A DNA stretch of 55,159 bases, counting the filler, from Basidiobolus ranarum (taxonomy: Eukaryota): the NCBI GenBank assembly GCA_040143965.1. It is 3 parts of 3 records of this genome, joined end to end, with 100 filler letters (N's around TTAATTAATTAA, not from the genome) between each part and the next. Parts side by side here need not be neighbours in the genome. Positions count along the whole stretch, not along the records: positions 1 to 18,380 come from JASJQH010007153.1; 2 more parts are not named here. One strand, written 5' to 3'. Under the pieces are notes generated by a model, which ran no database searches, was not told where the DNA came from, and saw only the letters and a program-made list of their open reading frames with translations. This document shows, piece after piece, positions 1-55,159 of this stretch (within the stretch, counting starts at the first letter, position 1; each line of letters opens with the position of its first letter). The translations under genes were made by a program, and so were the position numbers.

Positions 1-46
1 TTCATTGTGACTGACATACAGTGTTCATTGTGACTGACATACAGTG
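1..46. repeat. 23-bp tandem direct repeat (TTCATTGTGACTGACATACAGTG x2), possibly truncated by the window edge
   Basis: Two identical units at 1-23 and 24-46. Confidence 0.85.
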
Positions 47-598
47 TTGTAAAGACTACATTTACTTGACCATATTCACATGATTGTGGTAACATGGATG
101 GGAAAAGTCACATGACACCATCAGTCGGAAATTAGGAATTCCGCTCATCAGGAATATATGAAGCAGGAATTTCTCGAATGATAAAGGAAACAAGATTAAC
201 TCAGTATCGTGTTAGATCACATGCATAACTAAGGAGGGAATTCCGAATGAACTAAATCATAATATTACAAGTTGTCTATTTTTCACTTACAAACTCTTCA
301 TGTGCAAATTGGAACATACTTAATCTGAACTTTAACTTTCTAACAATCATTATGTAGAAACCAGTTATATATATGCGTATGTACAATATGACCCATTATA
401 GCTGGAATTGGCTCGATAATTTGGATATAGTTATGGAAGTTCAATTCAAAGTATAAGAGACTAACTTCAAACAGAGCGTATGTATATATATATATTGCAA
501 AGGTTATTAAATAGTGAATGTATAGAGTACAAGTTTAAGGCATGTGGGTATATGCATGGATGTGTATCTATGTGTGAAAATGACATTTACCAAGAATA

Positions 599-1153
599 TC
601 AACGAGATACGGTTGAATCATGATCTCTGAGAAATTGTCGAGAACTTTTTAATTTAAGGTAAGGATTATGTCCAAGAACGTCTGCTCTGGTAGCCTCAGC
701 GGCAGTCATAATACGATGAATTACTTTTGGAGAAAAGCAAAGTTCATGACAGGCACGTTTGATGTTGGCTAAAAAAGCGTCAAAATGAACATCACTAAGG
801 TCCAACAAACGTTTATGTGCAGATCGCATCTTCACCGTATTCATGGGGTGACCACCCAAAATATGTACCAAGAAGCGAGTTTGCATGCGTTGTAGTCTTT
901 CAATATTAACTCCTTGAAAGAAATCTCGAGTAACATCGTCTTTCAAATTATAATTATAAAAAAGTCCCACCATTTGCTCCACTCTATGTTCCCCTAAGAG
1001 CTCTAGAAGTGATTCATCGTCAGCTGATGGTCGTTTTTCTGCCATTAATTCCATTTGTAAGGAACTAACTTGAGAGTAGCGAAGGTTCTCTTTAGGGCAA
1101 ACTAAAGGGGAGGGCGCCAGTCCCTCTTCAGTAGTGGTATGTGTTGGATTCAT
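599..1153 (-). CDS. Group I truncated (2/2) hemoglobin with an N-terminal extension, intronless
   Basis: Has B9-B10 FY, 'DFFQGVNIERLQRMQTRFL' (CD1 Phe, E7 Leu, E11 Gln), LGG, proximal His in 'MRSAHKRL' and 'HFDAFL', all typical of trHbN. Confidence 0.85.
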   Translation of the reverse strand: MNPTHTTTEEGLAPSPLVCPKENLRYSQVSSLQMELMAEKRPSADDESLLELLGEHRVEQMVGLFYNYNLKDDVTRDFFQGVNIERLQRMQTRFLVHILGGHPMNTVKMRSAHKRLLDLSDVHFDAFLANIKRACHELCFSPKVIHRIMTAAEATRADVLGHNPYLKLKSSRQFLRDHDSTVSR

Positions 1154-2208
1154 GAGGAACCAAATTTTAAGAGAAAGGAGAGTTTTTTTAAGAGTAACTT
1201 CGATCCAAAAAAGTCACTATGCTCCGCCATGAGACAAGGGTATTTTAACACAATTCGATGCGCAACTTTACCGGAATGTTGGGGTAACGTTAGGACTCCG
1301 TCGTGTGACTAATTTAAGGCTTTACAAAGCTCCCCATTATATTGTACTTTTTACGTTACAACCAAGTCCCCGAATCCACTCGATTTTTCATCCTTGGAAA
1401 CACCAAAGTCTGGACCTTCATACTCCTGGTGCAGCAATTAGCCTCGTTACCCAAGAGTGGTCACTTGATATACGAAATCAGAAGTCACACATAGTGCCCA
1501 TAGTTTATCAAAATCCCAAACAATTCCCTTATTTCCTACAATTTCAAATCATATTTCCCCATTTGTTGATTAATCGAATGATATCTATAATTAATTGAAT
1601 TTGTTGATCAAGCACAAATAATTCATAACCAGTTGCCGATGGTAATGCGAGCAGTTTTCGGGATTTTTCAGATTAATGTCTAAATCAGTATTAGAATATT
1701 TAACCATTGAGCCATTTAACTGGCAAAGAATGTGATTACCAAAATACCTATTATGAAACTGAAACTAACAAGAGAAACGGGCATATGAATATCATAACAA
1801 GATGTAGAGTCTATCTTTTCTTCGACGAAGGTACATGTGAAAATAATATCCCCATTTCTTCCAAGTCAACCATGATTTTCTATAGCTGAACAAATAATAT
1901 CATATCATATCAATGACATCATTTTGTTGAGAGACATTCTAATTCATTCTCATTGCACCCATAAATCTAACAAAATTTGAATATCAATGGCGGTTGGCCC
2001 ATTCAAAATATACAATTGTGAACAAACCATCACTTAAGCTATGTTCGAGTATACCATAACAAATATTCATTTAATGATAAAATGTGTTGGTACTAAAGAT
2101 ACGGAAAGTTATGAATAAAGATGCAAAGGAGTGTATGATCTGTGAGAGTAAAGAGGGATAGGTAACATTTGCAAGTCAAAGAGGAAAAGCGTCCACCTTT
2201 TTCTATTT

Positions 2209-2585
2209 CTAATTTTTAACTTTACCCGAAGTTCCAGAGTTCTTGGGGGCAGGTCTGGGCTTAGTGGGAATGATACCAGCCTAAAAAACCACGTCAATTT
2301 TAGTCACGACTGCAAAATTATTCACAAAGATTAACTCGAATATTTTACCTTAGAGAGAAGCTTCTGAACTGTGTCTGAAGGTTGAGCACCAACTGAAAGC
2401 CAGTATTTCACTCGCTCCATGTTCATACTGACATGCTTGATACCTTCAGTATCAGGAAGGGGATTGTAAGTACCAATTTGTTCCAAATGTCTGCGATCCC
2501 GTGGTGATTTTGCGTTGGCAACTACCAAGTGGTAGAATGGAAGGTTTTTACGACCAAGACGAGTAAGACGAATACGAACGACCAT
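2209..2585 (-). CDS. MRPS16: Mitochondrial ribosomal protein bS16m
   Basis: MVVRIRLTRLGRKNLPFYHLVVANAKSPRD...IGTYNP...YWLSVGAQPSDTV. Predicted exons 2585-2349 and 2280-2209, plus a probable 5'UTR intron ending at 2587. Confidence 0.93.
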
Positions 2586-3223
2586 ACTAAATATCAAGCG
2601 ATATAAAAATTAATACGCTATAAATAAGTGTCTCGGTGTGGTTATAGTATATTTCAAATGAAAGAGGGTGGATAATTTTTTGGGAAACTAAAATGATTTG
2701 GCTTTGCATACCTTTGAGAATAAACCGCTAATCCTTTTTGATAGAAAGTTTCGTGAAGGTGTTAGAGTGAACTGATTTCCTTCGAGTAGCCATAACTCAA
2801 CCTGAAAGAAATTTTCTCTATCGAATCAACATTTGGGACCCTATTTCCCATTCTCTACCCCAATTTTAAGAGGGCTTGGATCTAATTAAACCTTTAATAT
2901 TCAAAGATAAATTAAGCAATATTGTAATCAACTGACTCGATGCTTAACCAAGATTTAGCCACGTTTTGAAGATCTTTTATTGTACGAGAGCTAGTATGTA
3001 TATAAATAATATGCACATGCACAATAAAGATCTGAGGGATTTCTATTTGATAGTGGTTGGTTTCGAAGAAGCATCACTAAACTGGTTAATGAGAGTTGAA
3101 CTTCGCACGAATCAAACATGAATTCGTTAGAAGGATACTTGCCTTCGTACTGAAAGGCCAGGTTAATTCAAAAAGCGATATGAAAGATAGAGCATAGCAG
3201 GGATTCGTAATAGCACCAATAAT

Positions 3224-5494
3224 TTAAATATTAGCAAATTCAAGCCGGATTTTGCCATTTTTACAAGGGGAGCTGTGATTATTTGGTACTTTAACAGGAC
3301 TAGAATCTATGGAGTCGGGCTGTTCATAACGGCGTTTCGATGGACTCTTAAAGTTGTTGGGATAAGTATGCGCACAGTTTGGTTCAAGGTTTATGTCGGG
3401 TGATTCTGGCATCCGATTCTTGAAATTTTTTACAAGTTTTCTGAAAGCAATTTGTATTTGCTGAACCTGATTTAAATTATTACAAAGATTATTATACTGT
3501 CTACTACATTTGCATAATTATCAGAGAATGTATTTACCTTAGTTACATCTCGAGCGAATACGCGGATTACAATTTCTTCAAAATGTTCCGGAACTAGGTA
3601 GCTAACTTTAGTCTTTGGGACTGAAAACGCTTCTAGAAAGGGAACAGACATTACTAAACATATCTAGCTGAATGCAACTTTGATAGTACACTTTTTACCC
3701 TCGCCATTGAATCTAGAAAAAAACTTAATAGAATCCACCGGGTTTTGGTCCGTCTTCCCATAATTAATCGATAACCACTCTACGATAACATCGTCAATCT
3801 TTATACCATCCCCACTTTTCTGTTGAGAAACGATTTCTGCTTCGTTGACCATAGACTGACGATATTTAATTGAGAATCATTAGAGATAGTTCCAATTAAA
3901 TATGTGATTGGTGAGAGCCTGTACCTTAGTTAAATGCTGCTTGAGTTCACTTGGTATTATGAATTCATCCACAAATTTGTATAGTTGTCGCTGTCTGATT
4001 CGTTTGAGAATTTGCCGAGCTGGTAGAAGCTCCTATTCGTATACACAGGTGAAGTCAATACTTGCTTATCATAGATCTATATGCTTCTGAATCTTACATC
4101 TGTCTTGGACTTTTCAATTTGCTTCAAGACGTCATCAGTAAGGTGTAGGTAGTCATATGGATTATCGATGGCTTTAGAAATGTGAAGGTATGGGTCGGCG
4201 GCAATCATGACATCGGTTAGCATACATTCAATTGATTTACCTTTCCAAAGTAACAAGAGAGGTCGGTTAATATGGGAGTTAATTGAGCCTACTAAACTGA
4301 TATTTACCCACACGATGAGTATATATTCTTTTAAAGAGGCTGTATCTAGTGTGGAACATTTCATAGATGTTATAAACCTCCTTGTGATGAAAACAAATCT
4401 GATTGTCAATTACTCGACTGAAAGTCATCAATCTGAAATACCAATTAAAAAACCGATTAAGTGAAAAGCAATAGATATAACGGATGTTCTTGTTTGTACC
4501 TTGAGGAATCGTAACTACTTTTTATACCGAGGTTGTAACAGTCGCGCTCTATGTAGTCAAATTTATCAACATCAACAGAGTTTCTTTTATTCGCGACTAT
4601 GTCGAACAGGAAGCGCTTTTCATGTTGCTGGCTTGAGAACAGTCAATGAATTCATTAGAAACAATACACCTATCTAAATGGCAAGTTAAACCTCTTACCT
4701 AACTGATCTCGACTCACCAATGATAAGGTCCTTAATGAAGTCAACCTCTTGCTTATCAATATCGATGTAATTCTCTTCAATCAAGTTCTCTAGCATCATT
4801 TCAGAAGCTTGCTCATGAGACCAGACAATACCAGGTCTTCGGTTCAAAATTTGAGATGTGAAATATTTTTAGTAATTCGTAGAGACTAAGGATATAGAAG
4901 TAAGTAAGACTTACCGAGCTCGGGGAATAAATTCATTATCAAAGAGGTGGCTGAATGGTCCATGCCCTAAAGGAGGAACTCTATTCAATATCCGTATTAA
5001 TGTAAGACTATCCAACTTCGCATTCAATCCCTACCTAGGTCATGACATAACCCAGCCAATTTGACACACTTGACATCCTGCTCGTTAATCTCCAATTCTG
5101 GTTGGCTAGTTTGCAATCTTTCTATAAGATTTCCCGCAAGGTGAGAAACACCTGAAAGTAAGTTGGCTTAATAAAAAAGGTAATATTATACAAAAAAAAT
5201 GCTTGGTTTATATCAAACATACCAATGGAATGTTCGAAACGATTATGACTAGCTCCAGGAAAAACGAAATATGCTGGACCAACTTGTTTGAGGTCACGTA
5301 GTCGTTGAAATTGCTCGGTGTCAATCACGTCTAAGCAATATTCGTTGATATTAATGTAGCCCTATTATATAGAACATATATATAAATAACGTAATAAGAT
5401 TAACGGAGAAACAAAATCCACTTTTTCATTTTAATTGCAACTTCCAACCTACATGTATAGGGTCGTTAACGAATTTAGTTAGGTTGGTATCCAT
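3224..5494 (-). CDS. SAMHD1-like HD-domain dNTP triphosphohydrolase (multi-exon, no SAM domain)
   Basis: Spliced reading gives [61 protein letters not shown] and RQLYK. Confidence 0.9.
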
Positions 5495-6430
5495 GTTCAA
5501 TTTTAGGTAGTATTCTCGAGTATTTGAGGTAGAAGATAGGTCAGTATAGTGTAAGGAGTATCAAAAGAAGCTCTAGAAGTTTAGGGGAATGGTCAAGTTG
5601 GTACTTTGTACGCCAAATCAAGTTCCGATTGAAAGTATCGACAAATTGAACAAGCTTGACTGCTTTTGTCACTATCTTCAGTTTATAAATGGGGTTGTGC
5701 TGGTTGTGGAGGCTGTGATTAAATGCTTATATATATATATATATATATATAAACCTATTACCAAAGACTACATGCATTTAGTCATCAGACAATAAATTTA
5801 TGAAGCTACCCAATTACATCTTTACAAGCTTAGGCACATCGATTTTCCATTTTAGAAAGAAGTTATTGCTATAGCTTAATTCATTGCAACCAGTCCTCAT
5901 ACTGCCAGTAATATCTGGAGATGAAACGCAGTAAGTTGGTTAATCATAGCACAGGCTAAAGCGATGTTTCAAGTTTTTTATAAGAATTGCAAGTTTACTC
6001 AAGTGGGGTTACTGGTTTGAATATATAAACGAGCAAAAATCGGCATTCGGGACGCAAGTGCGTGGGTAGATCGATAAAGTAGTGCAGTATACTTACGTAG
6101 GTGCAAATTTTAAAGTAACTATTTCATTTGTAATGAGGGTCGATTGAATTGAATTTGCTTTTTTTCCTCAGTTTGGAACGGTTATAAGCGAAAAGGATCA
6201 ACTGTTGTTATTTCTACAGTTAAAACCAATGAGAAAGGGGTCGAGAAACCCAGAATCTACCTAGTCCTCTCACATGGATGCTACATTTCTATTTATTAGT
6301 GACTGGTTATCTACAGGTGAGACACTAATGTCGATTAGATCACGTCAACTAGCAAGGTTTATATAAAAGCCACAAGTTCCATATTGATACAGTTTATTGA
6401 CCACCTTGCCTTTATTTCGTATCTCAAAGT

Positions 6431-8039
6431 ATGTATCCCAAGTGTTTACTCATCTATCTTGCTTTGTCTCTCACTCTTGGTCATGTGGTTGCCCAATCAG
6501 AGCCAGGAGAACCCAGTAAAAGTAGCTCTGACGATCTCTTTAGCCTTCATAAACAACTTGTTGATATTGAGTCGATCTCTGGTAGCGAAGCTAAGGTAGG
6601 GGATTTCTTGGTTTCGTATTTACAAAGCCACGGTTGGACGGTAGAGAAACAGAGTGTAAATGGGCCACGATTCAACATATTTGCATATACTGGAAACAAT
6701 AATCCTAAAGTGATACTAAACAGCCATTTTGATACTGGTATGAATGATTCTTATCCACTTTGCTACACCATCATTGGTAAACTAATCAACTGGTTCTTTA
6801 TTTGTGTGACGAATTGGTCGTTGCTTATTGTCTATGTTTATCCTACCAGTACCCCCCTACATTCCCTACAAAGTCGAAGGAGATAAAATATATGGTCGTG
6901 GTACAAATGATGCTAAAGGCTCTATCGCTTCTCAGATAATGGCGCTTAAGGAACTGCGTCGTGAGTCACCAGACTTGGCCAACGAAGTTGGGTAAAGTGT
7001 TTAGTTTCTCGAATTGGTATTTTACATTATGAAGCATTCAGGCTAATATTGAAAAGGTTATTATATGTTGTTGGGGAGGAATCTGACTGTTCTGGGATCA
7101 CAAAAGCGAATGAGGTAAGCAACAGTATCCTGGTCACTCAAACTGCTGAATAGCCACCTGACTTGCATCATAATGTCTAGCTTCCCCTTACTCCAGAAGC
7201 ATTTATTATTGGCGAACCGACAGAAAATAAGTTGGCTCTGGGTCATAAAGGAAGACTAGGTTTTCAAGTCATAAGTGAAGGTTGGTCTAAACTATCCACC
7301 CATGATGCATTAGAAATAGCTGAACTGAGGTTGAATAGGTGTTGCTGCGCATTCTGGCTACCCCGAACTTGGAAGATCAGCTATCACTCAACTAGTCAAT
7401 GTCGCAAGTGTGTTGAATAGTATTGTAAGCACCTATTTAGGCCAGACGAAAGATACGAGTATCTGCTAACGAAGGTTAATTAACCCCTTAGGTGTTCCCA
7501 GGATCACATCCAATCCTTGGTAGCGACACTCTAAATATTGGACTGATTCAAGGAGGTGTAGCAGCAAATGTAGTCCCAGCATCTGCTAATTTAACTGTTG
7601 GTATTAGAATTGCTACTAACCCCATGGAAGTATGGGAGACTGTTCAGAAAATTGTCGGAAATCCGTTGGGTATAACTTTGAAGCTGACAAGTGCTAAAGA
7701 AAGTGTTCTTCTTGATACGGTGGAAGGTTTTGAAACCATGGTGGCTAAATATGGCACTGGTATAGGTCAATCATGCTATTCTATTTCGGTATCCTATCTA
7801 ATGTGATGCTTGTGTAGATTACAACTGCTATAGTGGCAAAGCCAAGAAGAAATTCCTGATAGGACCAGGTAAAGTACTATTTCGACTTGGCTAGGAATTA
7901 GTGGACTGATGATATTTCTGTGATAGGGTCTATTCTTGTTGCACATACCCCCAACGAGTACATTTTGAAGAGTGATTTGATCACTGCCGTTGAACTCTAC
8001 AAAAAACTCATCATTCGATTGTTAAATCCCAAAATGTAA
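6431..8039 (+). CDS. Secreted M20-family metallohydrolase (acetylornithine deacetylase-like), multi-exon
   Basis: Signal peptide, then ESISGSE, NSHFDT, GRGTNDAKG, VGEE, GEPT, AAHSG, NIGLIQGGVAANVVP and AHTPNE across exons. Confidence 0.88.
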
Positions 8040-8236
8040 AACACCAGTTATTCGTCCATTTATCGCCCTTTCAAAGCCCCATTTTCGACAGTCAGCGTGT
8101 GAGTTTTTGAAACGTCTCTTAGAACGGATAAAGTAATCATATATAAATAATAGATACAGTGCCTAAGCTTATCAATTTTCCTAACTACTAGGTAGATGGC
8201 GTTTATACCATTGTAGCTTCATAAGCCAAGGACAGT

Positions 8237-10275
8237 TTATTGAGTTTTTTTTTTGGACTTGACAGACATAATAAGTTGTCTATAATTGAAATAGATCCAG
8301 AAGATGGTAAACATCCCACAAGAATATACAACATTCAACATGGTAAACAAATCTGGGTATTTGTTTGGCGGGGTAACCAAGAATTCGGCCACATGTATTA
8401 TTAACATTAATACATAACTCAACTAAAAATCATTTCGTTAAAAATAAATCAGAGAAATAACTATCGAAATTCTTCTTACCGAAACCAGAATCCGAGTTTT
8501 TCCCTTGGGATTCCCAATGAAATTACCTAACCAATTCCATAATCCCAACATAATGAAATATGGAATGATCAATCCATCACGCTTCAGTAGTGGGAACATG
8601 CTAATTATCAAAAGGATTCATATTAGTTCATTCAAAAAAGGAAACCACTTCCTGTTCATTTTCTTACCTAAATGTGGCAACGTTGATAAACCAGGGTACC
8701 ATTACGGGTTCATCGAAGATTAACATAGTGATGGGTAGAGCAGGCAAGAGAATCGTCTTTTCGTGAACTTGGAAAGAGAACAAGAAGAATGATAAGGAAA
8801 CGACGCATAAAGAATAGATCAAACGATTCTTTCTTGGGTTCATTAGAACGTTGACAAATGAAGGTGCTGAGGACACCAACGTAGTAACCGCACTACAGAA
8901 TTAAGTCAGTGAGTTTATAATTGATGAATGTTATATGACGATATATGGTACCTGATTTGAACCAATCGATCAAGGGTGAATAGTGATCGAAGCTTGATGA
9001 AGATACTTAGAGCACACCAGACATTTGCCACTTTGTCTTCATAAAGACCTCTAGCAACTGGAAAGACTCGATGAACCACTTGAAGTATGTCACTTGCAGA
9101 AGTGAAAAAAGGAGCTAAACAAAGACCGAAAACCAATATTACAGTAATCCCGAGTTTAACTAGAAGATAAATTCTTGAAGAAAATTAGATTCAAGTCAAG
9201 CGAGTGAAAGAGAAAGTAGCAGATTTACCCGTTCATTCGGCCCTTTATACATTTTCCAAGGAGGTAAGCGAATATAGGCAAAGCGTAATACAATGACATT
9301 TGTTTGAAACTCAAGGCTAGACAAAACATAACACTACCGACGACATCAAAGTCATGTAAAAAGCAAACGATAGCCCAGGCAGTAAATCCAAGCATAATTG
9401 AGTTATATCTGGTTGAGTTAAAGAGTCTCACAATTAAACGTTTCGTAATCCAAAGTTGCCACATTCGATAGAAAAGGATACTGGAAATGGCCATTATCAA
9501 TTAAGATCAATGCTGGTTGTAGTAATACCAACAATAAACCAGCATTCTAAAGGAAATATGATAAGGATGGGTTTAGAGTTAACAAGATTCTTCAAGCTCA
9601 TATCGAATTTTTGTACTTACCCTAACGCTCCAACTTGCGTGTTTAGCTTGATATTTATAGAAAAATATCATAGCTGGTATATATATTAAATATTCAAAGA
9701 AAATGACTGTAGTACGCATGTAAAGTTTACTCTCGGGCGATTCGTAACCACGAGATTCATCAAGTAAGAACCACTCTGGGTTGATATATTGGCCTCTAAA
9801 TAACGTCAAAGAAATCGGCGCAAGCTCAATTAAAACTTCGTTCAGGAGGGATTTGAGCGAAATAAAGCCACTTACACGTATCCACATATCCAGCTTACAT
9901 ATGCTGTAAGTGGAGGGTAGTCTAAGCCCCAATATTGAAGATCATATCGGTACCATTGTGAGATGGGTAAATGAAGTGTAATCTCCATCCAATGTCGTTG
10001 AGCTTCATAATCTCCAAATAAAGGAGGAGTAGCATGACCTGTAAAAACCAAGTAGAAGTAAGATTCAGGTCGAATAGTACTCAGTAACCAAAGGATTCAA
10101 GATTTTATGGCTCTACATTTTTTAAAATAATATTACCAGAATAAGAATTTAAACCAATCGTCCAACGCACGTAAAAAGCAAACGATAATGTACTCAGAAG
10201 GCCTAAAATGCGCAAACCCTGTCCATCTAGAAACTGAAACCACCTCAATGAAGGAGAAGAGTGTACTACGCTCAT
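8237..10275 (-). CDS. ALG6: Dolichyl-P-Glc:Man9GlcNAc2-PP-dolichol alpha-1,3-glucosyltransferase, multi-exon
   Basis: [84 protein letters not shown] and a C-terminal KKxx motif. Confidence 0.92.
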
Positions 10276-10628
10276 GATCAAGGTAGTGTTACAGGTTCTG
10301 TTGACTTAGTCAGAACCTTTATAGCTCTGACAATAACAAGAGCCAAAATCGGAAATTGGTATGGATTTTATCAGTTCCATTGATATTTTCCACCAGTAAT
10401 TCCATCACATATGTATTGTAAGTCCGATCGAGGACAATATGAAGATTTAATACTGATATTATATGGATGCATATATACTAGTAAAGCAAGCAAATGAAGA
10501 ACGTTCAATCATAGATATAATGAACAGTGATGGATGAAAAGAGAACAACTAAAGATAAATTTAAGCTTCGTTTATTTGGTTGAAACGATTTTTCGATTAT
10601 CTTTCTAAGAGTTGAGAAATCGGGATGT

Positions 10629-11060
10629 TTAAACTCTCTTGGCAACTTGAGAGCTAATACGATCAAGATCACGTTGACCGTCAACTGTGAGTTTACGACC
10701 ACCGGTGGCATTTTGTTCAACAATACCGAGCTTCTCAAGAGATTGAAGAGCCTTACGGTTGACAGAGCCGGAACCATCAGCGTGATGGGAAGGTCTGGAA
10801 CCACGGTTCTTGCTTCCACCGTGAAGACGTCTCAAGTGACCAACACCAACACTCTTGTGGAGGTAGACATGACGAGCAATGGAGGCAGCTCTAACATAGA
10901 ACCAGTCTTGGTTGTAGGGACCCAATTCCTTGTAGGTGGCAGTTTTGGCAAGATCAACCCACTTAGGGATTTCGAGCTTACCACTACGCTTCAAGTGAGC
11001 GGCGTAGGCCTTAATGAACTCATGAGCGTTGACGTCCTTTACAGTGATACCACCAGCCAT
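10629..11060 (-). CDS. RPS19: 40S ribosomal protein eS19
   Basis: Full-length match to the family (TVKDV...KRSGKLEIPKWVD...WFYVRAAS...GQRDLDRI). Probable 5'UTR intron at about 11061-11166. Confidence 0.97.
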   Translation of the reverse strand: MAGGITVKDVNAHEFIKAYAAHLKRSGKLEIPKWVDLAKTATYKELGPYNQDWFYVRAASIARHVYLHKSVGVGHLRRLHGGSKNRGSRPSHHADGSGSVNRKALQSLEKLGIVEQNATGGRKLTVDGQRDLDRISSQVAKRV

Positions 11061-11571
11061 CTAGAGTGAAAAATCAACAGTTAGCTCTATGTCATCTTCA
11101 AGTGGATTCCAACCAAGCAAGGTTGATGAACGTTTCTACGCATTGCGATGAAATACATCTACTGACCTTTAATGTAGTCCTTGTTAGGGGAAAGAGAAAG
11201 ATTCACTAATCAACCTACTCTCCTTATACTCAAAACGAAAAAATTCCCTCCGTCAGTATGATTGGCGGAGAGTAATCGTAACAGATCACATGACTTGCTG
11301 AAATAGCAAACTTTGATACTTGACTAAAAATTAGAGTGGAGCTATATATACACTATATACACACTATATGCGCACAATATACACTTAATAAGAGTTAATC
11401 TAAACAAGGTTGATGAGCTCAAAATCAGTAGAGTTCTTTCGAAATCCTGATCCATGGACCCGGGCAAAATTTAACGAACGGGGGAGAGGGGGAGATTCAA
11501 ACGGTTGAATAAAACTGATGACTTAAACAAATAGCCACCTCCTTTCTCACTTGGTGTTGTAGACGTTAAAG

Positions 11572-12138
11572 ATGGTAAGAACCGAGTTAAAATTATGATG
11601 GATGGATATCGTAAATTCGATCGATGTAGTTTTCGCATGCACAATATCACTGAGTACTAAGTTCCTTCATTTTTAGTCTCTCGTCGTCCCTGATAAGAAC
11701 CAATTCCAGCACATTATTCGTCTCCTCAATACCAATATTGAAGGTAGAACCAAGGTTGTATTTGCCTTGACTGCCATCAAGGGTGTGGGTAGACGTTATT
11801 CCACCATGGTTTGCAAGAAGGCCGATATTGACCTTACCAAGCGTGCTGGTGAATTGACTAACGAAGAATTGGAACGTATTGTCACAATCATTCAAAACCC
11901 TCTTCAATACAAGATTCCCAAATGGTTCCTTAACAGACAAAAGGATATTGTTGATGGAAAATACACCCAAGTTCTTGCTAACGGTCTTGATAACAAGTTC
12001 CGTGAAGATTTGGAGCGTATGAAGAAGATTCGTGCTCATCGTGGTCTTCGTCACTACTGGGGTCTCCGTGTCCGTGGTCAACATACCAAGACTACTGGCA
12101 GAAGAGGAAGAACCGTTGGTGTCTCCAAGAAGAAATAA
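11572..12138 (+). CDS. RPS18: 40S ribosomal protein uS13
   Basis: ATG-only first exon (11572-11574) and intron to 11676, then [21 protein letters not shown]...[24 protein letters not shown]. Confidence 0.97.
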
Positions 12139-12688
12139 ATTTCTCGTTGATTACCTTGACCTCCTCACCTCTGTTTCTATATTTCTTCTTCAAAGAAGTA
12201 GAATCGGACGTGCCTGTTCGATATGTTTTTTCAAGCTTACATGCTTAATCTCTTGTCTATTAATCGTCAATGAATAAAATCATTTGAGATACTATGTAGT
12301 AATGATTATGATGCAGGCCATAATGTGCTAAATACGACCAATCCACTGATCGGGATTTGGGCTTACAAGAGCTTGTCTATTAGATACGTTGCCAGTGTGA
12401 CCTATGAATTACTCAGCGAGTTCCCCAAAAAGGTCAACAGAATTCATGTATGACGATTAACTTGATCAATGATCAATACAATGATACCCCACCTTGTGAT
12501 TCCCTGATATTACAATAGTTTTCTCTGAGCTTTCCGACGGCATTTGTTCGTAGTCCCTCAAATAACTTGGTTTGAATAGGTCGAGGTAAAGATTTTATTT
12601 AAAGGTTTTGTTTTATTTGCCTGAACAACAACCGAGTGTTAAACATTATTCTCTCAGTTTTTACATTGTATCTTTTCATATAACCTGA

Positions 12689-13932
12689 ATGGGACCTTTT
12701 GAAAATGTTCGTGATAAGCTGAGGTAAGTTTACTTCATGCAGGGTTATTTTGAGGATTTCTATTTCTAAAAGTAAGTACTTTGCAGGCGTTCAGATAACC
12801 TTAGAAATTCGTTGGCAGGTGCCGGGGCTGGTTGCGTGGCTTCGATTGTAACGTGCCCGTTGGATGTGGTCAAGACGAAACTTCAAAACCAAGGTCGCTA
12901 CGATAAAGGCCACTATCGAGGGACTTTTAGTGAGTATTATTACATATATGTATAGTTATAAAAATTCTAAATGGTTTTGGAATTTAGCGTTATTGATATT
13001 TGATTAATTAACTGCTGTCAGGTACTCTAAGCAGAATATGGAAAGAAAATGGTGTCCGTGGCTGGTACCGAGGATTAGGCCCTACAATATATGGATATCT
13101 ACCTACCTGGGCCATTTATTTTACTGTGTACGATTATCTAAAGCACGAACTTCCGGGTTCAAGTTAGTCTTTTTCACTATGATGTTGTTGTTTTGACCAG
13201 TAAATATTAACATCTCTGTACGAAAGTTGGCAATAACAATCCATTAGTGTTCATGCTCTCTGCTATGGGAGCTGGTGCTGTTAGTTCTACAGCAACCAAC
13301 CCCTTGTGGGTGATAAAGACCCGATTCATGGTATTTGCGTTCATTTACGAGGGATTTCTTTGAAAACGCTCTCACATATCGATAAATACCATATGTAGAC
13401 CCAATCTTCCACTACATCATACCATTACAAAAATACATTCCACGCATTCAAGACCATCTGGCTAGAGGAGGGGATTCATGGATTCTATAAGGGGCTAGTG
13501 CCCAGTCTCTTTGGACTGTTACATGTAGCGGTTCAATTCCCGCTATATGAATATTTGAAAGTTTCCCTAAGTAGTTGACTCCTCCATTTTCTAAATACCT
13601 AATGCACAATGTTGACTAATTCCATTACAAATTCAGAACCTGAAGATGGGGATTTACCTACTTCCTCTATTCTCTTTGCTTCATCGACCTCCAAGATGGC
13701 AGCCAGTATCGCCACCTATCCCCATGAAGTTATACGAACACGCCTACAAAATCAAACCACACGACCATTTCGATACGGTGGGATTAGACACACCATTTCT
13801 ACCATTTATCGAGAAGAGGGTTGGGTCGCATTTTACAAGGGAATGCCAACGAATCTCTTACGTACTGTTCCTGCCAGTGCCTTAACCATATTAACATATG
13901 AAGTGATTGCAAATAGTCTTGGTAAAATCTAG
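12689..13932 (+). CDS. Mitochondrial carrier (SLC25), NAD+ transporter-like (Ndt1/Yia6 clade)
   Basis: Three carrier signatures: [22 protein letters not shown] and [11 protein letters not shown]. Also [14 protein letters not shown] and [10 protein letters not shown]. Confidence 0.88.
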
Positions 13933-14427
13933 AGAATTTCTCTAAAATTTATCTTCATCAATAACCAGATTTAATCTTCCCGCAAAATCCCATATTATTA
14001 AGCATTTTTATGTACATAATAAAGATCCCCTTTTTTTCCTTCTATTATTATTGCACTTTATATCATGGGAACTGAAGGAAGGGAAAGAAAGGGGAAAGAG
14101 AAAGAGAATCACTTTAATTAATATAAGGTTGATGTATGCCAAAACGAAAAGATTGAGTGAGAAATGAATGAAGATATATAGAAAATTGTGGTGAATTGTT
14201 GAAGAATATCAAAAATCAAGCTTTGAAGTAAAGAAATAAAACATTCAAGGATTCACAGCAATCATGAACATATATAAAAAGAAATCAATGGAAAAATGCT
14301 TTCTAGGTCGAACAATATCAGAGAACCAACCAGATATTGTAATATTTGTAAAGTCAACTAATTCTAACGTGGTAGTTTCCCCTTCTTGAAGTTGAGTTTT
14401 CGGTTGGAGTAGGAACAGGGTTTAGCT

Positions 14428-15378
14428 TCAGAGCCCAATAGAATAAACCTTCTCTAGGCTTTGCTTTTGAATGGCCACGTCACAAAACCTAACACAAAGA
14501 AGTTTAGTAAGGTTCGCTAGAAACACCATAAAAGCATTCTACAACATACTGTTTAAGACGCTCATTTTCGGCACCCATATGTTCAAGTTGGGCGATCAGA
14601 GCGATCTGAATGTTCTTCAAATGCTGTAGGTATTGAACAGCTATAACCAAGGAAGGAATATGTTATTAAAATGACACTAGCAACCCGACAGAAGAGATCA
14701 AACGTACTTTTATAAAGGATGGCCGCTTTACTAATTTTCTTGTTACTGCAATTTGGTAAATGACATTTTAACTCCTCAAATCCATCTTTTATCTGTGCTC
14801 TTCGTTTCTGTTCTGATTGAATATGTATTTGCCGTCTGATTTCCGCATTAGACAATCCACCTGACGAACCAGAATTTAGGATACTACATCCGAAAATCCT
14901 TTAGCTATGGAACAGCACTGACAATAATCTCATATCTATGCTTACCTGGACTGCTCACTTGCTGATAGTTCATCCGTTACTTCTTGGTAATCCTCAGGAT
15001 CACTCCGTTTCCGTTTCGTGGGTGGACCATTGGACAGCTGATCCAAAATCTCCTGCGAGTATTCAGGAAAGTCCGATAGAAACGTCTCAGAGGCGGTAGA
15101 TGATTCAGGAGAAGCCTCTGGCAATGATACATAGCCCATGTCCGCTGGAAAGAACTCAGCCGGAAGGGATAATGGATCAAAAGTGAATCCTGGAACTTCA
15201 GTGGAATATTGTTCTGTGAGAAGTTAGTATTACTGCATTAAGATAGAGATAAGCATAGAATATGACAAAGCCCACAAAACCCACCTGAATAAACTAATGA
15301 TTCCATAGTTTGCTTCGTCTTGCCGATGTCATAAGGAAAGTAAAACAGTTGTTCATCTTCATAAGCACGAAGCGACAT
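14428..15378 (-). CDS. bHLH-leucine zipper transcription factor (Max/Mlx-like), multi-exon
   Basis: RRQIHIQSEQKRRAQIKDGFEELK...SKAAILYK, spliced to TVQYLQHLK...LEHMGAENERLK (zipper). NLS-like KRKR. Confidence 0.82.
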
Positions 15379-16150
15379 AGTATGAACTTCAAAAGGTACA
15401 GGGAGGGTATTTGAGATGATTGCTGTTAACGGAAAGAGACTCTGGATATAAAAAGTGACTAATTGCTCCCACAAATGGCTACTTGGGAGAGGTTAGAAAT
15501 AGAAAGACTTGGATGTAGATCTCTTGATTCAATTCTCAAGTGTGAATATTTATAGTATACTCCAGCTCACATCTCACCTCACATCCCACTATTGATGAAC
15601 TGATCTCCCACATTTCAACACGTTCAAGTACTCCTGAAATACCCCTAGTTTACTGCTGCAACTGAAGCTTTTGTTACTTTGAATTCATGGACTTTGCATA
15701 GAAATATCAGTTGTTTATGCCACACGACGTTCCAAACTGTATATATCAGCTGCTTGTTTACGAATCTCAGGCAAACACTAGTTTGAGAACACGTCTCAAC
15801 GATCCCATTGATCAACCTAACCCATTTATAGGCCTAAAAAGACTCATGTAGATCCTCCCAGTTACTATTATACAAGCTGTTGATGTAAATCTGGGCAAAC
15901 TCCGCATCCTAATTTGGCATCAAACAGGGATATGTCAACTCATTATTCTCTACTGAATAATTGTTTGTTAATATTAGAACGCAGCTCAGGGGAAGTATGC
16001 AAAATGCAACAACTGATGTAACGAAAACGATGCTTTTTTGGAATTCAAATCTTTTTTATTTTACATTATTAAACTGTGTATGCCTAAAATCAATGTATGG
16101 TTAATAATTGTTTTGGTTAAAACTGGAAATTATCCAAAATTATCAAGATT

Positions 16151-16226
16151 TGACCTCAGAGATCTTGGTGATAATAAAGAAATCCACATATAGATTCAGG
16201 GTAGCGAATTTTTTTAATCATCGATC
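16151..16226 (-). ncRNA. Box C/D snoRNA U24/snR24-like, copy 1
   Basis: C box AUGAUUA, D' CUGA, C'-like AUGUGGA, and D guide UUAUCACCAAGAUCU-CUGA matching yeast snR24 as recalled. Flanking inverted repeat at 16139-16240. Confidence 0.88.
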
Positions 16227-16387
16227 ATAATCTTGATAATTTGGTTGAGGATTTGGTTACTTACGTCGTATATACAACTGACAGGGGCGCGAGCAGTTTA
16301 GTGCGTGTCATACTATTAATAATACTGGTGAAATGGGTAAGTGAAATGGGTTAGGTTATGAATAAACGATGAAGCTATGTCAAGATT

Positions 16388-16463
16388 AGACCTCAGAGAT
16401 CTTGGTGATAATATAGGATCCACATGATTATTCAGGGAAGCGAAATGTTTTAATCATTGGTCT
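16388..16463 (-). ncRNA. Box C/D snoRNA U24/snR24-like, copy 2
   Basis: Same boxes and D guide as copy 1, with a terminal stem. D' guide is CAUUUCGCUUCC. Confidence 0.88.
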
Positions 16464-16628
16464 TCTCTTGGCTAACTTCACGTTCATAAATGAATCATTA
16501 CTTACCATGTTAATTTACAGTCGGTGTGGGCAATCCTTTTTCTAGAGAAGGCACTAGGGAAGGCACATAAACTAAAGGTTGATTAGTGAATGGTTCAATG
16601 AAGTGTGAATTCAAAGAAATAGTATTGG

Positions 16629-16732
16629 ATCTTCAGTAAAAATGTGGTCTCATTCGAGCAAAACCGCATGTGACGTCCGGCAAGACGTCGCGGAAGTTTG
16701 CCTTTCAAACGCAAATTACACCATCACGAGAA
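16629..16732 (-). ncRNA. Box C/D snoRNA U16/snR87-like, copy 1
   Basis: C box GUGAUGG; guide GUAAUUUGCG complementary to 18S CGCAAAUUAC; D' UUGA; long internal hairpin; ends UUUUUACUGA. Confidence 0.85.
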
Positions 16733-16857
16733 CAGACAGAGGGGCGAAGTAAATATCAAGATAACTTACCATAATGTGTTTGCAACTCTGTGTGGAGAGC
16801 AAAGCTTGCTGAGAGGTGCTTCTACATTATTCAAATTCTAAACGTATTTATTGAAAA

Positions 16858-16871
16858 CCTTAGACATGGGT
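16858..16871 (-). promoter_or_regulatory. Conserved upstream element ACCCATGTYTAAGG of the snoRNA host genes (second copy at 18367-18380)
   Basis: 13/14 identical between the two host copies, in otherwise diverged flanks upstream of the first donor site. Confidence 0.4.
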
Positions 16872-17253
16872 CATACATTCAATCAACCAATTATGCTCCG
16901 AAGAATATCATGGAATTTCTTTTTTTCCTCATCCAATTGGATTACGCTGGAATTGTTATTATCAGGAAATGTTTTTCAACGTTGGTTTTCAATGAATTGT
17001 GCCTGTATGGTTTTCGCTAGTTTATATCCTTCTATTATTGTCAGTGAGAATGTTAAATCTGGTTGATGTAAATTCGTGGTAAATGTACTAAGGGAATTTC
17101 AGTGACAATGAATCATTGTATACGGTGATTTATATCTGTTGTATCGGATGTTTGAAAGTCATTAAGGTTTAAATGTCGTCTCAATCGCACCTATTGCGTG
17201 GTGTGTTGTGATTTCTTCACTTAACACTAACACTAACTCCCCTCTCTTCAAAC

Positions 17254-17756
17254 ATGTGGCTTTTAACCACCCTAATCTATGTCACAACCATAGTTATAAC
17301 TACGGTGATTGGAGGTATAGTTATCAATTACATTGATTTAGTGAACGCAATAGTAATGGAAACATATTCTCAGATCAAATTACCATTGCCAATCCTCTAC
17401 CTTACTCCGTGATTGTAGCGAGTCGACCATTTAATATCACATTAGAATTAGAGGTATCTGGAGGTTTACACACTCCCAAAATTCAATTAGATATCTTAAC
17501 TAAAGATGGTAAGGAGCTATATACAAAAATCCACCAATTTACCGGTCCAGAGTTACTTGAAAAACCAGGTAATGTTGAATGGGCTTTCCCAATTGAAAGC
17601 CCTGAAGAACACTACACCATTCGAGCTTCTGGGGATGCTGAGTACACTAGTGAGTCACAAGTGGTTAAGGTCCACATGGAACGTCAAATCAGGGTATTTG
17701 TTCAACGACCGTTGAGTAAACCTAGCTATAAACTAAATTTGAAACGATCGAGATGA
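17254..17756 (+). CDS. Small secreted protein of about 147 aa, unknown function
   Basis: Hydrophobic N-terminal exon 17254-17314 (MWLLTTLIYVTTIVITTVIG), intron to 17373, in frame with ORF 17409-17756. AATAAA at about 17785. Confidence 0.7.
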
Positions 17757-17937
17757 TTCTTTTGCCACGTAAAAAATATATACCAATAAACTTTTCGTTC
17801 TTAAAATAGTTTTATTTTCATGAATTATGTACAATTGAAATTTGCATGATTTCGCTTCAAATACCCTAATAATAGTAGTGTGATATTAGTAGATGTTTCC
17901 AAAATTATGGAGAAATGTTGAAAGAAATATCAAGATG

Positions 17938-18013
17938 AGATCTCAGAGATCTTGGTGATAATATAGAGATCCACATGTGCATTCAGGGAAGCGAAATGTT
18001 TTAATCATTGGCC
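17938..18013 (-). ncRNA. Box C/D snoRNA U24/snR24-like, copy 3
   Basis: Same boxes and guides as copy 2, with terminal stem CAAGAUGAG/CUCAUCUUG (17931-18021). Confidence 0.88.
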
Positions 18014-18171
18014 TCATCTTGTGACTTCACGTTTGTATAGATATGACGAATACATACCAGGCAAATTTACAGTTGGTCCGGATTTACGGAACAGCTTCCT
18101 AAACAGTAAAGCTAAAGATACTATTAGCTTATGGTTTGGAGATTTAAAGCGATGTAAAGATATGGTATTAA

Positions 18172-18275
18172 ATCTTCAGTAAAAATGTGGTCTCATTTGA
18201 GCAAACCCGCATGTGACATCCGGCAAGACGTCGCGGAAATTTGCCTTTCAAACGCAAATTACACCATCATAAGAA
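18172..18275 (-). ncRNA. Box C/D snoRNA U16/snR87-like, copy 2
   Basis: Near-identical to 16629-16732, with C box AUGAUGG. The substitutions are compatible with the internal hairpin. Confidence 0.85.
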
Positions 18276-18380
18276 ATTAAGAATATCAAAATATAGAGAA
18301 GTGGACTTACCATGACCAAAATTGATAATGATTATTCATCATTTTTCGAGACTCTTTTATACTTATCCTTAAACATGGGT

Positions 18381-18480
18381 NNNNNNNNNNNNNNNNNNNN
18401 NNNNNNNNNNNNNNNNNNNNNNNNTTAATTAATTAANNNNNNNNNNNNNNNNNNNNNNNNNNNNNNNNNNNNNNNNNNNN
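18381..18480. other. Assembly gap (N-run with TTAATTAATTAA linker)
   Basis: Same 100-nt spacer as at 36801-36900; the linker puts stops in all frames. Confidence 0.95.
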
Positions 18481-19338
18481 GTAAGAAATTAGAAACAACA
18501 GTTGGTCAACTTTCTCATATCTATCAGTAACATTCAGTTGACTATAGATGGAGACGAAAGGTAACTCACCTCTTCTCACTTTACAATGGCCTACTTGAGT
18601 ACAATTTCAATAGATTTTTATGGAATTAATGGGAGAATTAGTCAAATTAGATTTCTTCAGCCATTCGAAATGTGCTTCTCATTACCAATGGATGTGTTAG
18701 TTTGTATTTGATAAATCTCCTTAAGTAATAAACTCCGTAACAATCAACTTGTCGCTAATTAATCTACCCTATCCTCCCTTGGTTGTTTCGGAAAACAAGT
18801 CTTGCTTAAACCATGAAATCACTTTATCCTTCGTCAGATGTGGATGTGGATGTGGATATAGATGTTGACATATGTGGACTATAAACGCCTGCTGTCAATT
18901 GAAAATCTCTTGAATTTCTATTTGCATGAATGAACCAGATAGCTTATTGGCCTTGATGAAATCAATTATTCTATTTTGTTTAGACTGTTAGGGATTAGGG
19001 AGATGAGTAGGGGCAAACAAAGTCTATCCAAGCGAAAAAAAACCCTCCACTGCATAAGCTTACCAATAGAACCATGTGATTCCATTCGATTATTTATTAA
19101 GTGATTCATTCCAATGAGTCATCAGTATATGCGCCTATATATATACATGAAAGTTGATGGATAGATTAGTAATTCTTGCTTTTGATTTGTTCATCATGAA
19201 ACACAATATATATATATAGAATCAAGAAAGGAAAATTGTGGAATATTGTGCTTTACAGTGTGATCATAATAATACATTCAAAATAGATGCGAGGCTAGTT
19301 GAATCAAATTGAATAGTAGTAGTGAAGTGAAGTCAAAT

Positions 19339-22300
19339 TCAATGAGTTTCCATCCTCCACTCCAAAATAATAGAGGAGATTAGATAAGCAACAAAATTAA
19401 AAATCAGCATAATTCCTAAAGACAATGGGAGTCGGAACTTGTAATAGAATGCAAGTAATACCCCACTAAGAATTACCACACTGAACAACAAAAATCCAAA
19501 TCCTAACCAAATCGTTGGTGAGATAGGCGGAAGGGAGATGGTGGCCATGGACAGACTGGCCCCTGCTGGTCTGGACTGGAAACATCCGATCAGTAGAGTG
19601 ATTCCTAACGTCAACAATAGATTTTGTATAGGTCCAGCCCAAACCGCTGTAAATGCAACTCTAAAGAATCCTGCTCTTGCCATGGAAACATCCGCAAAAA
19701 AATCTCCCAAAGAGTTTCCCCATGCCAGCACAGTTAGCCCAATAATGGCCTTTGAAAGCGACAATATCGTGCCAAGAGAGGCTAACAATGCAACTATCTC
19801 GTTAGATACAACATATATCCATAGAATAGACATTGCGAATGTGATAAACGCGCAGAGTAACTCGTATAAGTACAAAACTGTGGCGATTTTGATGGAGCGG
19901 AGTGGAACATGGCATGGGTTGGATTCAGAGTAAACACCTTTACAGTATGCCATCAGAAGAAATTTTAGGTATCTAGCTATGTTTCTTTCGTCAGTAGAAA
20001 GTGATATAGGCTCTCCATTTGAGCTGGTGTTTAGTGAAGGCGAATATAATGTAGCGGATGAGGGGGTGGGCGAACTATTTAATCGGGGGCTTAATAAGGA
20101 TTTGGCGTCCAGATATCCCGCAAACCCACTCCCAAAGTCTGTTGCAATGGTTGAAATAGGGTAGGTAACGACACATCCAAGGATAATCAGCAAAGCCGCT
20201 ATTATAAGCAAGGCAAGTCGACCTGTAGCCTGGGGGTTGAATCCTGTTAAATAAATTACCAGTAAAATGGCGGTGATTGGATATATAGTGGATAGTATAC
20301 GGTATTTCAAGAACCGATGGACTGGGACGTGTGTTAAGTGGTAAATAAATCGAATCATTGCCTTACGAGGTAAAGGCCACCACCATGGGGCCTTTCTAAT
20401 ATTTTCTGACATGGCTCCGTTGTCCAAAGAGCGAATGGCAGAATTACTTGTGGAGTTGGTCATGAAAATCGAGTTAACCAACTCTGGAGATGGTTGAATA
20501 TTAGAGGCATCGGAGGCATTGCTACTTTGCACTCCGCCTGACATGAACGATCTTTGAGAGGCGGACGGACGGACACATCTGATGGAATCTTTTCGTCCCA
20601 TACATCTCGTATAGGTGTTGGATGTTGATGGAACAACAACATTAGAGTCAGAGCTAGGGACAGTCAACAATTTATTTTGACGAGATGGAAGGTGTATGTG
20701 TTCTTCCGAGTTTTTGGTGCTTTCTGAACCCAAAGTTACCGACTGTTTTTCGTGCTCTACGATATGGCACCCGCACGCGTATCGGATCATGTTAGAGTTA
20801 AGGATGTCTTCAGCGTATTCTTCCGGAATTTGTGTATTCATGGCAATTTCTTCAAGATTATCCTCATCCTCCTCACGTATATCATCATCCACCTCACTAA
20901 TCATGTCGGAAAGAAACGGAGGCATTGACAAACATATCAAACACCGAATGGGGATCATGAAGATCCAGAAGAGAGTACAGAAAGCCTCAACACCTACTTT
21001 GATCCATTGGATTGCGGATGTTGGTTTAGTGACGCGGCAGCGATCCTTGATGGCGTTGACGATGTCACTATCCTCATAAAAATGTAGCTTCATTAAACTG
21101 AAGATATTGTAGGACGTGTTCCTCTGCTGAGTCTCCTCTTTTTCTACATAAAATTCGGAATTCTTATCATTAGTGTCTGTCGAGTCACAGTTCTCCTCAG
21201 AAACAACAACTGTGGGAACTGCTCTGTCCTGGGTACTCGCCGGCTCTCCAAATCGAGTGGTATTGATTGGATCAGGTTTGTTTGCTCTTAATAGATAGTT
21301 TCGTTGGTGATGATTGGTTCCGGCAAATGCACCACTAATAAGAGGTTAATTAAACATTCATGTTAATAGATAATGGAAACATTAATCAACTGACCTTTCA
21401 TCTGTGATTTGGGGATTTGCATTATCAGCATCAGTCACAACCAGCTTGGGAATTGTGAGACCTAGTACATTTGAATACTCGTCGGTAGTGGGCGAGGAAG
21501 CGGGTTTAACACCAGAGAGCGTTGTGGAATTTGTACGAGGCGTGCCGTTCTGTGCATCCAAATTTGACGGAACCGACTCGAACGAGTTACCGTGATTATT
21601 TGATATTGGTTCGAGAGCGAGCTGCTGGGATCTGGTGTTTCCCTCTCTCTTCTTTCTGAGTGCTCGTTTAAGGTAAAAATGTCTACCAATAAAGAACGCC
21701 AGAAAGAAGATATAGTACAATAGTAGAATGACAGGCTCAAACCAGTGAACCGTTCCATCATCAAAAATCACAATCAAGATGATGACTGCAATCGTATAGA
21801 TTGTCATATTACGAAGATGTGAGAATTTGTCTATAGCGATACCACGAAACTCCACCACAAGATTCGGAAAAGAGTATTGTTTGGGGGCTTTGAGACGAAG
21901 GGCCCGTGTTATAGACTGTAATCTTCTCCTCAATCTCACGAAAGACTCTGGGTTACTCACAGATGGACGTCTCTCCAGCTCAGCACCCAAGGGCTCCACG
22001 TGCTGTGTTTCCGTATGGGTATTTTGAGGCAAAGTTATCATGGTATTTTTATGTCGATAATAGGAGGCTATAATGATACTTCCTAAAACAACGTTAAGGA
22101 TAAACATACCACTTCCTACCGTCGCACCAAAAATTAGATCAAAATCCCCAGAGCTCACTCCGGCAAATGCCGTGAACAAGTCTGGAGCACCGTTACCAAA
22201 AGAGAGTAGTGTTAGACCGGCAACTTCGCTACTGAGTCTGAGGTGATCGGATATGCTTTGGAGTGCAGTGGTAAGATGAACATCACTAACTCTGAAAAGA

Positions 22301-22575
22301 GCATAGAAGTAAGCTATTGTTAAGAACACAGCTAGTACAAAAAACCAGCCGACATTTTGGGAAGATATTCTGCAATAACGAAGTTCCAAATAATTAATAA
22401 GCCCTGCTTCATCTCCACAATATGCACGTACGAATGCACAAGGATCTGCATGTGCACTTGGACGTGTACATTTCGTATTTGTGTCATCAGAATCCTGTGC
22501 ATTTGCGAAGCTAATCAACAGTAAAAGTATTATGGGGATGAGAGAACTTAACCGAGGCCGGGTAAAGGGCTTCAT
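19339..22575 (-). CDS. Cation/Ca2+ exchanger (CCX/NCLX/Ecm27-like), one intron at 21394-21335
   Basis: Alpha-1 repeat AGLTLLSFGNGAPD and alpha-2 repeat GLTVLAWGNSLGD. Signal peptide and 'CAFVRAYC...GLINYLELRYC'. Splicing joins the two ORFs in frame. Confidence 0.9.
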
Positions 22576-25025
22576 TATGTTGCCAAGGGGAACCGTTACT
22601 TGTTCGCAATATACGGTGTAAGTAAGGCTAAGTGATAAGCCAATTTCTCAATGAGGGGTAGCCTTCAGATGAAGCATTCCTTTTATGTAACTTCTGATGG
22701 GGTGAGCCCTATGACTAAGAATTCTTTTAGACTTTGAGTAAAATGTCCACTTGATTGCTGATTGAAGGAGAGCTTAGTGCGGAAAGCTAGTGGCATACTA
22801 AAACCCTGGCTGAAATACAAATAACTGAATGAAACTCGTCTCCGTATTCGTCTATTCAATGTTCTAAACGATGTATGCACCTAAATTGAATACCCATCGT
22901 AGTATAAAGCTTGAATAGACGGTGTGACGAATCAGGTGCTCCAAGACCTTCATTTCCGCAGAATAAGAAATCATCGAAAACTGACTGTTTGGCATGTCTC
23001 TACAAACACAATATGGAACACGTGCTCTCGGGACGACTGATCCTTAGATGTACAAGATCAGTTGAGCACCTAATATGGATTCCACGAACTCTATTTGATT
23101 TCCCAACTGAGAGGAGACAATACTCTTCTATTAATTATGCGTCAGACCTAGACCTTGCTTCAGATCAGACCCATGCCTTACCGACATATGATTTTATTTC
23201 CTTTTATGGGAAGGGTCCCCTTCGCCCCTGGTTCCTCAATCATCTGATCCCTAGCAATTGCCATTCGCCAACCAGGGCTGGTGTAGAGAGTACAATATGA
23301 AGTGTGTGATTCAGATGGACAATCCATCGGCTACTGTAGATCAGCTAAACTGGAAAAAACCGGGCCCTGAAACAGAACTCAACTAAATAGTCTCTGACAC
23401 AGGTTGCAAACTACCAAAGAAAGAGAAATTGGCACAAGACTGTTGAGGATTTCTCAAACGTATTCCTCTGTCCACTAGCAGCAGTTGGGTGAACAGGTTT
23501 TTGCTTGGCTATCTCTTACGATACTTGGGTTTTGCTTTAGAACTGGCCACCCCTATACCATTGTCATTGGTTCACAATGGAGCCAGAATGGAAGATGGCC
23601 GTTTTGGTGTCTGCATTAGAAAGCCAAGAAGCGTAGTATGAGTCCAAAAATAAACTGCCCTCCATCAAGGCACATCTATATATATCGACCTGCTGTCAGA
23701 TCATGACACAAGACCATGTGATTGCTCTGTCGGATAATTAGACATTAATCTGAATATTGACAGGCAAGTTTTAGCATGTGGTGCTAGCTAATATGTGGAT
23801 TAATGTAGAATATTGGTGCGCAAGCTGTGCTCACTCCAATCTGATACGCAAGGGAACTTCCCTCTTCCGTTTCTTGATTGATGAGGCAAGTGGTGTTTCA
23901 TTCAGTAATGACATACCAGACAAACACAGAGAATCTCCATGCTGATTCTTATATTCAAACTGGTGTACTGCATATATCTATACTGCACAAAGCCAACCTT
24001 GCAGCGGGTCTGTCTTGCTATTCATTGCTATATTGAGAGTATTCTAATGATATACCAGCCAGACTGAATATGAGTAATGTGTCCAGGATCAGTCCCTGGA
24101 AGTCTCTTATTGAAGCGCAATTCCTCTTTGTAGGATGATCTTATTCACTAGTAAGCTTACTTTCGACCTCAAACAACTTGGCTTGGGAGATTTCCTTCTT
24201 AATTTCTTAGCAACCATATAGAAGATCAACATACTTCCAACTCCACCCAAGGCCTCTTTCCCCATCATCCCACCCAATCTGACAGGGTGTTCAGTCTTGA
24301 TCTCACTAAGATCCTCCTTTCATCTATCCATCTTGAATCACCCAGCTGGGTAATAATGATAGTATACAGTTGTATGAAATCTAGCATGACAATAAACCAT
24401 GCTTGTTTAGGAGCCTGGGAATGGTTCTAAATCATTCAACACATTCTGTGCCTTCACCGCGTTTAATCAAGCTCTCTAAAGGGACATTTATTTCTCACGA
24501 CTTATCAATCAAACTATTGATGAAAATACCTAAAGGAAACGCTAGTGAGCCATCCACTGTCTGTTCACGAGCTGGTTCATATTTCCATAAGTGAAGAAAT
24601 GAGTTCTCAAGACTTTGGTGGAATATTAAAATTCTATTCTAGTTGAGAACACTACGTTACATCACATTGCAGACCCAAGTCACTTTTGAGCTGATAAATG
24701 CATTTGAGTTCAGGATCAACATACACCATTCCCCTCTCCAACTGTACACACGCAACTTGAAGGGAAAACTGAACATTTGCGGTAAGCAATATACAGATTG
24801 GCTCAGTCATGGAATCAATGTTTATTGTACCACTGGGACTCTTTAGTCGTCAAATTACATTACACGCAACTTTATTTGGCTCGGCATAAAGGGTGCAAAT
24901 AAGTGGGTCCGTAGATCCCAACGAAGGTATCTTTACTGGAGTGAAACTAAAAGAGTAGTGAGACCTATATACGGCTCCACGGTATACAGAAATTAGAGTT
25001 TAAAAGTGGAAATAAACGTCGTAAA

Positions 25026-26538
<1,513 letters not shown>

Positions 26539-27863
26539 AGTAGAGGTTTTTAGAGTCTAGATATACCAAGCCCTCTTCAGTGTTGTAGTTACGGCTGGTT
26601 CTTTGTATTTGTTCTATCCAACTTGGATCATTTTTCCCAAAACAAGACGCAAGCCAATCACATGATATATTCAATGTGAAAAAGACCACAGGATTCATAC
26701 TATTAAGCATTATTGAATGATATGGCAGCAAATGTTACGCATCTTGTAGCTAAATCATTGCTTAAAGTGGGGTCTGGTTAATTCAGTCTAGACGGCTGGG
26801 CTCATAAACTTGATTGGCAATTGTAAATATTCACGTATACAGTAAGTACCATTACAAAAGGAAATCTACTAGTTCCAGCCATCATTTTGTAACACCCAAT
26901 CCAATCCTTGCCGCAAATTGATTGTTATGCGCAGATTAATTTAAATTTGAACAGCAATTAGTCTTGCATAGCGATAGACACCCACTGATATTGATGCAAT
27001 ACACTCCTGGTTAATCCACATCTCATTGTATCCTATCAAAGAGCCCCACAATATCTCTTTCAGCATGCTCATTGAAGCTCCAAAACACTTATTTATGACT
27101 CCACGGGGGTATCTGACACATGAATTCGCCACCCCTCTTTCCACAGTTGACCCAACATCAGTCAGTAATTCATCTTTCTGCTCCGGCAAGAGTAGCAAGA
27201 TCTGGCCTCAACTATAACTGGGCACCTGCTCTAATTCCTGCGCTCGTCGGGTATCGGTAATCACCGAGTAGGAAAGCACCACCCGACCATCTTCTCTAGA
27301 GGAAGTGCACTGAAGGTTCCCTGCATTCAACTTCGTGCATCTTAGGGTGCTTTCTGTACAGAATATATTCATAATCATTTGGACTCAGGGAAATTACTTT
27401 TATTAAGAACCGCTGCATACAGTAGGAATCAGAAATACTTTCAATGATATGCCTAGTGTATTTAGACAGCCTTTTAAGCATGCTTGGCAATGATGCCATG
27501 AGTACACATATAATCCATCTGGTTATAGGCTTAGATTGGTAGGCCAGTAGGAAGATTAATCAAGAAATGGACCTAAGCCATACAAGCAGTTCATTAGCTC
27601 AATTGAACTGAAACAGATGACAATCCTCGATTGAATGAAAGAAAAAAGCAGGATAGTTAAAAAATGAAAGTCAGTGATAGAATGGAACAACTGTAATGGA
27701 AAGTGGAATTTTATGGCTGAGATGTTGAGAGTGCAAGTATGAGTGTAAGAATAGTAGTGTATAGTGTATACATATTTAAAAAAAGACAATGAAAATGGCA
27801 AGCTGGCTTGGTTGAAACCATGCTACTTCGCATCGCCTTGATTTATCTTTTGATCTGCTGCTC

Positions 27864-28729
<866 letters not shown>

Positions 28730-29107
28730 TTTGATTCAGTTGGTGGATTTAAGTACTTTTCGTTCCCAAATTGGGTATCAACCGACAACAACAAGCTCAA
28801 GAAACAATCTAGGACGTCGGAAAGTGTTAGTACGTTTGGGGGCCCCGCTCTACAACAAATCCCAATTGGTGCTGGGGTCATCCCAGCACTTGCACATACC
28901 ATGGCATTTCTCAATAAACAGATCTCCTGATTTCTTAACCCCAATGAAAGTGGTGAATCTCCTCGAACTCCTGGCAGATTATGAAAATCAGCCATTCTCT
29001 CCCCACAAATTTGACTAAATTCACCCTCCCCCACACAATTCCTCTGTCATAGCATCATCATTCCAAACCATGATCACAGTAATTAGATCAATCATGACGA
29101 TAGCGTC

Positions 29108-29129
29108 TTAGGGCTAGGGCTAGGGTTAG
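29108..29129 (+). promoter_or_regulatory. Telobox/Homol-E-like (T/C)TAGGG tandem in the NDUFS8-RPS26 divergent promoter
   Basis: TTAGGGCTAGGGCTAGGGTTAG. Confidence 0.45.
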
Positions 29130-29580
29130 TCAGGCCAAATGCTCAGCATTCGTAAAGATCCGGGTCCCAAGCGTTCAGACAAACAGCGTGTCATTCGTGT
29201 ACCGAGATCTCAACTGATGATAAGCTTGATCCTCTAAGGATAAGAATGATTGGGCCAATTGGATTACCGAATATCGAATCTCTAGACTATCCGGAAACTC
29301 GCTGTAGGGTTAAGTTAACATAAGTTCTTGTTTAAAAATATGGAGATTTCCAAGTGGGCAGCGGAATCGCAACGGGTTATGGATGATTTGTTTTTGCAAA
29401 AAAGATCTAGATTCTTCAGAAAATTGGGATTTGGTAAGGAAGGCTAAGGCCAGCTAGCGATGGCTACAGATACAGTGAAAAAAAGATTTTCTCGGGAATC
29501 TGAAATGAGTGAATAAAATTCCTGTTGCTCGCTGAGAGTTCCGTCTTTTCACCCATTTATTCTTTGTGAAATCTACCATC

Positions 29581-30047
29581 ATGGTAAGTACACTAATTAT
29601 CTCGTTGGCATTGTGAATGGATGGATCGTCAATATGACTAGATTACCCTTGCTTTATCTGCACTCAACTCACCATATTTTCTTTGTGTATTGACAGACCA
29701 CGAAGAGAAGAAATCACGGACGTAACAAGAGTGGACGCGGTCACGTTAAACCTGTCCGTTGCGTAAACTGTGCTCGTTGCGTTCCCAAGGATAAGGCCAT
29801 CAAGCGTTTCACCATCCGTAATATGGTTGAATCCGCTGCCGTCCGTGATCTTAAGGAAGCTTCCGTTTATGCTGAATATGCTCTTCCTAAGTTGTACGTC
29901 AAATTGCACTACTGCATCTCTTGCGCTATTCATCAACACATTGTCCGTGTTCGTTCCTGTGTTGGTCGTAGAATCAGAACCCCCCCTCCTAGATTCAGAT
30001 TTGACAAAGATGGAAAGAAGCCTGCCGCTGCCACCAAGACTGCTTAA
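29581..30047 (+). CDS. RPS26: 40S ribosomal protein eS26
   Basis: ATG-only exon, intron 29584-29696, then [38 protein letters not shown]...YCISCAIH. Confidence 0.97.
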
Positions 30048-30475
30048 GTGTAGTTCGACCCTTGGCGGAGCAGTTCTTATCTATTGATCTTCACAATAAA
30101 TCATAAGAGCTTCAATCATTTGGCCATCGTTTGTTTCTATTCTATCTATTTGGTTTAGTCGGTCAAATCTGCCGATCCCACCGCACTTATTTCCAAGTGT
30201 CGATTGTTGGCCAATTTTTACTTGAGACATGTTGTGTATAACTTGGATTGCATGCTATCTAAACCTGAGGTAGATTGCTTCTCATGTTCGCCGGTATAAA
30301 GCTATAAAGTTCATTACTACAATGTCGAGAACTAATACTTAATTCACGTACGCGTTTATTGCGTTAGGGTAAATGAGCATAGTAGTAATATGTATGTGGT
30401 CAGAATAGGAACTGTGAAGTATACAAAAGTTTGGATATATAAATTTAATTTTTTGGCTGGACGGTCAGGAGTGAA

Positions 30476-33448
30476 CTATAGCAACTCGGCGTCTTCCAAA
30501 TACCGGTATTCAAGCCTGTGCAAGTGTCGCTGTTAGTTGGAGGTAAATGGGTGGAAAGAGGCAAATTATAAATCCACTCACCTGAATTCGGTTTTCTTAC
30601 GCTGACACCAAGCTCCTTCGTAATCGAAATAAATATAAGTTCCTTGCTCATAATCTTCCGTGATTGTCTTGGGCTCTTCGTGGCGTTGGAACCATGTAAG
30701 ATATTTTTTGTGAAACCGCCATGATTGCTTCTTGAGTTCTCGAGCTGCAAGATATCTATGGAAATATGAAGCCTACGTTAAGGACACGATAGCAACAGCT
30801 ACAATGTATCAAGATTACTTACTGTTGGTAAGTTCCTTGTTGATAATAGAATATGAAAAACAAGGTATCCAAGTCGAATCTCTCATAGAAAGCGGGGTTA
30901 TTGAGAACTGGCATGACGGTTTGAGGGTAATAACTGGGAGTAGAGACTGGACTTTTTGGAGTGTAGAATTTAGGCCTTTTGAAAAGGGGAAACATTAGTC
31001 AAGGACGAACAATGATTATTAAGAAGCTTATGGTAGTAAACGCACTTCTCTAGATCCATATTATCAGGCATACACATAAAGCTAGCTTCAAGCATGTCTT
31101 GATCTTCGGGGTAGTTTCCTCCTTCCACTATGTCACAGATCTATTAGATAATGAATGCAAAATGAGTTGCATAGACACATTACCTTTATCTTTAATAGAA
31201 TCCAATGAAGGCACCAAGTCTATAAGAACCGGTGGAATATGATTGTCCACCTCAGGAAGTTGATTTTCCTCTTGTGAAGTATCGGAATTAACACTTGATT
31301 GCTGAGGCTAGCTAAGTGTTAGAAATGTTTTAATCGTGGTACATTCTTGATTGCTCATGAATACCTCATCCAGTCCAATGGGGTTTGTAGGTGCGGCTTG
31401 AGTAGTGCTCTTAGGTTCCTCATCACGCGATAGCAACTGATTCTCGGAGGGGAATATTTGTGCCATATCAACTTGTATATCTCGAACGTTGGAGGCCAAG
31501 CGATCTGATTGATTATTAAGCCCAGGAATATCTATCGTTTTCGGTTGTTGTATTTCGGAGGTTTCCCTCATCGACTCGGTTCTCATTTTACCAGTATCTT
31601 CCGATAGTCCAAGCCTTCCATCTGTGATACGTTGTCATTTCAAAACGTGCTTGCTTATGTAATATAGTCAAAAATAACAAACCTTTAGGACTTGTTAGCT
31701 CTTCCGACTTGGGTTCGTTCGAGATAGTACTGGTAGTTGGTGAGGGATGAATGGAGACAGCGGAGGAATATGAGGGATGGGTTAGTGGAGGCGTAGCAGG
31801 TATCTTGGGATTAATGGATTTAACTAAGATCGACGCGACAGAGGGTTTATCTGAGCTAGTAACTGGCGATATAGGTGTCGTAGGAGCAGCTTAAAATTGT
31901 AGTTTAAAGTATTGTTAGGCCTTAAAGTTAGTACCGAATTTTTTTGAGTAAAAAATACTCACTGTTGTCAGGTGTATTGTCTTTAGATGTGGAGACAGTA
32001 ATTTCTTTGGATATAATTAGCATGTTTGCATGTTATCTCATAAAAGCAGGAATTGTACCAACTTCGAGCGTTTGAAACGATTCCTTTGATCGTCGATGAG
32101 TTTGGTGAAGGTGACGACATCGATACCTATTACCAATGATTGAGACGGGTTAACAAAAGAGTGTCACTCTAATTTGATATTTGAAGAATACCTCATCCTC
32201 TTTGGCACTGCGTCTATCTTCCCTTTCAGACTTGAAAATTGTTAGATGTCTCTATAAAAAACGTATTCAGGTGCAAAGCACTTATTATGTTACTGCAAAC
32301 CTCTTTCTGACTCCGGGAATCTAGTCGTTATCGATGATATTTTATATTAAATATTGAAGATAAATCCCTGGTTCTAGATTGACAAAATACCTTCATACAC
32401 AGAACCGTGGCTACTTAAAGGCTCTTCATTGCCAATTTGATAAAGCTCCTCCTCTTCCTCCAAATTTAGATCTTCATATACATATTCATCTTCCTCAAAA
32501 TCCGATTCCTAACCCATTTTCTGGTTATATAACTGGATTATGATATACTGTAGATAACATAATCACCTCATGTGCTTCAAGATAATAATTCATCGTTTCT
32601 TGTATATCCTCGACCTATTTGATGTGCGGTATTAACAAGAAGCCAAAAACACTCGCAACAATAGACTCAATCACCTTCTCCGCTTCGATTCTACCATTCT
32701 CCAGTAAACGGAGAATAAGCTCAAGTCGATTTATATGATATTTGTTTCTCTCCACTATGTATCCTACTTGTCCTAATCTCTCCATCTTGTTCGAGTCCTT
32801 TTTACCTTTCTTCATGGCAGCCTCCAGAATTTCCTCCTCGGCTCCTAGACGTTCTATTTTCTCGCCAAGTTGATCAACTGTAGATATCACCCATTGACAA
32901 GCCTCCATCTTTTTTCTCTCCTGTGGATCGAGACGAGCAGACTGACTTAAACCTTCCTTGGAATATGCTTTGGTTTTCATCTCCTTTTCACATGCTTTGA
33001 ATTTTTCCATTTGCTGTTGGGTCGGATAAAGGTAGTTAGTTCCCTGGACTTTCTCCAAAACATAAACTATACAAGATGAACTTTTATAGAGAAAAATAAA
33101 GATACAATTCGAAAGGTTTACTTGCCTGCTCTATGAGCTTTCTGTTTTCAATTAGTACACGTTTATCTTTTATTTCATTGGAAGAAATCCAACTTTTAAT
33201 CTGATCACGTTGTCGTTGTAGTTTTTTAATCTCTTTTTTTAAGTCTTGCTCCAACTTTTCCTTCTGGTTATTATTACTTGTCGATTGGATTTTTTCGTGG
33301 ACTTCTTCAAAAGATTCTACTCCTTCAGTTACCTTCTTCAATACCCGATCGATTTCGGCTTTAAGTAAGGAGTAAGAATATTAATGTTAAACTGCTTATT
33401 ACTTTCGCTATTCCTGAGGATGAATATACCTTGTAATTTTCGACTCAT
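30476..33448 (-). CDS. NOT3: CCR4-NOT subunit Not3/Not5 (CNOT3), multi-exon
   Basis: N-terminal [19 protein letters not shown] and [22 protein letters not shown]-terminal NOT box [41 protein letters not shown]...EYRYLED. Middle exons are uncertain. Confidence 0.92.
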
Positions 33449-33942
33449 GTTAGGAATTCGTTATAGGGAGAGGTTAGTGAGCTTAGGGTTACTGGGAATT
33501 TTGGTAGCACTAGTATAAGCTCTTGTGGATCTTAGACTAGTTTTTCCAATGAGAAAGAATTCCGCATGATCCTTAGAGATTCCAACCATCTTTAGGGGGA
33601 TCAGGGATATTATCCGCATTTAGTGAATGAAATGATCCGAATCATGACTTGAGAGTTAAAATTAGGTTATAAGTTTTAAGTTAAAAACCGCGATATGATA
33701 AAGTCATGTAATCTAAGGACTATAATATCATTAAATATCAGCTTTTCAGAAAAATATCGATCAATATATAATTTTAATGATGATAAAATCATCGAAAATA
33801 TTTACTCCACACCAAGGTATATATCCCCCAATATCACGTGTGAAAAAATTTGAACAATTTTCTCGCCACACCGAAATAATTAGAACGGAATTCAATAACA
33901 GCAAGACCTGCTTGACCTTCAACGTAGTATATCTCTATCAAA

Positions 33943-34736
33943 ATGGTAAGTGCTTGTGCCTAGTCATTTATATCTCTCCAAATTTGTATTAAAAATATAA
34001 ACAGGCTTTCTCTATGCAAACCCGTGCCGTCCTTCGCACCGTCGCTCGCCACACCTTGGTGAAGTAAGTTAGCTTTATGTAGTTTTATGCTCATGTAACT
34101 TTTCTCTTACAAACAGTCAGTAGCCAGGCTCCACGTACTGCTTTTGCCTCACTTTTGGTAAAGCGTCAGTCTTTCTACTCAACTGAGGCCGCTCCTACTC
34201 CTGGTAGTGATAAAGCTGTTAGTCCTAAGATTAACAAAATCGTCGATGAGATATCTGGTTTGACTCTATTAGAGACTGCTGACTTGGTAAAGCTATTGAA
34301 GGAAAAACTCAACATCCAAGATATTGCTGCTCCAGTTATGCAGGTTGCCGCTGCCGCCCCAACTGCTGCTGCTGCTGAGGTAATTGTTCTGCTCACTTTT
34401 AAATTGCTGCAAGATACAAGCCCTAATGCTTTATTGTAGGAGGAGAAGGCACCCGAAAAGACTATGTTCAATGTTAAACTTGATAAATTTGACGCTGCTT
34501 CCAAGGCTAAGATCATCCGTGAAATCAAGGGAATCATTCCCGGATGTAATTTGGTTGAGGTAATGGAATTTTGGTGATTACCGTGCACGAAGATATGATC
34601 TAATTCAGTTCTTTTGTAGGCCAAGAAATTCGTTGAAAGCGCCCCCAAGGTCATTAAGGAAAATGTCCCCAAGGAAGAAGCTGAAAACCTCAAGAAAACT
34701 CTAGAAGCTCTTGGTGCTACTATTGTTATGGAATAA
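33943..34736 (+). CDS. MRPL12: Mitochondrial ribosomal protein bL12m
   Basis: [39 protein letters not shown] and LEALGA. ATG-only first exon. Confidence 0.92.
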
Positions 34737-36154
34737 GTTAGAAATTATATTTATGAATATGTTAGAAAAGGAAGACCGCCTCATTCAACATCTCTTTTCT
34801 TTGTAATCTTATGTTGTCACCAATTTTCAAGTTTTTTTTTCAATAAAGTCTGGCATCTTTCTTGTTAAGCACGAGGAATACGTTGTGCACCGATTCCCTC
34901 CGAGTCTTGGAAACTCGCCAAGTCAATCACCTTATTCTAGACTCTAACAATGGTGGCGAATGAGTTATAGTTTGTGAAGTGCTCATTGATCTATCGTTCA
35001 TAATGCCATCTTGTTATTTAGAGCTTTAATTCCCAAGTTAATTTTCTCACGGTTCCCAAATAATAAGTGCAACATATGAATCTATAAATTAGCAAAGCAA
35101 TAAGGTATAGTGAGGCTCTAAAGCAATGCAAATCTTGATAGATATCGACGTTCAATCAATGCATGTTTGAATTCGAAAGAATACATATAGACCGTATCCA
35201 GTTTCAATCATCAAGAATAAGTTGCACTGACCGAAGCGAGGACTGCCCCAAGCAATGTGACAAAATGATATAGAGAGATGTGGCCCATATTTCTTTCATA
35301 TGAACAGCCAATGACGTGCCGCTACTATACAAACATTTGATGTTGGTCTCACTTTTCCAATCTAACCCTAGACCTAAGAATGACAAATCTTATAATTCAG
35401 TGTAGCATTTATATCTCTGTATATTTGGCATTAGCATAGTTAGTTCCTATTGTTTTAATGATTATGTCACAAGCTTAGATAAGCATTGAGGACCCCATCT
35501 CAGTTGGCTATTCCATCAAGAGTTCACGTAAAACCTAACCTCTCATTCAACAGCAACAATCATTGGGCAATATATTCCGAATAAACTAGTTTTCATTCAA
35601 TACGTAAGATATTTTACATACGTGTTTTAAGAGTCAACTAATCTGCTTCATTTCCAAAGCACTGGCCAGCTTGGGCGCTGAATACATCGAGTTATTTGGC
35701 TTATGCTGCAAGTATTGGTACTCTGTCCGTATTACGTACCATGCTCACGGTTTAATGCTATAGCTTATAGGGTACAACATACTTGGTCTAATCATTAAAT
35801 ATATGTACAACTCCAGCAATAAATGCACTGCATTTCTTAATTTCTATTTATTTCTGCAATTGGACAATAGCACTTCAATGAGTGCCTAATTACTGCATGT
35901 TAGGTATACTTGCATCAATTTCCAAACATAGACGATAAACATATACCAATGTTACTGCAATGAATGATAATCGTTCCCGGAATTTGGCTCATTGCACTAA
36001 ATACTTTGATGTCAGTTGCTAGTTGTAATTCAATGTAAGTTTGCAGAATCTTGAGCAATATATTAAATCTTAAGCTCACTATCGTGTTGATGTAAAAACG
36101 TGTTTATTTAATAATTTGATGGTAAAATTTTCGATAAGATACGTTGTTATCATA

Positions 36155-36800
36155 TTAACGTTGGTTTGCTTTCGTTCCTCTAGCAGAATCTAACATCACC
36201 TGCCCCGATTGCTTCTCCATCTCTCCTTCTAGGGCCATTCGCTCATTGCCTACCATGTGACCAACACTTTCCTTGATAGTTCCCTTTACTTTCTCCATTA
36301 TTCCGCCAAAGCTAGTGGGATGATTGTCTCGTGAAATATACGTATGCTCCTCAGGGAAGTCTCCAGGCATGCGTTGATTATGGGCGGCATTATAGGTAGC
36401 ATTGTTATCTCCTAGGATATTTCCAGTAGGGTCACTTTTCTCGGTTTCGGTAGGGAAGGCTGAATACTCGTTTGGCCGATTATAACCAACACTTCCGCGC
36501 GCACGTTTTTCGTACGAAAGCCCATCTTCATTCAAATCCCTTGCATTGCTTGTGTTGTCATAACTTTGGATGTCTGTAATATCCCTACCTGAGTGGCCAA
36601 TGAATGTCGGGTCATTAACACTCATATCTTGAAATTTGGTTTCTATCGGCTGCTCATTGGTATTGAAACGGTGCTGATCCATCAAGCCAGCAACCCCTGT
36701 ACCGAGTACAAGCCCTCTTGCGCCCCCTTTTTCATTAGTGGGAGTGGATTCACCTAGAGAAGTATACGAACTAGGGTTATTCTGGTAGGAGTTTGGATTC
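36155..36800 (-). CDS. Hydrophilic stress protein with a C-terminal CsbD-like domain (5' end runs into the gap)
   Basis: EKVKGTIKESVGHMVGNERMALEG resembles CsbD/LEA-like helical hairpins. The frame appears open up to the gap. Confidence 0.6.
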
Positions 36801-36900
36801 NNNNNNNNNNNNNNNNNNNNNNNNNNNNNNNNNNNNNNNNNNNNTTAATTAATTAANNNNNNNNNNNNNNNNNNNNNNNNNNNNNNNNNNNNNNNNNNNN
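36801..36900. other. Assembly gap (N-run with TTAATTAATTAA linker)
   Basis: N-run. Confidence 0.95.
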
Positions 36901-37497
36901 TAATTATCCAACACCTTCCCTTAATTCTTATTCAGCATTGTGCTTATATTCACTAATGCCTATTCCTGCTCTTAACTTCTCAAAGCTTGAAGTTTTGAGT
37001 GGTTTTGTTAGCCCCACCTTCCCCCGTCGCATTCACCATAATTCTAGTTTATTTTTATATACAGATTTTACCCATTAATACATATCCCGAAATAAATTTC
37101 CAACACTGAACATTCCACTGCTTTCATTTGGTCAATGTTACCACATTGCAACTGTTCAATTAGTATTCTCTCCTTTTTTGATATTAGGTACAATCTTACT
37201 CTCAAGCTTAATGCTTGATCAAATTTGACTCTAGAAACCAAGCATCCGCCGCCCTCCATATTTGTACCAACTAGATGATCGGTAATATTTAGGGTCGGTA
37301 ACTAAAAGGAATCTTCCATAGTTAAAGTCAAGAAAGGACTGTCACTTATGTTCCATAATAAACAAAATTTATTTACATGTTTAAACAATGAGAGTTAATA
37401 AATTACATAGAAACCACTAGCAATTCGGTCAGATGGTTCTAAAATCAATTGGAAATGTGGAACTCGCAAGATGTAAACGTTCAATGTGGATCTTCTT

Positions 37498-39878
37498 TCA
37501 GATGTGTTGAGAGAATGGATTCGCTATGCTGGGATTCAATCCAAAGGAGAATAATGGTTGGGGAATCTGTGGATCATATTCCATTAGGTTGTTGCCAGAT
37601 AATATCTCAAATAACCCAAAGTTGTTGTTATTACATTGAAATTGTGAGGTGTCCATTTGCGGCGTTGCAGCGTAAGGCGCTCGGATATTAACATCATAGT
37701 TCAACATGCAATCCCTCTGGGCATTACTCACCATTTGGAAGTTGAAATCAGGCTGTTGCGGGTCCAGTGTGGGGAGTTCTACTAGTGATGGTATTAATAC
37801 AGTTGGAGATGGTGTGAAATGTTGGGGCTCTGAGAGTGGCACGCCAGGTGAACTTGCTTTGGTTTCGTTCAGTTGCAGTTCTGTCCGGTTGGTAGAAACT
37901 TCTTTAAAGGGAAGAATGGTTTCATTTATAGGTCGGCACCTTGCCCCTTGTTTCTCGTAAAGTATCTTCAACACATGGCAGTATTTTCCGGATATGGGTA
38001 ATACTTTCGATAAACTTTGAAGTGCCCAATAATGTAAAGCAAAATCGGTTTTGGCAATGACTTGTTCCCATGGCATGGAGAGTACAGACCAAAGGTGGAC
38101 AGTACTTGCAGTAAAGATGCAAAAAGGAATAAACCCATCAAAATATCCAAAATCGGTCAGAGTGACATCGCTCACAATACGAGAGATGGCATTGGCAGCC
38201 GCAAAGCATCGTCGCAAGGAAGGAGTCCATAAGTTCGAGACTGGTACTACATCTTCTACATTCGGATTTCGAAGATTAATTCTATGCAGAATGATCACAC
38301 ATGTATGATATATGGTGTGAAGACTTCGGATGGTCAAGTAGTCCCTATACCTCTTCTTCTTGAAGTTTTTGGGTGCAATGTATTGATATTGAGCGGGAAG
38401 TGAAGTTGCCCACGCTTGGAGTTCGTTATCTAGCTTGACAAATTTGGGGCATACTTGATAGCTAAATTCCTGGCGTTTTGCTTTAGGTTGATTTATGTAT
38501 CGTGTAATCTTTCCAAGAATTGTAATCAACACAATATAGACCGCCGAGATACTACAGGAAGCATCGAGGTATAATGTTGATGTAGAGGGGAAAAGAGATT
38601 CCGATAACCCAGCATCGACATCCTCAATTTGAAGCATTTGACTGGGTGACGGTATACCACTCTCCCAAGCTTCAATAGACACAGGGAGTAATATGTGGCA
38701 ATCCCTCTCATCTATCATAAGAGGCCTCCCTGTAAGGCTTGCACCATACCTATCCATCATATAACATGTCCACCAAATCCTTCTTCGTGTCTCTCGTTCA
38801 ATCCACTGTTCAGGAGAAATCACCTCATTTCCACTATTCTCGTCAATTCGGTTGATACCCAATGCTTGCGCAATCCTTCAAATGGAATTAAATAAGAGGT
38901 TAGTCCACTGACGATGGGTTTATGAGATTATTAATAAGCATTACCTAATAGCGAGTGCTGAGATTATAACACGTTACAAATAGAAAGCAAAATTTAGCCC
39001 ATGAACTTGGTATTATTTTAACACGAGATAAACTAACCTGGAAAAATCCACGAACTAGGACTACGACCAAACTCGAAGCAGGTTATAATGATCAGGGCCT
39101 GTATAGTGGAAATGTCGAGTTGATTGGTAACCGGTAGAAGCTCCTTAACTTTACTAGCATACATGTCGCAAGTGGATGCGCTAAATTGAGACGATTGTTT
39201 CTCCGAGTCATCGGTATGAATTATGGAAGAAGAGAGTGCATACATAGAGTACAACAAGATTTTAGATACTCGATTATTTTTAAGTGCTTTTAGGAACGTG
39301 GGGCGATGAACAACTGCTATAGTGTTGTTTGCTCGCTCAAAATAAGCATCAATCAGGTACTTGGATTCTTTGGGAGAGAGAGATAACTCATCAGTCGAAG
39401 ATTCAAATACGGTTGTGGATTCGCTCGATGGACTAGTATTTATAATCTGAGGAGGAAAGTCCTTGATATCAAGAATGCCTGAAGTGTTCCCAAAGTATAA
39501 TTTTATCGGAGTGTCCTGAATGCTCTCCTCTTGAGGACTTGGCTTAGGCGAAGAATCAGTGGAAGTAGAATTGTAATTCGGGTTTAACAGTTCACTATAA
39601 TCAGGAAGCTCTAAGGTGTCTTGGGAATGTTTTGTCAAGTTTAGTGGAGCGTGTTTTAAACGCTGCTCCAATAACTCAATTTTTCTCTCCAAACTCTCTA
39701 TATATTGCTTTTGTGGATTACGCTTTTTGGCCGTAGGAACGTATACACAATCATTACCCAAGCGTAGGCAATTCGAACAGGTTGGTCTTTTGCTATCACA
39801 TTTGACTTTTTTCCTGCGACATATTATACATGCTTGTCCAAACTTCCTGCGTTTAGTAGGATCATTTGTATCGCTCAT
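37498..39878 (-). CDS. Zn(II)2Cys6 transcription factor with fungal-specific TF domain
   Basis: ACIICRRKKVKCDSKRPTCSNCLRLGNDC, VHRPTF and ETRRRIWWTCYMMDR. Includes a predicted 13-nt micro-exon at 38957-38945. Confidence 0.93.
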
Positions 39879-40672
39879 TTGTAGTGAGTAGGGGACAGAA
39901 TAGCTACGTTATATATACAATGTATATTTGATTGTTAAATACAATAGTAGAACAAAGATGTGCTCGAAAAAGGGAAGAAAAGAAATTCGGATATGTTGAC
40001 TCGGATTAAAAGTAAGTGTCACTCACTTTGTTAACAATTTGATATATACGATTTTACAGGCGAAAAGTCAGCACTTGATGTATAAAATTATACAGGAGTG
40101 GATTCAATCAATTGTAAAATGTGACAAATCATGATCGGCAGATATTAGGGCTAAGCTATGAATAACAATACCAAGATATTTCTAAATATAAGTCTCATCT
40201 GACATTGCGGATTGATACGAAACCGTATTTCTCCGAATCATCTAACATTAATTCTATAACTAGAAATTCATTTACAATCATGCTTGTACCGAGTCAAACT
40301 TTGGTTCAGGGCTTTACGCTATAGCGCTCTGACGGATCTGGCTGAGGAATACAAATCAAAAAGCAATTTTGGTTCAAGTTGAGCCATATTTTGCGATATT
40401 AATTAGCCACTTGAATGAAGATCTCCCCATAATTTCTTCTACATAATCACCATACTTTACTCGAGAAATCAGTCGCGTTTAGTCGGGATTTTTCAAAGGA
40501 GACTACAATGAAACTTAAACTTCCAAATCTCTTTTGTGATTAATTTATTCCTGGTCTTCGTGTGATGGTTTTCTTTTTAGTCACAAAACAACGCTTTTCT
40601 AGAATAGTAAAGTTTTTGGCTTTTGTGGTGTTATTTTCTTCTTAATTATATTTAATTTTTACTACTTCATTA

Positions 40673-42720
40673 ATGGGTTACAACACAGAAAGCGATGTAT
40701 CAGAAGATGAGGCTAATGAGGACTTGGAAGATTTCGGCGATTCTCTACAAGACGATTCCTTTTCAGTGAAGCCGGAAGATCTTGATGATATAGATATGTT
40801 GGATCAGATTGACGAAGAGGAGGAAGACGATGATGACGACGAATTGATAGATCCCGATAATGAGGAAGAAGACATGGATGACGACGAGCAAGATGATATG
40901 GATGAGGGGGAGGAAGTAAAGGAGGAGGCCAAGGAGGAGATAAAGGAAGAGGAAGAGGAAACCGGCGAAGGTAAGGTCTCTTCAAAAAATTCCGATTCTT
41001 GGAAATTTGCTGAATTTGTGCGCTAGTAACCATAGATGCGGGGGGTATTCTTCATAAATACTTTGATACGACGAAGGTAACTCCTAGGCGAAAGCTTCAG
41101 GACAACGCAGACACCTGTAAAACATACGACATTATCCCATACGTAAGAGCTTTTATTTTGGTGCGAAACATTTTTCAAATTGAGTAACCTAGTCAATAGG
41201 TTGCAGCAATAGAACCTTACAATATATACTGTATGGCAAATACCCGATGTATGCGATGGGTTTTCACTGGCTCAGAAGATGGTTATGTGCGAAAGTACGA
41301 TTTTTTTGCCTCAATGAACGGGAAAACTCCACTTGCTCAATCCCAGAGACATAATCATGTCGATTCAGTTACAAAAGTAATCACCCACATTTAATCAATT
41401 GTTTCTATCAATCTCTCGCTAACCTGTTTCCCTTTCTTTAGTCGGGAATCTTACTATCGTATTGGGAGAATGAGGAGCAAACACCAACGGGTTAGTGAGT
41501 CCCCTTATATACAGACTGGAAGAAAGACTAAAAGAATATTTCAAACAGTGAAAACCTCACCGGAAGTTAAAGTATCTCCCGTTTACAGTTTAGCAGTCCA
41601 TTCAGAAGGCATCTGGGCACTTACCGGACTCGAGGTATTTCATACTGATTTGGCCATATGATATACAGTTTTAACCCATTTCCATCAGAATGGAGATATC
41701 AATCTTTGGAGTGTGCGACATGAAGAGGGGAATTGCCAGCATGTCTTGCGTAAACATACGGACCCCGTATCTGTGCTTAAAATCACGCCAAACGAAATCG
41801 GTGTGGTGAGCGGGTCTTGGGATAGATCAGTATTGGTAAAAATTATCGTTATTGGCATTTAATGTACCGCTACTGATATCACGTAGCATTGGGATTTAAA
41901 CACAGGGGATATTGTTCGCAAGTACACCGGGCATAAGTCACAGATTAGTTCGATAGCTTTTCAACCGACTTATGCTGAAGAGCAATCTACTCAGGTTCTA
42001 ATGACAACAAGTATCGATGGAACCTGCCTCTTCTGGGATTTGAGAGACCCCAAAGCGATTCCTAGAAAAATAACCGCCCCAGAAAAATGTCCACCTTGGT
42101 GTCTATCGGTACGATTTTAGCAAGCCTATAATCATTCCCTTGCTAACATGATATATTTAGTCATGCTGGAGCGTTGATGGAAACAAAGTATATTGCGGGA
42201 GACGTAATGGAACAGGTAATAGCTCAATTTCAATGTATACGAATGTTATTTAGCTAACGTTAACGTGAAAGTGGATGAATGGGATTTTGGCTCTGGTAAA
42301 TTCATTCGTTCGCTCAAGATGCCCTCGAACTCGGGGCCAGTTTCGTTTGTGGCCTGCATGGCTAACGGAAGGCATCTCGTTTGGTTGGTTACTTTTTTAT
42401 GCTTGAGATCCATTGATTTTATGCTAATTGTTGCGTAGCGCCTCCAACGACAACATACGAATGTGGAACCTTTCTATGGATGGTGCTGAAGGGAAACTGA
42501 TTCCATTCCAGATCATCCCAGGCCATCATGGTGGTGTTGTTTCTGACATACGTAAGAATAAGCAAACATCGTCCTTGCATTTACAATCCCACTAAATATG
42601 TTGACTCTAGATATTGATGAAACCTCTAAATACATGATCACTACTTCCGGAAATCGAGGATGGGAAGGAACTAGCACAAACTGTGCGCTCTTCTATGACA
42701 TAGTGCCAACCCTCTCATAG
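40673..42720 (+). CDS. SPT8: SAGA complex WD40 subunit Spt8, multi-exon
   Basis: Acidic N-terminus, YDIIPYVAA, FTGSEDGYVRKYD, SYWENEE, SPVYSLAVHSE, PPWCLS, GRRNG, PGHHGG and SGNRGW. Confidence 0.9.
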
Positions 42721-45193
42721 ACATGTCGCCAGCTAGCAGCCACTTTTGATTGGCATTGATTTCGTATTCCATGAAGCTAGATGCAACGGAAACTGGTTTA
42801 TCCTTCACTTGGTTATTTATAGAGAGACCCTAATAAAGATGTGTAATCTCAATAAACCTCTGCATACTGAATTGTCAGCAGATATGCTCTGATCACCAAG
42901 CAAGGTTATCAATTAGTATTCAATTTGTAGCCTTCTTTGGAATAGTGACCACACAGCTACATATGTACGATATTTGAACCTTATTTCAATGCCACATCAC
43001 AATCACCCAACTTTCACCTGAATCGGCCCAAATTGAGTTGCTATCCTACATCACAGTAACAGCGACTAAATCTGAAGTAGCCACTATTTGTGCTTGTGGT
43101 GGAGTCTGTTTTGTGGCATATTTAGTAGCATCAACACCAGTAATTGCACGAGTTGTTTGTATGGAGATTCGTTCGATTACAAATCCGATTGGAATCCATA
43201 GTACACCAACAGGAACCGAAATCACTCACCTAACCCACTTAAAACCAATGAAACCCCAATTTGTTTCTCATTTGCTCCACTCTTACAAAGTGGAATCAGA
43301 CCTGGTGGCTCATTAGTCACCTCCTGTTCGGATTGGTACTTACGAAACCTTGGAAGAAGTACAATGGGAAGTGTGGCTTCCATATCATCAGTGCATGGAT
43401 GTTTTGGGTGTGTTGGCCACACTCTCATGGTCGATAGTCGTTGAAAGGGTCTGGGAAAGACCGCAAAAAACGCAGCAGCGTGATCTTGTGTAGCATCCAT
43501 CTAATGCAGGAATTTAAAAGCGAGAAAAATCCAGTGAATTTCATTTAAATATGCAACCTTGAGTCACTCAGTGGTATATTTATCACACTGCCTTCGATAA
43601 CTGGCGCATGTTCTGCTACAACTGCCAACTACTGTCCAGGCTGCAGCTAATAGTGTAGTCAATATTGGTTAATTGAAGTAGTCGTTAGAAAAGAGATAGA
43701 AATCGCTCTGCAGTTTCATCGAGCATTTCATCTATTACTAGCACTATTGCTCGCTTTAGGAATGTGCTACTATGAGATATCATAACCCCTTCCTAATATG
43801 GGGCACCTAATGAACCATGGCCCAATAGCTCTTGCAGCCAATGTTGGAAGGCAGACAACAGGTTAACAAACAAGATTTTGGTATACAAGAAGGGATCATC
43901 TTCTCTGCAGTGGCTGACACGATGAGGCTGCCCAAGATTTATGATGCTCATTAAAGATACCGCCCCAGCTCCTTTCTGGCTGAAAAGCAACGATAACTAC
44001 CTGTTGCTCAAAGCACTGATTTGGAAATGCTGTCTAATCTGTCGCTGTATTAATTTCAGCAGTCCCGGTGGGCTCTAAGCATTGGCCTATACCTCAACCT
44101 GAGTGCCAACATTCCCACACTTCAATGCAGCATCGCTTGCAACGCCCGCGATCATCATCGAAGTTGACCATATGGAATTACATAATAGTAATTACCTCAT
44201 CCACAAGGATCAATGCCTTGAATTGAATCACCGATGATTCTGGTGAACAGTTTGTCAATTGGAGGTTGCAAACAGGTGGTCAAGAAACAACGACACTGGC
44301 ACCTGATTTTTGCAGTGAATCTGTACCATACTTCAACGTTTCCGTCTCAATTTGTGCCTCAACTCAAGTCATACTTTCCCATCAGTGTGCTACTATGGTA
44401 TTAGGTTCCATCTCTAATGAATGGCAGCCTTAGATTAATTGCCAATGAGAATGCGGATTCTTGATTCTCTTGCACAGGTTCAACATTTCAGTAACGGGGG
44501 TTTCTGGAGTGATTGGAATCAGCAAAGATCCCACCTTCACGCTGCCTGTGTTGCTTATTGGACAGTGTTCGCCTCGCAGCCAAGTCGCTACGGTAATTCG
44601 AGCTAAGCTACTCGCTTAACACACCACATGTGTCTTAATTATTTTGATTGTTGCCCAATAATGTGAAACCTTAGAGTATATATGTGAGCGGGGTTTCGGC
44701 TTCGGCTTCGGCCATGAGCTTAATATTGATCTTCATATTCTAAATTATATTGATTTAAGGTCTTGATCTGAACGAGTCCAATCACGATTGTATATTGATC
44801 ATCAGAGCGTTGCAGACAGGTTTTGAATCAACAGATCCTTTTATCACTTCTGTTTCAAGCCACACGCTGTTCATTTTGGGCCGATTGATTCAAACGATGG
44901 GCCCAATAAAAACTAGCAAGTCACACAAAATAGGTTTTCTTGTTGTTAGTGTTGTTACATGCATAAATCTATTGTTGTAAGTTCTGGCTACTCCGAGATT
45001 TAGTATATAAGCATCTTCATCTTGTGTAAGGAGTTTGATTTTAATGTCATTTTGGTTTCATACACGATCTTATTCTCTGATTGACCAGTCGTACCTTTCA
45101 CATATTTGATACTACAACGTAGACTTATTGGATCTTCTTTCACCTCGCGTAGTCCGACAAACTTATCACATCAATCTTTTCAAGTTATTGTTA

Positions 45194-47698
45194 TGGATCA
45201 CTCGGATGGCTCGAAGCCTGTGAAACGAAAACGTCTCACTCAAGCTTGCGACACTTGTAGAAAAAAGAAAGTCAAGTGTGATGGAAACCATCCAAGCTGC
45301 TCTAATTGTATTCGTTTGAATGTATCTTGCGCTTATCTTCCGAGTTTCAAAAAAAGGGGACCACGTCAAGGGCCTCCAGTTGTTGAAGAGAAGCTTACTG
45401 GTAGTAGCGTGGAATTTTTTCGGCGCCTCTCAGCCCCCGGCTCTACTCAGTACAGCAAAATAAACCAACAGTCATCGTCGTCGTCTAGCATACCAAATTT
45501 CAATCCCAGTTTAATCTCTATTCCTGCCCTTCCGGCTGTTCCTCCTAATTTCTTTAGTAATTTCTCCCACATTCCTATCCCTTCTTTTGATGCTGGAGGT
45601 ACTCCATTTTTTGGAAACATTGGTGCACATATGCCACCTCCTTATCCAACAAATTGTCAAGGTAAAGACCTAGAAGTCGAAGAGGAAGAGGAAGAAATAG
45701 GAGATCCTTTAGAGAAAGAGGTAGCCGTTAGAGAAAAAGTAGAACAAGTATGGCCCCAATCATATTTGGGAAATACATCTGGACTTCATCTGCTTACCGC
45801 TAGTGGAGGAAGTGAAAAGAGCCCATCGCCTAAAAGTGAATCAGAAAGCCTATGCTTAATTGGAGCCGATTCTTTACCACCACCACAGATAACTGAGCAT
45901 CTAGCCAATATATATTTTGATGTCATCTACCCACAAATGCCCTTTATCCATCGCCCTACTTTTTTCAAAAGGCTGAAAAATAAGGAGATCCCACCTATTT
46001 TAATATTAAGCATATGTGCCTGTGTATCTCGACTGGCAACACATCCAGCTGGACTTGTTGATGATGCTCCCAGAGGCGGTGAAATATTTTCCGAACGATT
46101 TCGGAATATCTTAGTCCTTTGCTTGGATGATCCTTGTCTATCAACCACACAAGCGCTTCTTATTTTTTCGTATTTTGAATACACCAACGCTCGGATTTCC
46201 AGGGCTTGGATGTATTTAGGGATGGCTGTTCGGTGAGTATTCTATTTTCGTTGAAGTTTTCATGTATCATATACTTAATTTTGCCACTTTTAGGATGGCA
46301 CAAGAACTGGGAATCAATAGACTTGATGAAAGGGGCTCTTTTGATGATCAAAGTCCAAGTGAATGGATAGAGGCGGAGACTCGAAGACGGGTCTGGTGGT
46401 CTTGTTTCATTCGTGATCGTTTGGGTAGCAGTAGTACTGGCAGATCGATGGCAATCGATGAACAAGATACTAGAGTATTACTCCCTTGTGATGAAAGCGA
46501 CTTTAATAATGAAAATCCAGTCGAGTCCGAGCTACTAGATATTTCTGATAACGCTACTCATGTATATCCGGCACCACCGAGTGGAAATACTACTAAGAGA
46601 GAAAAATGTATCGGCTATCGTGCGCATTGGGTTAGGCTAGTGGCGTTGTTAGGAAGGGTGTCGCAGTTCGTCAATAGTCCAAAATTCCGTAAGGCTCGTT
46701 CAAGTACTGAGACTTTAGCAAAATTTGCTTCTTTAGAAAGCAGTTTGGCTATATGGGCAAAAACTCTGCCTTCACAATTCAGATATCCTTGTAAGCTTGT
46801 GGATGAAGTATCGCCCAATGGATATTCCCGAGCTGCTTTCATCACATGTATTCATATTTTATACCACACCGCTATAATCTTGCTTTATCGCTCTAATCTT
46901 GATTTGAACATGCTACACGCGAATGACGACCCTACCAATTCACTGGTTGCTGATTCTTGGAAAAGGTGTATCAGCTCCGCAAATCAGATCATTGCAATCA
47001 TCCCAGAATTTTATACTTTCCCGCCTTGCTACAATTATCCTCACGTATGTTTCGGTATATTTACCGCGGGAACAATATACATGCATTCGCTTTTTTCCCC
47101 GAATATATCTACTGTTGTAGAAGAAACCAGAAGTAAGCTTGAACACACGTACAACACACTACTTATGCTAAAAAAAGAGTGGCTTATGGCTGGAAAATAT
47201 TGTGTATTGCTCAAAGGCTTGGTGTCTATTCGTGGCCGTGTTCTTGCGCAAAGAAATAGTGATAAAGCAGAAGCAAGTGAGCTGGAGAGCCTATCACCAT
47301 TGACTCCAGAATTTGTGTCGAAAGGAAGCGACTTCAGCGGTGTCATGACTAAAATAGGGCTTGAGAATTCCAAACCTATGGGGCTTGACTCCACTCACGT
47401 GCCGCTTCAAATAGATGACAACTCTCTGAATCTCTTTGACGGATTCCAGAATCTCACTGATATGCCATTTAGCCAAGGAACATTATTTTTTGATGGGCTT
47501 CTAAGTAATGCATATTTAAATTCCTGTACTGATATTCCGACGAATATTGAGCCGTCATCCCTAGAGCTAAGTGAAATCGGGGGTATACCGGGAAATTCTA
47601 CAGAGGACAATCAGAGTTCATTCTTCCAATACATGGCGGTTGATTCTCAAGGAATTGACGGAGGATGGTTGAGTAACTTAACCAGCGACATGTTCTAA
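45194..47698 (+). CDS. Zn(II)2Cys6 transcription factor with fungal-specific TF domain, one intron at about 46233-46293
   Basis: ACDTCRKKKVKCDGNHPSCSNCIRLNVSC, IHRPTF, WMYLGMAVR|MAQELG and ETRRRVWWSCFIRDR. Confidence 0.93.
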
Positions 47699-48703
47699 AT
47701 CTTCTCGAGTTTTGCATTCCACCCTATCCTACATTTGCTATTAATTTGTTATATTCATCGTGTACATATCTCCTTTATATTATCTGTCATTGAATCATTT
47801 TTGTTCCATATAGAGGTACTCCTTGGTTGAATTTTCCTTCAGTATTTCTCTAATTTCATTGACAAGTCTGTATCCATCTACTGAGTTATATTATTGATTA
47901 TTACAGCCACGACTTTCCTATTTCATTCACCAGTAAAAAATATATACTGACACTAACAGCCACGCTTCTAGTAGCCCTTTGGATCTATCCTGTTTAGTAT
48001 ATAGCTGACATCGGAAACTTCGGATGCTTGAATGGATATGAGGACATTCCAACTGATCTCTATCTACATTTCCAACCACTGAATGTATACATCCTACTTG
48101 AAGCAATGACCAATTATGATCAATACTCGACTGCGATGCTATCAGCAGGTTGAGATGTCACACCAAAGTTGCAGCAAGTTTCTAGGTTCATCTTCACCCA
48201 GGCTAGTGACATTATGAGTCACAATATATACAATATGAAGGTGAGAAGGAGTAGAGAGATTGGAAACATCAATGGTGATCCAGGGGCCATATCAATGCTC
48301 TCATGAATGCGAGTTTTAGGATAGTTCAGGTAGGATTATTTTAAGTTGACGAAATACTTCTGGATAGAACTTAGTAGGATCATAGCTAGCAATACGAAGC
48401 ATGACCTAATGTGAAATGCAGTCATATTCATTAGAATGAGCCAACACCATGTCTAATAATAGTCCATGGATAATTCTTTGAGAAATAGTGTAGAGATCTA
48501 GAGAGGATTGTATGAAGAGAGTTGGCTTCATCGACGTCATTGGTCGAAAACATGAATGTATTTTATAAGGTTGGAATCAATAAACTGCATATGAAATCCA
48601 AAAATAAGGTTTGGCATGGTGAGTTTCATCCTTAATTTGTGTTCAGAGAAGATAGGGAAATGGTAGAAATATTCATTTTGTTGACAAACAAATAAAGTTC
48701 AAG

Positions 48704-49542
48704 TTATAGAGCACTCAAACCACAATCTATGGTGACTGTTGATCCCGTAATCCCAGCGGCCAGGTCTGTACAGAGGTACATCACATAATCTGCCACCTCA
48801 GATGGCTCTAGTAATCTCTTACATCCAGTATCTGGTACCAGCTCGCGGATAATCTGCTCAGCACTCTTCCCCTGCTCTTTCGATAACTGGTTTACAATTC
48901 CTTCAACGGGAGGGGTGCGAATCCATGTTGGACAGATACAATTGCATGTCACTCCATGTTCATTAGCTTCTAATGCAGTGACTTTTGTGAGACCAATAAG
49001 GCCATGCTTGGCAGATACATAAGCAGCTTTCAACGGAGCGCCATGGATGGAGCATGCTGAACCTAAAATAAGATTGTATTTAAGCCATGTTCTTGGAAAG
49101 TGAAAAGTTCAAATGATTGGGTACCAATGTTTACAATTCGGCCCCATTTTTTTCGGTACATCATGGGAAGGAAATGGTGAGCCAAAAGAAAAGGAGAAGT
49201 TAGCATTAAATCGATCATATTCTTCCAGGTGCTTTCAGGAAGCTCTTCCACTTTGGACATCACTACATAACCTGCAGTGGGAATTAATATGTCACAGCCA
49301 CCATCCTCAGCTACCACCGAATTAACTAAATCTTGAATTTGCGTGGAATCGGTTAGATCGCATGGATGGAACACTACATTTTGAAGCTCCTTCACAACTT
49401 TGCCTCCTTTCACTTCATCGGTTCCAGCAATATGTACCTTGGCACCGGCCAGTGTAAATCCACGGGTAATGGCTAAACCAACTCCACTTGTCCCTCCTGT
49501 AACTAGCACAACTTTGCCTTCAAAACTAAAATTCGCTGACAT
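48704..49542 (-). CDS. Classical SDR oxidoreductase, 3-hydroxybutyrate-dehydrogenase-like, one intron at about 49121-49063
   Basis: VTGGTSGVG, WGRIVNIGS, KAAYVSAKHGLIGLTKVTALE, NCICPTWIRTP and ITGSTVTIDCG. Confidence 0.85.
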
Positions 49543-50390
49543 GCTCTGATTTAAGGTGCCACTACTACTAGCGACGCTTTTAAATATCCCAATCACTAGT
49601 CATAAGTGACTCACCACATCATTATATATGTCAGCATGTAGTTCTGGATCTATAGGTACCATCCGCAGCCCATCAATAGTTGCATTGTATGATGTAATGC
49701 TGATATGGGTTGGTCATGTTAATTTAACACTGTGGACTAAGCCACCTAATCTTCATCCAATATTAGACTACACATTAAATTACAGAAATCTCATAGCCGC
49801 CATCCAAATGTCCACTTACTGCACCACATTTGTATTTGTGATCGTCTCAGGCTAAAGGCATATCAGATCAATCATTGTAAGTAATGGGATTTTTGTCATG
49901 ATTCAGAATTTCCCCCAATCTCCTTCATCCTCCAGAAAAACCAAAGATCCCACCATTCAATAATTTCATACACTCATCTTATGCATTAATTCTCCTAGAC
50001 CAGTTTAATCCATTCGCAAGTATAGGAAAAGTATTAAATTCACTTCTAAACTGCTTCTTTGGGAAGCTAAACCAACTAAATTGCATATTCCCCACTCTCA
50101 GTTGGTTTCCAAAGAGTTATATAATATATGACTTGTTACCAAGTGAAAATATTGCATTTTGGAGCAATGGCCTAAGTAGACATGTGAAAATTGAACCATC
50201 AACTCCATGTTCAGGGAAGAGGCTCTAGGTAAGTTCTTGACTTTACATAAGAATAATCAGAAAACATATTTGCAGTTAGAGCTCCACATTCAATATTGCT
50301 TGTTCAATTGTTAATCATTAAATATATATTAGAGCTACAAGATAACAATGTTATTTGATTTGGGTGGGCACTGAGCTTGCACTCTCCATA

Positions 50391-51850
50391 ATGCCTACTT
50401 CTCAAATTTCTGGAACTTTTCCCTCCTCTGAAATATTAGATGGAACTAAATAACAAGTTTGGAAAATTAAAATCAAAATGTCACTGCAAGAAAAAGGACT
50501 TTGGGATACTGTTGCCAAAGAAGAAAACATAGCAATACTATCTGAAGCCAAAGTTTTATTCTAGCTTAAAAGGAACCAAGTACTTTTAAAACAAATTGTC
50601 TTAATATCAAACACAATTTGCTAATTAAGTGTTCAAGTGCCAAACCAGCCAAAAAGGTATGGAAAGCCTTGGAAGACATCTATCAAACATGCAAACAAGA
50701 TGTTTCTAAGAAGAAGGTTCTCTAACCTTAAAATGAAGCCAGTAGATGACTATAAACTATAACTAATACAGTCACTATTTTAATGGATAAAATAGAAGGC
50801 AATTGAGTACCTATTACTGATCTTGATATCATAATTAAAGTTCTGAATAGCCTGCAAGGTGTGTTTTAGAACATGATAGTAGCTCTAGAATCCAGAACTG
50901 GGAATTTGACCTTTAATTATGTACTTGACTAACCACTGTATAAGTATTTATGCACCTGAAAATGCCTTAGTAGGCTATGAGAAACCTTCCTACAAAGATC
51001 AAAGGCACTTTATGAGGAAAAGTAACATATTCTACAATTATTGTCAATGAACTGCCAATATAAGCAAAGATTGCTTCAACCAACCATAAAAGAAGAAAAC
51101 TTAATATACAAATATGATTGAAACATATGATCACTTGTTAATATCTGCTCTATCTATGGCTACCAAGAAAGATTCTCAGATACAGTATATTGATTCTGCA
51201 GCTTCTCAACATTTCACAGATGAAAATCAATGGTTTGTGGTTTATGAAGAAATCCAAATGAGAGAGGTTTCTTAGGAGATGGCTATACATTGGATCCATC
51301 ATTGTGGTTCAAAATTAGAATTACACAGATTGAAAAGAAAAGATCAGAAATTATATAAGCTTATTGATAATTCAACTGTTTTATATATAAATTAAGTTAT
51401 TCAAATCATGAAACTATTAAGGTATGGTATAAGAGATATAGCCATATTAGATATCATGAAACTATTGAAGTATGGCATAAGAGATATAGCCATATTAGAT
51501 TTGATTATGTGAGCAAAATGATTAAAAATGGCCATATTTCTGGAATGTGAATAGGCTCCCAACTGGATTGGAAATTTGTGAGGGTTAGGTATATGGAATG
51601 CAAGCCAAGCAGCTATTCAAGAGCTCTGGTTATATCAAATCTGTCATATACTTAAATCTGATTGGTTCATATTTGGGTAGACCTATAGAAATGCATCTTA
51701 TAGTAGAAAGGGATATTTAGTCACATATATTGATGATTATATAACATACACTTTAGTCTGATCTATAGGAAGAAAGAAAGAAGCTCTCTCTCTATCTTTG
51801 GAGATTTTAAGACACTTGTGAATACTGAAACTGGAAACAAATAAAGAAAG
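50391..51850 (+). mobile_element. Degenerate Ty1/copia retrotransposon relic (gag, protease, partial integrase; many stops and frameshifts)
   Basis: LDGTK*QVWKIKIKMSLQEKGLWDTV (gag), YIDSAASQHF (protease), WHKRYSHI and ICEG* (pre-integrase), GYLVTYIDDY and FKTLVNTETG (integrase). The order is copia-type. Confidence 0.85.
51405..51500 (+). repeat. 48-bp tandem duplication inside the copia relic
   Basis: Units 51405-51452 and 51453-51500 differ at about 3 positions. Confidence 0.85.
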
Positions 51851-52173
51851 TGTTGAAATTAGCATTGCCTTAACACCTATATATTCATACATATAGCTTA
51901 GGATCTAGTTATCCTACACTTTACTAAAATATTATCCATTGTTCTCAATTGAAATTCACTTACAATATTCTTACCAACTTCAAAGTTATTGGATATACAG
52001 ATTTTTCAAGCTTGTACTAGAAGCCCCAAGCTTTGCTCACATGCTCCTGGGACCTTCCTTAAGACATTCTACATATTAGTTTGCCTATATCCTGAGAAAA
52101 GTATAAATGTCAACTCAATAAATCAATAAGCAAAAACTACCAACTTCTCTAATTCTCCAAACCACTTCCAACA
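51851..52173 (+). repeat. LTR-like repeat copy 1 (TGTTG...CAACA)
   Basis: TG..CA termini with a 5-bp inverted repeat; alignable with 52304-52624. Confidence 0.7.
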
Positions 52174-52303
52174 GGCTCCCAAATACTTTAGTGCCAAAAT
52201 TTCAAAGTTAATCAAGTCTAGGGATATTTTATTTGAAGAAATTGAGAAAGTTTCACCACAAATGATCTTAGATGATGGCAAACATTAATTTTCTTCTTAT
52301 CTA

Positions 52304-52624
52304 TATTGAAATTAGCATTTTCTAAGCACCTACATGTTCATATATAGCTTAGTATTTAATTGTTGGTTATTTCACTAAGATATCACTGACTTTTCTCATT
52401 TGGAATTTACTGAGAATATTCTTATCAACTTGAGAGTTCTCAAATAAATAGATTTTTCCAACTTGTGCTAGAGGCCCAAACATGGAACACACATTCCTGG
52501 GACCTTGCTTAACACCTTGTACATGTTTGCTTGTATCTTGAAAAACTTTCATGTCAACTTTCTGCTCAATGAATCAATAAGTGAAAACTACCCTTTCCTC
52601 TAGTTCTCCAAGCCACTTCCAACA
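52304..52624 (+). repeat. LTR-like repeat copy 2 (diverged)
   Basis: Shares TTGAAATTAGCATT, CCTGGGACCTT, ATGTCAACT, AATCAATAAG and CCACTTCCAACA with copy 1. Confidence 0.7.
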
Positions 52625-55159
52625 AACCCCTGAAATACTTTAACGTAAACACAATTAAAGCTGAACTTTGTTGGTTGATAATTTGGATTACCAATCAAAA
52701 GGTTTAAGATTATTTGGTCCAGTCAAGTACTAAGTCAGAATTTGAGTTAGGTTTATCGGATATATATGCAGATTGAGTAGCGATTGCATAGTTTGTACTA
52801 ACTTGAATGTTCATACATAACAAACAGTTCTAAGACTCAGTGCTTCACTGTTTTTTGGCTTAAAAAGTCTCTAACGTTATATCACTTTTGCCTGGAGAGA
52901 ACTAAAGAAAAGCAATATCTGAGGATTGATGGAACATGCGGTAATACTTTTGAATAAGGTAATTTTTGAAAGCTTCACCATGTAAGTCGCCTATACATCT
53001 GAAACCACCTAGTATATCACTTTTACATGGTAATATTAAAGCAAGTGTAATTTAGGAGCTTAAAAGTTCGCTTTTCATTCGTAACTAGATTGAGTAGAAA
53101 TATAGGATTCAAGCTATGGGTGGAACTTTGTAGAGCTTGGTAATGGAATGCATTGAAGATGGTACAGGAAGTAGAAGCACAAAATTGAGAGGTTTTTGAT
53201 AGTTATGAGGATTATTAACAAATTATTATACTTTGACAATTCCGGTGAATCAGTAAAATAACTTACAAAAATCTACTTTTTATATATTGACTAGGTATAA
53301 GATCACAATATATGAGCTATTAGGCACAAAATCAAATATTGGCAACGGACATAAACATGTAATTGACGAACAGAGGAGAGCTGCAACGCATAAGCTCGCG
53401 TGAACAAAGAAAGATATTGATAACAAAGTCTAGATACGGCCAAATTTGGGAATTCCACACATATGTAACAGATGTCTTATTAGAAGAGCATATTTCAAAA
53501 TCAAGTGGCAACAATTGATTTCGGGGTCCATCAGATTTATTGATCCGAGGCGCTCAAATGCATTGCAATACGGATTACTACTATGCCCTCAATAAATGAG
53601 CATATTGCTGTGAATGATATAAGCGTCAAAGGAACAAATCTTACCGTTATTGGCGATGAAATTTTTAATAATGAGCCTTCCACTAAAGCGACTGAAAATC
53701 CGACAAGGAATAAGCAGTGGATCGCGTACATGTAAACCGGATAGCACGTGTTCCAGAACCTACACTGTTAGGATTAGCACTGAAACTGTTAATGCTTTGG
53801 AGCCAACTGCCAAATTCATATTCTAACTCCGGACAAAGCTGTCTGTGCTGTTACGAATGCTGTCAATATCCTATTTACTGCGAATATCTTTCAAATAATT
53901 AGGTCGCCCGCAATGGGTCGTATATCATGAAGTTTCATGTTGACAATTCTTCGGAATTGGTGAAGTACTGAAAAGATCTCAAACTTGCCCACGTCTTTCC
54001 ATGACCTTCCACAATACAGTCCTATATTTGGTTCTAGGAAGTTCCATCCCGTTCTTAGTCAATAAACAGACGAACGAAGAACACAATTTCTTCAGAATAC
54101 TCCAAATTACTTCCAAGTTCCCACTTCCACTTGCTTCGATTTCCAGTCTCTATCTGATGATCGTACCTAACTGTCCGCCTAATTGGTGCTCTTGGATATT
54201 TCACTAGCCGAAATTTACCCTCGGCATTTACTTCAAATCAGATAGACCCCGATTTGGTTAAAACTCCCCAAAAATTGACCCACGTGCCCTCGAGATCTAC
54301 AACAACCTTGTTTGTTATTTAGTGAATTCGAATACCCATTCTTCGAAATAGCCAAATCCCCGCCACTAGGTTTTTCAATTTCTCTTGTACAATTTGTATA
54401 TTCGATTTTACTTGATGCCGATAAACGATTCGAAACACCCAAACTATATGGAGCGTGAAATGACTTTACTACCCTGATGCCAAAGCGCAAGAGCACTCCG
54501 ACAATTCTAGAGCAACACCAAGCGGTAAAGTACGAAGATTGTGTTGGTTACTCGTAGCATGACTATACAAGTTGTCAGCAAAGTTTTTTCCTAACCTCTC
54601 AGCAACTCGAAAGCCTCTTTGGCTTGTATCGTACAATTTGCATGATACACCAACAAGTACAAGACACTAACAACATCCAATTTCGGGTTATCAAAATTAC
54701 CGAATCTGAATTATGAAAAATTGTTGGAATCATTACAACACAATTAGCGGGATTGACGGTTACTCGGGAATAGCCTCATAAGTCTAGATTCGTTTAACCT
54801 AGTTACTATTTATGTAAAGCTAAAACTGTGACACGGCAGACGCTGAAATATCTAGATATTCTATGAACAGTGTATTCGAAATGATGCACAGAGCTTATGG
54901 ATATGCATGCATTACATTACTGACTCGGCGTGCGCTTCACTCCTACCACAACTATCTTCTTGGTGATCTTTGGGCCACTAAGTACTAAGTAGGCTTTCCG
55001 TTGAAGCCGATTTGCTCTAACCATGAACATGATGGGATGTCTATTTAGAACTTATTTAATCCAAGAGGAGGCTCTAACCGTATAAGGACTAGACGTTATC
55101 AGTCTCCGGGCCGAGGAGCATCCAGATAACTGGAAACAACGGCATCCTGTAATCTATAT

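Follow-up and report, generated by a model that had tools for sequence, protein, structure and literature searches.

The window, that is, the whole stretch of 55 kb of DNA that was analysed, carries five box C/D snoRNA cassettes on the minus strand within positions 16040-18380, three U24-like and two U16/snR87-like. Judged from the sequence, these cassettes very probably belong to two snoRNA host genes of the UHG/GAS5 type in a Basidiobolus-like fungus, which are paralogs, have separate promoters and do not code for protein. The taxonomic placement comes from a centractin fragment, while an ORF for a Na/Ca exchanger had distant matches only. At the sequence level, three introns are seen in host A and two in host B, each with a single box C/D snoRNA, and alignment of the hosts shows that host B is without the third intron of host A. 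An initial annotation of this DNA had proposed a dedicated non-coding snoRNA host, a reading now supported by Rfam matches, the presence of one snoRNA per intron, the absence of a long or shared ORF, and the divergence of the exons. The positions that it gave for the five cassettes and the five introns were recomputed from the sequence and all agree. It had also described a tandem duplication; the existence of two related copies stands but their adjacency does not, because a gene on the opposite (plus) strand, at 17254-17756, lies between the minus-strand hosts A and B. The features are as follows, all on the minus strand and in coordinates of the whole window:

16858..16871, minus strand: motif ACCCATGTCTAAGG upstream of host A, with 5 nt between it and the TATA-like box (putative function)
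16845..16852, minus strand: host A TATA-like box AATAAATA, read from the sequence (putative promoter role)
16770..16820, minus strand: host A exon 1; 3' end (16770) from the donor, 5' end (approximately 16820) guessed from the TATA-like box
16572..16769, minus strand: host A intron 1, 198 nt; GTAAGT donor, CTAAT with branch A at 16583, TAG acceptor
16630..16731, minus strand: U16/snR87-like snoRNA copy A, 102 nt; SNORD16 31.8 bits, Afu_514 20.7 bits (weak)
16506..16571, minus strand: host A exon 2, 66 nt, according to the splice model
16278..16505, minus strand: host A intron 2, 228 nt as drawn in the initial annotation; other acceptors at 16325 (CAG) and 16313 (TAG)
16389..16462, minus strand: U24-like snoRNA copy A1, 74 nt; SNORD24 47.4 bits
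16265..16324, minus strand: host A exon 3; 13 nt (16265-16277) in the initial model, 48-60 nt with acceptor 16313 or 16325
16084..16264, minus strand: host A intron 3, 181 nt; GTAAGT donor, TTAAC with branch A at 16101, TAG acceptor
16152..16226, minus strand: U24-like snoRNA copy A2, 75 nt; SNORD24 44.2 bits; D' element unlike those of A1 and B
16040..16083, minus strand: host A last exon; AATAAA at 16055-16060, putative 3' end
18354..18380, minus strand: motif upstream of host B, ACCCATGTTTAAGG at 18367-18380, with TATAAAAG at 18354-18361; end of the contig at 18380
18311..18330, minus strand: host B exon 1, very short; 5' end guessed
18112..18310, minus strand: host B intron 1, 199 nt; GTAAGT donor, CTAAT with branch A at 18124, TAG acceptor
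18173..18274, minus strand: U16/snR87-like snoRNA copy B, 102 nt; SNORD16 34.9 bits, Afu_514 24.5 bits
18058..18111, minus strand: host B exon 2, 54 nt, according to the splice model
17866..18057, minus strand: host B intron 2, 192 nt; GTATGT donor, CTAAT with branch A at 17886, TAG acceptor
17939..18013, minus strand: U24-like snoRNA copy B, 75 nt; SNORD24 36.4 bits; external stem
17795..17865, minus strand: host B last exon; AATAAA at 17811-17816, putative 3' end

The identity of the snoRNAs was analyzed with Rfam, in which the gathering thresholds are 41 bits for SNORD24 (RF00069), 45 bits for SNORD16 (RF00138), and 39 bits for Afu_514 (RF01515). At these thresholds, a scan of the whole window produced 2 matches, both with SNORD24 (copies A1 and A2, 47.4 and 44.2 bits, respectively). 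When matches with E≤0.1 were accepted on both strands of the whole window, exactly 5 were obtained, every one inside the two hosts. The SNORD24 cut-off was thus reached by two of the three U24-like copies, copy B being under 41 at 36.4 bits, and both U16-like copies (B and A, respectively) remained below the cut-offs of SNORD16 (34.9 and 31.8 against 45) and Afu_514 (24.5 and 20.7 against 39). Altogether, the U24-like and U16-like families that the initial annotation had named were matched by their models, but the curated cut-off was passed by two of the five cassettes and missed by the other three. A snR77-like match at 19120-19201 had an E value of 3.6 and was taken as chance. The U24-like copies have a CUGA box D and an AUGAUUA box C, which departs from RUGAUGA at one position. 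Their terminal stem has 4 bp (with a C-A mismatch in copy B) and is lengthened by long flanking stems: inverted repeats with energies of -15.9 to -21.2 kcal/mol bracket all three U24 cassettes (-17.8 kcal/mol for copy B), values that were reached by 0, 0, and 1 of 300 shuffles. The same external-stem analysis found no flanking stems around the U16-like cassettes.

Each of the five cassettes is the sole snoRNA between a canonical donor and a canonical acceptor signal, which at the sequence level bears out the earlier proposal of one snoRNA per canonical intron. A GTAAGT or GTATGT donor begins 36-44 nt upstream of each of the five; among 200,000 random positions of the window, 0.9% have one of these hexamers in a comparable 15-nt band, a band that was picked post hoc. 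In four of the five cassettes a CTAAT or TTAAC branch-like motif follows, with its A 47-53 nt after the end of the snoRNA and an AG 11-20 nt further (the random rate of the branch motif in a 17-nt band, from 200,000 random window positions, is 5.6%). According to the account in PMC8162545, box C/D snoRNP assembly has its optimum approximately 50 nt upstream of the branch point. In intron 2 of host A, a CTTAC motif puts the branch A at 16338, 51 nt past the snoRNA and 13 nt ahead of the AG at 16325, which matches the other introns, whereas the CTAAA of the initial annotation puts the branch A at 16298, 91 nt past the snoRNA. The host B acceptor aligns with 16313 of host A. The 13-nt exon of host A that had been proposed is therefore doubtful, because its acceptor is one of three candidates and the one with the worst spacing fit; 16325 fits better.

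A host of the same kind was detected in an independent locus, L001, a Penicillium-like metagenome contig in which the neighbouring YIF1 shares 95% identity with a protein from Penicillium. In L001, an Afu_514 snoRNA (95.7 bits) and then a U24-like cassette occupy consecutive GTATGT introns of a small host that stands alone. The U24-like cassette of L001 scores just 26.2 bits (E 0.17), and the box C departure AUGAUUA is also present there. The distances from donor to snoRNA are 36 and 38 nt, those from snoRNA to branch A are 50 and 50 nt, the middle exon has 64 nt, and the first ORF, as read by hand, has 15 codons and the same position as in hosts A and B. L001 was retrieved with a pattern that requires the arrangement of a U16 guide followed by U24, and it thus shows that the layout exists elsewhere and not how frequent it is. 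The same linked pattern had 0 matches in prokaryote genome contigs. A U24-only pattern had 4 matches in those contigs, none with SNORD24; two of them were inspected and appear coding by eye, and all were considered chance.

Comparison of the two hosts separates the snoRNAs from their surroundings. The U16-like copies A and B are identical at 96 of 102 positions (94%) and the U24-like copies A1 and B at 69 of 75 (92%), while the identity of copy A2 is 85.5% with A1 and 84% with B. Identity falls to 55-69% in the intron flanks (31-45% diverged) and to 41-58% in the exons, for which shuffled sequences gave means of 45-54%. The highest exon value belongs to exon 2 (58%), where the shuffles averaged 48% and reached 58% at most. 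The claim that cassettes are conserved while exons diverge is thus confirmed, the snoRNAs being at 92-94% and the exons near shuffle level. The exons evolve freely and the intronic snoRNAs are kept, which is the signature of a host gene.

Both hosts appear to have promoters of their own. The motif ACCCATGTYTAAGG is located exactly 5 nt ahead of the TATA-like box in each host, and a search allowing up to 2 mismatches found only two matches to this 14-nt motif in the window, the host A copy and the host B copy. On its 5' side host B stops at 18380, abutting the 100-nt N/TTAATTAATTAA linker of an assembly joint, so the region further upstream is absent and the promoter is partly visible. As previously noted, an AATAAA is found near the end of both hosts (16055-16060 and 17811-17816). 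Such a hexamer is weak evidence in DNA of 39% GC. Downstream of host A and on the same minus strand there is a bHLH gene (ORFs 14583-15139), and the exons could in principle be part of a larger unit, with host A forming a multi-intron 5' UTR of this bHLH gene, or with B and A forming one gene that has the 17254-17756 gene in its middle intron. All these elements are on the minus strand and in the right order, coding genes often carry snoRNAs in the introns of their UTRs, and the transcript ends were placed from the AATAAA hexamers alone. However, a separate TATA-like box precedes both A and B, with the same 14-nt motif at the same 5-nt spacing, no strong donor hexamer was seen by eye past the last exon of A or B, approximately 900 nt separate the last acceptor of host A from the ATG of the bHLH gene (15139), and the same small host stands alone in L001. 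We consider a larger unit unlikely.

The snoRNAs might also be released independently of splicing, with splice signals that are vestigial, either from promoters of their own or from a polycistronic precursor that endonucleases cut at the flanking stems, a mode known from clusters in budding yeast and plants. The long stems that flank the U24 cassettes could be nuclease entry sites, and most budding-yeast snoRNAs come from independent genes or polycistronic clusters, as stated in PMC2780460. Against this, strong donors are intact in all five introns, four of the five branch sites have the spacing that favours assembly, and this geometry is kept in L001 and in both paralogs despite surroundings of 55-69% identity. 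In addition, flanking stems are absent from the U16-like cassettes, and no TATA-like box was noticed by eye directly before individual cassettes. Release without splicing is thus quite improbable.

We further considered that only one of the paralogs is functional and that host B is a decaying partial copy, because it has two introns, lacks the third and is at the contig edge, and because its U24 is under the Rfam cut-off and has the C-A mismatch in the terminal stem. This is very unlikely, since U24 B and U16 B each agree exactly with host A in both guide elements although the neutral flanks are 31-45% diverged, U16 B outscores U16 A, and U24 B has both its flanking stem of -17.8 kcal/mol and intact splice signals.

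The exons have little coding capacity. Among four splice models, the longest spliced ORF has 24 codons, nothing is shared between the copies, and no conserved translated exon ORF, which the initial annotation had named as evidence against its own reading, was found. The short and unrelated ORFs that it described, MFMCLP* and MLYCLGSCSVNPDQL*, were reproduced. They are opened by an ATG at the extreme end of exon 1 in both hosts (6 and 15 codons) and the 15-codon ORF of L001 begins likewise, but that the hosts encode functional micropeptides, with the snoRNAs as passengers in a coding gene, is extremely improbable, because no sequence is shared among the first-ORF peptides of host A, host B, and L001, the exons are no more alike than shuffled sequences, and the ATG recurs at the end of exon 1 because it overlaps the donor consensus (..ATG|GTAAGT).

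In the favoured scenario of two dedicated non-coding hosts, RNA polymerase II would transcribe each host from a TATA-type promoter with the shared 14-nt element ahead of it. The core box C/D proteins would load onto the nascent C/D kink-turn during splicing of the intron, and placement of the snoRNA approximately 50 nt upstream of the branch point would aid snoRNP assembly, as would, in the U24 copies, the long stem formed by flanking intron sequence. After splicing, the lariat would be debranched and trimmed by exonucleases to the protected snoRNP, which would leave RNAs of approximately 102 nt (U16/snR87-like) and 74-75 nt (U24-like). The spliced exon RNA, predicted to have approximately 150-230 nt and tiny ORFs only, would have no function of its own and probably be short-lived.

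This layout resembles that of the mammalian UHG (SNHG1) and GAS5 genes, which are also non-coding and multi-intron, with one snoRNA per intron and exons that are poorly conserved compared with the snoRNAs. As in those genes, the spliced RNA would be subject to decay because of its short upstream ORFs. The mammalian genes differ in being 5'-TOP genes with many more introns and other snoRNA content; to our knowledge, a 5'-TOP start is not expected in a fungus. The guide elements of the snoRNAs described here are the same as those of yeast snR87 and SNR24 (U24) and of human SNORD16 and SNORD24. In yeast, the intron of ASC1 contains U24 and snR87 is a solitary gene, and in humans SNORD24 is in RPL7A and SNORD16 in RPL4, the genes being unlinked. 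In contrast to these unlinked genes, and to the protein-coding hosts of humans, the U24 and snR87 families share one non-coding host here.

Among fungi, the closest parallel comes from Neurospora crassa, in which UHG-like hosts (clusters I-V) with one snoRNA per intron and short ORFs only were verified by RT-PCR (Liu et al. 2009, PMC2780460). The implied novelty of the hosts analyzed here was thus overstated, since multi-intron UHG-like non-coding hosts had been reported in that work. The likeness extends to fungal, multi-intron genes with one box C/D snoRNA per intron, canonical splice sites, short ORFs, and no annotation. The distance from donor to snoRNA is 41-60 nt in N. crassa and 36-44 nt here, and the N. 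crassa clusters carry other snoRNA families, counterparts of yeast polycistronic clusters (PMC2780460). In the account given there, U24 (CD50) is intergenic, U24b (CD51) is intronic, and an snR87 homologue is not mentioned. The hosts described here are moreover present in two copies, in a lineage that diverged much earlier than that of N. crassa, and they are predicted from sequence, whereas expression of the N. crassa hosts was proven by RT-PCR (PMC2780460). The antisense element beside box C of the U16-like cassettes is also that of Afu-514 of Aspergillus fumigatus (RF01515), which Jochl et al. 2008 (PMC2377427) described as an orphan and as a singleton in the intergenic region that Afu6g03830 and Afu6g03840 flank; that description mentions neither a host gene nor a neighbouring U24. 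In L001, a host of the type described here contains a close Afu_514 homologue in the first of its snoRNA introns.

It is conceivable, and we suggest it only tentatively, that an snR87/U16-like and U24 pair, in this order and in successive introns of a small non-coding host, is an ancestral fungal gene that pre-dates the split between Zoopagomycota and Dikarya and was retained as far as Eurotiales. Under such an ancestral origin, the architecture may be fixed (approximately 36-44 nt from donor to snoRNA, approximately 50 nt from snoRNA to branch, and a middle exon of approximately 54-66 nt) while exon sequence drifts. The snR72-78 cluster has been dated to the root of Ascomycota (PMC5824354). 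If ancestral, the host described here would be older than this cluster and, among the conserved non-coding host loci of fungi, one of the oldest, it would be a dated case of a non-coding gene preserved by architecture and not by sequence, and 'intergenic orphan' snoRNAs such as Afu-514 would lie in unannotated hosts, so that such fungal snoRNAs would have to be interpreted differently. The layout with one snoRNA per intron of a non-coding host is already known from other fungi and from animals, and paired snoRNA hosts do not overturn current understanding. They do add five snoRNA genes and two non-coding hosts to a poorly annotated early-diverging fungus, in a stretch that ORF-based annotation leaves blank. 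Furthermore, the old paralog pair is a natural experiment in which everything has been randomised except the snoRNAs, the splice signals, the spacing, and the 14-nt promoter element, and which can thus point to the actual needs of a host.

The rRNA targets were analyzed with a large subunit (LSU) fragment obtained by an LR7 primer scan of viral contigs, which returned 11 stretches, 2 of them with eukaryotic LSU; one of these was used (L004, 404 nt), a fragment from a eukaryote other than this fungus. The D-guide of all three U24 copies forms 17 of 17 pairs (15 Watson-Crick and 2 G-U) with this fragment, and the fifth nucleotide is a C. The U24-like snoRNAs are thus putative guides for 2'-O-methylation of the C in the conserved LSU stretch AGAUC, which we take to be the position of yeast C1437. 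For the D' elements of U24, in both variants, the 404-nt fragment offered no convincing partner (best contiguous runs of 6-9 bp in implausible registers), and no pairing of a second (D') guide to a neighbouring LSU site, as in budding-yeast U24, was found in it. The D' guide does not define the U24 family, because it is absent from U24 and U24b of N. crassa and Schizosaccharomyces pombe, which are described as single-guide snoRNAs without this feature (PMC2780460).

In the U16-like snoRNAs, the antisense D' element GUAAUUUGCG, directly after box C, equals that of the SNORD16 and Afu_514 consensuses and that of the Afu_514 of L001. The target of the snR87 D' element is given as 18S-436 (PMC5824354), and the U16/snR87-like snoRNAs are candidate guides for methylation of the small subunit rRNA A that yeast snR87 targets at this position. 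Primer scans for 18S (NS2) and 5.8S (ITS3) gave 0 matches. The D' element common to U24 copies A1 and B is unlike the classical second guide of U24. A second, weaker lead is that it has what we presume to be a 9-nt complementarity to a conserved part of 5.8S rRNA; if the pairing is true, the U24 family would gain a new target.

The Rfam scan of the whole window, on both strands, returned exactly five matches at E<=0.1. All of them lie within host A and host B, the two minus-strand candidate non-coding snoRNA host genes with three and two introns, respectively, and no further Rfam snoRNA match was found elsewhere in the window on either strand at this threshold:

16630-16731, minus strand: U16-like (snR87-like) copy A, host A intron 1; SNORD16, 31.8 bits (under the cut-off of 45)
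16389-16462, minus strand: U24-like copy A1, host A intron 2; SNORD24, 47.4 bits
16152-16226, minus strand: U24-like copy A2, host A intron 3; SNORD24, 44.2 bits
18173-18274, minus strand: U16-like copy B, host B intron 1; SNORD16, 34.9 bits (under the cut-off of 45)
17939-18013, minus strand: U24-like copy B, host B intron 2; SNORD24, 36.4 bits (under the cut-off of 41)

The features described in the initial annotation were all present on the minus strand, and its five box C/D cassettes were recovered, 2 of the 5 above the curated cut-offs (SNORD24, 41 bits; SNORD16, 45 bits; Afu_514, 39 bits). At these cut-offs the whole window produced two matches, both to SNORD24; the paralogy of the remaining three, with each other or with the two passing cassettes, is clear. 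Both SNORD16-like cassettes also matched weakly (24.5 and 20.7 bits) Afu_514, described as an Aspergillus fumigatus snoRNA family (PMC2377427).

The element preceding box D was identical in all three U24-like copies and formed 17/17 pairs (15 Watson-Crick and 2 G-U) with a eukaryotic LSU rRNA fragment, its fifth pair involving the C of AGAUC. The pairing falls on the classical U24 site, C1437 of the LSU in yeast numbering. For Neurospora crassa, the listed U24 target is 26S-Cm1418 (PMC2780460). The D' elements of the U24-like copies occurred in two versions, one common to A1 and B and the other in A2, and neither paired convincingly within the 404-nt LSU fragment. In the U16-like cassettes, GUAAUUUGCG directly after box C matched the consensus of both SNORD16 and Afu_514 exactly; the snR87 family is reported from all fungal lineages but Microsporidia, with a D' guide acting on 18S-436 (PMC5824354). 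The LSU fragment came from an LR7-primer scan of viral contigs, in which two of 11 stretches contained eukaryotic LSU rRNA and one was used. These two IMG/VR 'viral' contigs end with eukaryotic LSU rRNA (L004, 4115-4503, 324.6 bits; L006, 1-419, 106 bits) and are probably chimeric or misclassified.

The initial annotation had placed each cassette alone in a canonical intron, and the predicted splice signals agree with this. GTAAGT/GTATGT donors start 38, 43, 38, 36, and 44 nt before the first base of the cassettes (5/5). Strong donor hexamers are rare in the window (68 on both strands), and only 0.9% of 200,000 random window positions had one in a comparable 15-nt band; this band was picked post hoc, with the data already seen, and donors at 5/5 cassettes exceed chance far past any reasonable correction. 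Downstream of 4/5 cassettes we found a CTAAT/TTAAC motif with its A 47, 51, 49, and 53 nt past the last base of the snoRNA and an AG 11-20 nt beyond this A, while a branch-like pentamer was present in a 17-nt band at 5.6% of random positions. For splicing-coupled assembly of box C/D snoRNPs, a position approximately 50 nt ahead of the branch point is given as optimal (PMC8162545).

The host A introns stand as originally drawn in their positions, but the 13-nt exon is doubtful and the model is least secure at intron 2. This exon follows from an acceptor CAG at 16278, and the CTAAA motif paired with it lies 91 nt past the snoRNA. Closer to the cassette are a CTTAC motif (A at 16338, 51 nt past the snoRNA and 13 nt ahead of 16325, where the next AG occurs), a CTAAC of canonical form (A at 16351, 38 nt past the snoRNA), and a TAG at 16313 that aligns with the host B acceptor. 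Use of the acceptor at 16325 would give an intron of 181 nt, equal to intron 3, and an exon of 60 nt. It is possible that intron 2 uses several acceptors alternatively, with 16278, 16313, and 16325 as candidates; alternative acceptor use is reported in one Neurospora host (PMC2780460).

Host A and host B were then aligned segment by segment, with shuffled controls giving mean identities of 45-54% and maxima of 53-63%:

U16-like snoRNA, A versus B: identity 96/102 (94%)
U24-like snoRNA, A1 versus B: identity 69/75 (92%)
four intron flanks: identity 55%, 63%, 69%, and 66%
upstream region and exon 1: identity 49%
exon 2: identity 58%
exon 3: identity 41%

Because the identity of the exons is within the shuffle range, these have drifted to about random, whereas the snoRNAs have been held, both guide elements included. 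The divergence of exons around conserved cassettes claimed previously is borne out by these values (41-58% against 92-94%, with shuffle means of 45-54%), and free exons around held snoRNAs are what defines UHG/GAS5-type hosts. Across the four spliced models, ORFs reach at most 24 codons, the short unrelated ORFs MFMCLP* and MLYCLGSCSVNPDQL* were reproduced from these models, and the ATG recurring at the end of exon 1 belongs to the donor context (..ATG|GTAAGT). Near the 3' end of the otherwise diverged exon 2, the two hosts share the 10-nt sequence ACTGTAAATT (16512-16521 and 18064-18073, minus strand), which may be chance or a splicing element.

Altogether, the Rfam matches, splice signals, A/B identities, and tiny ORFs support the initial interpretation as far as sequence reaches, and we consider it likely that these snoRNAs are intron-encoded in two non-coding paralogous hosts. 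A 14-nt element, ACCCATGTYTAAGG, is located at 16858-16871 and 18367-18380 (minus strand), in each host exactly 5 nt ahead of a TATA-like box (AATAAATA in host A and TATAAAAG in host B), and an AATAAA is present past the last exon of both; taken together, these signals favour two separate transcription units. With up to two mismatches allowed, ACCCATGTYTAAGG matched the window only at these two sites. It is a candidate promoter element for snoRNA hosts of this fungus and the sole well-conserved block outside the snoRNAs. The two hosts are not strictly in tandem because a plus-strand gene lies between them:

17254-17756, plus strand: two-exon gene with ATG at 17254, a 59-nt intron at 17315-17373, and a stop at 17756, 148 aa

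This gene is convergent with host B and divergent from host A, with which it has a divergent promoter region of approximately 400 nt in common. Its main ORF had no Pfam match; the product has a hydrophobic N-terminus, and the gene is single-copy within the window.

Long intronic inverted repeats flank the three U24 cassettes, with duplex energies of -21.2, -15.9, and -17.8 kcal/mol that were matched by 0, 0, and 1 of 300 shuffles. The U16-like cassettes are without flanking stems (-2.0 and -3.1 kcal/mol, matched by 189 and 100 of 300 shuffles). The U24 external stems would bring boxes C and D together and may make up for a C box (AUGAUUA) that departs from consensus.

U24 copy A2 shares 85.5% identity with A1 and 84% with B, versus 92% between A1 and B. 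If rates were equal, the U24 intron would have been duplicated within the host first and the whole host later. The last exon of host B aligns with host A exon 3, so host B has either lost the third intron or been copied without it. Since neutral sites are saturated, the host duplication is old, both copies having been kept.

A metagenome collection was scanned with a pattern consisting of the U16-like guide, 235-265 nt, TGAT, 35-65 nt, and the U24 guide with box D. It detected a single locus, L001, on a 396-kb contig, which is assigned to Eurotiales because the adjoining YIF1 gene matches a Penicillium protein at 95% identity. Rfam identified Afu_514 at 483-587 (95.7 bits); at 758-847 it matched SNORD24 weakly (26.2 bits, E 0.17). 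Several features of L001 were not required by the pattern: GTATGT donors 36 and 38 nt ahead of the two snoRNAs, branch motifs CTGAC and CTAAC exactly 50 nt past each of them, acceptors another 18 and 10 nt downstream, a middle exon of 64 nt (versus 66 and 54 nt in the window hosts), and a first ORF of 15 codons (read by hand). Pooling L001 with the window hosts, the branch A lies 47-53 nt past the snoRNA in 6/7 introns. Because the pattern itself required the arrangement, L001 shows its existence in a very distant fungus and not its frequency. At 447-907, a small host without annotation holds the Afu_514 snoRNA in one intron and the U24-like snoRNA in the next. No element resembling ACCCATGTYTAAGG was seen upstream in L001. 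In prokaryote genome contigs the U16-guide/U24 pattern was absent, and four matches to a looser U24-only pattern were taken as chance.

In vertebrates, non-coding hosts whose several introns each carry a single box C/D snoRNA are textbook genes (UHG, GAS5). In N. crassa, where 45/55 box C/D snoRNAs are intronic, such hosts are RT-PCR-proven, and those of clusters I-V have ORFs of only 159-267 bp and are called 'most like the UHG gene' (PMC2780460). This is a known kind of gene, fungi included, and three details may be new. The first is its presence in a Zoopagomycota-type fungus; our non-exhaustive literature search found no related publication on snoRNAs in Basidiobolus. The second is that a single host carries both the snR87/U16 family and U24. 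Whereas the two share a host in the window, the available text on N. crassa calls U24 intergenic and U24b intronic and lists no snR87 homologue (PMC2780460), and Afu-514, intronic and followed by a U24-like snoRNA in L001, was an 'orphan', 'intergenic' singleton in the 2008 A. fumigatus study (PMC2377427). In the available text of the fungal snoRNAome paper, snR72-78 is the only cluster that is treated (PMC5824354). Among the publications listed, no report of snR87-U24 linkage was found by title and abstract, and no publication on Afu_514 was found by name, in a search that was not exhaustive; supplementary tables may list such loci. The third is the duplication of the host itself.

The snoRNA hosts lie at the right-hand end of the first of the three assembly pieces, host B reaching the joint at 18380. 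The linkers at 18381-18480 and 36801-36900 are identical (100 nt; 44 N, TTAATTAATTAA, 44 N), and adjacency across them is not biological because the window is three pieces strung together. With a G+C content of 38.7%, the 55,159-nt window codes for Zn2Cys6 'fungal-specific' transcription factors, a mitochondrial carrier, a bHLH protein, and centractin. At 90% identity, the centractin fragment is closest to the Basidiobolus ranarum protein (78% for the runner-up), and the DNA is accordingly attributed to a Basidiobolus-like early-diverging fungus (Zoopagomycota). Other genes were found as pairs of ORFs:

19339-22647, minus strand: two neighbouring long ORFs of 668 and 421 codons (stop to stop), both with a Na_Ca_ex domain
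37498-39908, minus strand: Zn2Cys6 fungal transcription-factor gene, two ORFs
45085-47698, plus strand: Zn2Cys6 fungal transcription-factor gene, two ORFs

A snR77-like box C/D match just downstream of the first pair (19120-19201, minus strand; 23.1 bits, E 3.6) was at chance level and was discarded. The first pair is probably a single intron-split cation/calcium exchanger gene, with only distant homologues in protein databases, and both Zn2Cys6 genes are presumably divided by an intron.
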